64,000 nucleotides of DNA. Source: Verrucomicrobiota bacterium (GTDB lineage Bacteria; Verrucomicrobiota; Verrucomicrobiia; Limisphaerales; JADLHS01). The stretch spans positions 4,252-68,251 of the forward strand of contig JASGKY010000013.1 of assembly GCA_049840435.1 (NCBI GenBank). The letters run 5' to 3'. Both the position numbers and the translations under genes were made by a program. Shown here in pieces: positions 1 to 64,000 of this stretch. Below the pieces are notes generated by a model. The model made no database searches. It was not told where the DNA came from and saw nothing but the letters and a program-made list of their open reading frames with translations. The first letter of the stretch is position 1; each line of letters starts with the position of its first letter.

Positions 1-584
1 CCGAATGCCTCCAGGACTGTGTCCGCCAGCCCAGCGCTCGGTCCGTGTCCTCGCCACCGGTCGGGACGCCCTGGACTCGGACGCCGTCACCAGGGCGCCG
101 GCCAGCGGCTCCGCGAGGTCGTGGCGTGGAAGGGCGGCTTCGTGGCAAGCGGCGAAGTGCTGCTCTGGCGGTCGCCCGGCGTGGGGCGGCAGACCATCTG
201 GACCTGGCCGGATGGCTCGTCTGCACGGAGGTCCGACGGCCGTTCGGGCGGCAACGGACCCCCTTGGTCGTCGTCCAGCGCTCGGTGCCGTTCGGTGACC
301 TGCTCATCGCGGTCGGCTCGCGGGGACGTCGCCTGCTCCTGTGGACGTCCAGGGACGGCAGACGCTGGTCGCGCGTTCCCGATGCGCCCATCTTCGGTCC
401 TGGCCGGTGCGTCGGCGCGCGCCGACCACGACCTCGGGATCGTCGGGGCGGCCGCGACGTCCGGCCGGATCGAGATCGTCGGCAGGTATGGCCCGACCAC
501 GTCTCCGACCTCCACGTGCTGACCTCGACTCACGGACGACACTGGAAGCGCGACGCCTGGACGGAGTTGACCCAGCCAGCCTGA
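1..584 (+). pseudogene. 5'-partial beta-propeller / Asp-box(BNR)-like repeat protein, reading frame broken at least 3 times
   Basis: Protein-like segments alternate between + frames 1 and 3: 'VVAWKGGFVASGEVLLWRSPGVGRQTIWTWPDGS' (frame 1), 'VPFGDLLIAVGSRGRRLLLWTSRDGRRWSRVPDAPIFGPG' (frame 3), 'ADHDLGIVGAAATSGRIEIVGRYGP' (frame 1), 'HVLTSTHGRHWKRDAWTELTQPA*' (frame 3, stop 582-584). The recurring S-x-[DH]-G-x-x-W motif resembles Asp-box repeats. Family assignment is weak. Confidence 0.3.
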
Positions 585-611
585 TCGATCTGAGCGGCTC
601 CAGCGATCGCT

Positions 612-1478
612 TCAGCGCGTTGGTCGCCAGTCGTGCAGAGGCGACCGGGACTCGGGTCCGGATGGCCGCCACGTCGTTCGACGGTCGCACCGGCCGCCGG
701 GCCCGCACCCACCGGCCATGCTGCCAGTCATCGTCCTGCAGCCGGAGCATGCGGAATACGTCGTGGTGGTGGCGCTCGACCTCGACGATGGGCTGCACAC
801 CGCGGCCCCGAGCGTCTGGTCGTCGACCACGCCTGGCGCTACGTGCCCAAGGCCCCGGCCGACGAGCGCCTTGGAGACCTCGATGCTGGTCGAGGGGCCG
901 ACGGTGCCGCCGTCCGGCATCGCCAACGGCGCGTCGCCGGACGATGACCCGTGGCGATGGACCATGACGAGCACCGACCTGTCGACCTGGAGCTCTCCGC
1001 CGGGGTGGCCGGCGATGGCCCCGGGCTGTGACGACTTCGCGTGGTTCGCCAAGGCGGCGGTCCTACGGTTGCCGCGGGTGAGTGCCCCGACGATGAGGCC
1101 CAGGTGCACGCAGCCGCATGGATCGAGGTGCGTCCGACGCGGCGGCGGCGGTTGCCCACACGTGGGGGCCGCTCGCGGTCGTGGAGGACTCCGGGGCGGG
1201 TGGCCTGGACGCCGGCAACGGGCCTGGGCGGCTGGTCATCACCGACCGGTGCGTCGATCCGCAAGGGTCGCCGTGGGGAGGGCGACACCCTCGTGTTCCG
1301 CAGCGGCCAGACGCGCTGGGATGCCCAGCGTCATCAGGTCGTCTACCACGATCGCGACCTTGGCGAGGTGCGCCTCTCGAGCATCTGCCTGGTGTTCTTG
1401 GAGGCTACGGCATCGGTCTGCAGCGTCGCCGGACAACACCGAGGTTCCGATTGGCCCTTGGACGAGCAGTCGACGCAT
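612..1478 (-). pseudogene. Unassigned GC-rich coding stretch (minus strand favoured), codon phase switches; product not recognised
   Basis: Hand count: in 961-1080, 37 of 40 bases at every third position (963, 966, ...) are G/C, so the region is coding. Comparing G+C at codon positions 1 and 2 favours the minus frame of ORF 612..1109. In 1081-1320 the high-GC third position moves to another phase (frame of ORF 839..1288). In 1321-1532 the phase is ambiguous. No family motif could be assigned. Confidence 0.2.
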
Positions 1479-1567
1479 CGTGCCCAGTCAATCGTCTTGG
1501 TCGTCCACCAGGTCATCCCGAGGATCCGCTAGGCCAACACGACGGACATGTGGCGCGAATGGAAGAA

Positions 1568-1644
<77 letters not shown>

Positions 1645-1742
1645 ACCGAGTCGCAGGCGCCCGTGAGAGCGCACCGCGGACCTCGGAGTATAGCCGTTCA
1701 TCCCTCGACGCAGCCGATGGCGGGCCCGTGACGGCATCACCG

Positions 1743-1796
1743 CACGTGCCACGTGCGGAGGACGTGCCGCGTGCGGAGGACGTGCCGCGTGCGATC
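1743..1796. repeat. 18-bp tandem repeat, about 3 copies (cacgtgccacgtgcggag / gacgtgccgcgtgcggag / gacgtgccgcgtgcgatc)
   Basis: Direct reading of 1743-1796. Copy 1 differs from copy 2 at 2 positions; copy 3 matches the first 15 nt. The repeat lies about 100 nt upstream of the 5' end of the tRNA-Pro gene. Confidence 0.8.
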
Positions 1797-2083
1797 TTCG
1801 ATCCGGCTGAAAAGCGTCGGGGCTCGATCAGGGTTGGCTCTCTTGTGAAGCGCGCCGCGGCCGCCAGCATCCATGGTGCTCCCTCCAGGGAGCTGAAGAT
1901 CCGTCGGTCAAGAGGAGGCGTGGCAGCCTCGGATGCGTGGTCGTGCGCTCGAACCCGACCAACGGGCCGCATGGCCTTCGACGGAATTCGAACATCCTGT
2001 TGGCCGTGGCCGTCTCGCTCGCGCAATCGGAGCCAAGCCGTCCTGTCCAGGCCGCGCATCAGTTGCGCACCGGACGTCGTGGC

Positions 2084-3145
2084 TCAGCCGCGGACCGGTC
2101 GGCTGCTCTCGCGAACCACCAGCTCAGGCTGCAGCAGGGTGCCGTGGGTCACGGGCGGCTCGTCCGTCCGGCCGCGGGCCCTGCTGGCCCGGATGGCATG
2201 GACGATGGCCTCGACCGCCGCGGCCCCGGCATCGGCCGAGCGGCTCGCGCACGGTCGTGAGGGGCGGCCAGTAGCTGGAGCCCTCGGCGATGCCATCGGC
2301 ACCCACCACGGACAGCTGGCGAGCGCGTCTGCCGACCGGACTCGTGGCTGCGTGGAGCACGCCGAGCGCCATCTGGTAGTCGTTGCTCGCGAACACGGCA
2401 TCGATGTCCGGGTCGTCGCGCCAGCAGCCTGCTCGCAGGCCGTCCTTGCCGCCTGACGGCCACCAGTCGCCCTCCACGACCATGCTCGTTGGATCGTGGC
2501 CCACCTGTTCTTCAGCGTCTCCTGCTATCCGGCGAGCCGCTCCCGTGCCTCGGACCAGTCGAGCGGCCCGGTGACGATGGCCACCTGCCGCGCGCCGCCG
2601 TCGAGGATGTGCCGCGTGGCCAGTCGCCCGATGGCCCGGTTGTCGATGGCGACCGAGGGCACGGCATCGTCGCTGCCCGTGCCACCAACGACCAACAACG
2701 GCACGGCGAGGTCGCCCACCCGCTCCCGGAGCCCGGCGCGGTCGCCGGCGATCTCGGGGATGGCCCACAGCACGCCATCGACCTGGCGCTCCGCAAGGCC
2801 CGCCAGGACGTCCTCCACATCGTCCGTCTCGGGTCGATGGATGAGCGTCAGCGAGATCGCGTAGCCCATCGCCGCCGCCTGGCGCTCGATGCCCGTGATG
2901 ATCCGGGACGGCCCGAAGTACTCCAGCCCGAACGCGACCACGCCCAGCGTGTGGGTGCGACCCTCGATCAGGCTCCGGGCCAGCATGTTGGGCCGATAGC
3001 CGGTGTCGGCGATGACCTGCTGGACGCGCGCGAACGTCTGGGGCGCGACATCGGGACGGTCGTTGAGCACGCGCGACACGGTCTGCGTCGAGACGCCCGC
3101 CGCGCGCGCGACCTCCCGGATGGTGACCCGCCGGCGCCGCGTCAT
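2084..3145 (-). pseudogene. LacI-family transcriptional regulator, two frame breaks
   Basis: The HTH 'VTIREVARAAGVSTQTVSRVLNDRPDVAPQTFARVQQVIADTGYRPNMLARSL' follows the ATG at 3145. The frame stops (TAG 2522-2524) after 'SEARERLAG'. The sugar-binding core continues in the frame of ORF 2124..3347 ('EGDWWPSGG..PDIDAVFASNDYQMALGVLHAA..LSVVGADGIAEGSSYWPPLTTVREPL'). It continues again in the frame of ORF 2084..2401 ('AVEAIVHAIRASR..LLQPELVVRESS', stop at 2084). Breaks are near 2522 and near 2235. Confidence 0.75.
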
Positions 3146-3345
3146 GACGCACGCCAGTATGCCGGGGCCGGTGCGTGCGGTGGCCGCGCCCCGCTCCGTG
3201 CCACTGCGTCTGGGCTTGACATCCGATGCACCCCTCATGCACCTGTGTCTGCGTTCCCGTGAACGATGACGGTAACGGTAACAGTTGCCTGTGAGCCCGG
3301 CAAGGTGGGGAGGCCGGGCCAAGGAGAGGGGCGGCTCGCTTCGGC

Positions 3346-3514
3346 ATGGCGATGAGCTACCTGGGACGACGGCTGCGCTGCCCCCCTTCTGGAGGCGCGC
3401 GGCATCAGCAAGCGCTTTGGCGGCATCCAGGCCCTCGACGGTCTTGACCTGACGCTGCGCGCCGGCGAGGTCATGGCCCTCGCGGGCGAGAATGGCGCCG
3501 GCAAGTCGACGCTT
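3346..3514 (+). pseudogene. N-terminal fragment of a sugar-type ABC transporter ATP-binding protein (ends just after Walker A)
   Basis: '[43 protein letters not shown]' reads from 3386. The only ATG (3346) is in another frame and joins through a C6 run (3381-3386). After 3514 the same frame reads '[20 protein letters not shown]..' with no Q-loop, ABC signature or Walker B. Confidence 0.65.
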
Positions 3515-3526
3515 TCAGGTTCTCGT

Positions 3527-3703
3527 TCATCGCCGCCCAGACGGAGGCGGATTGCGCGGTTGTCGCAGGGGGGATGGCGAGTCCGGTTGCGACGGTTGTT
3601 GTGCTGCTTTGGCCGGCAGCGTTTGGCAGTGCTTAATGAGTAAAAAATTGCTCCAGCCAAACAAGGCCAGTGCGATAATAATAGAAAAAACTGTACGTTT
3701 CAT
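3527..3703 (-). CDS. Hypothetical small membrane-anchored protein (58 aa)
   Basis: Internal Met of ORF 3527..3757: '[23 protein letters not shown]' is a hydrophobic N-terminus, followed by a Pro/Gln-rich tail. The ORF abuts the composition breakpoint. There is no family support. Confidence 0.2.
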
Positions 3704-3716
3704 TAGCGTCAGAATG

Positions 3717-4561
3717 CTAACTGCAGCGAAAAGAGGGCGGAGTAAAGATTTTTCCACTACTGGTTAGAACGATCTTGATCTTCGACAAATCCTCTTTTGG
3801 CTTGGGCCATTGAATTTCAGCTTTTTTCCATCGCTTCGACGATGATGTGAGCGATGACGTAATGGTGATACAATTTCCGTTTGTCTGAGATGATGTGCCT
3901 GGCCCCCAAGGCGTGCTGCACTTGTTCAAGGCAACCTCGTAGGCGTCCATGAATTCTTTACAGTTGGCGCGCATGTCCAGATCAGCCGTCTCGAACTTCC
4001 ATTGCTTGCGCGGATTGTCGAGGTGGGATCGCAGGCGTTCCGCCTGTTTCTTTCCTTGTGATGTGCAGGAAAAACTTCAGCAGGTGAATGTTATTCTCGG
4101 TGTTAGATATTTTTCGAAGGCGTTGATTTGGTCGTAGCGTGGCGACCACACTTCTTTTGGTACCAGATTTTTGACCCGCGCGATCAGCACATCCTGGTAA
4201 TGCGAGCGGTTGAACATGCCGATGCGACCGTAGCGTGGCACGGCCTGATGGATGCGCCAAAGAAAATCATGCGCCAGTTCCTCGCGAACGGGATTCCAGT
4301 TCGCCGCCTGTACGCCCGCCGGTTCCACGAATTCCAGCACGCGCCGCACCGTGCCGTCCTTGCCGCTGGTGTCCATGCCTTGCAACAGGATGATGATGGA
4401 ATGTTTGGCGTTGGCGTTGAGCAATTCTTCCAACTCACCGATGCGTTGGCAGAAGCTAGTGGTCTCGACTCGGGTGGCTTCCTTCTCCATCCCGTTGCAG
4501 AAATCCCGGGGTCGAAATCTTTGAGGCGGATGTCCGGTTCGACTTTGATGGGCTGTTTCAT
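3717..4561 (-). pseudogene. Polyphosphate kinase 2 (PPK2) family protein, at least 4-5 frame breaks
   Basis: PPK2 hallmarks are spread over several frames: 'MKQPIKVEPDIRLKDFDP', 'HSIIILLQGMDTSGKDGTVRRV', 'HDFLWRIHQAVPRYGRIGMFNRSHYQDVLIARV', 'HLLKFFLHITRKE', 'QAERLRSHLDNPRKQWKFETADLDMR', 'HIISDKRKLYHHYVIAHIIVEAME'. Breaks are near 4500, 4095, 4035, 3905 (C5 run) and 3825 (T6 run). Confidence 0.7.
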
Positions 4562-4618
4562 GCCGTGCAGATTCAATCACGGATTAGGGCGGATGAACAC
4601 GGATTTTTGCGAGGATTC

Positions 4619-5221
4619 TTAGATCGATCTCGCAGTAGTGGCGGTGGTGGCTAGATTGTCTGCAGTCAATGGAAGTAGCCCCCCTCTGGCGTCGTATCCA
4701 CCCGGAACTTTTCGGGTTCGCGGAGCAGGGGGATGCGGGCCGCCGAAATAGAGTTGATGAAGATGTAACAGCAGCGCGAGGGCCATGGCGGAACGAGCCC
4801 TTGGCGGATTAATCGCGTCCGCCAGGAGTTTGCCGCGCCCGGCCCGGACATCTTCCAGGTCTTTGAGGAGGCGTTCGGCTTTTTGCAGGTGCGGATTCCA
4901 GTCGGGGATTTCCGCACTAGGTTGAAATGTCATGGTGCAATAATAGGCATTGCACTTGGGATTGGCGCAGAATCCTAGCCGCATCCGGCGCAGCGCCATG
5001 GTCAGATCATTGCCTTTTGTCGGCTGGCTTAAGACGAAGAGTTCATCTCCGGAAACCTTGGTTTTGCATTCGGTGCATTCCAAGGTGATCAATTGGTGAA
5101 AGCTGACAAAGACCTGATCGGGCGGGAGCTGTTTGTGTTGGAGCGTGTTGCCGAGGGCTTGGCACAACTCGCATAGGCGGACGAAAGTTTCCCGGCGCGT
5201 CATGGGAGGCTGGCTCGGCAT
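4619..5221 (-). CDS. Hypothetical Cys-rich protein (possible zinc-ribbon motifs); C-terminus probably frame-shifted
   Basis: ORF with 'CELC..', 'ECTECKTKVSGDE', 'CANPKCNAYYC'. The likely start is 'MTRRETF' at 5203. A C5 run near 4728 would join to the frame of ORF 4666..4917 ('LLREPEKFRVDTTPEGGYFH*'), giving an end at 4666. No family was recognised. Confidence 0.35.
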   Translation of the reverse strand: MPSQPPMTRRETFVRLCELCQALGNTLQHKQLPPDQVFVSFHQLITLECTECKTKVSGDELFVLSQPTKGNDLTMALRRMRLGFCANPKCNAYYCTMTFQPSAEIPDWNPHLQKAERLLKDLEDVRAGRGKLLADAINPPRARSAMALALLLHLHQLYFGGPHPPAPRTRKVPGGYDARGGLLPLTADNLATTATTARSI

Positions 5222-5336
5222 ACGGCGCGATACACTACGGATTCAGTTCGCTGCCACTACGATCTCGAGCGGCTTGTACCAGACCCAATCTTCGGTTTCC
5301 TCGAATCGATAGTACGGGTCGGTGCAAAGACTCTTA

Positions 5337-6068
5337 TTAAACGAGAAAGATCTTGGCGTGGGCCATCAAGGAACAGGATGGGCGATAAGAACAGCACCGG
5401 CGCCAGTCGGGATCGGTGATTCCGCTTTGCCCCGGTTGCGATGCCATTGATACCAACGCGGTTCGAACAGCGGAGTCGGTGCGTGGCAAACCTGTGGGCT
5501 GGCGGGTGGCTCGAACATGAGGATAAAGCGCGTTGGATTCGTCACCCACTGTTCGGTCTTGCCCAGGATGCTGCCGGCGTTGGTTTTCAACGTTCACGAT
5601 GGGCAGCCCGTTTGGCACGCCATGATTGATTTCATAGCTAAAGCCCCGAGTTTCCCAACAAGAAGGCAGCAGAGTCTGGTTGGGGTGTTCGTGGCAATCC
5701 TCACTGATTTTGCCGCGGTCCATCGGGCAGCGCATCACTTGCGAGTCTTTGATGTAGGGATACAGCGCCCGATCTTTGGCGAAACCATGGTTGGTCGCCA
5801 GACATGGGGTGCTCGGGTCTTGGCCGCCAGTGATGGCGCGGATTTTGCCGCCGGTATCGTCCCAGCTCATGCGAGTGGCGATGTAAACTTGGTGGAAATT
5901 ATTGAGGCACTGGGTTTCGCGGGCGCGTTCCTTGCCGCGCCCGAGCGATGGCAGCAACAGGCTGGCGAGGATTCCGATAATGGCCATGACCACCAGAAGT
6001 TCAATCAGGGTGAAAGCGTAAGAGCGCGGTGCTAATTTCCCGAAGGCTGAAAGTGGTGAATTCATCAC
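5337..6068 (-). pseudogene. Prepilin-type N-terminal cleavage/methylation domain protein (DUF1559/H-X9-DG-like), frame breaks in C-terminal third
   Basis: '[26 protein letters not shown]' is a class-III signal/methylation motif. The conserved part '[43 protein letters not shown]' lies in the frame of ORF 5366..5590. The terminal 'ILFLDGHAKIFLV*' is recovered only after a further 1-nt correction near 5361-5364. Confidence 0.65.
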
Positions 6069-6177
6069 GGACTGATTCTGAGACGTGTTTAACGCGGGCT
6101 TGATTCAGAAGCAAGTCCCAACCCGACCGGTCGGTTAGCGTGATTATGATTTACTCTGAAGCCAGAATAAGCCGGCA

Positions 6178-8483
6178 TTACGGCGTGCGGTCGGTGAACT
6201 CGATCTTCACAGTTTTATCAATGTGCGATGATCCGAGTGGTTTGGGTTTTTGCACGCCTGTAATGGATTTGCGATGCGTGGCCCACCAAGTCGCGCGCTG
6301 TCCGGCGGTCCAGCGTTGCGTGAGATCGCAGGCTGCGAGTTGAGCGGCTAGCTCGCGGGCGGACGTGGGGCGGTGCGCTGGATCTTTTTCGAGGCAACGC
6401 AACAGCAGCGATTCAAATTGCGTATCTAGTGGCTGGCCCAGCCGTTGACTCGGCAGAACCGGAGTTTCCTCGAGATGCTTGCGGCACAATTCAGCGATGG
6501 TTTGGCCGTCAAAATTTCGCGCCCGGTGACAGAGGAATTCCCAGAACGCCGACAGAGTAAATGTCGCTCCGGGCGTCACATTGGTTTGGATCGCGAATCG
6601 CTTCGGCGCAATAAAGTTGGGTGTGCCGACAATGCCATCTTCGCCGGCCACTTCGCGGAGTTGCACGGCGTCGGACGCGCTGGAGATATGTTTCACCAGG
6701 CCGAAATCCAACACTTTTACGCTGTCTGGCACGCCGCCACGATCGGTGATGAAGATGTTGGCCGGCTTCACGTCGCGGTGGATTAGGCCAAGCGCATGGG
6801 CTTCGGCGAGCGATTCGCAGATGTGTTTCAAGATGTGCGCCACCCGGGCTTCGGGCTGCGCGCCGTAACGATGGACGAGTTCATGCAGGTTGAGGCCGTC
6901 GAGATATTCCATCGCATAGTAGAAAATCCCATCGGGTGTGTGGCCGTAATCGTAAACCTGGATGGTATTCGGATGCGTGAGGCGGCAGGTCAATTGCACC
7001 TCACGCTCGAAGCGTTCGAGTGAGGCCTTATCGGCCTTTTCGGGGGGCAACAGTTTCAAAGCCGTCTCGCGACGGAGCAGGGAATGGTGCGCCTTGTAAA
7101 CGATGCCCATGCCCCCTTCGCCGATTTTCTCGCTGAGTTTGTATTGGCCGAGCTGGCGGGCTTTGAGTTCGGCTTCGGTCAGGCGACGTTTCCAGATGAT
7201 TTGCCGATAAGTGAACCCGAGCACGACGAGCGCCGCGAGGATGAGCAACAGGAACAGGATCAGAAACACGCGTCGCACGACGCCGAGTGATTCAAACGCC
7301 TCGCGCGCGTCAATCTTTGTGCCGACGCCGAAACCGTATTTCGGAGCTACTGCCACGCGCCGACGACCGGCACGCCGCGATAATCTCGGAAAGGCGTGAT
7401 CTCCACGCCCGCCTCGCCTTCGATCGCGCGCTCGACCATGAGGATGAGGGGTTGTGAAGCGTTCGTGTTGGCAACGTAGCCTTGCGTGAGGTCTCCGCCG
7501 GGGTCGCGGAGCGAAAGCGTAAGCGCAGAGGTGGTGTTGGTTTCTTTGTCGAGCAGGCCGAAGTGTTGCAGTTCTTCGTCGAAGCGGCTTTGCGAAATCA
7601 ACGTTCCGGCCGTATCGAAGGCGAAGGTTTCACCGGAGTCACCGGAACGCGCGACGGAAAGGATTTTGGTGAACTCGGCATCGGGGTTGATGATTAACGC
7701 CAGTGCGCCCCGCGTTGCGCCAGCAAGGTCTTTGATGGGCGCGGCGGCTTGCATCTCGGTCAGATCGCGGGGAGGTGGCGGTTCGCCGCCGGGCGGGCCG
7801 GCAAAAGGTGGGGCTGGATTGTTGGCGGCGAACTCCGGGCGCGGGCCAAAGCCATCGCGTGGCGGACGTGGTTCATTGCCGAGGCGATTGGTGCGATTGC
7901 CGAAGCGTTGAGGAAACTGCGGCGGCTTGAGTTTGAACGGCGTGATGATGATGGGTTCGCCGTTGGTGAACAGCTCGGAATATTTCGGCTGCAATTCCTC
8001 GGGTAATTTGTTGCCCTGCCGGCTGCGCCGTCGGCCCACGTCGGAAATGATGGTGAGGTTGGTGCTCACCAAGTGAACCTTGGTGTAGCCGAGGGCGCGG
8101 ACGCGTTCCTGCAAACGCTCGCCCGCGATGAATTCGCGGGACAGTTCATTTAACACAGCGCGGTTGGTGAAGGTGTCCGCCGGTTGATCGAGCAGTTTCA
8201 GGGCGACCGCTTTCAGGCGCGGCTCATCGGCCAGGGCGGCGGCGATGCGTTTCTGGTTGGCCATCCAGATTTCCAGCGCGGTGACGTTGGCATCGAGGGT
8301 GGCGCTGAGATCGGCGCGCACTTCGCGATGGATGGTCTGGCGCAATTGGCGATCGGCCCACCAGCCGACGCTGGCAACCAGCAGGGCGAGGAGCAGCGGG
8401 ACAAGCCAGATGTGTTTCCCACGCATCATGCGCGTAGCATACTCCAAGGAAAGACGCCGGCGGGACGAAAAAGTTTCGGCCAT
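6178..8483 (-). pseudogene. Membrane Ser/Thr protein kinase with N-terminal Cache-like extracytoplasmic sensor; three frame breaks
   Basis: Kinase motifs: 'IGEGGMGIVYKA', 'ALKLL', 'HRDVKPANIF', 'DFGLV', 'GTPNFIAP'. The sensor ORF (7347..8699, true start probably 'MAETFSS' at 8483 or 'MMRGKHIWLVPLLLALL' at 8429) ends 'DYRGVPVVGAWQ*' and runs straight into 'APKYGFGVGTKIDAREAF' plus a TM segment of the kinase ORF (1-nt break near 7348-7350). Inside the kinase, 'KRFAIQTNVTPGATFTLSAFWEFLCHRA' becomes 'EAIRDPNQCDARSDIYSVGVLG..' in another frame, through compensating indels near 6600-6606 and 6511-6517. Confidence 0.75.
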
Positions 8484-8607
8484 TTTTATGTAGGGCGACA
8501 CCCGGTTGTTCCAAGAGTACCAATTGTGCCAAAGGGTAGTACAATTGTGCTGTTGACCGCGAATGCCCCCCCGGTATTGTGCGTCCGACCAAGCCTGACA
8601 CTGATTT

Positions 8608-9999
8608 ATGCAAAATAAACCAAGCCAAAACTCCATTCCGGCCTCGCGCCGCGAGTTCCTCAAGAAAACTGCCACGGTCGCTGCTGCGCTTGCGGCCACG
8701 CCGTTGGTGCGGCCGACCGTTTATGGGCAGGCCCCGAGTCCGGGCCGGGTACTGGGCGCAAATGACCGTATCAACCTTGGCTTCATCGGCGTTGGGGGAC
8801 AGGGCTTCAATGCCCATGTAAACATCTCCAGCAAGAATGCGGGTGCGAACAATATTTCGTTGGCTGCTGTCTGCGACGTCTGGTCGAAGCGTGTTGCGAA
8901 TGCGAAGGCATTCATCGAAAAGGCTGGCACCGGTGCAAACGTTGCGACTTATGGAGATTACCGCCAGTTGCTCGAGCGGAAGGACATTGATGCGGTGGTC
9001 ATCGCGACGCACGACCCAATCCACGCTGCCGCGAGCATCGGAGCGATGGAATCCGGCAAGCACGTTTATTGCGAGAAGCCGCTGACGCGTTATCTCGGGG
9101 AGGCCTTCGAAGTGCATGATGTAGTGAAAAAGACGGGGAAGATCTTGCAAGTCGGCTCGCAGGGGACTTCTGCCGCCGCGTGGCACAAGGCGGCGGAGAT
9201 GATCAATGCAGGCGAGATCGGCCAGCTCGTTTGGGCGCAAGGCTATTACTGCCGTAACAATCCGAAGGGTGAATGGAATTACCCAATTGATGCCGATGCT
9301 ACCGCCGCGACGGTGGATTGGGAAAAGTGGCTGGGGCCGGTGCATAAGCGCGTGAAGTTCGATGCCGACCATTATTTCCGCTGGCGCAAGTATTACCCGT
9401 ATTGCGCCGGGTTGTTGGGCGACCTGATGCCGCACCGGTTGCATCCGCTGATGCTGGCGATGGGCAAAACAGAGTTTCCCTCGCGCGTGGTGAGTTTGGG
9501 CACGAAAAACGTCGGCACAGACAAGAAGTTCACGCCGCCGACCTACGAGCGTGATGTGCCGGAGCATGTTGAATTGCTGGCGGAATTTCCGAGCGGCGTA
9601 TCGCTCATGCTCGCGTGCAGCACGGTAAATGCGCGCAGCCCCGGCTTTGCGCTTTATGGACATCATGCCACGTTGGAAGTCGGCTCGTCGGGCGAACGGA
9701 TCGAACTCAAGCCGGAGCGCGAGTTCGCTGATGAGATTGAGCCGAAGACGTTGGATGGGCTCAAGCCGACGGAAGACATTGGCGCGCATCATGCCAATTG
9801 GTTCGATAGCATTCGCAACAACAAGCAGCCGAACTGCGGCATCGATCTGGCCGTGCGGGTGCAGACGGTGATCACGCTGGCGGAAATGTCGCAACGCCTT
9901 GGCGTAGCTTGTAATTTCGATGCACAGACGCGCAAGGTGACGACTGGCGACGGTAAAGAAGTGAAGCCAATCACTTACGGCACGTTGGAGCTGTCATAA
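8608..9999 (+). CDS. Gfo/Idh/MocA-family oxidoreductase with twin-arginine (Tat) signal
   Basis: 'SRREFLKKTATVAAALAA' is a Tat motif. The Rossmann start 'INLGFIGVGGQG', 'DAVVIATHDPIHA' and 'GKHVYCEKP' are typical of the family. The ORF is intact at 463 aa. Confidence 0.85.
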   Translation: MQNKPSQNSIPASRREFLKKTATVAAALAATPLVRPTVYGQAPSPGRVLGANDRINLGFIGVGGQGFNAHVNISSKNAGANNISLAAVCDVWSKRVANAKAFIEKAGTGANVATYGDYRQLLERKDIDAVVIATHDPIHAAASIGAMESGKHVYCEKPLTRYLGEAFEVHDVVKKTGKILQVGSQGTSAAAWHKAAEMINAGEIGQLVWAQGYYCRNNPKGEWNYPIDADATAATVDWEKWLGPVHKRVKFDADHYFRWRKYYPYCAGLLGDLMPHRLHPLMLAMGKTEFPSRVVSLGTKNVGTDKKFTPPTYERDVPEHVELLAEFPSGVSLMLACSTVNARSPGFALYGHHATLEVGSSGERIELKPEREFADEIEPKTLDGLKPTEDIGAHHANWFDSIRNNKQPNCGIDLAVRVQTVITLAEMSQRLGVACNFDAQTRKVTTGDGKEVKPITYGTLELS

Positions 10000-10026
10000 C
10001 TGGTTGGTTGAAAACATTAGATTACA

Positions 10027-10056
10027 GCGGCAGGAAAAATCCTGCCGCTTTTTGTT
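10027..10056 (+). terminator. Rho-independent terminator after the oxidoreductase gene
   Basis: gcggcagg-aaaaat-cctgccgc forms a perfect 8-bp stem, followed by ttttt. Confidence 0.75.
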
Positions 10057-10106
10057 TGCGAGCTTGCTGCGGCGCATCAACGTCCCTAATCTCCGCGCGT
10101 TTGTTG

Positions 10107-10832
10107 ATGAATAAGACGCAAATCATCTCGTTTCAAAATCCGGAGGAACTTGCCCGCATCGTTGCTGCCGCGTGGCTCAAGGAAATTGTCGTCGCTAATC
10201 AGGCGGGTCGCCCGCACTGTGTCGCGCTTTCCGGCGGCCGCATTACCCTGAAGTTTTTCGCCGCAATGATCGAAATGTCCCGGGCGCAAAATGTTTCGCT
10301 AGGGAATGTGCATTTCTTTTGGGCGGACGAGCGGTGCGTGCCGCCGACGGACAAGGAGAGCAGCTTTGGTGCGGCGAACGAAGCGTTCTTTCAGCCCCTT
10401 GGCATTGCGTCGGACCAAATTCACCGCGTGCTGGGCGAGGAATCTCCGGAGCGGGCAATGGAGCAAGCCAATGCAGAAATCAAGCGCGTCGTGCCGTTGA
10501 ACGCCATCGGCCAACCGGTTTTAGATTTGGTTTTTCTCGGTCTGGGAGAGGACGGGCATGTGGCGTCGCTTTTTCCGCGCGAGACCGAAGCGGAGCGGGC
10601 CAACCCGGCGGTGTATCGTCTCATCACCGACTCGCCCAAGCCGCCGCCGACGCGTGTGACACTGGGCTATCCCGCCATTGCCGCGGCAAAGGCAGTTTGG
10701 GTGCTGGCCTCCGGTGCCGGCAAAGAGACGGCGCTCCGGGATTCGCTGACGGTTGGGGGCAAGACGCCACTGAGTCGGGTGCTGCAGATGCGGGTGGGAA
10801 CGCGGATTTTTACCGATATTGCCCGGGCTTGA
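10107..10832 (+). CDS. pgl: 6-phosphogluconolactonase
   Basis: 'VALSGGRITLKFF', 'VHFFWADERCVPPTDKESSF', 'DLVFLGLGEDGHVASLFP' and 'RVTLGYPAIAAAKAVWVLASGAGK' are Pgl/DevB signatures. The start is taken at 'MNKTQIISF', an internal Met of ORF 10008..10832. Confidence 0.8.
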   Translation: MNKTQIISFQNPEELARIVAAAWLKEIVVANQAGRPHCVALSGGRITLKFFAAMIEMSRAQNVSLGNVHFFWADERCVPPTDKESSFGAANEAFFQPLGIASDQIHRVLGEESPERAMEQANAEIKRVVPLNAIGQPVLDLVFLGLGEDGHVASLFPRETEAERANPAVYRLITDSPKPPPTRVTLGYPAIAAAKAVWVLASGAGKETALRDSLTVGGKTPLSRVLQMRVGTRIFTDIARA

Positions 10833-10868
10833 GCCAGCTGGTTGCCCTGTAGCGTAAATCAACGCGGT

Positions 10869-12215
10869 CTACTTTGGTGGCGCGATGTAAATGCCGCTGC
10901 CATCGACTCCGTTCAAGATCATTTCCATCGTGCGTTGAATGGCGCCGAGATTCTGGCGCACCACTGCGACGCCGTTGCGGCCGAGCTGGTCGCGGCGGGT
11001 GGCATCGGTGAACAGTTGTGCTAGCACCGTTTCCAGTTCCTTTACGTCGGCCACTTGCACCACGGCATCCTGCGCTCGGAACAGGCTGACGACATCGGCA
11101 AAATTCTGCATGTTCGGTCCAAACACCGTGGCTTTGCCGAGCGCGCACGGTTCGATGGGATTTTGCCCACCTTCCGCCGTGAGGCTTTTGCCGACGAAGG
11201 CCACCGTGGCGTGTTCGTAAAAGAACTTCAGCTCCCCGGTTGTATTAACCACGAGACAATCCGCGGAAGCCGCCGGGGCATTGTCCGGGGCGTCTGCTGG
11301 CAGATTCATCCGCAGGACGTATTTCACGCCCTTCGCTTGGAGGTCGCGCTCGACTTCGCGCGTGCGTTCAAAATGTCGCGGCACGATGACGAGGAACAGA
11401 TCGGGGATTCGTTGACGGAGGCGGAGGAAAATTTCGCCGAGCAAAGATTCCTCGCCGTCGTGCGTGCTGCCGCAGACAAGGACGGGGGCGCCCGGCTTTG
11501 CGCCGGCCTGCCGGAGCAGGGCGGGGACGTTGAGCGTGCGGTGGTTTGTAGCCAGCGCTGCGTCGAACTTCATGCTACCCACCACACGCACGACTTCTGG
11601 CCGACAACCGATTTCCCGGAGGCGCGCAGCGTCGGTTTCCGTTTGTGCCCCGACGCCATCGAACGCCGCGAACAACGGTCGAAACAGGAAGCTGAAACGT
11701 TTGTAGCCGCGATAGGAACGGTCCGAGATGCGAGCATTGGCCAGAAAGAGCGGGATGCGCTGCGACTTCGCCCGCCAGATGAAGTTGGGCCAAATCTCCG
11801 CTTCGACGAGCACGATGGCAGACGGATGCACGACGGCTTGCGCGCGGGCGACGTAACTGCGGCGATCCACTGGGTAATAGATTTTGCTGACATGGGTCGG
11901 CAGGCGTTTCTTCAACTCACTCATGCCGGTGGTGGTGGTGGTAGAAACGACGATCTTGGCGTTAGGCAGGCGCGGTTCGAGCGCCTTGATGAGCTGGGTG
12001 CACAGGCCGACTTCGCCGACACTGACCGCATGTAGCCAGAGCGTCTGGCGATTGGTGAGAGCTTGTTTGAGCTTGGTATCGTAGTTGGCAAAGCGTTCGC
12101 CAAAGCCCGTGCGCCAATTGCCGCGTCGCCACATCCGCCAGAAATAATAGGGCGAGGACAACACAAAGCCGGTCAGGAACAAAATGTTATAGAGCGTGCG
12201 CACGTTTCCGATCAA
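10869..12215 (-). CDS. waaA: 3-deoxy-D-manno-octulosonic acid (Kdo) transferase
   Basis: 'LWLHAVSVGEVGLCTQLIKAL', 'STTTTTGMSELKKRLP', 'VEAEIWPNFI', 'VCGSTHDGEE' and 'GGQNPIEPCALGKATVFGPNMQNF' are canonical WaaA/KdtA blocks. Confidence 0.85.
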   Translation of the reverse strand: MIGNVRTLYNILFLTGFVLSSPYYFWRMWRRGNWRTGFGERFANYDTKLKQALTNRQTLWLHAVSVGEVGLCTQLIKALEPRLPNAKIVVSTTTTTGMSELKKRLPTHVSKIYYPVDRRSYVARAQAVVHPSAIVLVEAEIWPNFIWRAKSQRIPLFLANARISDRSYRGYKRFSFLFRPLFAAFDGVGAQTETDAARLREIGCRPEVVRVVGSMKFDAALATNHRTLNVPALLRQAGAKPGAPVLVCGSTHDGEESLLGEIFLRLRQRIPDLFLVIVPRHFERTREVERDLQAKGVKYVLRMNLPADAPDNAPAASADCLVVNTTGELKFFYEHATVAFVGKSLTAEGGQNPIEPCALGKATVFGPNMQNFADVVSLFRAQDAVVQVADVKELETVLAQLFTDATRRDQLGRNGVAVVRQNLGAIQRTMEMILNGVDGSGIYIAPPK

Positions 12216-12420
12216 ACCGTCGGTCGGCTAGTGTCGGAAAACCAAGCCCGGCGTAAAGAAAATGTTTTTCCATCCGGGCACTGGCGGCTGGTCCCGGCCG
12301 AAATGGGGCTCGACAGCCGGTCTGCGGGTGTTACTTTCGGCCCATCTCAGATGAAAGAAACCCGCGCAAGCGCTAGCTGTCGTTTTTTATTTCCACGTTC
12401 CGCCTAACGCCCCCAAATCT

Positions 12421-12852
12421 ATGTCAAAGCTCAAGATCGCTGCAGTGCTCGCCATCTTCATCGGGCCGGTGCTCATGGTAATGGCTTACCTTGAGAAGAA
12501 GGAATACGACAACATTGCTAAGAATGGCGTTGAAACCGTAGGTATCCCGATGGTCAAGACTGCGAGTGCTGGACGCAAAAGTTCCCGCACCTACAAGGTG
12601 GAGCTGGAGTATAAAGATGAAGTGGGCACGACTAAGAGTGCCACGCTCAAGATTTCCAAGGAGCTCTACGACCGCGTGGATGCCATGCCGGTGCTCCGGC
12701 TCAAATACCTGAAGGCTGACCCGAACCAGATGATTGTCGTGGGTTTCCCCAATTCTAGCGCGGGTGGAATCACTGGCGGTCTCGTGGTCTTCCTGCTCGG
12801 TGTCGGCGGCACGGCGTTTTTCTTCCTGCGTCCGGGCGCGCAGGAGGAGTGA
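12421..12852 (+). CDS. Small two-TM membrane protein (DUF3592-like)
   Basis: An N-terminal TM 'IAAVLAIFIGPVLMVMAYL' is followed by a beta-rich middle 'RTYKVELEYKDEVGTTKSATLKISKELY' and a C-terminal TM 'GGLVVFLLGVGGTAFFFL'. The architecture matches DUF3592; the assignment is from memory. Confidence 0.45.
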   Translation: MSKLKIAAVLAIFIGPVLMVMAYLEKKEYDNIAKNGVETVGIPMVKTASAGRKSSRTYKVELEYKDEVGTTKSATLKISKELYDRVDAMPVLRLKYLKADPNQMIVVGFPNSSAGGITGGLVVFLLGVGGTAFFFLRPGAQEE

Positions 12853-12867
12853 TCGGTTTGGAAACGA

Positions 12868-14259
12868 TTACTGTCCCGCGTAATACGTATCTACTTTCGC
12901 CGCCACGTCCTTGTAGCCGATGTCCGTTTCGTAGATCAGCTTGAACTGCTCGATGGCGTCCTCTTTCTTGCCCATCGTTTCGAGGATGCAGCCGAGCTGA
13001 TAGATCAATTCCTTCTTCTCCTCGTCGAGCGTCAACTTTTCCTTGATCGCTTCCTGCAGGGTCTTGGCCGCGAGGTCGTTCATTTTGCGCCGGGTAAAAC
13101 ACTGCGCCAGCCCGCTCATGGCGGCGATGCGCTTGTTTGGGTTGCCCTTGGCTTTCTGGAATTCCGCAATCGCCTCGCCGATCTTGCCCAGCCGCAGATA
13201 CAGCGTGCCCAACTCAAAGCGGAACGCGAGATCCGTCGGATATTTCTCCACCCGCTGCTGACATTCGCTGAGCTGGAAGGCCAGCTTTTCCTGCTGCAAG
13301 CGCTCTGTCTGTTCGGCGAAATCGGGCGCGGTCGGGTCCAGCAGTTCCGTCTGTTCATCGAGTTTTTTCAGCTTCACCTGCGCGATGGCCTGATCCAGGG
13401 AGGCATCGCTGCCGGCGGCTTTCAGCTTGGCGTAATACTCCAGCGCGCGGTCGAACATTTTCCGTTGCGTATAAAGCTCCGCCAGCGAGCGTAGCAGTTT
13501 GGGATTGTGGCCCTCAGTTTGGAGGCGGCTTTCGTATTCGCGCACCAGCCGGTCGTTCCCGTCTTCCGTTTTCTGCACACGCTGTTCCTGCTCCAGCGCC
13601 GCCGCCTCGGCCTCATTGCGCAGAATATCGCGGTAGGAACTGCCTTCCTCCTCCGCCTTGTGATAACCACCCTCGTTCAACGTGCGCGCGGCCGAACTGT
13701 TCTTCAGTGCCTGGTTCACGTCGGGATCGGTCGGATGGGCGGCACGCAAATCAATTAGCACCCGCTCTGCTAGCTTCACCTCGCCGATCTGGCCGAGGAA
13801 TTCCGCAAATTGGATGGTCGTGTTTTTGTCCTTGGGATTCTGTTCCCACAAAAATTCGAGCGACATTACTGCTGTGCGGGGCATGTCCAGCGCGGCGGCC
13901 GCTTGCACGATGATCTTGTGCGCCTGGGTGCTCTTGGCGTCAGCGTTCAACACCTGCTCGGCGATGGCCAGGGCTTCGAGCGGGTTGCTGTTCAACGCCA
14001 GTTGCGCCTTGGCGATCTGGGGGGCTGAGCCGGCGCTGCTGAAAACTTTTTTGAAGAACCCGCCGCCCTTTGCCGCCGCTCGGCCTTGCTGCGCCTTGCG
14101 CAAGGCTTTGCGCACCTCAACCACTTCCGGCGCCCGGGCGATGACTTGCATCAGCAGATCAATCGCATAATCAAAATTCTCCCGGCCCAGTGCGTCGTTC
14201 GCCTTGGTGAACAACGGTCGGACCTCCCGCGGAATATCACTCAAACTCTTCTCTGGCAT
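12868..14259 (-). CDS. Tetratricopeptide-repeat (TPR) protein
   Basis: The 463-aa ORF has recurring TPR-like A/L/Y-spaced helices, for example 'LRSLAELYTQRKMFDRALEYYAKL', 'FELGTLYLRLGKIGEAIAEFQKA' and 'LIYQLGCILETMGKKEDAIEQFKLI'. Confidence 0.7.
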   Translation of the reverse strand: MPEKSLSDIPREVRPLFTKANDALGRENFDYAIDLLMQVIARAPEVVEVRKALRKAQQGRAAAKGGGFFKKVFSSAGSAPQIAKAQLALNSNPLEALAIAEQVLNADAKSTQAHKIIVQAAAALDMPRTAVMSLEFLWEQNPKDKNTTIQFAEFLGQIGEVKLAERVLIDLRAAHPTDPDVNQALKNSSAARTLNEGGYHKAEEEGSSYRDILRNEAEAAALEQEQRVQKTEDGNDRLVREYESRLQTEGHNPKLLRSLAELYTQRKMFDRALEYYAKLKAAGSDASLDQAIAQVKLKKLDEQTELLDPTAPDFAEQTERLQQEKLAFQLSECQQRVEKYPTDLAFRFELGTLYLRLGKIGEAIAEFQKAKGNPNKRIAAMSGLAQCFTRRKMNDLAAKTLQEAIKEKLTLDEEKKELIYQLGCILETMGKKEDAIEQFKLIYETDIGYKDVAAKVDTYYAGQ

Positions 14260-14354
14260 GGCGGGAAAATCTAAACCAAGCGCGGTGCGAAAAGCGAATT
14301 GAAACTTGGCGGAGCGATATTTGACTCGCGCCGCCTACCGCTTACGCTTCCGGC

Positions 14355-15356
14355 GTGCTGTTGGACATTCAATTCACCCGCGCCGGGATTCACCTGCCGC
14401 AACTGGGCTTGTGGCTGGACGCGCACCGTCGCATTCGTGGTAACGAACGCGTATTCGTTAGTCACGCGCACGCCGACCATATTGCGGCGCATGATGACGT
14501 GTTGCTGACGGAGGCGACCTCCCTCTTCATGCGCACGCGGCTGCCGGGGAGACGTCGCGAGCAGCATCTAGTCTTCGGACAGCGGACGGAACACAAATTC
14601 GGTGGTGAAATATTTACCCTTACTGCCTTGCCAGCTGGACACATCCTTGGCAGTGCCATGGCCTTCATCGAGTGGCGGGAGGAAACTTTGCTGTACACAG
14701 GCGACTTCAAGTTGCGCCCCAGCCTCGCGGCGGAGAAGCCTGAGGTGCGTTGTGCCGACTGGCTCATCATGGAAACGACCTTTGGTTTGCCGCGCTATCA
14801 ATTCCCGCCGGAGGAAAAGGTGCGGGCGGATATGGTGAAGTTTTGTAGTGAGACATTGGCGGACGGCGCGACGCCTGTGCTCTACGGCTACTCGCTTGGC
14901 AAAAGTCAGGAAATTTTACGCAGCCTGGCTGGGGTAGGTTTGCCCGTGATGCTCCAACGTGATGTGCGCAAGATGACGAAACTCTACGAAAAGCTCGGTA
15001 TGACTTTTCCGCCGCATGAAGTATTTGAACCCGAGGCTGCGCGTGGCAAGGTTATCATTGCGCCGCCGAATTCGCTCAAGACGTTGCAGAAGTTGGCGCT
15101 CGACCCGATGCGCAGCGCGGCGATTACCGGTTGGGCAATGGATTCCAGTTGCCGCTACCGTTCGGGAACGGATGCGGCCTTTCCACTGAGCGATCACGCA
15201 GACTATGATGGCTTGTTGGAACTGGTGAAACTGGTGCAGCCCAAGAAAGTGTTTACGATCCACGGCTTTACCCGGGAATTTGCCCAAACCCTGCGCGCGC
15301 AAGGCGTGGATGCTGTTGCCCCTGGGTGCCATGAACAGTTAAGGTTGACACTATGA
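14355..15356 (+). CDS. MBL-fold / beta-CASP-like exonuclease (ligase-associated DNA-damage-response exonuclease-like)
   Basis: 'VFVSHAHADHIA' is the HxHxDH motif. 'LPAGHILGSAMAFIE', 'LLYTGDFK', 'LIMETTFG', 'PLSDHADYDGLLELV' and 'VFTIHG' follow. The subfamily call is from memory. Confidence 0.55.
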   Translation: MLLDIQFTRAGIHLPQLGLWLDAHRRIRGNERVFVSHAHADHIAAHDDVLLTEATSLFMRTRLPGRRREQHLVFGQRTEHKFGGEIFTLTALPAGHILGSAMAFIEWREETLLYTGDFKLRPSLAAEKPEVRCADWLIMETTFGLPRYQFPPEEKVRADMVKFCSETLADGATPVLYGYSLGKSQEILRSLAGVGLPVMLQRDVRKMTKLYEKLGMTFPPHEVFEPEAARGKVIIAPPNSLKTLQKLALDPMRSAAITGWAMDSSCRYRSGTDAAFPLSDHADYDGLLELVKLVQPKKVFTIHGFTREFAQTLRAQGVDAVAPGCHEQLRLTL

Positions 15357-15449
15357 ACCTTGAGTTAAAGCCAAGGCAGCGCAAGTGGCTCACTAGTCGC
15401 ACTTGAAGTATCACCGTTCGGGGCTTTAGAGTAGTAACGATCGTGAAGT

Positions 15450-16211
15450 ATGAAACCAAAATGGTTTATCGCGCGAGTCGGTGTCCGACATCAAATCGGA
15501 TTTACGTTGGTTGAACTTTTAGTCGCAATTGCTGTAATTGCTAGTCTTGTCGCCATGCTGTTGCCGGCTCTTAACAAGGCAAAAGTAAGAGCACAGCGAG
15601 TTCAGTGTGTGTCCAATCTTCACCAGCAAGGACTGGCTTGCGTCATGTATGTTGCAGACAACGCTGATCGGTTCCCGAACGTACAAAACATTCCAGACCT
15701 GACATATTATTCTTGGGGTGGCAAGGAAGGGAACGAAGTGCCTGTGACAGGCAATCAACTTCGGCTGTTGAATCCATACATTGGGAAAAGTGGCCTTGTG
15801 ACCACCAACGAAGCTGGTGCCGCCCGAGCATTTCTTTGCCCGAGTGACAATGGGGCTAGAGCAGGAGTGTGGCGGGATCGCCTGCCTACTGTGTTCGACA
15901 ACCACGGGAGCAGTTATCTCTATAACGCCAGTGCCAATTCCAACGAACGAACGCTCGGACTCATGATGCGCCGGAGCAGCGACATCAAATCATCAACAAA
16001 GATAATCTTGGCGAATGATTTTTCAGCAAACTGTTATTTCGGCTTCGACAGCTTCGGCACGGTTTTCCAATTCATGTACTGGCACGATAAGGGACGGCTG
16101 GGTTACGGCAACGTGCTGTTTGTAGATGGTCATGTAAACTATCTCGGACTCAAATCTGCCGAGCCGGACTTCCGTCGCGGAGCAAACTGGTCCTTTGTCT
16201 GGAGTGACTAA
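15450..16211 (+). CDS. Prepilin-type N-terminal cleavage/methylation domain protein (DUF1559/H-X9-DG-like)
   Basis: '[25 protein letters not shown]' is followed by the C-terminal '[24 protein letters not shown]', typical of PVC prepilin-like proteins. The ORF is intact. Confidence 0.8.
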
Positions 16212-16608
16212 CCCTCTTTTGGCTGTTAGTGGTAGTTGGTCAATATTCCAATGCCAACAGCCTGGATGGGATGACAGCGTCTCGGCGTAAAGCCTAAGCT
16301 GCTTGTTCCGGGGATTTCACGCGTTCGTAACACGTTCGTAACACAGGTGTGCGTTATTATCTGTGTGACAACATGTCGCCATCATCGGTTTCAAGTGCCT
16401 CGCGAAGATGCGGATGAGTTTCGTGCATCAGATGCCGAGTCATGCGCGCTTTGCGATGATCGGAAAGCCTTGTTCCAGACGATTGTGTGGTCGTCAGCCG
16501 TGTTGAACCCAAAGCCGAGGAGTTTGTTTGCTGGCCTTCGCAAACGAGTAGCAGGCTTGTTCAGATCGGAAACGCACAATTTGCCGACGCCACTTTCGCG
16601 CCCGTGCT

Positions 16609-16644
16609 AAAAGGAAAAGCGGCAGGCATCGCTGCTCGCCGCTT
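16609..16644 (-). terminator. Probable terminator of the cys operon
   Basis: The minus strand reads aagcggc-gagcagcgatgcct-gccgctt followed by ttcctttt, 19 nt after the cysN stop. Confidence 0.45.
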
Positions 16645-16662
16645 GAAACTTCTGCCCGTCGC

Positions 16663-17982
16663 TCAGATCGCGAAGTCCGTGTATTCCGGCTTCACCGCTT
16701 CCAAGGGCGGGAACAACATTCCCGCGCCCACCGTCAGGTTCGTGCCTTGTTCGATGAGGATGATCGAGCCGGTGAGCCGGTTCGTCGTGTAGCCGTCGTA
16801 AACCAGTGGCTTGGCTGTTTTCACGCGGATGACCCCGATGTCGTTGATCTTGAGTTCGGTTGGGTCTTCTTCGAGGTCGAAGGTGTTCATGTTGTAGCGA
16901 CCTTCGATCTGCGAAACGATGGCTTGCACCGTTTGCGTGCCGTGCTTGAGGAAATATTTTTTCCCCGGCTGCAACCCGCGTTGATTCATCCAGCAAACGC
17001 GCGCTTGAAATTCCGAGCCCATGCCGGGCGGATTTTCCAAACCGATGATCATGTCGCCGCGACTGATGTCCACGTCGTGTTCCAGGCAGAGCGTCACGGA
17101 TTGTGGACAGAATGCTTCCTCCTTCGAGCCGTCGTAGGTCCAGATGTCTTTGATCTTGGTCTTGATGCCGCCGGGTAAAACCACGACCTGCTGACCTTTG
17201 CGCACGATGCCGCTGGCGATCTGACCGCTCAGGCCGCGGAAATCATGCAGTGCGTGATCAGTTGGGTTGTTTGGGCGATTCACCCATTGCACCGGGAAAC
17301 GAAACGCGCTGAGATTCCAGTCGCTCGCGATGTGGACGGTTTCGAGATGCGCCAGCAACGTCGGGCCGGGATACCACGGCGTGTGCTTCGAGGTGTCTAC
17401 GACGTTGTCACCGTTGAGCGCGCTGATCGGGATGAACTTCACATCGCGGAACACGTCGAGCTTGGGCAGGAAACCTTCGATTTCGTCGCGGATTTCCGTG
17501 AAACGGGCTTCGCTCCAATCCACGAGGTCCATCTTATTGATGGCGATGACGAGATGCGGAATGCCGAGCATCGCGGCGATGAACGTATGGCGGCGGGTCT
17601 GTTCAATCACACCTTGGCGCGCGTCCACCAGCACGATGGAAAGATTCGCCGTGCTCGCGCCGGTGACCATGTTGCGGGTGTATTGCACGTGGCCCGGCGT
17701 GTCGGCGACGATGAATTTCCGCTTCGGCGTGGCGAAGTAGCGATAGGCGACGTCAATCGTGATGCCCTGCTCGCGTTCGGCGCGGAGGCCGTCAGTGAGA
17801 TTGGCGAGATTAATCTGGCCGCCGCCGGTGATGTCGGCGGATTTTTCCAACGCTTCGACCTGATCTTCCATCAACGACTTCGAGTCGTAAAGCAAGCGAC
17901 CGATGAGCGTGGACTTGCCATCGTCTACCGAGCCGCAGGTGTTGAAGCGTAAAAGTTCGATTGAATGAGAGGAATGGGACAT
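16663..17982 (-). CDS. cysN: Sulfate adenylyltransferase subunit 1 (GTPase), no fused APS-kinase domain
   Basis: 'FNTCGSVDDGKSTLIGRLLYDS' (G1), 'DTPGHVQYTRNMVTGAS' and 'AINKMDLV'. Length is 439 aa, and the protein ends after the EF-Tu-like beta-barrels. Confidence 0.9.
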   Translation of the reverse strand: MSHSSHSIELLRFNTCGSVDDGKSTLIGRLLYDSKSLMEDQVEALEKSADITGGGQINLANLTDGLRAEREQGITIDVAYRYFATPKRKFIVADTPGHVQYTRNMVTGASTANLSIVLVDARQGVIEQTRRHTFIAAMLGIPHLVIAINKMDLVDWSEARFTEIRDEIEGFLPKLDVFRDVKFIPISALNGDNVVDTSKHTPWYPGPTLLAHLETVHIASDWNLSAFRFPVQWVNRPNNPTDHALHDFRGLSGQIASGIVRKGQQVVVLPGGIKTKIKDIWTYDGSKEEAFCPQSVTLCLEHDVDISRGDMIIGLENPPGMGSEFQARVCWMNQRGLQPGKKYFLKHGTQTVQAIVSQIEGRYNMNTFDLEEDPTELKINDIGVIRVKTAKPLVYDGYTTNRLTGSIILIEQGTNLTVGAGMLFPPLEAVKPEYTDFAI

Positions 17983-18000
17983 GAGAAAAATCCTTCTGAC

Positions 18001-18939
18001 TTAGAAATAACCTGCTTTCTTGCGGTCTTCCATCGCCGCTTCGCTGGCTTTGTCGTCGGCGCGCGTGCCGCGTTCGGTCACACGGGCGGCGGCGACTTCA
18101 CCGATGATGTCGTCCACGCTGTCGGCAGGTGATTCGATCATGCCGGTGCTGATCATGTCCGCGATGGTGCGGACGCGGCAAATCATCTTCTTGATCGGTT
18201 CAGTCGGTTTCGGACGAGCGCCGGCATACGGATCAGGCTTCGTTGTGTCGGTGTGCGGTGGCGGCACGGGCAACCACTGGCCGCCGCGCCGGAAGCACTC
18301 GCGTTCGTGACTAAAGTAAATCGTCGGCACGGCGAGCTGCTCGCGTTTGATGTATTGCCACACGTCCATCTCAGTCCAGTTCGAGAGCGGGAACACACGC
18401 ATGTTTTCGCCGGGATTTACGCGGGCGTTGTAGAGATTCCAGATTTCCGGGCGCTGCGCTTTGGGATCCCATTGCCCAAAGCTGTCGCGGAAGCTGAAGA
18501 AACGTTCCTTGGCACGAGCCTTTTCTTCGTCACGGCGTGCGCCGCCGATGGCGCAGTCGAATTGAAATTCTTCGATCGCTCCAAGCAGCACGGGAATCTG
18601 CAGCTTGTTGCGGCTGATCTCGCCGGGCGCTGGATGGGCCTGACCTTTGGCGATGGCCTCATCCACGGTGCGCACGATGAGCTTCGCCCCCAGCTCCTTG
18701 GCGCGGCTGTCGCGGAAAGAGATCAACTCGGGAAACTCGTGGCCGGTTTCGACGTTCAGAAACGGCATCGGAATGTCCGCCGGACGAAACGCTTTCTCGG
18801 CGAGGCGCAGGAGGCAGATGGAATCTTTGCCGCCCGAAAAGAGCAGGGTGGGTCGTTCGAACTCGCCTGCGACTTCACGCATAATGTGAATCGCCTCGGT
18901 TTCCAAGTACTGCAGGTGATCTAAATGATATGAACTCAT
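18001..18939 (-). CDS. cysD: Sulfate adenylyltransferase subunit 2
   Basis: 'LLFSGGKDSICLLRLAEKAF' is the PP-loop. 'GGARRDEEKARAKERFFSFRD' and 'RVFPLSNWTEMDVWQYI' follow. Confidence 0.9.
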   Translation of the reverse strand: MSSYHLDHLQYLETEAIHIMREVAGEFERPTLLFSGGKDSICLLRLAEKAFRPADIPMPFLNVETGHEFPELISFRDSRAKELGAKLIVRTVDEAIAKGQAHPAPGEISRNKLQIPVLLGAIEEFQFDCAIGGARRDEEKARAKERFFSFRDSFGQWDPKAQRPEIWNLYNARVNPGENMRVFPLSNWTEMDVWQYIKREQLAVPTIYFSHERECFRRGGQWLPVPPPHTDTTKPDPYAGARPKPTEPIKKMICRVRTIADMISTGMIESPADSVDDIIGEVAAARVTERGTRADDKASEAAMEDRKKAGYF

Positions 18940-18953
18940 GTCGAAATTGTTTT

Positions 18954-19129
18954 AACCACGGATGGACACTGATTCACACGGATGAAAACCGGTTTGACGC
19001 GAATTGTGCGAATTACCGCGAATGGGAAAAGTCGTTCCTCCATTAGCATCAATTGGCGTAATTCGCGTCGAATGTTTTGTCCTTTCTGAATCCGTGTTCA
19101 TCCGTGTCTATCCGTGTCTATCCGTGGTT
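18954..19129. repeat. 176-bp nested inverted-repeat element filling the cysH-cysD intergenic region
   Basis: Outer arms 18954-18986 (aaccacggatggacactgattcacacggatgaa) and 19097-19129 (reverse complement aaccacggatagacacggatagacacggatgaa) match at 29/33 positions. The inner inverted repeat is gacgcgaatt (18996-19005) / aattcgcgtc (19060-19069). The right arm is itself a 10-bp tandem (catccgtgt/ctatccgtgt/ctatccgtgg). Confidence 0.8.
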
Positions 19130-19134
19130 GAAAT

Positions 19135-19800
19135 TCAGGCTGCCGCCGCCGCTTTGCCGCCCCAAGCCGCGTGCAGACCGCACTCGCGCTTCTCGTCGGC
19201 TTTAGCCGGATCAAAATAATCCCACTCGTTCGGGAGATTGTGCTCCTTGAGGTAGGCTTCCATCTCCACGTCGCTCCAGTAGAACACGGGGCTGACCTTG
19301 ATGGTGTTGAAATTTGTGTCGGCGACCACAATATCCAGTCCGGCGCGATTCGGGTTCTGCACCTTGCGCAAGGCGGTGAGCCAGATAGTCGGCGCGAGTT
19401 CCTTCATGCCGCGCATGAACGGTTCGAGCTTCATCACGGCGCTGAAATCTTTGATGCGCTGTTCATTCTCGGGCGTCGGCTCAGGCGCACCGCCGTAAGC
19501 TGCATCGTAATGCGCCGCGGTGACTTTCGGCACAAATGCCTTCACGTTCAGCTTGAGTTGCTTCTTCAGCGCCTCGGCGTGCTTGTAAGTCGCGGGGCGA
19601 TTGTAGCCGTGGTCCGCCCACAATACCTGGATGTCCGGCTGCGCCTGCGTCGCGAGATGCAGGATGACGGCTTCGTACGGGCGATAATTCGTCGAGACGA
19701 TGGCGCGGCCATTGGCTTGCGCGATGGCCCACTTCACGATGTCGAGGGCAGATTTGTTGCGCAACTCGACGTTGGCTTTCGAGATTTGTTCGGGAGTCAT
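19135..19800 (-). CDS. cysH: Phosphoadenosine phosphosulfate (PAPS)-type reductase family protein
   Basis: Starts at 'MTPEQISKANVEL', an internal Met of ORF 19135..20106. 'IVSTNYRPYEAVILHLA' and the C-terminal 'KRECGLHAAWG' catalytic motif are present. There is no CC..CxxC Fe-S cysteine set. Confidence 0.8.
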   Translation of the reverse strand: MTPEQISKANVELRNKSALDIVKWAIAQANGRAIVSTNYRPYEAVILHLATQAQPDIQVLWADHGYNRPATYKHAEALKKQLKLNVKAFVPKVTAAHYDAAYGGAPEPTPENEQRIKDFSAVMKLEPFMRGMKELAPTIWLTALRKVQNPNRAGLDIVVADTNFNTIKVSPVFYWSDVEMEAYLKEHNLPNEWDYFDPAKADEKRECGLHAAWGGKAAAAA

Positions 19801-19804
19801 GAAA

Positions 19805-21475
19805 TTAGTTGGTAGCGGCTGCTTCCTTAAGAAATACCCGATCGCACCAATCGCCGAAGCGTTCATTGGTCGTGCGTTCCTTGGCGAAGCGCGCGAGTAC
19901 GGGGCGCAATTCGGTTTCCATGTCGGGATCTTTGACCACGTCTTTCCAGAGCTTGTTGAGGCGCGTGCCGGAGGCGTTGCCGCCGAGCCAGACTTGATAA
20001 CGTCCTGGCGCTTTGCCGACGAAAGCGATCTCCGCCACGTAAGGACGGGCGCAGCCATTCGGGCAACCGGTCGAGCGAATGATGATCTCTTCGCTGCCAA
20101 GACCAAGGTCGCCGGCGATCTTTTCGATGCGATCTACGAGACCGGGGAGATAGCGCTCCGATTCAGCCAAGCCCAAGCCGCAAGTCGGCAATGACGGGCA
20201 TGCCATCGAAGCGAGATGCAGGATTGACGCTTGGTTATCAGTCTTCACTGCCGCGCCGTTGAGTAGCGCGGTGATGGCGGTTTTGTCCGCATCACTCACG
20301 TTGGCGAGGATGACGTTTTGATTCGCGGTCAGGCGGAACTCGATATGCGGAAACTTTTCGGCGATCTGACGCAATGCGGTTTTCTGCGCGTCCTTCACGC
20401 GGCCCATGTTGACGAACAAACCGAGAAACCATTTCCCGTCGGTAGCTTTGTGCCAGCCGACGAGGTCTTGCACGGTGGTGAACTTGTAAGGCTTGTTCGG
20501 CGCGAGCGTGATGCCGGCGCGTTTGTTCACTTCGTCTTGCATGAACTTCACGCCGCGTTCTGCCACGACGTATTTCAAACGCGCGTGTTTGCGATCGGTG
20601 CGATCACCGAAGTCACGATGGATCGTCAGCACAGCTTTCGCGACATCCACCAACTTGTCCGGCGTGAAAAAGCCGATGATGTCCGCGAGGCGCGGATACG
20701 TTTGCTCATTGCCATGGCTGCGGCCCATGCCGCCGCCAACGCAGAGGTTGTAGCCGATGAGCTGGTCATTCTCCACGACAGCGATGAAGCCGAGGCAGTT
20801 CGTGAAGATGTCCATGTCGTTCACGGGCGGAATCACAAACGCGATCTTGAACTTGCGCGGCAGATAGGTTTTGCCGTAGAGCGGGTCCACGAAGTTTTTG
20901 TTCTCGGCGGCTTCGTTCTCAAGTTGCACGCCATCAATCCAGATGGAGTGATACGCCTTGGTTTGTGGGGCGAGGGCCATCGCGACTTTGTGCGCGTCGG
21001 CAAAAACTTGTTCGCGCGCTTTCGTGTAAGCGGGCGTCGGCGAAGCCATGACATTTCGATTCACGTCGCCGCACGCGGCGAGCGTCGAGAGCAACGACTC
21101 ATTGATCTTTTTCACGAGCGGACGCAGGCCCGCCATCACGACACCGTGAAATTGGATGCTCTGGCGCGTGGTGATGCGAAGCGTGTTATTGCCGTATTGC
21201 GTCGCGAGGTCGTCGAACACGCACCATTGCTTCGCGGTCATGACGCCACCGGGGATACGCCCGCGGATCATCATGATGTATTTCTTGCCAGTCTTGCGCA
21301 GATCGCGGTCGTCCTGTTGATACGAGCCGTGAAACTTGAGGAATTGATTATCGTCCTCGGAGAAGTGATCCGCGCCGCTATCAATCGTGGCGGAAATCAT
21401 GCCTGCAAGGGTAGGGATTGCGGTTTTGATCTCCTCGTTGTGGGTCGGTTTCTTTTCGGCGGCAGTCATTGTCAT
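19805..21475 (-). CDS. cysI: Assimilatory sulfite reductase hemoprotein (CysI/Sir family)
   Basis: 'MACPSLPTCGLGLAESER' and 'STGCPNGCARPYVAEIAFVG' are the siroheme/4Fe-4S Cys motifs. The duplicated NiR/SiR ferredoxin-like halves are present. Length is 556 aa. Confidence 0.85.
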   Translation of the reverse strand: MTMTAAEKKPTHNEEIKTAIPTLAGMISATIDSGADHFSEDDNQFLKFHGSYQQDDRDLRKTGKKYIMMIRGRIPGGVMTAKQWCVFDDLATQYGNNTLRITTRQSIQFHGVVMAGLRPLVKKINESLLSTLAACGDVNRNVMASPTPAYTKAREQVFADAHKVAMALAPQTKAYHSIWIDGVQLENEAAENKNFVDPLYGKTYLPRKFKIAFVIPPVNDMDIFTNCLGFIAVVENDQLIGYNLCVGGGMGRSHGNEQTYPRLADIIGFFTPDKLVDVAKAVLTIHRDFGDRTDRKHARLKYVVAERGVKFMQDEVNKRAGITLAPNKPYKFTTVQDLVGWHKATDGKWFLGLFVNMGRVKDAQKTALRQIAEKFPHIEFRLTANQNVILANVSDADKTAITALLNGAAVKTDNQASILHLASMACPSLPTCGLGLAESERYLPGLVDRIEKIAGDLGLGSEEIIIRSTGCPNGCARPYVAEIAFVGKAPGRYQVWLGGNASGTRLNKLWKDVVKDPDMETELRPVLARFAKERTTNERFGDWCDRVFLKEAAATN

Positions 21476-21624
21476 AAAGTCAAAACAGCATATTACAAAA
21501 GAAAAGTGTGTCGTCTAGAAATCATTTCAATACCCTATTAAACGAGTGTGGATTATGGGTTCTGAATCGAGGTTAACCTTGGATAACTTCAGGTGGGCTA
21601 TCGGTGAAAGTGGCTTGCCCAGGC

Positions 21625-21659
21625 CAAAAAGAAGAGCGCCGTTTGCACGACGCTCTTCC
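21625..21659 (-). terminator. Rho-independent terminator downstream of ORF 21712-22059
   Basis: The minus strand reads gaagagcg-tcgtgcaaacgg-cgctcttc (8-bp stem) followed by ttttt. Confidence 0.55.
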
Positions 21660-21711
21660 AACCAACCCCACCCCACCCCTCATTTCTGAGGCGTAAACTT
21701 GTCCAGTCAGC

Positions 21712-22059
21712 TTACTCGGCCAAGGCCAGTAGTTCGCTGCTGCGATCACGGATCAGCGCTTGGCGGCTGGCGCTGAGCCTGGCCACGCGCGCCTTTTCTT
21801 CAAAGAGCGCGGGCAAGAGCAGCAGCGGAAATGGCGTCAACCATACCAGCGCCACAGCTTCGTTCGCCGCGCGTCGGAGCAGGACGTTGGCGTTCAACGT
21901 GGTCGTGCGCGCCAGTTCCGTGGCGAGCAACCGTTCCTTGAGCCGCTCCAATTCATTTTCCACCGCACTCCGATACGTTGGAGTGGTGGTCGTGACCGGC
22001 AGGGCGAACCGCGTATTCGGCCCGAATTCCGTCGGCACTGTGTTATTTCTCGTTTTCAT
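21712..22059 (-). CDS. Hypothetical protein (115 aa) with Thr-rich N-terminus, coiled-coil-like middle and hydrophobic segment
   Basis: 'MKTRNNTVPTEFGPNTRFALPVTTTTPTYRSAVENELERLKERLLATEL..LVWLTPFPLLLLPALF'. An SD-like gaaagg lies 9 nt upstream of the ATG at 22059. No family was recognised. Confidence 0.4.
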   Translation of the reverse strand: MKTRNNTVPTEFGPNTRFALPVTTTTPTYRSAVENELERLKERLLATELARTTTLNANVLLRRAANEAVALVWLTPFPLLLLPALFEEKARVARLSASRQALIRDRSSELLALAE

Positions 22060-22103
22060 CTTATTACCTTTCTCAGAAAATTTTTCGCTATGTGTGTTCA
22101 AAC

Positions 22104-22139
22104 AAAAAACCCGCGATTGACTGGCAATCGCGGGTTTTT
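22104..22139. terminator. Strong bidirectional intrinsic terminator
   Basis: aaaaaa-cccgcgattg-actgg-caatcgcggg-ttttt, giving an 11-bp perfect stem (acccgcgattg/caatcgcgggt) flanked by an A6 and a T5 tract. Confidence 0.7.
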
Positions 22140-22158
22140 CAAAAATTGGTTCGATATG

Positions 22159-22266
22159 CTATGAACTCAGACCCGCGCTGCCAAAAGGACAGGAGTGACG
22201 TTGCCAGAAGGATACAACGTATCCCGCCATTGGCGTCATTGCTGTTTTAATGGTCGCGGTCTTCAT
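22159..22266 (-). CDS. Candidate 35-codon small ORF / leader peptide
   Basis: 'MKTATIKTAMTPMAGYVVSFWQRHSCPFGSAGLSS*'. The ORF sits between a sigma70-like promoter and the 22104-22139 terminator. It is an internal Met of ORF 22159..22350. Confidence 0.3.
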   Translation of the reverse strand: MKTATIKTAMTPMAGYVVSFWQRHSCPFGSAGLSS

Positions 22267-22281
22267 ATTCCGTCGGCCCAG

Positions 22282-22310
22282 AGTTAAGCAAACTCCAGCC
22301 AGCCTGTCAA
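22282..22310 (-). promoter_or_regulatory. Sigma70-like promoter (TTGACA-17 nt-TTAACT)
   Basis: The minus strand reads ttgaca(22310-22305)-ggctggctggagtttgc-ttaact(22287-22282), about 16 nt upstream of the 22266 ATG. Confidence 0.35.
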
Positions 22311-22481
22311 AAACCTTTTCCCGCTGTGGGTGGAACTTTCGTTCTATCACCCGCTTTTGCCGGCCCGCGGCGGGCTTGGCGAAGGCGATATATCGACAGA
22401 ATTAATGCTAACTTGAGGAAATATTTGCCTCCAAAGTCCGCGCGGGAGCGGATATGATGCTGACGGTAGAAATTTGCCTGC

Positions 22482-23114
22482 GTGGATACGGCGGAAAAAC
22501 AGATTTTACAGTTTCCGGGGACAGCTCCGGGTCGCATCACACCTCCACTGCCGGAGGTGGAGGAAGACCTGCGGTTGCTCAAGCGCATTGCCGCCGGAGA
22601 CCAGCAAGCCGTTGCCGCGCTGTATCAACATCGAGGCACCTTGTTGTATTCGTTGTTGCTGCGGATGTTGAGCGATGAAATGGAAGCGCAAGAAGTCATG
22701 CAGGACACGTTCGTGCGCATCTGGCGCAAGGCGGCCAGTTATGACCCGGCCCGCTCTGCGCCATTGGCGTGGATGATCTTGATCGCCCGCGGCCTAGCAG
22801 TGGATCGCTTGCGGTCGCGCGGGCGACGTCAGGCTAATCTCGCCGCGTTCGAGGCGGAAGTTGCGTCCATTGAAATCGAGGCCATCAACCGTCCGCGCCA
22901 GATCGAGCGCGACGAACTGTCGGGGGTTTGCGCGGCCGCCTTGCATCAATTGCCTGAAGCGCAGGCCCGCGCGCTGCAACTGGCGTTTTTGCGTGGCTGG
23001 ACACATGAGGAAATCGCTCGCGCGCAGAACGAACCGTTGGGCACGATCAAAGCCCGCATCCGGCGCGGCCTCCAAGCGCTACGTCAGACATTAAAGGATT
23101 ACCGTGACGCCTAA
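22482..23114 (+). CDS. ECF-type RNA polymerase sigma-70 factor
   Basis: Region 2: 'LYQHRGTLLYSLLLRMLSDEMEAQEVMQDTFVRIWRKAASYDP..PLAWMILIARGLAVDRLR'. Region 4: 'LPEAQARALQLAFLRGWTHEEIARAQNEPLGTIKARIRRGLQALR'. Confidence 0.85.
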   Translation: MDTAEKQILQFPGTAPGRITPPLPEVEEDLRLLKRIAAGDQQAVAALYQHRGTLLYSLLLRMLSDEMEAQEVMQDTFVRIWRKAASYDPARSAPLAWMILIARGLAVDRLRSRGRRQANLAAFEAEVASIEIEAINRPRQIERDELSGVCAAALHQLPEAQARALQLAFLRGWTHEEIARAQNEPLGTIKARIRRGLQALRQTLKDYRDA

Positions 23115-23856
23115 GCTCCATCCTCAAGCCGACGAGGCGGCGCGTTACGTGTTGGATCAACTGCCGCCGCCCGCGCGCCACGAATTTGAACTGCAACTCA
23201 CGCAGTCGCCGGAATTGCGTGCGCTGGTGCAGGAATTGGAGGAAGGCGTGGAAGCCATGGCGCGCGCCGTGCCGCAACGTCCGCCGCCGCCGCAAACGTG
23301 GAATCCCATTGAGCAAGCCATCGCCCGGGAAGTGGAACGAAAAATTGTGCGCCCCTCGTTTGGCGGCACTTGGTGGCGCAGTGGTTGGGCTGCCGCCGCC
23401 GCGTGTTTGGTGGCGTTGTTCACTTATGCGTGGTGGCCCAAATCCAAGATGATTCTCGCGGTTAATTCATCCCCTGCCGAATCAGCGTTGGGAACTCCGG
23501 CGGTCGAGTCTGTTGTTTCCAGGCCGTCCCTTGTGCCTCCAGAGCGAGTGTTTCCGACCAATGTCATGACCGTGGCGGAATGGAAACCGGTCGCCAACCT
23601 GACGAGTCCCGAACTTGCCAGCCTGCGCTGGCAGATCGCGTCAATGCAGGCACAGTTGGAGCAGCTGTCCGATGTGGTCGCACAGCAACGAGCCATCCTA
23701 GCTGAGCCGGGCCGATTCAAATTTTTTCCGTTGAGCAGCAGGTACTGGAGAGTCTGGCGCTGCGAGCTCTGCGCCGCTTTCGCCGGGGTTGCAACGCGCC
23801 ATGTTTTACGCCATGGCGCGGGACATGGGCTGGCTGCCAGGCCTTGCTACGCGTGA
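23104..23856 (+). CDS. Anti-sigma factor (single-pass), overlaps the sigma gene by 11 nt; probably continues into ORF 23789..24301 through a frame break near 23740
   Basis: 'ARYVLDQLPPPARHEFELQLTQSPELRALVQELEEG' is an anti-sigma N-domain. The TM segment is 'WRSGWAAAAACLVALFTYAWW'. After 'FKFFPLSS' the tail turns Cys/Arg/Trp-rich, while the +1 frame reads naturally ('AGTGESGAASSAPLSPGLQRAMFYAMARDMGW'). Confidence 0.6.
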   Translation: MTPKLHPQADEAARYVLDQLPPPARHEFELQLTQSPELRALVQELEEGVEAMARAVPQRPPPPQTWNPIEQAIAREVERKIVRPSFGGTWWRSGWAAAAACLVALFTYAWWPKSKMILAVNSSPAESALGTPAVESVVSRPSLVPPERVFPTNVMTVAEWKPVANLTSPELASLRWQIASMQAQLEQLSDVVAQQRAILAEPGRFKFFPLSSRYWRVWRCELCAAFAGVATRHVLRHGAGHGLAARPCYA

Positions 23857-24301
23857 AACGCAGGGGGGGGCGGTCACCGCAACTTCAAAGACTTTTGCAG
23901 GAGTTGATTTTGTGGATATGAATACGACGACCACGGCGGTGGCGGCGGGCGCTGCCACAGACTCGACCGCACAAGCTGATACGGCGACCGTATCAGTAGC
24001 GTCATCTGGAGGGATCGGTATTCCTGGGGTGTTGACCAAGAAGGATCTGATCCTAGCCCTCGACAAAACCCTTATTCCGCGTGGCGGAGCGGTGTCGTTC
24101 TGGAAAGCCTCCGATGTAGCCGAGCCTGAATTGATCGGCAGCACGGTCATCAACGACAATCCGACCGTGGTGAAGATTCCGATTGATCAGATCGGCAGCG
24201 GGATGACCGTTTCCCTGAGCTCTTTCTCTGGGCCATCCAACATCGGGAATTTTTATATCGTCCGTCCAGTCCATCCTGGATTGAACCAATCAACGCCTTG
24301 A
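23789..24301 (+). CDS. Extracytoplasmic domain ORF; likely the C-terminal part of the anti-sigma factor (or a separate hypothetical protein)
   Basis: Its frame is open from about 23740 upstream of the listed TTG start. The Thr/Ala-rich linker 'TTTTAVAAGAATDSTAQADTATVSVASSGG' is followed by a beta-rich domain. Confidence 0.4.
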   Translation: MQRAMFYAMARDMGWLPGLATRETQGGAVTATSKTFAGVDFVDMNTTTTAVAAGAATDSTAQADTATVSVASSGGIGIPGVLTKKDLILALDKTLIPRGGAVSFWKASDVAEPELIGSTVINDNPTVVKIPIDQIGSGMTVSLSSFSGPSNIGNFYIVRPVHPGLNQSTP

Positions 24302-24334
24302 TCTCTGCTTTGGGCGATTCGAGTACCGACAGAA

Positions 24335-24880
24335 TTAACGGAGTGGCGTCGCCTGAGTTTTCGTCCGCCACAGCAGCAATGCCGCACTGAGCAGGCTCAA
24401 AGGCAGGGCTGTGGGTTCTGGCACGGGCCAAATCGTGAATCCGGGAAAGATTAGCGGATTGGGAATCGGTGGCGGGCTGGAAGTTCCGCCGGCAGTGGCT
24501 GAGAGCGCGACGGACTTCCCGGCGAGGGTGGAGGAAAGCCCCGAGGCAAGTGCGGCTTCGTAGCTGGGATAAATTCCAGACCAAGCCCGGACCTGTAGCA
24601 TAATGGTCGTGCCGCTCGGAAATCCCGGAGTGGGGGGTGTCGAGCCAAACGTGGCGAAACCGTTGACGAGTGGCGCGGATGTCACAAGTTGCAGGCCGCT
24701 TTCAGTCGTCCCGGTTGGGCCGTAATACAAGCCGGCGGTGATGCTGGCGTCAGCCAGTGTTCCAGTCAGGCCGTTGGTCACCGGCACGGGTGAGAGCGTG
24801 AGACTGCCTTGGCTGAAACTTGGGCTGAGGGATGACGCGACAATGAGTAACACTAGGGGAGCTTTCATAACGCCAATCAT
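24335..24880 (-). CDS. PEP-CTERM sorting-domain protein
   Basis: Signal peptide 'MKAPLVLLIVASSLSPSFSQG'. The C-terminal 'PVPEPTALPLSLLSAALLLWRTK' has the PEP motif, a TM segment and a basic tail. Confidence 0.8.
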   Translation of the reverse strand: MIGVMKAPLVLLIVASSLSPSFSQGSLTLSPVPVTNGLTGTLADASITAGLYYGPTGTTESGLQLVTSAPLVNGFATFGSTPPTPGFPSGTTIMLQVRAWSGIYPSYEAALASGLSSTLAGKSVALSATAGGTSSPPPIPNPLIFPGFTIWPVPEPTALPLSLLSAALLLWRTKTQATPLR

Positions 24881-25004
24881 TGGGACGCCTCTGTGGCGCA
24901 GATTTCAAGCGGAATTCTCCAGCAAAATTTTCTGAGCGAGCGGAATGGTTCTGGAAGGATGATGGCCCGAATCAGCCGCAATGACTCGACTCACATCAAA
25001 TGAA

Positions 25005-28000
25005 TCAAGCGGTCGGCGGTGTTGTCGCTGGGGATTGTGCTTCAATGCGCCAATGTTTCCACTGCAACTTACGCGCAAGATCATCCAACAATGAGTAGGC
25101 AACGGGCGTGACCACCAACGTCAGTAGCAGACAGAGCGTCTGACCGCCGATGACAACGACGGCCACCGCGCGACGTTCCTCCGCACCCGGCCCGGTGCCG
25201 AGTGCCAAAGGCAACATGCCCGCGATGAGCGTCAGCGTCGTCATCAAGATGGGGCGCAGGCGCTCGCGATTACCTTGCAGGATAGCCGCGAGCCGATCCA
25301 CGCCTTGCTCGCGCAACTTGTTCATGTGGTCAATCTGCAGGATGGCATTCTTCTTCACGACGCCGAACAGCACCAGTAATCCCAGTGCGGAGTAGAGATT
25401 GATGGTCTGGTTTGCGATCAAGAGCGATAAAAATGCGAAGGGCACGGAAAGCGGCAGCGATAACAGAATTGTGAATGGATGGATCAAGCTTTCGAACTGC
25501 GAGGCGAGGATGATGTACATCAAAATGACTGAGAGCAGGAACGCCCAGAGAAATTCTGTGAACGTGCGTTCCAGTTCTCGAGCGCGGCCAGAAACTTTCG
25601 TCGAGTAACCCGTGGGCAAGCCCATCTTCGCCACTTCGGCGCGCAAGGCTTCAATGCGGTCCGCTTGTGCGTAACCCGGCGCTACTGCCGCGCGCAAGCT
25701 GACTTGGCGTTGGCGATCGAGTCGGTCAATGCGCGATGCCGCCTGTGTCGGCTCCAGTTGCACCACGTTGTCGAGACGCACCAAGCCGGTGCGGCTGCGG
25801 CTTGATGGCACGAACAGGCGCGCGATCGTGTCGGCGTCGTTGCGATCGCCTTCCTTCAAACGCACCTGCACGTCGTAGTCCTCGTTCATGCTTTCGTCGC
25901 GGAAGCGGGTGACGCGTTCTTCGCCGCCGACCATGATGCGCAGCGCGGTCGCGATGTCTTCGGTGTCCACGCCGAGATTCGCCGCGCGTTCGCGATCGAT
26001 CTCGACGCGCAACTCTGGCTTATCGAGCTTGAGAGTGATATCGGCGTCCTGGATGCCGAGTTCCGGCGACTTCTTGCGCAACTCGTCTGCGTATTTGAAT
26101 AGAACGTCGAGGTCTGGTCCGAGTAGGGCGAAATCAATGTCGAAGTTCGGTCCGCCGCCGACGAAGGTCTGCGGGTTGCGCACGGCCACGCGGACTTCAG
26201 GAAATTTTTTAAGGCGGCGGCGGATTTCCTGCTGCACTTCGCTTTGGGTGAAGTTGCCTTGGAACGCCCGCCACGGCGGCCATTGCAGCAGGCGTTTCCA
26301 GCCGAAGGTCCGCTCATCGTGCGGTTTGAGTCGGACATAAAACCCCGCGCTGTTCAATCCGCCGAAGAAGCCGCTGCCCACTGAGGCCAGCACTGAATTG
26401 ACGCCGGGAACATCCTTCAACTCCACTTCAACTTTCTGGGCGACTTCATCAATCGCCCCCAAGCCCGTGCCTTCAGCGGCGGTGATGCGCACGTCAAATT
26501 CGCCTTCGTCCACGTTGCTCGGGAGATATTCCTGCCGGACAAGTTTGTAGAGCGGTATGGATGACAACATGACCAGGGCTGCCAGTCCGGCGACGAGCCA
26601 GCGATGACGCATAGCCCAGCGGAGAACGCCGGTGTAATGCCGGTCAATCCAGCCATAGAAACCCGAGCGTGAGCCGGCCGCGTGAGCGTGTGAATCTTCG
26701 CCCTCGCTTTTTACGCGCAGCAACCGCGCGCTCATCATGGGCGTAAGCGTGAAGGAGACGAGCAAGCTCACCAGGATTGAAACGGCCGAGGTCAGGCCAA
26801 ACTGGTAGAGGAATCGGCCCGAGATGCTCGACATGAACGACACCGGCACGAAGATGACGACGAGGCTTAGCGTTGTCGCCATGACCGCGAGGCCGATTTC
26901 AGCGGTTGCTGCTTTCGCCGCTTCAAAGGGTCGCATCTTCTTCTCTTCGATGAAGCGGAAGATGTTTTCGAGCACGACGATGGCATCGTCAATCACGATG
27001 CCGACCATCAACACCAGCGCCAGCATAGTCACGCTGTTGAGTGTGAAGCCGAGCAGCTTCATCATGCCGAACGATGCGATGACGGACGCGGGGATGGCTA
27101 CGGCAGCGATAACGGTCGCGCGCCAGTTGCGCATGAACAGCATGACGACCAGGCAAGCGAGGATGCTGCCGAGCACGAGGTGCGTTTTGATTTCGTGCAA
27201 GGCCTGATAGATGTAGTTCGATTGATCGCGGATGATCTCCAGCTTTAGATCTGTGGGGAGTTGGGCCTTCAGTGTTTCGAGGCGTTGCTTCACGCCTTCG
27301 ATGACGGCGACGGTGTTGGCGCCGGATTGGCGGACGATGTCGAGTGTGACGTTGAGCTGGCCGTCCAGTCGCGAGATGGAGCGCTCCTCCTTTGTGCCAT
27401 CTTCCGCATAACCGATGTCGCGGATGCGGATGGGCGAACCGTTGCGGGTGGCGATGACGAGTTCATTGAACGCTTTCGCCTCGGTCAGCTTGCCCATCGT
27501 GCGCAAGGTCTGTTCGCGTTGCGGGGTCGTCACGTTGCCGCCCGGGGTGTTGGCGTTCTGGCGATCCACGGCATCCCGCACGGCAGTGACGGGAATCTGG
27601 TAGGCCGCGAGGCGGTCGGCATCCACCCAGATGTTGATGGCGCGTTCCAGACCGCCGACCACATTCACTTCACCGACGCCGGGCGAACGTTCAATTTGTG
27701 TCTTGATGATCTTGTCGGCGATTTCAGTGAGTTCGCGACGCGAGCGGTTGCCGGAGACGGTGAGGGAGAGAATGGGTTGTTGATCTGTGTCTGATTTGGA
27801 AATCGTCGGCGGATCCATGTCGCGTGGGAGTTCTCGCACCACACCCGACACGCGATCGCGCACGTCCTGGGCGGCGACATCAATGTCGCGATCCAGGTTG
27901 AACGTGGCAACGACGAAGGTGTTGCCCGCGCCGTTGACCGAGCGCAATTCGTCGATGCCTTCGATCGTATTGACGATTTCCTCGATGGGTTGCGAGACCT

Positions 28001-28190
28001 GCGATTCCATTTCGGCTGGCGATGCGCCGGGGAGGCGGACGTTGATGCGGACGGTGGGAATGTCCACGGAGGGAAAACGATCCACGCCGAGGTGCAGGTA
28101 ACCCGCCGCGCCTACGACGACGAGGCTCAACACGATCATCATCGCGAAGACCGGGCGGCGGATGCAGATTTCAGCGAGCTTTTGCATCAA
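25005..28190 (-). CDS. RND efflux transporter permease (AcrB/HAE family)
   Basis: The 1061-aa ORF starts 'IRRPVFAMMIVLSLVVVGAAGYLHLGVDRFPSVDIPTVRINVRLPGASPAEMESQVSQPIE' and has a 12-TM layout with two large loops. Confidence 0.9.
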   Translation of the reverse strand: MMQKLAEICIRRPVFAMMIVLSLVVVGAAGYLHLGVDRFPSVDIPTVRINVRLPGASPAEMESQVSQPIEEIVNTIEGIDELRSVNGAGNTFVVATFNLDRDIDVAAQDVRDRVSGVVRELPRDMDPPTISKSDTDQQPILSLTVSGNRSRRELTEIADKIIKTQIERSPGVGEVNVVGGLERAINIWVDADRLAAYQIPVTAVRDAVDRQNANTPGGNVTTPQREQTLRTMGKLTEAKAFNELVIATRNGSPIRIRDIGYAEDGTKEERSISRLDGQLNVTLDIVRQSGANTVAVIEGVKQRLETLKAQLPTDLKLEIIRDQSNYIYQALHEIKTHLVLGSILACLVVMLFMRNWRATVIAAVAIPASVIASFGMMKLLGFTLNSVTMLALVLMVGIVIDDAIVVLENIFRFIEEKKMRPFEAAKAATAEIGLAVMATTLSLVVIFVPVSFMSSISGRFLYQFGLTSAVSILVSLLVSFTLTPMMSARLLRVKSEGEDSHAHAAGSRSGFYGWIDRHYTGVLRWAMRHRWLVAGLAALVMLSSIPLYKLVRQEYLPSNVDEGEFDVRITAAEGTGLGAIDEVAQKVEVELKDVPGVNSVLASVGSGFFGGLNSAGFYVRLKPHDERTFGWKRLLQWPPWRAFQGNFTQSEVQQEIRRRLKKFPEVRVAVRNPQTFVGGGPNFDIDFALLGPDLDVLFKYADELRKKSPELGIQDADITLKLDKPELRVEIDRERAANLGVDTEDIATALRIMVGGEERVTRFRDESMNEDYDVQVRLKEGDRNDADTIARLFVPSSRSRTGLVRLDNVVQLEPTQAASRIDRLDRQRQVSLRAAVAPGYAQADRIEALRAEVAKMGLPTGYSTKVSGRARELERTFTEFLWAFLLSVILMYIILASQFESLIHPFTILLSLPLSVPFAFLSLLIANQTINLYSALGLLVLFGVVKKNAILQIDHMNKLREQGVDRLAAILQGNRERLRPILMTTLTLIAGMLPLALGTGPGAEERRAVAVVVIGGQTLCLLLTLVVTPVAYSLLDDLARKLQWKHWRIEAQSPATTPPTA

Positions 28191-28198
28191 CAGTTACC

Positions 28199-29335
28199 TT
28201 AGCGGGCCGCGTTGGTTTGAGCCGTCTTTGGATTGGAGGATTGATTTGCTACCACCACAGATTGGCCAGTGCGAATGCCGGCGGGGTCCAGAATAATGGT
28301 TTCTCCAGTGTCCAGGCCGGAGAGAATTTCCACCCAGTCGCTGTCGCGCCGCCCGGTCGTCACAGTTTTTTCCGCGGCCTTGCCGTCTTTGATGGCGACC
28401 ACCTTCTCTAGTCCGGCGAAGGTGACGATGGCTTTGGTTGGGACGCTTAACGTTTCTTTAGGCGCGGTGATGACAATCTGGGCGCGCACAAAAAGACCCG
28501 CCCGTAATCCGCCTGGATTTGGCACGTCGGCTTCGACCGGCAACATGCGGTTGTCCGCCCGGATGGCGGGGGCGATGCGGTTTAACTGGCCGCTGTAGTT
28601 GTTTGTGTCGCCTTCCAAGAGTATGCGTACGTTCTGGCCGACACGCACGACTACGGCGTCACGTTCCGGTACTTCGAGCCGCAGTCGCAATGGGTCGGTT
28701 TGCACGAGGCGAACAATCGGTGTGCCGATGGCGAGATAGTCTCCCGGGGAGGCGAGCCGTTCGGCAATGATGCCGGTAAACGGTGCTTTGACACGCGAAC
28801 GATCCACGGCCAGGCGGGCCACCGCGTCGTTCGCCTCGGCCGCTTTGACTTCCGCGCGGGTGCGGGCGGCTTCGGCGACGGCGGCTTCAAGATCACTGGT
28901 TGAGGCGATGTTTTCCCGCTGCAAATCCTCGGCGCGTTTGAGGTTTTGGGCGGCGTTAGCGGCACTGGCATTAGCGCGGGTCAGGTTCGCTGCAGAAGCG
29001 CTTGCAAGGGCGGTGTAGGAAGTCGTGTCAATCAACGCCAGTTCCTGGCCGGCCTGAACGCGGTCGCCAAGATCCACGAGATTCTTTTCCAGTTGTCCGG
29101 CGACCTGCGCGGCGACCGTCGCTTCATTCTGGGCGGCAAGGGTGCCGACGACTTGTAGGGTGCGTTCCATTGGGCGAAATGTGGTGCGGGCGACGCGCAC
29201 TTCACGCGGAGCTGATTCCTTGGGAGCGCCGGACTGGGGCGCACGGCCTTTTCCGCACGATGTCAACAGGGTGATGCTGCCGAGTGCCAAGCTGGTCGCG
29301 ATGCTGATGGTTAATCTCATGATGTCAGACCCCAA
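28199..29335 (-). CDS. RND efflux periplasmic adaptor (MFP/HlyD family) lipoprotein
   Basis: Lipobox 'LLTSCGK'. The coiled-coil hairpin is 'NLKRAEDLQRENIASTSDLEAAVAEAARTRAEVKAAEA', and 'APFTGIIAERLASPGDYL' is the lipoyl/beta-barrel block. The gene lies 8 nt upstream of the permease. Confidence 0.85.
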   Translation of the reverse strand: MGSDIMRLTISIATSLALGSITLLTSCGKGRAPQSGAPKESAPREVRVARTTFRPMERTLQVVGTLAAQNEATVAAQVAGQLEKNLVDLGDRVQAGQELALIDTTSYTALASASAANLTRANASAANAAQNLKRAEDLQRENIASTSDLEAAVAEAARTRAEVKAAEANDAVARLAVDRSRVKAPFTGIIAERLASPGDYLAIGTPIVRLVQTDPLRLRLEVPERDAVVVRVGQNVRILLEGDTNNYSGQLNRIAPAIRADNRMLPVEADVPNPGGLRAGLFVRAQIVITAPKETLSVPTKAIVTFAGLEKVVAIKDGKAAEKTVTTGRRDSDWVEILSGLDTGETIILDPAGIRTGQSVVVANQSSNPKTAQTNAAR

Positions 29336-29528
29336 CGGCCTTTTGGACGCAATCCAAGCCGCAGTTGATCAGATTTTTATGAGTTTGAAGCTAGGGGACG
29401 AAGCGACAGGGTCAAGCGCCGATTCCGGAACGAGGCCGTGCTGCCGACTTGACGCAAGTCGCGAAGGTGAGATGATTTTAAAAGAAGCTCAACTGAACCG
29501 ATTCATAACCTGCGATCCAAGGGATAAT

Positions 29529-30539
29529 ATGAAAATCGTGAGTCTGCTGCTGGGACTTTGGCTGCTGGCGGGAATGGCCGTGGCGCAAGAACTGACTTGG
29601 GCGGAATTGCTGAAGCGCCCGGAGCATTGGCCCAAGGAGTGTGTCATGAAAAAGGCCTTTGAGTTTCAGAGTGGCAAGAGTCTGAAGGTTGGGCAGAAGG
29701 TCACGGTGCTCGAGATGAGTCCCAACGAGATCGTGGTCGGCTCGCTCGATGGAAAAATCAGTTTTGGCACCAAGCCCACGGACACAGATGCGCTTGCAGT
29801 GGCCAATGCCACTTATGCCAAGCTGACGCCGAAACAGCGCGAGTTGACCTACGCCGCGCTTCTCAAGCGTCCTGAACTGTGGCCTTGGAGTGTGAAGTTG
29901 AGCGAGGCTTTTGATGTGGGGCGCAAGCGTTTCAACAAGGGGGATACGGTTTACCTGATGAGCGTCAAGAAGGGCGAATTGGTCGTCGTGCCGCCGACGT
30001 TTGATCAGCACTTTGAAGTGAAGCCCGACGAAACTGATATCCTTTCCTATGCGCGGAAGTATGTGGATGACCCGGCGAGTGCTCCCGGCCGGCTCAACGA
30101 GGAGTTGCGTGGCAAGCTCATCAACGCCGCTACCGGCGTCCCCGCGCCGCTCAACACGAATGAGCCGCCGCGGTACTACGTAATTTATCATGGAGCACGT
30201 TGGTGTCCGTACACGCAAAAGTTTACGCCGGACCTGCTCGCGCTTTACAAGGAGACGAAGCCGAAGCGCGCGGATTTTGAAGTCATTTATATTCCCGCGG
30301 AGAAGTCCTCCGCCGAGTTGCAACAATATGCCAAAGAAGTGAATTTTCCCTGGCCTGCACTGGAGTTTCGGCAGAAACAAAAATCCGCCGTGCTTGCTGG
30401 CATTCTGGGGTGTACGAGTTTGCCGGAATTCTGGGTGCTCGACCGGTTCGGCAACGTGATCGTGGACAATGTGAAACAGGATCGTGATGCGGCATTGAAG
30501 GAGTTTGCGGCGTTGCTGAAACAACCTGCGCCCCAGTAA
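29529..30539 (+). CDS. Secreted thioredoxin-fold (nucleoredoxin/tryparedoxin-like) protein with duplicated N-terminal module
   Basis: Signal 'MKIVSLLLGLWLLAGMAVAQ'. Two ~85-aa repeats start 'LTWAELLKRPEHWP' and 'LTYAALLKRPELWP'. The Trx-like part is 'YYVIYHGARWCPYTQKFTPDLLALY..VIYIPAEKS..FPWPAL..LPEFWVLD'. The start is an internal Met of ORF 29142..30539. Confidence 0.55.
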   Translation: MKIVSLLLGLWLLAGMAVAQELTWAELLKRPEHWPKECVMKKAFEFQSGKSLKVGQKVTVLEMSPNEIVVGSLDGKISFGTKPTDTDALAVANATYAKLTPKQRELTYAALLKRPELWPWSVKLSEAFDVGRKRFNKGDTVYLMSVKKGELVVVPPTFDQHFEVKPDETDILSYARKYVDDPASAPGRLNEELRGKLINAATGVPAPLNTNEPPRYYVIYHGARWCPYTQKFTPDLLALYKETKPKRADFEVIYIPAEKSSAELQQYAKEVNFPWPALEFRQKQKSAVLAGILGCTSLPEFWVLDRFGNVIVDNVKQDRDAALKEFAALLKQPAPQ

Positions 30540-30616
30540 ATGCCTTGGCGGTGTCTTAATTCCATGCCAGAGGAGGAATTGAATAATGCGAGCGGCGCCG
30601 CATCCAATTCGCACCC

Positions 30617-31357
30617 ATGAATCCAGCAATTATAGTTCGCTCACTACTTATTGCGGCTCTGGCGTTGTGCGTCTTTTCCTTCGCGGCGCGCAGTCAGGAC
30701 AAACCCACCGCCGCTGCAACGGAGTCTGAAATTAAGGCTGCAGCGGCCAACGCCAGGTCCGCTACGGATGTTGAAAAGAAGGTTGTGGAGTGGGTTGGTT
30801 CACTCAAATTGGACGATGCTGCGAAAGAAGCGCGTGTGACTGAGGTCATCACTACGCATCTCAAAACCATTCGTGACTGGCACAATGAACATCCCCACAC
30901 GACCGTGCCTGCGGGCATCAATCCTGTAACCGGTAAATCCCTCAGCGTGTTGGATCGCCAGATGATTGCCGATTCCGCGATGCCCAAGACCGTTCACGAA
31001 GCCTTGATGGCGGGCCTGCGTAAAGATTTGGCCGAGCCTCAGGTTGAAGCGATTCTCGACAAATATACCGTGGGCAAGGTGGAGTTCACCATGAAGGGCT
31101 ACAAAGCCATTGTGCCGGATCTGACGCCAGAGGAGGAAAAGATGATTCTAGGATTCCTCAAACAAGCCCGTGAGGAAGCGGTGGACTACAAGAACATGAC
31201 TCAGATCTCGGCCATCTTTGAAATCTACAAGACCAAGTCTGAGCAATACCTAAACGCCAACGGGCGCGACTGGAAAAAACTCTACAAGACTTACACGGAT
31301 GCTGCAAAGGCGCGCAAAGCTGAAGCCGCGAAGCAATCAACAAAGCCGACGCCGTGA
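30617..31357 (+). CDS. DUF3826-family secreted protein
   Basis: Signal peptide, then 'LAEPQVEAILDKYTVGKVEFTMKGYKAIVPDLTPEEEKMILGFLKQAREEAVDYKN..IFEIYKTKSEQYLNANGRDW'. This matches my recollection of the DUF3826 consensus. Confidence 0.55.
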   Translation: MNPAIIVRSLLIAALALCVFSFAARSQDKPTAAATESEIKAAAANARSATDVEKKVVEWVGSLKLDDAAKEARVTEVITTHLKTIRDWHNEHPHTTVPAGINPVTGKSLSVLDRQMIADSAMPKTVHEALMAGLRKDLAEPQVEAILDKYTVGKVEFTMKGYKAIVPDLTPEEEKMILGFLKQAREEAVDYKNMTQISAIFEIYKTKSEQYLNANGRDWKKLYKTYTDAAKARKAEAAKQSTKPTP

Positions 31358-31416
31358 GCCCGCGTTGATGAATGCGTCGTGATTGTGCCAGCGGGTGTCG
31401 GAAGCGGGCGTATGAT

Positions 31417-32532
31417 TTATTGCACCATCACGCGCCAGAAGGTTGGGCTCTTAGCTGGCAGTGGCAGTGTGAGGAATTGCGGGTCGTTGGTGAGGGTAAG
31501 GCTTTGCACTGTGGTCCAGCTTGTGGTGCTGGGGGAGGCGGCTTCTTGCACCAGATGCGTCCGACCGACATCACCGCTGACGCGTAGCTGTAGATGGGCT
31601 TGGGCGTGGGATAGGGCAAGCAGCGGGCGGCGCGGGGGCGCAATTGTAAAAGGATCATCGCTCAAGTCTGGGATGCCGTTCGCGTTCGCGTCGTTGGTGT
31701 CCACGATAGAGAGCTTCCAGGTCCGGTAGTTGCCGCCGGGATTTTGCAGCGAACCTTGATACAGGGTGGGGTGGCCGGGATTACGTGTCAGTTGGCCACC
31801 GTCAAAGGCAAAGGTTTCCGATTGATTGGTCCAATTGCCGCCGGTGAAGGTGAGCAGATTGAAACGATTGGTTTCCGATTTCACCAGCGCAACGGGGCCA
31901 GTCACGGGAGCGCCTTGACTCGTTTGAGCGAGGCTGATCATGCCTGTAACAGTGTTTGAACCCGGCGTGTAGGTCAGCGTTCCTGCGAAGGGTTCGATCA
32001 ATTCGAAAGTGTGAGTGAACGGTCCCATCAGGCCGAGGATGGAATCGTTCATGGTCAACAAACATGTGCCAAATCGCGATCCGGCGGTTCGCGACCATTG
32101 GAGGTTCAATACTCCATAGCCCGGCCCCCAAATAATTGCATAGGTCCCACTACTTCCTGTTGAAACGCTCTGACCTACTTCGAAGAAATCCGGCGTGCCG
32201 TTGCCGTTGCCGTCTGTGGCTGGGAGGTTGAGTTCTGCGTAGGTGGTGGACGCAAACATCGAGGGATCTTCCAAGACCAGCCAACTCCAGTGCGAGTAGG
32301 TGGCGGGCTGGGGCAGGGGGGCAAACTCGCCGTTGGCGTTAGGCGGGTCTTCCGTATAGAAGCTGGAGAAGCTGATGGTCCAAGTCAGACCGAAGCCGCA
32401 GGAACAATCGCCGGGATACATGCGGATTGATTCGTTAGACAGTTGTACAGTGGCGCTGCCTGTTGCTAAGGTTGCCGATGGCATAATTGCGAGTGCCGTG
32501 CTGAGCCAGAGGAGAATCAATGTTGGTTTCAT
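31417..32532 (-). CDS. Hypothetical secreted protein with the shared C-terminal module
   Basis: Signal 'MKPTLILLWLSTALAIMPSATLA' (internal Met of ORF 31417..32592). The C-terminus is 'LQLRVSGDVGRTHLVQEAASPSTTSWTTVQSLTLTNDPQFLTLPLPAKSPTFWRVMVQ*'. Confidence 0.5.
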   Translation of the reverse strand: MKPTLILLWLSTALAIMPSATLATGSATVQLSNESIRMYPGDCSCGFGLTWTISFSSFYTEDPPNANGEFAPLPQPATYSHWSWLVLEDPSMFASTTYAELNLPATDGNGNGTPDFFEVGQSVSTGSSGTYAIIWGPGYGVLNLQWSRTAGSRFGTCLLTMNDSILGLMGPFTHTFELIEPFAGTLTYTPGSNTVTGMISLAQTSQGAPVTGPVALVKSETNRFNLLTFTGGNWTNQSETFAFDGGQLTRNPGHPTLYQGSLQNPGGNYRTWKLSIVDTNDANANGIPDLSDDPFTIAPPRRPLLALSHAQAHLQLRVSGDVGRTHLVQEAASPSTTSWTTVQSLTLTNDPQFLTLPLPAKSPTFWRVMVQ

Positions 32533-32907
32533 GACGAGAACCTTCGGTTCAAGGTTGGGGATCTGCCGGAGATCGGAAGCGTCTTGCTCCAAGGCGTGAA
32601 AGACTGAGTTGAATCCGCCTGTCGTCCCCAGTTCTGAGGTAACTGTCGCCCTGAGCCCATTGAGGCCGAGGCTATACCTGCGTTAAAAACCTGTAAAGTG
32701 GGGTTTTGCTCCGAGATGATGAAGTAGGAGTGGTAAACAGATTTATTTCCTGAGCCGATTGCCGGACTTGAATGCGGCGAAAGCTTGCAGGATTGATGGC
32801 AAAGTGGCTGCGCCCATTGCCAAGCCGGGCGGGGCGGCCTATGATAACCGCACGCCATGCGTCCTTGCTGCCATACCCCGGTCCGTCGGCTGGGGCACTT
32901 CGTAACA

Positions 32908-35900
32908 ATGTGGAAAGCAATGTTCGCAGGCCTTGCAATTTTTGGTTGCTCCGGGTTTGGTGTGCGCGCCCAACTGGTCATCAACGAACTGCTTTTCAAC
33001 CCGCCCGGCACTGATGCTCCAAACGAATACGTCGAATTGCGAGGGACTCCCAATCTCACTCTGCCGACCGGAACATATCTGGTCGCTGTGGAAGGCGATG
33101 CTGGTGGAAACCCAGGCACAATTCAGAATTTCTTCGACCTTTCTGGGCGAACCATTGGCGGTAATGGTTTCCTCGTTCTATTGCAGAAAGCGAACAGCTA
33201 TGCGCCGGACGCTAATGCTGTGGTTGTTGTTCACACGGGCAGCGGTGCGGGTTGGGGGAGCGGAGTAACAAGTTTGGTTGGGCATCGCGGTGAGGGCGGG
33301 CAGACTGACATTGAAAATCCATCCGTCACCTTTTTTCTCATCCAGACTGCCAGCGCGGTCAACGTGGGCGACGATGTTGATTCCGACAACAACGGTGTTC
33401 CTGATGGTTCGGTGTTTGCCGGCTGGACGGTGCTCGATTCGGTGGGGGTGTTGGATGCGGACGGCGCGGGTGATATCGGGTATGGCGCGATCAATTTTCG
33501 CCGCAGTACCAGTCCTGGTAACAGTGCGATGGCCACAGGCGTGATTGTGCCAGTGGACTTCACGCCGAGCTATGTCGGACGAACAAGTAATACTGTCGGT
33601 TCCGCGGCGGCGGCGTGGGTGGCCAGCGACAATCTAGGTGGCGTTGCACCGAACTGGACGCTGGGGCTGACGACGAACACGGTGCCGGGGAATTTTGTAG
33701 GCGCGGCGTTGAATCATCTCGGCGCACCGAACTTCGGTGCCGCGGCCCTTCCTGGAGTGTTGCTTGTGCCAACCGGTGGCAGCACGGATGTCTCCGAGGC
33801 GGGCGGCACAGACTCTTACTCGCTGACGTTGAACACGCTGCCGACAAATGCCGTGACGATTCAAATCACCGGCGGACCGCAACTGGAAGTTAGCACCAAC
33901 GCCGGAGGAAGTTTTGGTAGCACGGTGACGCTGACTTTAACAAACACAACCCCAAGGAGCATCACGGTCCGTGCTGTGAATGACCATGTTGTGGATGCGT
34001 CCCCACGCCGCAGTTTCATCACGAACGCTGTCAGCAGGTACCTGGCGATACGACCCAGTACCCACTTGCGACCTTGATTCCGTCGGTCGCGGTGAACATC
34101 GCAGACAATGACGTTGTTTTGCTGGCGGAGTTGAAGGTCAATCCGCCGGGCACGAATGACGCACCGCATGAATTCATCGAACTCAAAGGAACTCCGAGCG
34201 CTTTGCTGACGAACCTTTATGTCTTCGGCCTTGATGGCAACAGCAGTGGCGATCCCGGTACAGTTAACTACGCGCTCAATCTGAGCGGGAAAAGTCTCGG
34301 AGCCAATGGTGTGCTGGTGATCGTGGCGACCAATCATGCCTACTCGATTGCGTCAGGCACGACTGTTGTCACGGACCCGCACTTAAGCGTAGTGGGGGGC
34401 GCGTTGGATAATGGCACGATTTCATTTCTGCTCGTCAGCAGTGCGGTGGCTCTCAACCCCGGCGTGGACCTCGACAGTGGAGACAATGGTGTCTTGGAAG
34501 GTTTGCCGTCCGGAGCGATGATTCTGGATGCGGTTGGTTGGTCGGATGGCGGCAACAACGACATCGTTTATGGCGGAGTGAAACTGAATCAGTCCGGTAC
34601 GCCGGACGCGGCCACGCGCTTTCCGGGCAACAACACGCCAAACTCGGAAGCGGCGTGGTTCTGCGGTGATCTCGCTGGCGCCAATGGCGATTCGCTGACG
34701 TACGATCCGGGACAGGTCAGTGATAATTTCCCCAACGGCACAACATTAACACCGGGCACGTTGAATAGCACCGCACCCAGCTTCAGTGGCGTAGTGCCGA
34801 TTTCCGGCGTCATTAGCGACCCCACCAATCCCACCCTGACGTTTACCGTGAGCGATGTGGAAACCATCGCAAGTGCGATCACGGTTACCGCTGTGAGCAG
34901 CAATTCCACCGTTGTGCCCAATGCTAACCTGGTTGTGACCGTTGGTGCGGGAGGAACGCGAACGCTGGCGCTTAATCCTATCGGAGTCGGTTACGCCGAA
35001 ATTACGCTGTTGGCCAGTGATGGTTCGATGACGGGGCGCGTGACCTTTCCGTACGCTGCTTCCGCGATGGGCCGGCCCGGCGGCGTGTGGCATCTCGGCG
35101 CGAGTGACGGCTCTACCGCGATTCCGGTGGATGCCAACTTCATGTTCATTGGCGATGACGAAAATCAAACCATCCGATTGTATCGCCGTAATGAATCGAG
35201 TTTGCCGTTAAGCCTGTTCAACATGACTCCATTTCTGGAATTGCCGGATGTCGAGGCTGGTCAAGTGCGCGAGGTGGACATCGAAGCTTCGACGCGTGTG
35301 GGCAATCGGCTGTTCTGGATGGGCTCGCATTCGCACGCCAACATCGGCGAGACGCGCACGAACCGGACGCGTATCTGGGCAACCGATCTTTCCGGCAGCG
35401 GCGCAGCCAGTGCGCTTACGTATGTGGGACGTTATGATAATCTCAAGGTGGATTTGATCGGCTGGGACAAGACCAACGGACATGGTAAGGGAACGAATTA
35501 CTTCGGGCTCGAAGCCAGCGATGCGGAAGGCGTGCCGCCAAAAGCACCGGACGGCTCGGGCTTTTCCATCGAAGGTCTGGCCATGATGCCGGGCAGCACA
35601 AATGGGGCGTATGTGGCGTTCCGCGCGCCGATCGTTCCGGTGACGAATCGGAACTTTGCGCTGGTTGTGCCGGTGTTGAACTTTGCCACGCTCGCCATGA
35701 GTAATGGTCCGTCTGGTTCGGCAGTGTTCGGGGCGCCGATTGAAATGGATTTGTATGGCCGCGGCATCCGCAGCATGGAGGGAAATACCAATGGCTACAT
35801 AATTGTGGCCGGGCCGGCGGGCGCGAATCCGGGCGACTATCCGCAAGACTTCCGGCTCTACACCTGGAGCGGCAATCCGGCGGAGCAACCGCAGCAGCGG

Positions 35901-36323
35901 GCGGCGGATTTATCCGGCTTGAATCCCGAAGGCATCGTCGAACTGCCGCCTGCTCCGTGGAGCAACAGCACGTCGGTGCCAATCCTCAGTGACAACGGGG
36001 CGAGTGTTTTTTATGGCGACGGCGTGGCGGCCAAGAGTCTGCCGGTGGCGAATTTCAAAAAGTGTCGGACCGATCTCGTGGTGTTGGGGGCGGTGGTGCC
36101 ACCGGCCCCCGTCATTACCGCGACCTCGTTGAGCGGCGTCAATCTCACGGTGACGTGGCGCGCGCTGGCGGGCAAAACGTATCGCGTCCAATCCAAACTC
36201 AGTCTCGCGCAAACCAACTGGCTGGATGTAGCGGGAGATGTCATGGCGACTGGCCCCTTCGCCAGTAAAGTCGTGAGCAGTGCTGGCCCACAGCTATTTT
36301 GTCGAGTCGTTGTGTTGCCTTGA
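32908..36323 (+). pseudogene. Giant secreted protein with two lamin-tail-domain (LTD)-like modules and a phytase-like/DUF3616-like beta-propeller; one frame break near 34038
   Basis: Signal 'MWKAMFAGLAIFGCSGFGVRAQ'. LTD signatures are 'LVINELLFNPPGTDAPNEYVELRG' and 'LLAELKVNPPGTNDAPHEFIELKG'. ORF 32857..34077 ends '..ITNAVSRYLAIRPSTHLRP*', while the next frame reads '..VPGDTTQYPLATLIPSVAVNIADND' into ORF 34074..36323. Confidence 0.65.
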
Positions 36324-36446
36324 TAGCCGTTGCGTTCAGCCCGGCAGCCGATCTGCGGATCGGTGTGAAGGAAATCCGGGTATGAATAACCACAATCCCG
36401 AGCTAAGCAATAGGACTGGGGGATTGCCAGAGTTGCGACTGCTTTG

Positions 36447-36821
36447 TCATTTTTGCGCCGCCCCATCACTGTGATTTGAAAGTTCAGCAACCACCACCGC
36501 GTCACGGTGTGTGGCCAAAGTCTGAACCAGCCTTCCCAGTCGGTTTGTCTGTTGGTGCAGTGAACGTAATTCTTCGCGGAGCACTGATAACTCCACACGA
36601 TCGCGTTGGGCGTCGGCCAACTCATACGTTAATGCCGTCAGCTGCATGGTTGCGTTGTCGCGTTCGCTTTGCAGTTTCTGCACATGTGCAAGCAGTGGCG
36701 TTTGTTGTTGGAGTGATTCCACCTGGCTTTGCAGCAGCACAACTTGCTGGGCTGCATAAATTCCTGCACTGGCGAGAATGGTGATGGTGGCGGTGCTGAG
36801 GGCTTTTTGCAGTGGGCTCAT
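36447..36821 (-). CDS. Hypothetical membrane-anchored coiled-coil protein
   Basis: N-terminal TM 'ALSTATITILASAGIYAAQQVVLL', followed by heptad-like 'QSQVESLQQQTPLLAHVQKLQSERDNATMQLTALTYELADAQRDRVELSVLREELRSLHQQ'. Confidence 0.5.
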   Translation of the reverse strand: MSPLQKALSTATITILASAGIYAAQQVVLLQSQVESLQQQTPLLAHVQKLQSERDNATMQLTALTYELADAQRDRVELSVLREELRSLHQQTNRLGRLVQTLATHRDAVVVAELSNHSDGAAQK

Positions 36822-36862
36822 GGTGTTGTTGAAATGGCGGTTGATTTTGATCGCCTTGGTAA

Positions 36863-36927
36863 AACAGCGATTACGTTTCCGAGACTAAAGAAGGATTGTT
36901 ACCGTGTTGCTACCGTTGCGTCTTATT
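36863..36927 (-). promoter_or_regulatory. Conserved 65-nt upstream element, copy A (11-bp-phased direct repeat TTGTTACCGTg/TTGCTACCGTt)
   Basis: Copy A is 55/65 identical to 43147-43211, with a 41-nt core at 39/41. It lies 42-106 nt upstream of the 36821 start codon. Confidence 0.6.
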
Positions 36928-36991
36928 ATCAACCAAAAGCGCAATGTCGGGATGGCACACCGCTGCCGGGCGGTGCTGCAAGGTGCTACGC

Positions 36992-37677
36992 TCAACGCTG
37001 CTCTGGAGGCTCGAAGCGATAGCCGATTTGTCGGATGGTGTGAATGAAGCTGGGACGGGCCGGATCTGGCTCGATCTTGTTGCGCAACGTGGTGACGAAC
37101 CGGTCAATGCTGCGGCTGGTGACGACGCAATCATAGCCCCAGACGGCATTGAGGATTTCGTCGCGGGTCAACGCTCGCCCCGGTTTCTTCACGAAGTATT
37201 CGAGCAGGCTGAATTCTTTGGGCGATAGCTCAACCTCCTTGCTTTTGCGGGTCAGTCTGCGGGCGGTGAGGTCGAGGCGCAGTCCGCCAAATTCATATAC
37301 GTCCTGGGTTCTTTCTTGGCGCGGCGCAGGAAGGCCGCGGCCCGGGCGAGCAGTTCTTTGATGCTGAAAGGTTTTGTTACGTAATCATCCGCTCCGAGGT
37401 TGAGGCCGAGCACGATGTCGGATTCATCGCCCTTGGCGGTCAGCATGATGATGGGCATGGTGAGCTGCTGTTCGCGAATCAACCGACAAATCTCGTAGCC
37501 GTTGATCTTGGGCAGCATGATGTCGAGTAGGATCAGATCGGGTTTGGTGTTTAACGCGGCGTTCAATCCTTTCTCCCCATCCGCGGCGGTGACGACCTTG
37601 TAGCCCTTGAACTCAAAATTATCCCGCAGCCCGATCAGCATTGTCGGGTCGTCTTCAATAATGAGCACGGTTTCCAT
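36992..37677 (-). pseudogene. OmpR/PhoB-family response regulator, frame break between receiver and winged-helix domains
   Basis: Receiver: 'VLIIEDDPTMLIGLRDNFEFKGYKV..DLILLDIMLPKINGYEICRLIR..PIIMLTAKGDESDIVLGLNLGADDYVTKPF' (ORF 37252..37677). The DNA-binding domain 'YEFGGLRLDLTARRLTRKSKEVELSPKEFSLLEYFVKKPGRALTRDEILNAVWGYD..IDRFVTTLRNKIE..IHTIRQIGYRF' is in another frame. The break falls at the tatat tract, 37295-37300. Confidence 0.8.
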
Positions 37678-37680
37678 GAC

Positions 37681-39711
37681 TTACTCCTTTCCCTCGCCAT
37701 TCCGAGGGCTGGCTGGCAACCGGACGGTGAAGGTGCTGCCGCTGCCGGGTTTGCTTTCCACGCTGATTTTCCCTTGGTGCGCATCCACGATGAATTTGAC
37801 AATGCTCAGGCCCAAGCCGCAACCCTCCGCTTTCCGTGACAGTGAGTTGTCCACTTGATAAAAGCGGTCAAAAATTTTCCGGTGATGACGCCGAGCCAGG
37901 CCGATGCCGTTGTCGGAAACCGCGAAACAAACGGCGCGGTCCTCTGGGTAGAGGCGCAGCGAAACCTTTTTATGGTCGGTGGTATATTTGCAGGCGTTAT
38001 CCAGCAGGTTGACTAGCACGGTGACGATCGCGTCGTGATCCGCCGGGAGATCCGGCAGGTCGTTCGGGATTTCCAAGGTGAGCTGGCAATCGTGGCTGTC
38101 GTACTTGGTCTTGATGGCGGCCACGGCATCGTTGGCGATCACGGTCGGTTTGGTGTCCACGATGGTGAACGCCACCTTATTCCGCTCCATGCGCGAGAAG
38201 GTTAGGAAATTATCAATCATCCGGCTGAGGCGTTCGTTCTCCTTGGCGGTCAACTCAAGATAGCGCTGCACCTGCGCTTCGTCTTTCACGCGGCCTTCCA
38301 ACAGCGTGTCCACGAGCACCCGCATCGAAGCCAGTGGAGTTTTGAGTTCGTGGGAAACGGTGGCGATGAAGTCGTTCTTCATTTCGTTGAGCCGGATTTG
38401 TCGCCCTACCGCCCGTGTGGCAAAGCCGCCGATGCTGATGATCAGCAGGATGACCAGAAATCCGGTCCACGTATAGACCGCGATCTGCCGCCGGGCGGCT
38501 TTTTCAAAAACGTCGCTACCTTCAAAATAGAGTTCCACCTTCCAGCCGGGAAAACCATCCGGCATCGCTACGGTGGCGAACGCTTTACTCTGCGGTGCTT
38601 GTGTGCCAGAAACAAAATTCCCGGCAGTATCCAGGATGCGATAGGCGGCGGCAGTGCCGTGGAAAGCGGTGTGATAACCGGAGAGCATTGCGGTGATGCC
38701 CGCATCCGATAATGCCACGAGGAGTGTGGCGGATTTCGTCCGATGTCGCAGGGCATAACAGGGTTTTCCTTCAAGCTCGGTTTGAAACAAACCATCAAAC
38801 TGACTTGTGAAGGGCTGAAGTGTTTCCGCGGCAGCGAGGGAGAATTCCTCGGCCGCGACAAGTTTTTCGAGTTGGGTTTTAGCGGCTTGGTCGGCGAAGG
38901 GGAACGGACCGCGCAATGCGGCGAGAACTTTTTGGGCGATGAAGAGATTCTGGTTTGCCGGTAGCGCAGTCTGGCTGTCGTCAGAATTGTAGAGATCATC
39001 CATCAAGGCGGTGATGGTGCGGTGGAAAATTTCTCCGTGCTGTGGCTGAGTGGATTGCTTGAGCAATGAAAGCAACAGCAGGCGCGCAGTCTCGATGGTG
39101 GGGCGCAAAGTTGGGGCAGCGTTTTCCGGAACTGTAGCGAAGGCGGCGGTTTGACATGCTGTGATTGCTTCATCGCGGCGCCCGAGTTTAGCGAGGCAGC
39201 GGCTTTTACCCGCCACCGCGCCAATTGCCACCAACGAGTCGGCATCAGTAGTGAACCGATTGTAGAGTTGCACGGCTTGGGTGTAATCGCGTTTGGCAAA
39301 TTCCTCGTGCCACGCGCCGGCCAGTGGGCTGCCGGGGGACATGTCGTTACCTGACAATTCTCCCGTTCGCGGATACACCACGGTTCCGTCCGCGTTCCAA
39401 ATCACCAGGCCCTGAAAGTTGTTTTCCAAGACAAGCCGGCGGAATGCCGCATAGGGATTTGTCCCTGGTTGGACATGGTCAAGAGTTGCCAACCGGTTGG
39501 TGAACAACGCGTCGGTTTTGCCGGCAGCTTCCGCGAGCTTGTCCTGGTAGAGCGCCGCGAGTTTTTGCCGGACAACCAGGCGTTCGTTGGCGATCACCCG
39601 GTTCATGAACCAGAGCAAGCTCACCGAGGGCAGCACAACCGCGAGGCCGAGCAGGCCGAGCCATTGCAACTGATTCCGTCTGGTGAAAAACGACCTCACA
39701 GGTTTGATCAT
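37681..39711 (-). CDS. Sensor histidine kinase with large periplasmic domain
   Basis: Two TM segments flank a ~380-aa loop. H-box 'FIATVSHELKTPLASMRVLVDTL'; N/G boxes 'LVNLLDNACKYT', 'VSDNGIGL', 'GLGLSIVKFIV'. The start ATG overlaps the stop of the upstream gene (TAATG at 39713-39709). Confidence 0.85.
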   Translation of the reverse strand: MIKPVRSFFTRRNQLQWLGLLGLAVVLPSVSLLWFMNRVIANERLVVRQKLAALYQDKLAEAAGKTDALFTNRLATLDHVQPGTNPYAAFRRLVLENNFQGLVIWNADGTVVYPRTGELSGNDMSPGSPLAGAWHEEFAKRDYTQAVQLYNRFTTDADSLVAIGAVAGKSRCLAKLGRRDEAITACQTAAFATVPENAAPTLRPTIETARLLLLSLLKQSTQPQHGEIFHRTITALMDDLYNSDDSQTALPANQNLFIAQKVLAALRGPFPFADQAAKTQLEKLVAAEEFSLAAAETLQPFTSQFDGLFQTELEGKPCYALRHRTKSATLLVALSDAGITAMLSGYHTAFHGTAAAYRILDTAGNFVSGTQAPQSKAFATVAMPDGFPGWKVELYFEGSDVFEKAARRQIAVYTWTGFLVILLIISIGGFATRAVGRQIRLNEMKNDFIATVSHELKTPLASMRVLVDTLLEGRVKDEAQVQRYLELTAKENERLSRMIDNFLTFSRMERNKVAFTIVDTKPTVIANDAVAAIKTKYDSHDCQLTLEIPNDLPDLPADHDAIVTVLVNLLDNACKYTTDHKKVSLRLYPEDRAVCFAVSDNGIGLARRHHRKIFDRFYQVDNSLSRKAEGCGLGLSIVKFIVDAHQGKISVESKPGSGSTFTVRLPASPRNGEGKE

Positions 39712-42700
39712 TATGGGACGGCTGCACCGGCGGCCAGCGCCTTGATCGCGTTTGCTCCGAGCGCGTAATTGTAGACTTGGACTTCGTCCATCAGGCCGTC
39801 GAAGCAGCGGTTGGTGTCCTGCGCATTTTCCCCGATGAGCACGTCAAAATCGTTGCGGCTGATTCCGCCGGTCCAAGCATTGGTGGAGTTGAGTTGGCCA
39901 TCAAGATAAAGACTCAGAACTTTGCCGTTGTAAGTTCCGGCGATGTGATGCCATTCGCCCGGTTGCAACCGGGTCGGGCTGTTGACAAAAACATCGTCTC
40001 CGCCGTGCTGAACCGTGTTTACGGCAAAGTGCAAGCGTTGCTCGGTTTCGACCGCAGAGAGTCGCCACGCCGTGTCCCCTTTGGTGACGAGCGCGGTATA
40101 ATTGGCTGGACCGACCGAAAGTTTACCCAGCAGGCCACGCTCGCCTGGCTGCCAAAATCAAAAGCTGACTTGTCGGCGATGCGCACAAAGCTGCCCTTGC
40201 CATCCAAATCAATCGCCCCGCCAACTTTGCCTTTGCCAAATTTGGCGTTACCCACCAGCGTGCCGTTGTGGTTACCGCCGCTGCTGTCTTTGGCGGTCGG
40301 GCCTTGTGCATCATCGAACTTCCACCAACCGATAAGTCCTGCCAACTCGGCGGTGCCGAAGGCCTGCGGATTTTTCCAAGCCGAATTGTTTTTGTCGTGC
40401 CAGCAGAGCTTGGTGTCCCGCTTGCCGCCGTCGTCGTTGTCATTGACCTGAACTTCAAGCCCGAGTTTCGCGCCCGCGGAAGGTTTCGTGCCGAGCGTGG
40501 TCCAGGGGAATTTGGCTTCAATCCGATAACCTTTTTCAGTGGTGACCAACGTGTACTGTACATCTTGGGTGCGGTCGTGCTTGGTCTCCTTCAAAGTCGG
40601 GGTGGTTTTGTCCCAGTTGAAAGCGAAAAGGTAATCGTGCTCCCCAAACTCAGCCGATTTGGAATTGTCGGCATCAAGATAAATTTCGACGCTGTCGGAG
40701 TGTGGCCATTGCTCGGCCGTCGTGTCGTGCATGAGCGTGTCGTCGCTCACTTCCACCAGCACGTAGAGATTATTCTCGTCCCACAACGCCCGGTAACAGG
40801 CGGAGAGGTCATCCGCCGATGTGGCGGGAGTTTCCAGCGAGTTTGCCAGCTTGTATTCCCGCGCGGTATTCCACCCCTCGTCCTTGCTGCCATCAATGAC
40901 CGGCGCCTTGGACGCCGGCAGGATGGTGGCGGGCGTCTGCTGTTGGAGTTTCCTGGTGGCGGACTCGGCTCGGGCCTGATCTTTGAGTTGATTGAGTTGC
41001 GTCACCGGACCGAGAATCTGATTGAGCGGTGGGATGCCGGAGAGGTTGACATTCGCGACGAACCCGTTCTGTTGTTCGTCGGTGCGAAGTTCCAGGGCCG
41101 TGGCCTCTGCTGCGTGAGCGAGTTGTTCGAGGCTGGCGTTCCAATCCTTCAATTGGGTTTCGGTCAGACTTTTGGGTGTCATTATCGGACCCAAGAGCCG
41201 GATCGCGCCGCCGGCGTTGACCAAAATCAACTTGCTCGCCGTCGGGGGAAGGCTACCGATCGCTTTCTGCAATGGTCCCGAGGTCGTGATGGATTTATAA
41301 TTCTTGATGGGTATAGCAGAAGTGCCGCGGTGCAGCGACAGGAGGGTCGTCTTGTTAATCTGATCCAGTTGACAATAAACATCCTGTCCGCCCGCCGCGC
41401 CGACTTTGTATCGGCCATTCTGCGGGCTGGCGGCGGGATTGACCGTTGCGAGCAAGGTGCTCAAAATCTGTTTCGTCTGCTCGGGATTCCGACTGGTAAT
41501 CGCCAGCCTGAGGCATTCCGGGAAAGGGGCGTTCGTCGTGGTGCTCTCCACCCGTGTCGGCAGGGCGAAAATTGTGACTTGCTCGATGTTCGCAAAAATC
41601 TCCCGCCCGATGTCCAGTCCGGTCAGGTTTTGGATCTGGGATCGGACTTGCTCGGTCTGGATTCCGGGCTGGTTCAACGAGAAACTGGCCACCGCTACGG
41701 CTTCGGCGGGCACAATTTCGAGCACGGTTTTGCTGATGTTGGGCGTGCGGATCATGTCGTACGCCAGGCAGTGATGCCCGTCTTTGAACTGGAATTCGAG
41801 CCGCATCCCAATGCCGGTGGTTTCAATGGACTCAGTGAAGATCAGATCATCAATATTCCGGAAATCCGCGAACGCGTTGGCGGACTGAAGTTGAGCTGGC
41901 ACCCGACCCGGCGGAAACATTTTCAACACCTGATCATAGCCCTCATCCACGTTGGCCCAAAGGGTCATGACATTCTTCTGACGTTGATTCTTGTTCAGTC
42001 TTGCAAAGGACTTGTTGCTGCTGGCCAGCGTCGGTTCGGAGCTCAAGTGTTTGTATTGTTTAACGCACCATTGAAGCTGGTTCGCCGGACGCGCCATGAG
42101 GACGATTTTATCGTCATAGGCCACGGCCATGTCTTCGGGGAGATTTACCACCGACAATCCTTCGATGGGAGTGCCCGTCGTCCCGGCCATGCCCAGGCCG
42201 GCCAAGATCAAACCGCGCAACGCATCACTCTTGCCCGGATACAACACCGCAATCAGCTGCGGGTGGTTTTGGCCTGCCGTGGCGATGCTGGTGACCCCGA
42301 TGGCCGAGCTGCGGATTTTTTTGAATTCCGCCATCATGCTTGGATTCAACAGTGCGCCCATGATGTCGCCTGGTGATTTCTGGCGACCGTTATTTCCATT
42401 CATGGCAGCCAATGGGTTCTCGAAGGGAGTGTCTTTGAGCATGGCCAGAACGGTTTCGATCTGGCGGCCCGGGCTGCCAAATTCCAGATACGCCAACGTC
42501 CCCGGCGGCATCAGTGCGGCGGGATCAAAATCTGTCAGGTCCTCCAGCACCGGTCGGGCTTTGTCCACCAACTCGGTCTGGCTGGCATATTCGGCCACGA
42601 GCTTTTCCAACACCGTCCGTGCGGCCGCTTCATCTTTGATCTTCAGGTAACACATCCCCTGACGATAAAGCGCTTGAGCGGCGTGCGCGGGGGGCGCAGA

Positions 42701-42868
42701 TTTGTTTTTGATGACCTCGCTGTAGATTCTGATGGCCGAATCTATGTTGCCCTCCACTTCTTCAGCGTAGAGCCCCTGTTGGAGTAGTTCGCCGGTGGTG
42801 GCGGCGCTAGTCAGATGGCTGGTCAGCGTCAAGACCATCAGAGCGATGGCAAGATGTTTGATTTTCAT
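39711..42868 (-). pseudogene. Large secreted TPR / CBM9-like / LamG (concanavalin-type lectin) protein; one frame break near 40110-40120
   Basis: Signal 'MKIKHLAIALMVLTLTSHLTSA'. TPR-like 'AQALYRQGMCYLKIKDEAAARTVLEKLV'. CBM9-like 'YRALWDENNLYVLVEVSDDTLMHD..SDSVEIYLDADNS..GYRIEAKFPW..GLEVQVNDND'. The LamG domain is split: '..AIDLDGKGSFVRIADKSAFDFGSQ..WVNF' (ORF 40019..42868) and 'GPANYTALVTKGDTAWRLSAVETEQRLHFAVNT..GEWHHIAGTYNGKVLSLYLDGQL..FDGLMDEVQVYNYAL' (frame of ORF 39711..40034). Confidence 0.7.
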
Positions 42869-42895
42869 TAAAAGTGCTGGGTTGAGTTTCTTAAG

Positions 42896-43117
42896 TTATG
42901 TTGCGTCAAGCGATACAAGATTGTTGCGAGAAAAACGGGGAAGACATCTCGGTCGGGCATGGTGATCGGCCGCCTCCCAAGCAGACATCTCAGCCGCTCG
43001 CAAGCGACGCAGTTTTTCGCGATTGCCGCTGGTAACGGGTACGCGCAACGACGGTGCGATGGGAGTAGTGCGAGAGGTCGGGGCCATGGTAGCGGTAATT
43101 TCGGTTGCTGTTTTCAT
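42896..43117 (-). CDS. Candidate small protein (73 aa), first ORF of the two-component operon
   Basis: 'MKTATEITATMAPTSRTTPIAPSLRVPVTSGNREKLRRLRAAEMSAWEAADHH..'. The ORF starts 30 nt downstream of element copy B and stops 27 nt before the next gene. There is no family support. Confidence 0.3.
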   Translation of the reverse strand: MKTATEITATMAPTSRTTPIAPSLRVPVTSGNREKLRRLRAAEMSAWEAADHHARPRCLPRFSRNNLVSLDAT

Positions 43118-43146
43118 AATCATTCCGGTTTGGAACGGCTGGGTTG

Positions 43147-43211
43147 AACAACGATTACGCCCGCCAGACTAAAGAAGGATTGTTACCGTTTTGCTACCGT
43201 CGCGTCCTTTT
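43147..43211 (-). promoter_or_regulatory. Conserved 65-nt upstream element, copy B (TTGTTACCGTt/TTGCTACCGTc)
   Basis: See copy A. Copy B lies 30-94 nt upstream of the 43117 ATG, at the head of the operon small ORF - TPR/CBM9/LamG - HK - RR. Confidence 0.6.
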
Positions 43212-43466
43212 ACCGACAAAATCACGCGCTTGTAATGGCGAGATTTCATCGGGTGGGGTGAGGGGTTTCGTTACTTTCTATTCGGGAATTATTTCTGAGC
43301 ATCACGCTAGAAAGCAGTTTGCGGCCATAACGGCAAAGGTCCCAAACGCTATTCCCAGCATCGTTAACAGTTGAAAGAGATGTGGGGGGAAACGTTTGCG
43401 TTCATGATAGATCTGAGCGGCTCGGCTGCGGACGAGATTTCCCGGCCGCTTACGCGCGAGACACAT

Positions 43467-44228
43467 TCACGTTGGCGGAAGGTTGGGAGGATCATCCCGT
43501 TCGGTGGGCGAGACCGGGGCTGGCAGCAGTCGCCCGAGGTTTTCGAGGATCGTGATCTTCTGCCAAATTTTGCGCGACAGCCCGGCCGTTAGATCCTCCA
43601 CGTCGTCCACGGCATCGAGCAGGACGGTATCTTGAAAGCCTTGGACGTAGAGCGTGGCGATCTTGCTGATCAACGCCAGCGATTCGCTGCAATAGTCGAG
43701 GTAGCGGTTCAGCTCGAACGGCGTCAACGCGCGTTTTGGAGTGGTGGCGGGACGCGCAAAGCAGCTTTCGGGATGCTTGGTCAACTGGTGCATGTCCACG
43801 ATATGGGCCAACGCCCGAAGTTCGTGGATGGCTTTCAAGGCGCGGTTGCGTTTGATGCGGTTTTCCCAGCCCACGAAGAATAGAATTGCCGCGCCGACGA
43901 ACACGACGGAGCTGATGCTGGCTTCGAGCGACTGGATGAAGTTGGTGTAGTCGTCAATTTTGAACTGGCGGATGTGCAGCAGCATTCCCGTCAAGAGGGC
44001 GATGACGACGAGACTGAGGATCGCCGCGGTCAGGCGCAGCGGGAAGTGCGGCTTTTGAATCCACTCGGTACGCGTGACGTTTTCCTGGGCGACATGCAAC
44101 AGTTCACTCGCCACCTTGCTAAGGCCCGAACCGGGAAATCGTCCTTCGATTCGGTCTTGCAGCATCCGGACGGTGGCCACGATCTCTTGCGGGTCCAGCT
44201 GGCGATAGTTCGGGTTGGGCGCGGCCAT
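43467..44228 (-). CDS. Hypothetical membrane protein (2 TM)
   Basis: Starts 'MAAPNPNYRQLDPQEIV' (internal Met of ORF 43467..44471). TM segments are 'LRLTAAILSLVVIALLTGMLL' and 'SISSVVFVGAAILFFVGW'. No family was recognised. Confidence 0.4.
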   Translation of the reverse strand: MAAPNPNYRQLDPQEIVATVRMLQDRIEGRFPGSGLSKVASELLHVAQENVTRTEWIQKPHFPLRLTAAILSLVVIALLTGMLLHIRQFKIDDYTNFIQSLEASISSVVFVGAAILFFVGWENRIKRNRALKAIHELRALAHIVDMHQLTKHPESCFARPATTPKRALTPFELNRYLDYCSESLALISKIATLYVQGFQDTVLLDAVDDVEDLTAGLSRKIWQKITILENLGRLLPAPVSPTERDDPPNLPPT

Positions 44229-44290
44229 GATGCGCGAGCGTAGAGTTCGCCGGGCGTGCGGGCAAGCCGAGACGTGTTCCGAGCGGCGGA

Positions 44291-44530
44291 TCAATAACCT
44301 TGTTTCCCGAGCCAGTAAATTGCCGCCATTACGGCGATGCTGAGGAGTGACATCAACAGCCAACTGCTCACCAGGTAAGACAACGCAATCATCAGGAGTC
44401 CTCCAAGCATCGGCAGCAGCGCGCCCTGTCTTTTGCCGTAGATGAAATAGCCGACTCCGATCGAGCCCCACAGCAGCGATGCCAAGAGAAAGCTGGTGTT
44501 GAAGAGATTGGAATCGGCTTGGTTCTCCAT
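44291..44530 (-). CDS. Small hydrophobic membrane protein (79 aa, 3 predicted TM)
   Basis: 'FLLASLLWGSIGVGYFIY', 'LLPMLGGLLMIALSYLV' and 'LLMSLLSIAVMAAIYWL'. Confidence 0.45.
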   Translation of the reverse strand: MENQADSNLFNTSFLLASLLWGSIGVGYFIYGKRQGALLPMLGGLLMIALSYLVSSWLLMSLLSIAVMAAIYWLGKQGY

Positions 44531-44747
44531 GATGACTCAGACACTGGCGGACAGGTGTTGTTCATTCAGATCATGCCTTCACGATCTGCGGTCCGGCAGA
44601 GACATGGTGGTATTATGAGCGGCAAGATAGTCTTTTGAAATGACGTTAGAGAGGAAATTGCCCGCGCGAAGCTTTGGTGGTAAAGTCGTGCGGCTTTGGG
44701 GGGCGCAAGGCGGTAAATTACCAGTGATTGGCGAGCAAACCAAAAGC

Positions 44748-46295
44748 ATGTACACAAATAAACGATCGAGAGAAACCTGCGCGTTCATTGCGAGCGTTGG
44801 GCTTGTGCTGATTGCTATTGGTCTGAACGCGGTGGTAGCTTCTGCGGCCACTTACCATGTCCGGGCTGGGGCTACAGGTGCGGCAAATGGCATTGATTGG
44901 AACAATGCATATCCGACGCTTCCAACGACCTTGCTGCGCGGTTCGACTTACTACGTAGCTGCGGGTGCGTACGCCGGCTATACGTTCAACACTATTGAAA
45001 GTGGCGCCAGTCTGGTCACGATCAAGAAAGCCACCCTTCTGGATCATGGCAGCAATACTGGATGGAATGACAACTACGGCAGCGGTCCGGCGGTATTCAC
45101 CAACTATTGGCAGATCGCCCGCGGCTATCTTGTGCTGGATGGCCAGGTCGGCGGCGGGCCACAAAGTTGGACTAACGGTTACGGGTTCAAAATTCAGTCT
45201 CCTTCTAAAGTCAACTTTCAACCGGGTATCTCCATTTCAGACAACCGTCGCTATGTCACGCTGCGCCATATCGAAGTGGAAGGGAACGGCGGGGATGGCG
45301 ATGGTGGCGCGGGTGGCCAAGCGAACGACGCGTTGAGCATCGGCATTAACACAGATTTTACGACGGTTTCGTACGTTTACCTCCACGACGTTGGGCGCTG
45401 TCTGATCTTCGGCCATGGGCACAACATGTTCTTCGAATATGTTTACGGAGGCAGATTCGAATCCACGGATGTTGAACATGCGGAGATTGCATCGCTCTGG
45501 GCGTCTCTGCCGCCCACGACTGTCTGTACCAATGTGACTTTTGCCAATTGTGTCTGGTCGCACATGGAGGGCACGGGCGGATTGATCATGTTTGCCGATG
45601 GCGTGAAGATTTATGGCAATGTGTTCTACCGGCCCGCCAACGTTACGTTTCCCGTCGCCCACGGCTGCATCTCGACTTGGGTGAATGCCGGCGGAGTTTT
45701 TGCCCGCGCCAGGATCTTCAATAACGCCTTTCTCGACTTGGGCTCGAGTTTTCCGGCGTTTAATTTCAGCTTTGGACAAAACACCGGCGACATCCAAGTG
45801 TTGAATAACATCTTCTACAACTGTCGCGTGGATTTCAGCAATGTAACCCAGCACAACTACAATTTGTTCGTCAGCTCCTCGGGCGCCACGGCTAGCAGTG
45901 AATCCAACGGTGCGACTGCGGCCAGCACTATCTTCAACGATTATCGCGCGCTCAACTTCACCTTGAAAAGCAACACGCTGGCTGGGGTTGCCGTGGGCGC
46001 ACCATATGATCTTGATCCGAACGATGCGACCCGCACCACTTGGACGCGGGGGGCGTACGAATTTGGTTCTGGCGTTGCGGGGGTAAAGCTGGAGATGCAA
46101 CGAGCCGGCGCGCAATTTGTCTTCTCCTGGCCGGACACCCCCGCCAGTTACCAGCTTTGCGTCACGACGAATACGGCGCTTCCGATTGCCTGGAATGCTT
46201 TGACCAACGCGCCGACTCTTTCCAACGGGATCTGGAATCTCAGCCTGCCTGCGCCAACAACACAAAGGCAATTCTTCCGCTTGCAACGGCAGTGA
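44748..46295 (+). CDS. Secreted right-handed beta-helix (pectate-lyase-fold) protein with the shared C-terminal module
   Basis: Signal anchor 'CAFIASVGLVLIAIGLNAVVASA'. 'ATYHVRAGATGAANGIDWNNAYPTLPTTLLRGSTYYVAAGAY' is typical of beta-helix N-termini, followed by repeated short rungs ('FANCVW', 'IYGNVFY', 'IFNNAFLD', 'VLNNIFYN'). The start is an internal Met of ORF 44640..46295. Confidence 0.55.
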   Translation: MYTNKRSRETCAFIASVGLVLIAIGLNAVVASAATYHVRAGATGAANGIDWNNAYPTLPTTLLRGSTYYVAAGAYAGYTFNTIESGASLVTIKKATLLDHGSNTGWNDNYGSGPAVFTNYWQIARGYLVLDGQVGGGPQSWTNGYGFKIQSPSKVNFQPGISISDNRRYVTLRHIEVEGNGGDGDGGAGGQANDALSIGINTDFTTVSYVYLHDVGRCLIFGHGHNMFFEYVYGGRFESTDVEHAEIASLWASLPPTTVCTNVTFANCVWSHMEGTGGLIMFADGVKIYGNVFYRPANVTFPVAHGCISTWVNAGGVFARARIFNNAFLDLGSSFPAFNFSFGQNTGDIQVLNNIFYNCRVDFSNVTQHNYNLFVSSSGATASSESNGATAASTIFNDYRALNFTLKSNTLAGVAVGAPYDLDPNDATRTTWTRGAYEFGSGVAGVKLEMQRAGAQFVFSWPDTPASYQLCVTTNTALPIAWNALTNAPTLSNGIWNLSLPAPTTQRQFFRLQRQ

Positions 46296-46835
46296 TGGTT
46301 GCCCTGACACCGGTGGTTGCGGCCCGCACAATCTTCATGCTGGGATGCAGAAGCGGAGGAGGTAATGGGCCGAGCAACCTGATTGAATTGGGGCATGCTC
46401 CCTTTGTTTTTACCAGGTCCTGATTGCGCAGGTGCTGGCGCCGGTCACGTTGAGCGGAATGGAAAGTGCCCAACTCTGAAGTTCCTGATGACTATCACCA
46501 ATCCTGTGCGCCGGAGGTTTTCGTGAGCATTGAAAACGGCTTTGAAGTGGCTGGAGGAGGTAAAGACTGCCGGCTTGGTCAAGGCCAACGAGAATGGCAA
46601 GACAAGCTATGAACCTAATATGGCTTCAACCGAAGTTTGCTGAGCACGCTTCTATGACTTGAAAACCAACTCGCCACTTTTTCCCAGTCAGGACGGGATC
46701 ATCTATGATGACGTTTGCGGCGATGTCGGTAAAAATAACCTCGGCTACGACTACTACCCAAGGCAGCCCGGCAGTCTCTTGAAGAGCGGCCTGCAGAAAT
46801 GGCGCAAGCTGTTGGCGAACCAAACGAAGAAATAA
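46295..46835 (+). pseudogene. Degraded lipoprotein gene (several frame breaks plus an in-frame TGA)
   Basis: The ATG overlaps the upstream stop (TGATG, 46293-46297). 'MVALTPVVAARTIFMLGCRSGGG' has a lipobox (L-G-C). The frame stops at 46421-46423. Protein-like text resumes in other frames: 'VPDDYHQSCAPEVFVSIENG', then 'ALKWLEEVKTAGLVKANENGKTSYEPNMASTEVC*ARFYDLKTNSPLFPSQDGIIYDDVCGDVGKNNLGYDYYPRQPGSLLKSGLQKWRKLLANQTKK*' (TGA at 46641-46643, final stop 46833-46835). Confidence 0.35.
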
Positions 46836-46868
46836 AAACCCCGGAAGCCAGTTGCCTGACTTCCGGGA
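46834..46868 (-). terminator. Rho-independent terminator of eno
   Basis: The minus strand reads cccggaag-tcaggcaactgg-cttccggg followed by gttttta. It is preceded (46882-46900) by a second perfect hairpin, cggcactc-tgt-gagtgccg. Confidence 0.55.
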
Positions 46869-46928
46869 GTGAATCTTGTAGCGGCACTCTGTGAGTGCCG
46901 TCGGGCGGTCATAGACCACCGCTACAAC

Positions 46929-48227
<1,299 letters not shown>

Positions 48228-48360
48228 TCAGTTTGGAACTCAAGCGATCAGGCGCGTTCATGCAACGAGCTTCTGATAACTAAATTCATGAAGCCCGCAT
48301 GATAAAACCCGCTCGGAGTGAGTCAAGGAATGGGTTTGGCTAAAACTGACTGGATATTGC

Positions 48361-49431
48361 TCAAGCCTGCTCAAGGGCACGTTTAGCCCAGCGCAATTTG
48401 GCCGGGCCGGAGCGGGGATTTGTGTTCCGCTCTGCCGCAGTGGGCCGGATGACTTCGTCGGAAATCTCCGCGTAAAGACTATCCCGGCGGCCAGCCTCGA
48501 AGGCTTTCTTCACGCGGCGATCTTCCCCGGAATGGAAGGTCAGGATTGCCACGCGACCGCCGGGGTTTAAACAGGCGGGTAGGTGACGCAACAAAGTATC
48601 CAGCGCGGAGAACTCGTCGTTCACCGCGATCCGCAAGGCTTGGAAGACACGGCGGACGGTGAGGTCGCAGTCCTCCTTGTTCAAGCGCGGCAGGGTGGCC
48701 CGGATCGCTTCGGCGAGCGCGCGAGTGCTGGCGAATGATTTTCCAGCGAGGGCGGGCGACAAGGTCGTGGCGTGGGGCTCGTCGGAATTATCAATGAGCA
48801 GATTTGCCAGCGCGTCGGGTTTGATGCGTTGCAACAGCGCGGCTGCAGATTGACCGCGCTGCGGGTTCATGCGCATGTCCAGTGGGCCGTCGAGCTTCAC
48901 CGAGAAGCCGCGGGTCGGATCGTCAATCTGCATCGAGGACACGCCGAGGTCGGCGAGGATTGCGTCCACGCCAGTCAGTCCAACGCCCGCCAACACCTGC
49001 GGCAGGCCGGCGAAGTTGCTGCGATGTGCGGTGAAAACCTCCGGGCCAAAACCCAGCGTCCGCAAGCGCGCTTCAGTCTTCGGCAATTCAATCGGGTCAG
49101 CGTCCAGTCCGAGCAAGCGTCCGCCCGGCGCAAGCTTCGGCAAAATCTCCTGCGTGTGCCCACCGTAACCGAGCGTGCAGTCCACGGCGATCTCACCGGG
49201 TTGTGGCGCGAGCACTTCCAGGATTTCCGCGACCATGATGGAACGATGCATGCCCGCCGGAGTTTTTCCCGAAGCCATGACTTTGGCCACGGTTTCCGCG
49301 TAACGCTTCGGATCGTGCTCCTTGTATTTCTCTTCGAAGCGCCGGGGATGAGAGCCACGATACCGCGGCCGCCGCTTGTGCGGCTTGGCGGTTGGGTCGT
49401 AAGGCGGAATGGGCGGAATCGCTTCGGACAT
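48361..49431 (-). CDS. rsmH: 16S rRNA (cytosine1402-N4)-methyltransferase with ~60-aa basic N-terminal extension
   Basis: 'HRSIMVAEILEVL', 'VDCTLGYGGHTQEIL', 'DAILADLGVSSMQIDDPTRGFS', 'PLDMRMN' and 'GGRVAILTFHSGEDRRVK'. Confidence 0.9.
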   Translation of the reverse strand: MSEAIPPIPPYDPTAKPHKRRPRYRGSHPRRFEEKYKEHDPKRYAETVAKVMASGKTPAGMHRSIMVAEILEVLAPQPGEIAVDCTLGYGGHTQEILPKLAPGGRLLGLDADPIELPKTEARLRTLGFGPEVFTAHRSNFAGLPQVLAGVGLTGVDAILADLGVSSMQIDDPTRGFSVKLDGPLDMRMNPQRGQSAAALLQRIKPDALANLLIDNSDEPHATTLSPALAGKSFASTRALAEAIRATLPRLNKEDCDLTVRRVFQALRIAVNDEFSALDTLLRHLPACLNPGGRVAILTFHSGEDRRVKKAFEAGRRDSLYAEISDEVIRPTAAERNTNPRSGPAKLRWAKRALEQA

Positions 49432-49503
49432 TCTGGCGGCTACGATGTCCGAAATCGCGTTGTCACGCGAGTCGGAAAAGCAATGGTCGGTGGGAACAAT
49501 TTA

Positions 49504-52500
49504 TCAGCGCACGCGCAACACGTAGAACCGCCGTGGCTCGGCGGGGTTAATCGGCAGCGAAACGTTGAAGTTTCCGTTCGCATCAAACTGTCCCGAAGTC
49601 GCTGTGGTCCAGGTTGTCAGTGGCGTCGTGAGATCCGGGCTCGAGAGCACGTCGTAGCTCCAGTTCGGTGTGCCGTCCGTGCCGGCGAAGGTCAGATTGC
49701 CGCCGCTGGCCTGCACGCCCGTGATGCTGGGCGAATTCGTGCTGACGACCCAGATGCGGCCGTTGGTCGCGAGCTGCGAGGTGTTCCAGGCCAAGCCTTC
49801 TTCCAATGCCGGCAGATCGTAAGCGGCGAAGTTACCCGTGATATTCGGCGCATTGAACAGTTGGAAGTTGTCGCCCGCCTCGAGCAACTCGACACTCGTG
49901 TTCAACACTTCCATCGTGCCTCCCCGTGCGAGCGTGCCGAACACCACGAGTTGATCATTTGTGAATGGATTGCGGCTGATTTCAAACTGCGCGCGACTGC
50001 CGGCGCTAAAGGTGAGGTTGCTGGCGAACGTCAACGTGCCGATGCTCGTGCCCGGCGCAAGTGTACCGTTGACGGTGGTGTTTCCGCCGATGAGGCCCGT
50101 GCCGCCCAAAGTGCCGGACGCATTCACGGTCACCGTGTTGGTGGCAAAAAAGTGATTGCCGTTCACGAGCAGTTTTCCTGTGCTCACGATGGTTGGGCCG
50201 GAAGAGCCATTCGTTCCGGTCAGGGTCAATGTGCCCGTACCTTGTTTGTTGAGTGCGACCGAGCGGTTGGCGTTGTTGCCGTTGGTGATGGTGCCGGCAA
50301 AGGTCGTGCTCGCATTGTTGCCGCCGATGAGGAGGGTCGTTGTGACATCGCTGGAGGTCGCGCCACGGACGAATGTGTTTGCACCGCCACTCAGGCTGCC
50401 GAGTGAAACCGTGCCGCCATCGCGCGTGACCAGATTCGCCGTGCCCGTTCCCAGATTGAAGCTGGCCGTGCTGCTGCCGGCACTGCCATAAAACCGTAAC
50501 GTGCCCGTCGTCCCCATCGTCACCGATCCGCTGAAGCCGCTCATGCTGCCGCGTGGCGAATACGTCCCACCGCTGACCACGCTCAACGTCAACGCGCCGT
50601 TGCCGCTCCATGAACCAGTCGTGGCCTGATTGTTATTGCCGCTGGGAGTGGTCAAGGTGGCCGGACCAGAGAAGATCAGGTTGTTCGCCGTGGTCGCGGG
50701 CGCACCGACGCTGTTCAAGATCAGGTTGCCGTTGCTTACCGTGATGCTGCCGCTGCCCGCCGCGCCGACGGTGTTTAAGCTCACCGTACCGCCGGTGATG
50801 AGCGTACCGCCGGCGTAACTGTTGTTTACGCTCAAGGTCAGCGTGCCCGAACCGGCTTTTTGCAACGTGACAGCACCGGACAACGTGCCTGTGCCGCCGA
50901 GCGTGTAATTCTTTGTCGCGATAAACGCCAGTGCGCCGGGCAGCAGTGTTTGCGTCATGTAAATCGTCGGGCTGTTCGAGCCGGAATCATCGAACGTCAC
51001 CAGCGCTGTGTCGCCGTACAGCGTGGGTGAGCCGCCATTGCGCCAGTTCGCCGTGGTCGCGATGTCCCAGAAATTGTTCACGCCATCGCCGCGCCAGGTG
51101 AGGGACGGGGCATTCGTCGAGGTCGTGGCGCTGGCGATGTTCGAGTAAGGCGAAAATCCGGCGAGGTTTGTGCCGCGGAGGCGATAGTAGTAAGTCGTGT
51201 TGGGCGTCAGGCCGGTATCGGTGTAAGCGGTCGTGTTGCCGGGGACGGAGTCGAGCGCGGAAAAATTCACGCCGTTCAACGAGCGTTCCAGCCGGAATTC
51301 CGCCTCGTTCGTCGAGGTGTCGGTCCAAACCAGGTTCACGTCGAATGGGCCGGCGACGGCGGCGACGAGATTGGTGGGCGCGCTTGGTGCCGCGCTGGGC
51401 ACGACGGCGACCAAGGCGATCATGCCCGGCGGATTCGTCAGCGCTACGGGTTGGATGAAATCGCCGTTGAGCGCGAGATTTGTCAATCCGCCCGTCAGCG
51501 TGCCGGTGTAGGTAATGAGCGGATAAACTCCGCCGCCAAGGAAACCGCTGGTCTGTTTGATTTCGATGATGTTTGTGCCAGCCAATACTACGCTGCCGAC
51601 GATGCGCAAAAGATCGTTGCTGCCCGTAACACCGTTCGGATCGCTGGAGAGATCGAATTGGTTCAGCACGCTGCCGAGTTCAATGAGAGTATTTGTGGCC
51701 GTGAGCGTGCCGGGAGAGTTGGTGTTTGGGCCGACGGTCAGAATGCAACCAGCTTGAATCGTGAGGCCGCTGCCGAGTTGGCCGCTGCCGCCGAACTGCG
51801 ACGGGCCTTCCGGCGTGCCGCGGCGTTCGACGGTCACGGCGCTGCCGCTCAGAGTGCTGTTCACAAACAGCGCGCCCCCGCTGACGAAAGTGCCCCCGGT
51901 GTAAGTGTTCGAGTTGTTGAGAGTGAGTCGGGCCGGGCCGGCCTTGACCAGTTTCATCGCGCCGCTCAACTGACCACTGCCACCGAACGAGTAATCCTTG
52001 GCGGAATAAACTGTCACTTGGGCTGGCGTCAATGTGCCGGTCAGTGTGACGGGCGAGTTGTTTGATCCGGAGAGGTCGAACAGGACGGATTTGCCGGACG
52101 AGAACGCTACGGAAACGGTATTGCTCACCCAGAGACCATTGGTGAACCAATTCGCGGTCACGCCTGTGTCCCAGTTGTTCGCACCCCCACCGCGCCAAAC
52201 CAGATCCGCTGTGGAGATCGGGGGGACGGGCGGTGTGAACATCCCCGGTCCAATATAATAACCCGGATGCGGCGGTTGATTGTAAGCCGTGTTCTGCCAC
52301 GCGATGGCGACGCGGTAGGCCGGGTCGTGCATCAATGTCACGAGTCGATTTGTGGCGACGGTGGTCGTGGTATAGATGCGGAGGTTGAGGTTGTCCGAGG
52401 TGCGCCAGATGATTTCTTCGCGCCAGTCGCCGAACAGATCCACGCTCAAGTTCGGCGTGGATTTGGTGGAGTTGTTGGAAGCGACCCCGGCGCCGGAGAA

Positions 52501-54081
52501 GATCGTGCTGGTCGTGCTGCTGGCGGGATTCCATTTGTAAATGGTCGTGCCGTCCAGCGGTTCGCGGAGCAGGTCGGCATCCCAGTAACACGCAAAATTC
52601 TGAGACGTGGGTTTCGTCGTCCCGATCTGCACGCCCGTGGCGCTCATGAAGCCGCCGCGCGCACCCCACATCTCGTAGCCGCGGTGATTTGGGTCCACGT
52701 CAATTGCCACACCTCGCCCAACGTCAGCGTTCTCGCCGTCCACGCCAAAAATGAGTCCGCCGTTCTTTGCGTCGCGAAATTCCAAGCCGGTCGGCCCATA
52801 CGAACCCGGATCTTCGTGCACCATCCAGACTTCGAGTCCATTGCGGTCGGGATTCATGTCGGATTGATGCAATGCATCGCCGTGGCCGAGGAGCGTGGTG
52901 TAAAGCCCCGTGCCATTGTCATCGATCGCGCACGCGCCGTAAGTGATTTCGTCTTTGCCGTCGCCGTCCACGTCGCCGACGGTGAGGCTGTGTGCGCCCT
53001 GGCCGCGATAACCGGAGAGCGGGCCGCTGGTGGAGTCGCCGGTGTCGAACAACCAACGCTGCGTCAACACGCCGTTGCGCCAGTCCCATGCGCACAGCGC
53101 CGCGCGGGTGTAATAACCGCGACACATCACCACGCTCGGACGCACGCCGTCGAGGTACGCGATGCAAGCGAGGAAACGATCCACGCGATTACCGTAGCTG
53201 TCGCCCCAATTGGAGACCGTGCCGCGCGCCGGCACATAATTCGTGTGCGCCAGCTTCGCGCCGGTGAGCCCGTCGAGGATGGTGAAGTATTCCGGGCCGC
53301 TCAGGATGTAACCGGAGCTGTTGGTATAAACCGAGAAGGCCGCATTGCCATCCACGTAGTTGCCCAAGCCGTCTTTCGTTCCGGGCGCGGTCTTGCACGC
53401 GAGTTCCGCGCGACCATCGCCGTCGAGGTCGTAAACCATGAATTGCGTGTAATGCGCGCCCGCGCGGATGTTCGGCCCGAGATCGATGCGCCACATCAAC
53501 GTCCCGTTCAATTTGTAGGCGTCGAGGAAAACATTCCCTGTAAAGCCGCTCTGCGAATTGTCCTTTGAGTTGGATGGGTCCCACTTGACCACGATTTCAT
53601 ATTCGCTGTCACCATCGAGATCGGCGGTGCTGCAATCGTTCGGACTGTAGGTGAACGGCCCGGAAGCGTTCGTGCCATCGACGGGCTTTTGCAACGCGAT
53701 GTTGAGGTATTGCTGGGTCACCGGATTCGCGGTCAGACCGAACGGCGCGCTCAGCACCTGCGTCACACCACTGACGATCGGCTGGATGAAGTAAGCATTC
53801 GAAACCGCGAAGTTGATCGTGTTGTCGGTGAAGTTGCAATTGGTCGTGAGCAACGTGCCGTTAAGTTGCACCGGTGCCGCGCCGTTCACCGAACGGAGCA
53901 GATTGAAACCGACATTCTCTGCGTCTGTCCCGAGCAAGCGCCAGCCGACATACGCCGTGCTCGTGCCCGTGCGGACGGCGACGATGCCGCGCCCGAGCTT
54001 TTCCATCTGGCGTTGGGCGAACGTGGGGAAGGCGCCGAGCAACAGCGCAAGAATCACAGGTGCGGACCGGATTTTTCTCAT
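49504..54081 (-). CDS. Rhamnogalacturonan lyase (PL11, YesW/YesX-like) fused to ~900 aa of autotransporter-associated beta-strand repeats, an Fn3-like module and the shared C-terminal module
   Basis: Signal 'MRKIRSAPVILALLLGAFPTFAQ'. 'RQMEKLGRGIVAV', 'VKWDPSNSKDNSQSGFTGNVFLDAYKLNGTLMWRIDLGPNIRAGAHYTQFMVYDLDGDGRAE', 'WGDSYGNRVDRFLACIAYLDG', 'GDVDGDGKDEI', 'LFGDWREEIIWRT' and 'LMHDPAYRVAIAWQNTAYNQPPHPGYY' are near-collinear with Bacillus YesW as I recall it. These are followed by many 'GTLTL..NSYTGGT..GG' repeats. The start is an internal Met of ORF 49504..54138. Confidence 0.8.
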   Translation of the reverse strand: MRKIRSAPVILALLLGAFPTFAQRQMEKLGRGIVAVRTGTSTAYVGWRLLGTDAENVGFNLLRSVNGAAPVQLNGTLLTTNCNFTDNTINFAVSNAYFIQPIVSGVTQVLSAPFGLTANPVTQQYLNIALQKPVDGTNASGPFTYSPNDCSTADLDGDSEYEIVVKWDPSNSKDNSQSGFTGNVFLDAYKLNGTLMWRIDLGPNIRAGAHYTQFMVYDLDGDGRAELACKTAPGTKDGLGNYVDGNAAFSVYTNSSGYILSGPEYFTILDGLTGAKLAHTNYVPARGTVSNWGDSYGNRVDRFLACIAYLDGVRPSVVMCRGYYTRAALCAWDWRNGVLTQRWLFDTGDSTSGPLSGYRGQGAHSLTVGDVDGDGKDEITYGACAIDDNGTGLYTTLLGHGDALHQSDMNPDRNGLEVWMVHEDPGSYGPTGLEFRDAKNGGLIFGVDGENADVGRGVAIDVDPNHRGYEMWGARGGFMSATGVQIGTTKPTSQNFACYWDADLLREPLDGTTIYKWNPASSTTSTIFSGAGVASNNSTKSTPNLSVDLFGDWREEIIWRTSDNLNLRIYTTTTVATNRLVTLMHDPAYRVAIAWQNTAYNQPPHPGYYIGPGMFTPPVPPISTADLVWRGGGANNWDTGVTANWFTNGLWVSNTVSVAFSSGKSVLFDLSGSNNSPVTLTGTLTPAQVTVYSAKDYSFGGSGQLSGAMKLVKAGPARLTLNNSNTYTGGTFVSGGALFVNSTLSGSAVTVERRGTPEGPSQFGGSGQLGSGLTIQAGCILTVGPNTNSPGTLTATNTLIELGSVLNQFDLSSDPNGVTGSNDLLRIVGSVVLAGTNIIEIKQTSGFLGGGVYPLITYTGTLTGGLTNLALNGDFIQPVALTNPPGMIALVAVVPSAAPSAPTNLVAAVAGPFDVNLVWTDTSTNEAEFRLERSLNGVNFSALDSVPGNTTAYTDTGLTPNTTYYYRLRGTNLAGFSPYSNIASATTSTNAPSLTWRGDGVNNFWDIATTANWRNGGSPTLYGDTALVTFDDSGSNSPTIYMTQTLLPGALAFIATKNYTLGGTGTLSGAVTLQKAGSGTLTLSVNNSYAGGTLITGGTVSLNTVGAAGSGSITVSNGNLILNSVGAPATTANNLIFSGPATLTTPSGNNNQATTGSWSGNGALTLSVVSGGTYSPRGSMSGFSGSVTMGTTGTLRFYGSAGSSTASFNLGTGTANLVTRDGGTVSLGSLSGGANTFVRGATSSDVTTTLLIGGNNASTTFAGTITNGNNANRSVALNKQGTGTLTLTGTNGSSGPTIVSTGKLLVNGNHFFATNTVTVNASGTLGGTGLIGGNTTVNGTLAPGTSIGTLTFASNLTFSAGSRAQFEISRNPFTNDQLVVFGTLARGGTMEVLNTSVELLEAGDNFQLFNAPNITGNFAAYDLPALEEGLAWNTSQLATNGRIWVVSTNSPSITGVQASGGNLTFAGTDGTPNWSYDVLSSPDLTTPLTTWTTATSGQFDANGNFNVSLPINPAEPRRFYVLRVR

Positions 54082-54239
54082 GGCAACCAAGGCAAACGAC
54101 TCCATGCGATGATTGTCGTGCGATCGGCGCACGCCCATGGCCGCAGGGAACGCTCCAGACTACCATGCCGGGGACGATTCACCATCGCCGGAAAGGGGGA
54201 CGATAGCAGTTCTGGCCAAACCCCTGGCCGCTGTTTGGG

Positions 54240-54953
54240 TCATTTCCTGTGACGAAAGAGAGCGAAAACCATCAAAAACACCGCTCCCAAAAATACCAGC
54301 ATGAGCAAGTAGCCGGGCAATAGCACTGCGGGTGATGGCGGCGCCGGCTTTCTTACTGGAGCGATTGCGGGCGGAAGCGAAGCTGCATTCGTGACAGACG
54401 GGATCGGGCTGGCATTGTCGGGCGTCCCAGCAGGTGATGACTTGTCTGTTTCTGGCGGCGATGGTGGAAACTCTGCGCGGGCTGAATCAGCGAACAGCGT
54501 CGTCTGTCCGAGCACCTTTTGGTTCACCATGTCCAACACCGTCAACGAAGTGCCGTACGGCGAATCCGTCCCGCTGCGCAACCCGCGCGCCGTGAATTGC
54601 AGCGGGCGCAACGGCGTGGCGACGTATTCCAGTTTGAACTGGATGTGGTCTTCCACCCCCAGTGAAACATTCGTGGTCAGCGCAGCGACTCTGTTGTTCC
54701 CGGCGGTGAAGTCGAAGAAGCTTCCGGCCAGTGCAGTGAGTTGTGGTTGTGCTTTTTCAAACTGACTTAGCACCGCCACATCACGCACGGGCTCAACGCC
54801 TGCGAGTCGCATCCCGGCGGGGAATTCCATCTCGATGAACAACTCAATGACATTCGACCGCACATAAGCCACCGACGTGATCTCGTAGGGATCATGGGCG
54901 TGGGCGATGTTAGTCGCCAGTCCCAGCAGGCAAATGAGTGCAAGAAATCTCAC
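54240..54953 (-). CDS. Hypothetical secreted/C-terminally anchored protein
   Basis: Signal 'MRFLALICLLGLATNIAHA', a Pro-rich linker, and C-terminal TM 'LLPGYLLMLVFLGAVFLMVFALF'. The GTG start overlaps the upstream stop (GTGA, 54953-54950). Confidence 0.45.
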   Translation of the reverse strand: MRFLALICLLGLATNIAHAHDPYEITSVAYVRSNVIELFIEMEFPAGMRLAGVEPVRDVAVLSQFEKAQPQLTALAGSFFDFTAGNNRVAALTTNVSLGVEDHIQFKLEYVATPLRPLQFTARGLRSGTDSPYGTSLTVLDMVNQKVLGQTTLFADSARAEFPPSPPETDKSSPAGTPDNASPIPSVTNAASLPPAIAPVRKPAPPSPAVLLPGYLLMLVFLGAVFLMVFALFRHRK

Positions 54954-56041
54954 GGCTGCTTTTTCTCCACGCGCAGATCCGTTGATGTGGCCAGTCCGAT
55001 GACGCGGCCTTCCGTGCCGACAGCGCAGTAGAAGTGATACACCACGCCCTCATGTTTCAGCACCCACGGCTTGTGCGCGTAGGTCTTGTCCCACGGTTCG
55101 CTGGGTTCGATTAGTGTCGGGCCGGTCCATTTGGTCCAATTCACCATGTCCTTGGACGCCGCGAACGTATCGAATGCCTTCGGTCCCCAGCCGGCGCCGA
55201 AATAAAACATCACCCACACATCGCCGATCTTCACGAGCTGCGGATCGCCGCTCATGCCGTTGCGTTTTTCTTCGCCGTTGGCCAGCACGCAATTCGTCCC
55301 GAAGCGCGTCCAGTCCACCAGGTTCGTCGAGAGCGCCATGCCGATGCGTTCGTAACCGTTCTTCACCTTCGCGTTGTAATACATCACGAACGGCGCCCCG
55401 AGCCGTTGGGTGCGGTCGTGGATGATGGAACTTTTGTAAAGTGTCTTGCGCTCGAACTCACGCGCGTCGGTATCCTTCGGGCCGAGCACGGGATTCTCTG
55501 CAAGGCGCGTCCATTCCTTCGCTTCCGTCGGAGTCTTGGTCCAGGCCATGCCGATGGACAAGGGATCAGTCTCGTAACCCTGCAACGCGCCGCCGATGTA
55601 TGAGAGCCAGAATTTGCCGTTGAACTGTCCGAGCGTATGACTGCCGTTCCACTCGTAGTCCACCAACGCCAGCCCGCCATCCGCCTGCCACGCATCCCAG
55701 CCGTTTTTGGCAAACGACAGGATCTTGCCGAGCTTTTTCCAGTTCAACAGATCATCGCTGCTGGCCAGGAAAGTTTCGTAACCGACGCCGTTCGAAATGG
55801 CGACATACATCATGTACCACTTGCCGTTGTCGCGAAAAATGCTCGGGCAATCCACGAGTTGATTCGTCGAGTCACCCTTCAACACCACGCCATATTTGAA
55901 CGGCGTCTTCACTTCGTCGTAAAGTCGCTGCATCGTCGCGTCGTCCAGAGGCGCGTCATTGATGACGGGCGCGACTTGAGCGCGTGATGAACCGGCAAAC
56001 TGCAGCGCAGCGGCCAGCAAGATCAGTCGGGCAACTTTCAT
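54950..56041 (-). CDS. Five-bladed beta-propeller glycoside-hydrolase-like protein (GH43/GH130-clan-like)
   Basis: Signal 'MKVARLILLAAALQFAGSSRAQ'. Blade-like repeats include 'DCPSIFRDNGKWYMMYV', 'FLASSDDLLNWKKLG', 'FVMYYNAK..RIGMALSTNLVDWTRF', 'DPQLVKIGDVWVMFYFG', 'AASKDMVNWTKW' and 'KPWVLKHEGVVYHFYCA'. The exact family is not resolved. Confidence 0.5.
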   Translation of the reverse strand: MKVARLILLAAALQFAGSSRAQVAPVINDAPLDDATMQRLYDEVKTPFKYGVVLKGDSTNQLVDCPSIFRDNGKWYMMYVAISNGVGYETFLASSDDLLNWKKLGKILSFAKNGWDAWQADGGLALVDYEWNGSHTLGQFNGKFWLSYIGGALQGYETDPLSIGMAWTKTPTEAKEWTRLAENPVLGPKDTDAREFERKTLYKSSIIHDRTQRLGAPFVMYYNAKVKNGYERIGMALSTNLVDWTRFGTNCVLANGEEKRNGMSGDPQLVKIGDVWVMFYFGAGWGPKAFDTFAASKDMVNWTKWTGPTLIEPSEPWDKTYAHKPWVLKHEGVVYHFYCAVGTEGRVIGLATSTDLRVEKKQP

Positions 56042-57261
56042 TTCTTCTTCTCTTCTTTGTCTTTGTAGGCGTGATCTGCGGTCACGTCCTGGCTGGCCCA
56101 GATGCGTTGTTGCGTCCAAGGCTCGGCGGGCGCAGTCCAGAACGGATCATCCGGCGGCAACCCCAGCTGCACCAATCCCACGAGGCACAGATACAGACTC
56201 CCGGTCGAGATGTAACCTTCGCGGATGGACGGTTGATTGCCCACCGCGCCGACCTGCAGCCAACCCTTCTCATCAAATGTCCCCGGCGCTTCCATCATCC
56301 GGCGGATCACCGTGGTCAACGCGCACCGCGCCGCAGCGGGCTTCACTTCTTCCGGTAATTCCCGCAGTAGCGCCATCGTGGCCAGATGTTGTAACGCCCC
56401 GAACCGATACGCGCTCGACCGCCCGATCACCGGGAAAGTTCCCTCCGGCGAAATCATCCGCTCCTGCACCGCTGCGTAACGCTGCGCCCGCGCCAGCACC
56501 TTGGGATAAAGCTCGCCCAGCGGATGTTTCTTCTCCCGGCATACGCGCAGCACTTCCAGCAGCATCGGCTGGATGACGTAGCTGTTGTAATAATCCCAGT
56601 GTAACTCCGGTCCGTCACCATACGTACCGTCGCCGAGATACCATTCCATGTGGCGTTGCACGGCATACTCAATGGGTTTCATGTGGCACTCGCCGGTGAA
56701 CTGCCACAACGCCGCTTCCACCATCGCCGAGAACAACAGCCAGTTGCTCTCACCCGGTTTGATGCCGCGCGTTTGCTTTAAGGCCGAGACCACATTTGTT
56801 TGCTGCGCTGGCGTGAGCTTTGCCCATAGTTGTTTTGGTGCTCGCAACAAGCCATGCGCGAGGAACGCCGCGTCCACCAAGGGTTGTCCGCCTTGTTTGA
56901 AATTCAGATAATCCGGCGATTTTGGATCAGTGCCGTTCGCGATGGCTTTGACGGACAGCGCAATGAACTCTGCGCGCAACTTGCCTTCCTTGGTTTCGTC
57001 CGGGCCGAGTTCCAGCCACGGTGCGATGCCTGCCATCGTCCGCCCGAGCGCTTCCAGTCCCACGTAATTCGTCCGGGTCGATTCCCATTCATGCACCGGC
57101 AGCGCTTGTTTCAAGCGTCCCTCCGCCAGCGCCGTCAACATCGGGCGCGCCACGCGTGTCAACACATCCACCGAATACGCGCGGTCGAGACTCGGTTTGA
57201 CTTCGGCCCGGCTGAGACAAACGATTCCCCCGGCGAGCAACAGCGCGATCCAGTGTTTCAT
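56038..57261 (-). CDS. DUF2264-family protein (alpha/alpha-toroid-like, carbohydrate-locus associated)
   Basis: Signal peptide. 'NWLLFSAMVEAAL', 'MEWYLGDGTYGDGPELHWDYYNSYVIQPMLLEVL' and 'GTFPVIGRSSAYRFGALQ' match my recollection of DUF2264. The stop overlaps the next start (ATGA, 56041-56038). Confidence 0.65.
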   Translation of the reverse strand: MKHWIALLLAGGIVCLSRAEVKPSLDRAYSVDVLTRVARPMLTALAEGRLKQALPVHEWESTRTNYVGLEALGRTMAGIAPWLELGPDETKEGKLRAEFIALSVKAIANGTDPKSPDYLNFKQGGQPLVDAAFLAHGLLRAPKQLWAKLTPAQQTNVVSALKQTRGIKPGESNWLLFSAMVEAALWQFTGECHMKPIEYAVQRHMEWYLGDGTYGDGPELHWDYYNSYVIQPMLLEVLRVCREKKHPLGELYPKVLARAQRYAAVQERMISPEGTFPVIGRSSAYRFGALQHLATMALLRELPEEVKPAAARCALTTVIRRMMEAPGTFDEKGWLQVGAVGNQPSIREGYISTGSLYLCLVGLVQLGLPPDDPFWTAPAEPWTQQRIWASQDVTADHAYKDKEEKKK

Positions 57262-57332
57262 CCCGGCAGGATGAAACCCGCATCTTGAAGCGTCAATGCC
57301 GGGCTTGAGTTTTTCCGGCGCTTGTATGGACT

Positions 57333-58550
57333 ATGCGCGTGCTGACCACGATCCGGCGCGCGGAATACTTCGAGTTGAACGTGCTCTTCTTCATCAATGC
57401 GATGGCGATGAGCATTTGGTTCGTGCCGTTGAGCGCCGTGCTCGATGCCCACGGTTACCACGCCGTCAAACCCTACGCTTTCGCCTCTTCCGCCGTGGCT
57501 GCCTTCGTCTCACCCTTGTTGTTCGGCGCGATGGCGGATCGCCACGCGGCGCCGGTCGTGGTGTTGCGCTGGTTGGCCGTCGCCAGTGCGATGAGCATGG
57601 CTCTCGCCACCACCGCCATCAAACTCAGCGCGAGCACCGCGCTCGTGTTGCTGCTGATCCAATTGTATTCCCTCTGCTACGTGCCGACCTTCAGCATCTG
57701 CACCACCATCGTTTTCTCGCGCTTGAAAAATTCTCAACGCGAATTCGGTCCTATCCGCGCCATGGCCACGTTCGGCTGGATGGCCGGCTGTTGGATCGTC
57801 AGCGCCATCGGCGCGGATACGTCCGAATGGGCGGGTTACACCGGAGCGATCACCTGGCTGCTTGTGGCAGGTTACACCTTCGTGCTGCCCGCCGTGCCGC
57901 CGCCGGAAAACGCTGAACGTCTCACCCTCCGCCAACGCATGGGTTGGGACGCGCTCACCCTGTTAAAGAATCCCGACCACCGCGTCGTCTTCATCACCGC
58001 CGCCCTGTTCAATGCCACCGTCTCGGTGCTGTTTCCCTACACGCCGCCGCACCTGCGCGAACTCGGCTTTCAACGCACCACGGCCTGGATGTCGCTCGGG
58101 CAGGTGACCGAACTCATCGCCATGTTTGCGCTGGGCGGATTGCTCCTGCGCTGGCGCTTGAAATGGATCTTTGTCCTCGGGCTCGGCCTCGCTGCCGTGC
58201 GCTACTGCCTGTGCGCGTTGAACCAGCCTTACACTTTGCTCGTGGGGTTGGCGTTGCACGGCGCGGGGTTCACCCTCGTCCTGATCACCTCGCAGATCTA
58301 CCTCGAACAACGCATCGATCCAACGTGGCGTGCCCGCGCCCAATCCCTCTACGCCCTCATGAGCGGTGGGGTGGGCAACCTCATTGGCTACCTGGGCAAC
58401 GGCGCGTGGTTCGCTCTCTGCACTCACGAGGAAAAAACGCACTGGCCCATCTTTTGGATTGGGCTGGCTGCGGCTGTGACCGCTGTTTTGATTTATTTCC
58501 TCACCGCTTATCACGGACGCGGCACGCCGCCGAAGTCGGCGGCTCCCTGA
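57333..58550 (+). CDS. MFS transporter (nucleoside/H+ symporter-like subfamily)
   Basis: The 405-aa ORF has 12 hydrophobic segments, including 'FFINAMAMSIWFVPLSAVL' and 'AAFVSPLLFGAMADR'. It is divergent from the DUF2264 operon, 71 nt apart. Confidence 0.7.
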   Translation: MRVLTTIRRAEYFELNVLFFINAMAMSIWFVPLSAVLDAHGYHAVKPYAFASSAVAAFVSPLLFGAMADRHAAPVVVLRWLAVASAMSMALATTAIKLSASTALVLLLIQLYSLCYVPTFSICTTIVFSRLKNSQREFGPIRAMATFGWMAGCWIVSAIGADTSEWAGYTGAITWLLVAGYTFVLPAVPPPENAERLTLRQRMGWDALTLLKNPDHRVVFITAALFNATVSVLFPYTPPHLRELGFQRTTAWMSLGQVTELIAMFALGGLLLRWRLKWIFVLGLGLAAVRYCLCALNQPYTLLVGLALHGAGFTLVLITSQIYLEQRIDPTWRARAQSLYALMSGGVGNLIGYLGNGAWFALCTHEEKTHWPIFWIGLAAAVTAVLIYFLTAYHGRGTPPKSAAP

Positions 58551-58628
58551 CGAGCTTGCTGCCCGACGGTTGGAAGACTTTGAGATTTAAAATATACAAG
58601 GTTCTGGACGCAGCCTAAGCTGCTGAAA

Positions 58629-59709
58629 ATGAAAACAGAACGACATCTCTGGACGTGGCTTGTCCCGGTGCTGGCGCTGGGATTGTTGGGACTGGCTCTA
58701 GTCGTTGGAGTGACTTCATGGCTGGCGGTGGTGTGTGGGGCAGTTTTGGCCGGAGCAGTTTTTGCCGCGGTGCATCATGCGGAGGTGGTGGCTCATCGCG
58801 TGGGCGAACCGTTCGGTACGCTCATCCTGGCTTTGGCCGTGACCGCGATCGAGGCGGCACTCATTCTTTCCATGATGCTGGCCGGCGGGCAGGACATGGC
58901 GGTGTTGCCGCGGGACGCCATCTATGCAGCGGTGATGATCATTGGCACGGGCGTCGTGGGTTTGTGTCTTCTGTTGGGCGGGCTCGCACATCGCGAGCAG
59001 ACCTTTCGGGTGGAAGGCGCGGGCGCCGGATTGGCGGCGTTGATTGTCATGGCGGTGTTGACGCTGGTATTGCCAGCCTTTACGACGAGCACTCCCGCTG
59101 GCACTTACAATACCAAGCAACTGGTATTTGTGGCCGCGAGTTCAGCGATACTTTGGGCCATCTTCACTTTTGTCCAGACGGTGCGTCATCGCGACTATTT
59201 CATTCCCGCGACGAACGCTGCCGACCCGGAGGCGCATGCCGAGCCGCCGACAACCAAGCAGGCGTGGGCCAGTTTCGGGCTGCTGTTGCTATCGCTAGTG
59301 GCGGTGGTGGGGTTGGCCAAAATGCTGTCGCCCACCATTGAGCGGATGGTCGAGGCGGCCAATGCCCCGCGGGCCGTGGTGGGGATTGTGATCGCGGCTT
59401 TAGTGTTGCTACCGGAAACATGGGCGGCCTGTACGGGCCGCGCGCGCGGATCGGTTGCAGACCAGCATGAACTTGGCGGTCGGTTCGGCGTTGGCGTGTA
59501 TCGGTCTGACGGTGCCGGTGGTGGTGTTGGCGGCGCTCATCTTTGATTTACCCTTGGAGTTTGGGTTGTCGCCCAAGGAGATGGTGCTGCTCGCGACAAC
59601 TTTTCTGGTGAGCGCCGTGACGCTCGGCACCGGGCGCACCTACGTGATGCAGGGGGCCGTGCATCTGGTGTTGTTTGCGGCGTATCTATTCCTGGCGTTT
59701 TTACCCTGA
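58629..59709 (+). pseudogene. Ca2+/H+ antiporter (CaCA/ChaA-like), one frame break near 59429-59431
   Basis: The alpha-1 repeat is 'VGEPFGTLILALAVTAIEAALI'. ORF 58629..59546 leaves the family after 'LLPETWAA', while the next frame gives 'VRAARADRLQTSMNLAVGSALACIGLTVPVV..' (alpha-2 repeat, ORF 59455..59709). Confidence 0.7.
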
Positions 59710-59762
59710 GACGCTTCCAGCGACCGCCGGGGAATCCAGCCCAATCAGTTTCTTCCCAGACC

Positions 59763-60302
59763 TCAACCAGCCTGATGGTTCAGTGGCTTCGCCATGAGGT
59801 AATCGTCCATCACGAAGCCGCTGCCGAAGTCGGTGATGACGGATTCCGCGATGACGAAGCCATTGCGCTGATACGCGGCCACGGCTTTGGTGTTGTGTTT
59901 GTTCACCGCGAGGATCAGACGCTTCGCGCCGAGTCGGCGGACCTCCTGCTCGCAATGTTGCAGCAACAGGCTGCCGTAGCCGTGCCCATGCATTTCCGGC
60001 AGCAGATAACATTTGTGCAGCTTCATCACGTCCGGCTCGGGCTGTGGGCCGAAGGAAGCGAAGCCGACGAAACGTTCGGCTACGAGCAGTCGCACGAAGC
60101 GGATTTGTTTCTCGCGCAGTTCCGTCCGCAGCGTTTCGAGCGCGTACATCTTGCCGAGCATGTATTCGATCTGCTCGCGCGAGATGATGCCGGGATAATG
60201 TTGCCGCCAGATGACACCGGCGAGTTCCGCGAGCGCGGGCAGGTGTTCTTCCGTAGCGGGAAGAATTAGCGCTCGGTTTGGAGTGGTTGCGGAATTATTC
60301 AT
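59763..60302 (-). CDS. GNAT-family N-acetyltransferase
   Basis: 'LLPEMHGHGYGSLLLQHCEQEVRRLGAKRLILAVNKHNTKAVAAYQRNGFV' is the acetyl-CoA-binding motif A region. The start is an internal Met of ORF 59763..60347 and overlaps the upstream gene end by 8 nt. Confidence 0.8.
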   Translation of the reverse strand: MNNSATTPNRALILPATEEHLPALAELAGVIWRQHYPGIISREQIEYMLGKMYALETLRTELREKQIRFVRLLVAERFVGFASFGPQPEPDVMKLHKCYLLPEMHGHGYGSLLLQHCEQEVRRLGAKRLILAVNKHNTKAVAAYQRNGFVIAESVITDFGSGFVMDDYLMAKPLNHQAG

Positions 60303-61458
60303 TTTCCCAACTGGCCGGATTGCCGCGATAAAATGAACGCTCAGCAATCTCGTCTATCACCACGTCAGGTTTTTGTTGTTCGAGAAAGGCGGCGTCCCAG
60401 TCGTGTTGCCAGATGTAGAGCACGCGCTGGAAATGTTGCGCCAGGAACGGCTGCAGCGCCATCGCGAAGGAATCATGGAATAGCACAGCCTTGCCGCGCG
60501 CGGCGGGATTGTCCGAGGCGAAAATAGCCGGATCGGTCGGTTTTTGTTGCTGGCGGACGGACAAGCTGCGGTCGGCTTTGGTGGCGATGCCGGCGAGGGG
60601 TGGTTTGGGTGCGAGCGCGATGTGGTCGGCTTCAATCAGGCTCCGTTCCTGCGCGAGCATGACGGCGAGGTCGCCGCCGGGTTGTTGCGAGTGACGGATT
60701 TCAAAGGCGTCGAGTGGCAGCGGCTTTAATTCCGATCGCTGTTGGGCGAGTGCGTTGAGCAAGGACTCATAGCCGATGAATGCGCCGTAATCATTCCAGT
60801 GCGTGTCGGTGACGTGGAACGTGAGCATGTTCGTTTTGGCTGCGCGGAGCGGCTCGCGAAGGTAGAGGACGGGCACGGTCGAGTTGGTTTTCAGATACGC
60901 GACGAGCTGGCTGATTTGATCATTCTTGCGATCAGCGGGAATCCACGCGGGCAAATGTTCGGGATAGACGGAATGTTTCTCCGCGGCGATGACGAGTTGA
61001 TAGGCGATGCCCCGGGCGGCGCACCAATCGCGGCGTGTCTGAAATACTTTCCGCCATGCGGCGAGTTGCGCGTCGGTGTAAGAAAGATTGCCGAGCATGT
61101 TGTCCACCATGCCGCCGCGCGCGAGGTAGAGCCAGCCGTCGCGCCCGATCATGGCTTCGGTGACGGAGGATTCGCGGAACAGGCCGCGTTTCCACTTGTG
61201 TTCCCAGCGCAGCAGCGTTTTGCGGAAGCCAAAGTGGTCGTTGTAATACTTCTCCAGCCCGGCGAGGTAATCACGCCAGGTGGCGGGCTTGAAACTGAAC
61301 GTGGGGAACTCCGCGAGTGCCCGCTTTTCATTCGGCGCGGGCGACGGATCGAGTTTGAACACCGAGTCAAACAGGGGAATCCAGAGCAGCGCGATGAACA
61401 GGGCGATCAACAGAGCGTTGGTTGCCGTGCGGATGCGGTTGGGAGTGGATGCGTTCAT
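60295..61458 (-). CDS. AlgX/AlgJ-like (SGNH-like) polysaccharide O-acetylation protein
   Basis: N-terminal anchor 'ALLIALFIALLWIPLF'. 'GRDGWLY', 'IPEKH-like AAEKHSVYPEHLP' and 'DTHWNDYGAFIGY' are blocks typical of AlgJ/AlgX-type partners of MBOAT proteins. Confidence 0.55.
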   Translation of the reverse strand: MNASTPNRIRTATNALLIALFIALLWIPLFDSVFKLDPSPAPNEKRALAEFPTFSFKPATWRDYLAGLEKYYNDHFGFRKTLLRWEHKWKRGLFRESSVTEAMIGRDGWLYLARGGMVDNMLGNLSYTDAQLAAWRKVFQTRRDWCAARGIAYQLVIAAEKHSVYPEHLPAWIPADRKNDQISQLVAYLKTNSTVPVLYLREPLRAAKTNMLTFHVTDTHWNDYGAFIGYESLLNALAQQRSELKPLPLDAFEIRHSQQPGGDLAVMLAQERSLIEADHIALAPKPPLAGIATKADRSLSVRQQQKPTDPAIFASDNPAARGKAVLFHDSFAMALQPFLAQHFQRVLYIWQHDWDAAFLEQQKPDVVIDEIAERSFYRGNPASWENE

Positions 61459-61464
61459 CGGTGG

Positions 61465-62919
61465 CTAAAAACGGTAATAGATGAACGGATTGTAAGTGCC
61501 ACCGGCGAGCCACGCGACGGAGACGAGCATCAGTGCTGCGAGCAGAATGATTTCCGCCACTGCGCCGAGGGTGTGCAACGGCGCATGAGTTGATTGCGGG
61601 GCGTGCCTAGGAAGCTTTGCCAGCCAAGTCTTGAACCATGGCCACGTCGGCGCGGAGAAGACAAAACCGAGTGCAATAGCCCACAGCACCTGTCGGCTGA
61701 CGTAGCGCCCGAGCGGGTGATTGGCAAGATCCGCCGCGCTGAAGCCGAACATGGTTTTGAAGAATAGCAGTGCGTGCGACAACGTGTCCGCCCGGAACAA
61801 CACCCAGCCAAACATCACAACGAGCAACGTGTAAACGTGCATGACCGGACGCGGGAGTTTGTCCACCAAGCCGCCAAAGCGCGTGCGTTCCAGCACAAGG
61901 AACAGGCCATGATAAAGCCCCCAGAGCACGAATACCCAACTCGCGCCATGCCACAGTCCGCACAGTGCGAAGACCGTAATGAGGTTCACGTAATTGCGGC
62001 GTTCGGAGACGCGATTGCCGCCCATCGGGATGTAGAGGTAATCGCGAAACCAGCTCGACAGCGAGATGTGCCAGCGCCGCCAGAAGTCGCGGACATTGGT
62101 CGCGATGTAGGGATAATCGAAGTTCTCCAGAAATTTGAACCCGAACATTTTTCCCAAGCCCACCGCCATGTCCGAGTAAGCGGAGAAATCGAAATAGATC
62201 TGCAGCGTGTAGCACAGCACGCCGAACCACGCGATGGGTGTGGTCAGTTCATTCGCGGGCAATGCGAAGATTTGGTCTGCGGGCAACGCCACCGTGTTGG
62301 CGACAATCATTTTCTTGGCGAGGCCGCTGATGAAGCGCCGGATGCCGTCGGCGAAACCATCGCGCGTGACGAAGCGTTCAGCGAACTGCGGCGCCATCGC
62401 GCTCCAGCGCAGGATCGGTCCGGCGATGAGCTGCGGGAACAGAAAAATGTAAAGGCCCGTGTCGCTGAGCCGTTGTGCGGCGGGAGCTTTGCGCCGGTAG
62501 ATATCAATCACGTAGGACAGCGCGTGAAACGTGAAGAACGAGATGCCGATGGGCAGGGCGATGTGCGGAAATTCCAGCGGCGTCTGATGTGCCCAGCCCA
62601 GCGCGGTGTTCACCGTCTGCACGGCGAGGTTGATGTATTTGAAGAACGCGAGCAGACCGATGTTCAGGGCGATGGCGAGCGTGACGGCGATTTTGCGTTT
62701 GCGTGGTTCGGTCGCGACGTCCACCCAGATGCCGAGGCGATAATTCATCCACGTGGAGGCGAACAGGAGGATGAGAAACAGCGGTTCGCCCCAGGCGTAA
62801 AAGAACAGGCTGGCCGCGAGCAACCAGAGATTGCGACTTCGGGTGTTGCGCAGCAAAAAATAACCGGTCAGCACGACCGGGAGAAACAGGAACAGGAAAA
62901 TCGGTGAACTGAATACCAA
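61465..62919 (-). CDS. MBOAT-family O-acyltransferase (AlgI/DltB-like)
   Basis: 'MVFSSPIFLFLFLPVVLTGYF', 'ISFFTFHALSYVIDIYR', 'FLENFDYPYIATNVRDFWRRWHISLSSWFRDYLYIPMGGNR' and 'GLWHGASW' (catalytic His region). Confidence 0.85.
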   Translation of the reverse strand: MVFSSPIFLFLFLPVVLTGYFLLRNTRSRNLWLLAASLFFYAWGEPLFLILLFASTWMNYRLGIWVDVATEPRKRKIAVTLAIALNIGLLAFFKYINLAVQTVNTALGWAHQTPLEFPHIALPIGISFFTFHALSYVIDIYRRKAPAAQRLSDTGLYIFLFPQLIAGPILRWSAMAPQFAERFVTRDGFADGIRRFISGLAKKMIVANTVALPADQIFALPANELTTPIAWFGVLCYTLQIYFDFSAYSDMAVGLGKMFGFKFLENFDYPYIATNVRDFWRRWHISLSSWFRDYLYIPMGGNRVSERRNYVNLITVFALCGLWHGASWVFVLWGLYHGLFLVLERTRFGGLVDKLPRPVMHVYTLLVVMFGWVLFRADTLSHALLFFKTMFGFSAADLANHPLGRYVSRQVLWAIALGFVFSAPTWPWFKTWLAKLPRHAPQSTHAPLHTLGAVAEIILLAALMLVSVAWLAGGTYNPFIYYRF

Positions 62920-63035
62920 GCGGCGAGAAACATCCTAAAAAACGGGCTCGGACGAAAGTGTTTTAATTCCCATCGAACAAAGGCAGGCTTGCATCGTCAG
63001 ATTTCCACCTGTTATCCACGCGTCGCCGCATGATT

Positions 63036-64000
63036 ATGAAAACCAGCCTGTGTTTGCTTGTCGCCGTTGTCTCTATATGGACCGCCGCCGCCCCAGCCGC
63101 ACCGACGGATGATGTCTATCGGCTCGGGCCAGATTCCGCGCCGCATGACGGCGTGCCAAAAGGCAAAGTCATCGGGCCACTCACGCTCGCGAGTCAGGTC
63201 TTCACCAACACCACGCGCCACTATTGGGTGTATGTCCCCGCCCAATACAACAGCAACCAACCGGCGCGCTTGATGATCTTTCAAGACGGCCACGCGTGGC
63301 TGAACACCAATGGCGATTATCGCACCACCTACGTCTTCGACAATCTCATCTATCGCCGCGAGATGCCGGTGACGCTCGCCGTGTTCATCAATCCTGGACA
63401 CACGCCGGAGCAACCTGAGTCCACCTCCACCAACTGGGGCGACGGCATCAACAACCGCGCCACCGAATACAACGAGCTGAATGATAATTACACCAAGATG
63501 ATCATCAATGAACTCCTGCCCGCGCTTGAAAAGGATTACAACATCTCCAAGAACCCTGACGACCGCGCCATCGGCGGCGCGAGCAGCGGGGCGATCTGCG
63601 CATTCACAGTCGCGTGGCAGCGACCGGATCAGTTCCGCAAAGTGCTCAGCACCATCGGCAGCTTCACGAATATCCGCGGTGGGCACGCTTATCCCGAGAT
63701 GATCCGTCAGAGCGAGCGCAAACCCATCCGCATCTTTTTGCAGGACGGGCTGAACGACAATCGCGGCACGCGACGTGGCAAATCGCCCTACGATCCGAAG
63801 TGGGACTGGCATTCACAGAACCGGCTGATGGTTGCCGCGCTCACCGAGAAAGGTTACGACGTGAATTACTGCTGGGGCATCGGCACGCACTCGAACAAGC
63901 AGGGCGGGGCGATGTTGCCCGAAATGCTCCGTTGGCTCTGGCGCGATTATCCGCGTCCCGACGATCCGCAGGACGACAGCAACCGGAAACTCTTTAGTCC
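63036..64000 (+). CDS. Secreted esterase (putative-esterase / enterochelin-esterase-like alpha/beta hydrolase), 3'-partial at window end
   Basis: Not in the ORF track because it has no stop inside the window. Hand translation from the ATG at 63036: '[102 protein letters not shown]..'. 'GGASSGA' is the GxSxG nucleophile elbow. Confidence 0.7.

Follow-up and report, generated by a model that had tools for sequence, protein, structure and literature searches.

The operon and its flanking genes

The window, the whole 64 kb stretch of DNA that was analysed, contains an operon on the minus strand whose gene content, as confirmed by Pfam, matches the order given in the original prediction: a small ORF, a TPR/CBM9/LamG protein, a kinase and a regulator. 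The genes are tightly packed on one strand, with gaps of ≤27 nt or overlaps, the regulator is the last gene, and one of two repeat copies (copy B) lies at the head. The small conserved ORF (42896–43123, minus strand; 75 aa counted from the first ATG, or 73 aa if it starts at 43117) was found by tblastn in ~20 loci and has the core motif PSLRVPVTxxNRxxLRRLRxxExxxWEA; it matched no Pfam or NCBIfam family. It is followed by the secreted TPR/CBM9/LamG protein (39711–42868, minus strand; the large protein hereafter), by a sensor histidine kinase with two transmembrane segments, a large periplasmic domain, HisKA and HATPase_c (37681–39711, minus strand), and by an OmpR/PhoB-family response regulator whose frame is broken (36992–37677, minus strand). 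Beyond the regulator, an ORF at 36447–36821 (minus strand) encodes a 124-aa protein, hydrophobic at its N-terminus and containing a coiled coil, that is identical to NCBI QM813_03585.

A one-base frameshift near 40100–40105, in the context cca[a]att, splits the gene for the large protein into 40019–42868 and 39711–40034, while intact orthologs of the protein are 1050–1100 aa long. The break in the regulator is a contraction from A3 to A2 at 37309–37310; intact 228-aa orthologs are present in relatives, and with one A put back the sequence reads RRAKKETQDVYEFGG, just as in the intact regulator of the related locus L123. Both frameshifts are thus AAA→AA contractions, and both are probably assembly errors; if the one in the regulator were real, the circuit proposed below would be broken in this organism. 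To see whether frameshifts are common throughout the window, four overlapping ORF pairs were run through Pfam; they looked like separate or unannotatable genes and say little on this point, and the A-run context of the two shifts was the better guide. The repaired regulator, which was also aligned with its orthologs, carries Response_reg (PF00072) and Trans_reg_C (PF00486), so that an OmpR/PhoB-family protein is available at the locus. Among solved or named proteins, its nearest relatives are MtrA, RegX3, RpaA/RpaB, YycF and PhoP. It reached none of the NCBIfam equivalog thresholds (PhoB, 223.6 bits against a cut-off of 296.2), the kinase likewise fell below that for PhoR (204.1 against 334.2), and the gene context holds no pst or pho genes. 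On these two grounds, we rejected an assignment to the Pho regulon proper (PhoR/PhoB).

The repeat copies bracket the operon. Copy B (43129–43221, minus strand; PWM score 61.8 bits) occupies the promoter at the operon head, and copy A (36845–36937, minus strand; 52.1 bits) lies between the stop codon of the regulator and the coiled-coil gene. The identities originally reported for the quoted 65-mers, 55/65 overall and 39/41 in the best 41-nt window, are exact, as are the positions of the 65-mers. The ungapped similarity covers both 93-nt intervals (74/93, 80%), which makes the pair (repeat family D1) the top direct repeat of the 64 kb window. That the window holds no third copy is borne out by the 35-nt core AGACTAAAGAAGGATTGTTACCGTnTTGCTACCGT, which occurs exactly twice, and by the 21-nt double half-site described below, which also occurs exactly twice even with three mismatches permitted and was matched in 0 of 100 dinucleotide shuffles. 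The copies do share one orientation, each upstream of a minus-strand ATG (60 nt away for copy A, 42–48 nt for copy B), and the weaker similarity said to reach into both 5′ leaders is real (alignment A2), bringing the shared length to ~110–150 nt. Copy A is best read as a ~110–150 nt duplicate of the whole promoter and leader. The distal edge of copy A is also touched by one arm of an inverted pair (I11; 27 nt, 78% complementary) whose partner lies 26.8 kb off at 10095–10121, and which looks like a chance match.

Anatomy and conservation of the tandem site

Read in the gene direction, the site consists of an A-rich tract and AAAAGGAC, then AC(G/C)GTA(A/G)CAA-A-ACGGTAACA. The proposed pair of 10-nt direct half-sites with an 11-bp period, ACGGTAGCAA-n-ACGGTAACAA, was found in both window copies and in 75 orthologous sites. 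In copy B, half-site 1 lies at 43191–43200 (logo positions 1–10) and half-site 2 at 43180–43189, 11 bp downstream (positions 12–21). The conserved AAAAGGAC (43204–43211; positions −10 to −3) precedes half-site 1 by 3 nt, and a −10 hexamer, TAGTCT (43166–43171; positions 30–35), follows half-site 2 by 8 nt. In copy A, likewise on the minus strand, the half-sites lie at 36907–36916 and 36896–36905, the upstream element is AATAAGAC (36920–36927; a 6/8 match to the logo consensus AAAAGGAC) and the hexamer is again TAGTCT (36882–36887), with TAGACT or TAGGCT in its orthologs.

In a logo of 60 unique sites, a TAnnnT hexamer follows half-site 2 at exactly 8 nt, a gap that is invariant, with A31 in 60/60 and T35 in 58/60 sites. 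Of the two −10 sequences proposed earlier, TAGTCT is this conserved hexamer and stands, and TTTAGT finds no support in the conservation pattern or the spacing. Either half-site was also considered as a −35 element and rejected on pattern and spacing. Where a −35 would be expected, 17±1 bp before the hexamer, the 60-site logo matched TTGACA at ≤2/6 positions, and a scan of 36300–43600 for the sigma-70 consensus gave no match at either copy; the latter fits an activator-dependent promoter that lacks a −35 and is thus no counter-evidence. The site therefore holds the fixed place relative to the core promoter expected of an OmpR/PhoB-type operator, with an 8-bp gap to the −10 and no −35. From the hexamer to the first start codon, the leader measures 47–58 nt in most loci, including all loci in which the large gene comes first.

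Upstream, AAAAGGAC carries 1.2–1.7 bits at each position, against ~0.05 bits at positions −39 to −23; like the hexamer, it lies outside the search pattern. It may act in the manner of an UP element or provide a third, degenerate contact, and a simple dimer model does not account for it.

Conservation was surveyed with an alignment of three large-protein orthologs as the scan query, which gave 80 metagenomic loci. Five of these begin inside the large gene; all 75 loci with upstream DNA have a single site ahead of the operon, in the orientation of its genes and in the same register, scoring ≥35.8 bits in 71 and 24–28 bits in four. Conservation at orthologous two-component loci, on which the original prediction staked itself, thus extends even to loci in which the large protein is just 42–45% identical. 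In each locus of sufficient length, the kinase ortholog follows the large gene, and the genes for the large protein, kinase and regulator are co-linear. Of 8,000 candidates scored, at least 643 are homologs of the large protein at E ≤ 1e-30, and the best 120 listed come from MAGs and metagenomic contigs only. The two-component system occurs widely among uncultured Verrucomicrobiota and Planctomycetota.

Could the decamers be the mere trace of a recent segmental duplication of a constitutive promoter, without operator function? The shared ~110–150 nt, leader included, exceeds what an operator needs. Over the 60 unique sites from very divergent loci, however, conservation peaks in the decamers and the −10 while the flanks are unconstrained, and in four lineages the decamers and TAGnCT of copy A have survived the drift of their flanks; we regard this reading as very improbable.

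The element is also strictly associated with the operon and the coiled-coil gene, and it is not dispersed. Over 1.23 Mb of related sequence, every strong match lies directly ahead of a gene start: on both strands, the sites above 35 bits other than those at operon heads are copy A of the window, L052_406 and one in L017, each just upstream of a gene. An exact-pattern scan of 185,579 representative genomes, which exclude the window's own genome (the in-genome sites examined being the two in the 64 kb), returned 41 loci, of which only L026, L033, L025 and L017 belong to the system; the remainder are unrelated contexts, namely Cloacimonadota arrays, an Acidobacteriota element and sites near tRNA genes. 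We give next to no weight to a role as a leader structure or riboswitch, or as a MITE-like mobile repeat. Copy A does fold better than shuffles (z = −2.7), and some Cloacimonadota genomes contain dispersed tandem arrays of TTGYTACCGT, but copy B has no such advantage over shuffles (z = +0.6), the leader pairing partner is missing from orthologs such as L033, and the conserved −10 comes only after the repeats. Rfam gave no match at either copy, only a tRNA elsewhere in the window; with the inconsistent folds and the position of the repeats, this led us to reject a cis-regulatory RNA. A dispersed repeat or MITE was rejected in view of the two copies in 64 kb and the fixed position before orthologous genes; no terminal inverted repeats were seen at copies A and B, and the repeat search did not pair the copies as inverted arms.

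A predicted activator-dependent promoter and its probable binder

Direct repeats of 11 nt are a documented binding geometry of PhoP/PhoB-type regulators, and the sites described here have their 11-bp period in common with the 11-nt repeat units reported for PhoP of Streptomyces coelicolor (PMC2275107). The pho box of E. coli PhoB is likewise built of two direct repeats, each a ~7-bp core with an A-rich 4-bp linker (CTGTCAT-AAAA, compared with CGGTAAC-AAAA here), and both kinds of site lie ~8–10 bp upstream of the −10 in place of a −35. The pho box is bound by a winged-helix OmpR/PhoB-family regulator, and PhoB autoregulates its own operon. Half-sites in direct repeat one helical turn apart are the norm in the OmpR family, and MtrA, RegX3, WalR/YycF, ArcA and KdpE belong to autoregulated systems with tandem half-sites, as proposed here. 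The system differs from Pho in its core sequence and in the additional conserved AAAAGGAC upstream; its kinase, with the large periplasmic domain, does not have the PhoR architecture, and the regulated genes encode the secreted TPR/CBM9/LamG protein and small envelope proteins, with no phosphate-uptake neighbours.

We propose, with a probability of about 75%, that copies A and B are activator-dependent sigma-70-type promoters bound by the operon's regulator, with copy B giving positive autoregulation and copy A driving the coiled-coil gene. The half-sites would take the place of a −35, ending 8 bp upstream of the TAnnnT hexamer, and the phosphorylated OmpR/PhoB-type regulator would bind both as a head-to-tail dimer and recruit RNA polymerase. 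Transcription would start ~7 nt after the −10, near 43159 for copy B and 36875 for copy A. Copy B, which lies in the promoter of the regulator's own transcription unit, an arrangement seen again in every locus of sufficient length, would then positively autoregulate the operon from the small ORF through to the regulator, while copy A, a duplicate of promoter and leader from roughly −40 to +60, would extend the same control to the 124-aa coiled-coil membrane protein.

The tandem site is most likely bound by the adjacent response regulator, an identity that we infer from the sequence, as we do the sign of regulation. The regulator is 72–96% identical even where the large protein is 42–45% identical, and its recognition helix RSIDRFVTTLRNKIE hardly varies from locus to locus. 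Since the assignment draws on co-localisation and co-conservation, another OmpR-family protein could bind. It is unlikely, in our estimation, that the repeats serve a transcription factor encoded elsewhere, of the OmpR family or unrelated, and that the adjacent regulator has other targets. A second, paralogous OmpR-type regulator is indeed encoded within the operon in many distant loci, with a different helix, whereas the operon in the window's clade has a single one; each locus has one site, confined to this operon and to genes lying next to it, and the site is co-inherited with the regulator that carries the near-invariant helix.

Activation is preferred to repression because of the position of the site and the missing −35. 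The same regulator bound to the same site could instead occlude RNA polymerase over the −35 and spacer, in negative autoregulation. The site spans roughly −41 to −21 from the predicted start, and some OmpR-family proteins repress from such positions. Against this, no locus has a recognisable −35 (≤2/6), so that the promoter should be weak unaided, and the layout mirrors that of pho-box promoters, which are activated; we therefore hold negative autoregulation to be unlikely. Positive autoregulation, as preferred here, is a clean but ordinary bacterial kind of self-regulating circuit, in this case from an uncultured member of the Verrucomicrobiota.

Copy A, promoter duplication and the wider system

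Homologs of the 124-aa coiled-coil protein were absent from the first 121 loci by tblastn; the protein database holds three clusters of them, at 68–72% identity. All are encoded directly downstream of the regulator, behind a copy-A site of 48–56 bits with TAGnCT at unchanged spacing. Orthologous copy-A sites thus occur in four related lineages (L122, L123/124, L130 and L134), in one of which, L134, copies A and B lie on one contig; the close relatives L131, L132/133 and L135 have neither the coiled-coil gene nor copy A. Control of the coiled-coil gene, as originally suggested, is supported, because copy A has been retained ahead of the gene in four other lineages.

More tentatively, the ~110–150 nt unit, comprising the UP-like AAAAGGAC, two half-sites, the −10 and a ~50-nt leader, might be a portable, regulator-dependent promoter cassette that was copied independently several times in a PVC-wide system, though we think this less probable than not. 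With each copy, one more small envelope protein would join the three-part sensing circuit of secreted TPR/CBM9/LamG co-sensor, kinase and regulator. The cases observed are the coiled-coil gene of the window's clade, an 81-aa membrane/coiled-coil ORF in L052 and a DUF4097 'toastrack' lipoprotein in L017. Pairwise BLAST of the 124-aa protein against the L052 ORF gave a weak, gapped match (E = 7e-5) of coiled-coil composition.

Our literature search returned no description of this system or of the half-site ACGGTA(A/G)CAA. In Shewanella, the two-component system PghKR has a kinase with a CBM9-like periplasmic domain, a putative sensor of glycan fragments from the cell wall (bioRxiv 10.1101/2023.05.05.539549). 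In PghKR the CBM9 domain resides in the kinase, whereas here it resides in a separate secreted protein and in a different phylum, and the likeness, drawn from domain association, is a loose functional analogy only.

Together, half-site, spacing, −10 and leader length give this uncharacterised two-component system a cis-regulatory code that is precise and testable, of use for annotation, for the design of DAP-seq experiments and for building reporters in PVC bacteria, and they leave the current understanding of OmpR/PhoB-type regulation unchallenged. The predicted regulon is very small, consisting of the system's own operon and, in some lineages, one small envelope protein, and copying of the whole promoter would be the route by which it gains members. 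If the cassette reading were true, the system would offer a natural case in which a regulon built around an uncharacterised glycan or envelope sensor grows by duplicating its promoter.

The repeat pair and the genes behind it

The two 65-mers of the original prediction were recovered in place, with 55/65 identical positions overall and 39/41 in the core. The ungapped similarity is in fact wider than 65 nt, covering 36845–36937 (copy A) and 43129–43221 (copy B, which heads the two-component operon) with 74 of 93 positions identical (80%), and this pair is the top direct repeat in the 64-kb window. The weaker similarity proposed for the leaders is also present, since a gapped alignment carries it down both leaders to the start codons; in the upstream direction it reaches about −40. 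As claimed, the window holds no third copy: a 35-nt core occurs twice, as does the 21-nt double decamer even at three mismatches, and none of 100 dinucleotide-preserving shuffles matched either of them.

The gene content around the copies, in ORFs and domain assignments, is as first described. Copy B is followed on the minus strand by a small ORF (42896–43123), a TPR/CBM9 protein (40019–42868) with a LamG fragment continuing it (39711–40034), a histidine kinase (37681–39711) and an OmpR/PhoB-type regulator (36992–37677), and because these genes overlap or are separated by at most 27 nt, they form one operon. Copy A occupies the 170-nt gap between the regulator and the minus-strand gene of a 124-aa coiled-coil protein whose N-terminus is hydrophobic (36447–36821), beyond which lies a convergent DUF3616 gene. 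The regulator and the large TPR/CBM9/LamG gene each contain one frameshift, at gaa[a]ccc (37309–37310) and cca[a]att (near 40100–40105), respectively, both reading AA for the AAA of orthologs. With one A put back, the regulator is about 96% identical overall to the intact ortholog of locus L123 and, at the mended junction, reads RRAKKETQDVYEFGG, an exact match to it. Given this match and the A-run contractions, both frameshifts are probably homopolymer assembly errors and not signs of decay or pseudogenes.

The small first ORF is 64–97 aa long, with the conserved core PSLRVPVTxxNRxxLRRLRxxExxxWEA, and matched no family in Pfam or NCBIfam. It is confined to the window's close clade (L033 7640–7801, L042, L045 and about 20 other loci), where the promoter leads into it, whereas in distant clades the promoter leads directly into the large gene.

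Conservation and anatomy of the promoter

Two loci in Verrucomicrobiota MAGs, L026 and L033, came out of an exact-pattern scan of representative genomes; their sites both head the same operon type as copy B and share its wider context, with TAGTCT or TATTCT at equal distance. A metagenome scan, queried with an alignment of three large proteins, gave 80 loci, and a position weight matrix derived from the first matches was run over both strands of the 1.23 Mb of collected sequence. Conservation at orthologous two-component loci was confirmed: one site lies ahead of the operon, on its strand, in all 75 loci with upstream DNA, scoring at least 35.8 bits in 71 and 24–28 bits in four, and the five loci devoid of a site all begin inside the large gene. 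Above 35 bits, the scan gave just three further sites: copy A of the window, one in L017 and a second tandem copy in L052. This pattern contradicts a neutral duplication without an operator role, and the restriction of the site to this operon disfavours the binding of a different protein to the repeats. A mobile repeat was rejected, as only two copies exist in the window and their position before orthologous genes is fixed; an RNA element was likewise rejected, with no match in an Rfam scan and single-sequence folding that is inconsistent between the copies.

A logo built from 60 unique sites, numbered with the first nucleotide of half-site 1 as +1, holds nearly zero information from −39 to −23, followed by an A-rich tract (−22 to −17), an upstream element AAAAGGAC (−10 to −3), the half-sites AC(G/C)GTA(A/G)CAA, A and ACGGTAACA (+1 to +20), a weakly constrained 8-nt gap (≤0.7 bit per position) and a −10 hexamer (T/C)AnnnT (+30 to +35; A31 in 60/60 sites, T35 in 58/60). 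The search pattern partly fixed the repeat cores and left AAAAGGAC, the hexamer and the spacing free, so these three features provide independent support. In most loci, among them all those in which the large gene comes first, 47–58 nt separate the hexamer from the first start codon. Transcription is predicted to start near 43159 (copy B) and 36875 (copy A). Relative to such a start, AAAAGGAC and the A-tract fall at about −64 to −45 and could serve as a weak additional contact or an UP-like element. Judged by its sequence, the site is supported as an OmpR/PhoB-type operator and promoter.

The layout matches a class II promoter of the pho-box type: two 11-bp units, each combining a 7-bp core with an A-rich linker, are placed 8 bp upstream of the −10 and stand in for a −35. 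This comparison is based on the organisation of the pho-box promoters bound by PhoB; 11-nt repeats are also described for Streptomyces PhoP (PMC2275107). A −35 sought 16–18 bp from the hexamer across the sites is absent, with at most two of six positions matching. Repression by the same bound regulator is less likely than activation, being disfavoured by the missing −35.

The same decamers occur in unrelated settings. The Cloacimonadales chromosome OY759316.1 carries a dispersed element of three to four tandem TTGCTACCGTA units, with at least nine occurrences in one genome (L004, L005, L011, L012, L019, L020, L031, L034, L039), and further arrays lie in UBA6097 (L014, L022, L028, L030); the arrays are preceded by inverted copies (ACGGTA...TACCGT). 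The Cloacimonadales element has a 10-mer in common with the present operator, but its context is different. Acidobacteriota and Binatus MAGs (L001, L007, L015, L024, L029) share a conserved element, roughly 110 nt long, that includes TTGTTACCGTTTTGTTACCGT and then TTTTGGCATACTTC..GTGCGATTGGAGACGAAAGTGGGGGAGAG; it is flanked by complementary arms CACTCTCC/GGAGAGTG and is without a match in Rfam. Two Planctomycetota MAGs (L016 4648–4680; L040 3983–4003) carry TTGTTACCGTTTTGTTACCGTGGTA(G/T)AAT, with a tRNA gene about 65 nt away. It reads as a putative promoter (−35 TTGTTA, 17-nt spacer, −10 TAKAAT), and the decamers apparently have a different role there from that in the present operator.

Additional copies of the promoter

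The coiled-coil protein behind copy A is QM813_03585 at NCBI, on a 201-kb Verrucomicrobiota MAG contig. Its homologs fall into three clusters (68–72% identity), all directly following an intact 228-aa regulator, and the intervening spacers hold a 48–52 bit site with both half-sites and a correctly spaced TAGGCT. L134, from a different genome with a 72% identical large protein, has both copies on one contig, copy B at 6658 (59.0 bits) and copy A at 13177 (55.9 bits). The equally close relatives L131, L132/133 and L135 have neither the coiled-coil gene nor copy A, and their convergent DUF3616 gene comes straight after the regulator. Copy A and the gene thus behave as one accessory module, the site being retained wherever the gene is. 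In L122 (2927–4526) and L130 (3674–4477), two further genes follow the coiled-coil gene on the same strand, one for a 267-aa protein and the other for an Rce1-like (CPBP) intramembrane protease; the window is without both. L122 also carries a TIR (CAP12-PCTIR) plus prokaryotic STING gene (9685–10623) about 7 kb from the operon.

Other loci carry independent extra copies. In L052 the duplicated promoter precedes an 81-aa membrane/coiled-coil ORF and in L017, which shares a MAG with operon locus L025, a DUF4097 'toastrack' lipoprotein gene, with control predicted in both. The first gene of the L026 operon encodes an 86-aa membrane protein.

The regulator as candidate binder

Every locus of sufficient length shows the large protein, kinase and regulator in co-linear order, and regulator identity stays at 72–96% even where that of the large protein falls to 42–45%. 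The regulator's predicted recognition helix, RSIDRFVTTLRNKIE, hardly varies among loci, in keeping with the invariant GTA(A/G)C core. Many distant loci (L056, L059, L067, L069–L075, L084–L094, L100–L102 and others) have a further OmpR-type regulator, a paralog (52–67% identical) inserted after the kinase and before the conserved regulator; its recognition helix differs from RSIDRFVTTLRNKIE. The operon's regulator itself is a standard family member, with MtrA, RegX3, RpaA and PhoP as its nearest solved relatives, and scores under every NCBIfam equivalog cut-off, the best being PhoB (223.6 versus 296.2 bits).

In the best-supported model, in which binding, transcription start and direction of control are inferred, the phosphorylated regulator would occupy the half-sites as a head-to-tail dimer and activate both promoters. 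Copy B would thereby confer positive autoregulation on the operon and copy A control of the coiled-coil gene. A literature search found nothing on this two-component operon or its operator. The operator and promoter, undescribed before and conventional in type, belong to an uncharacterised PVC-wide two-component operon.
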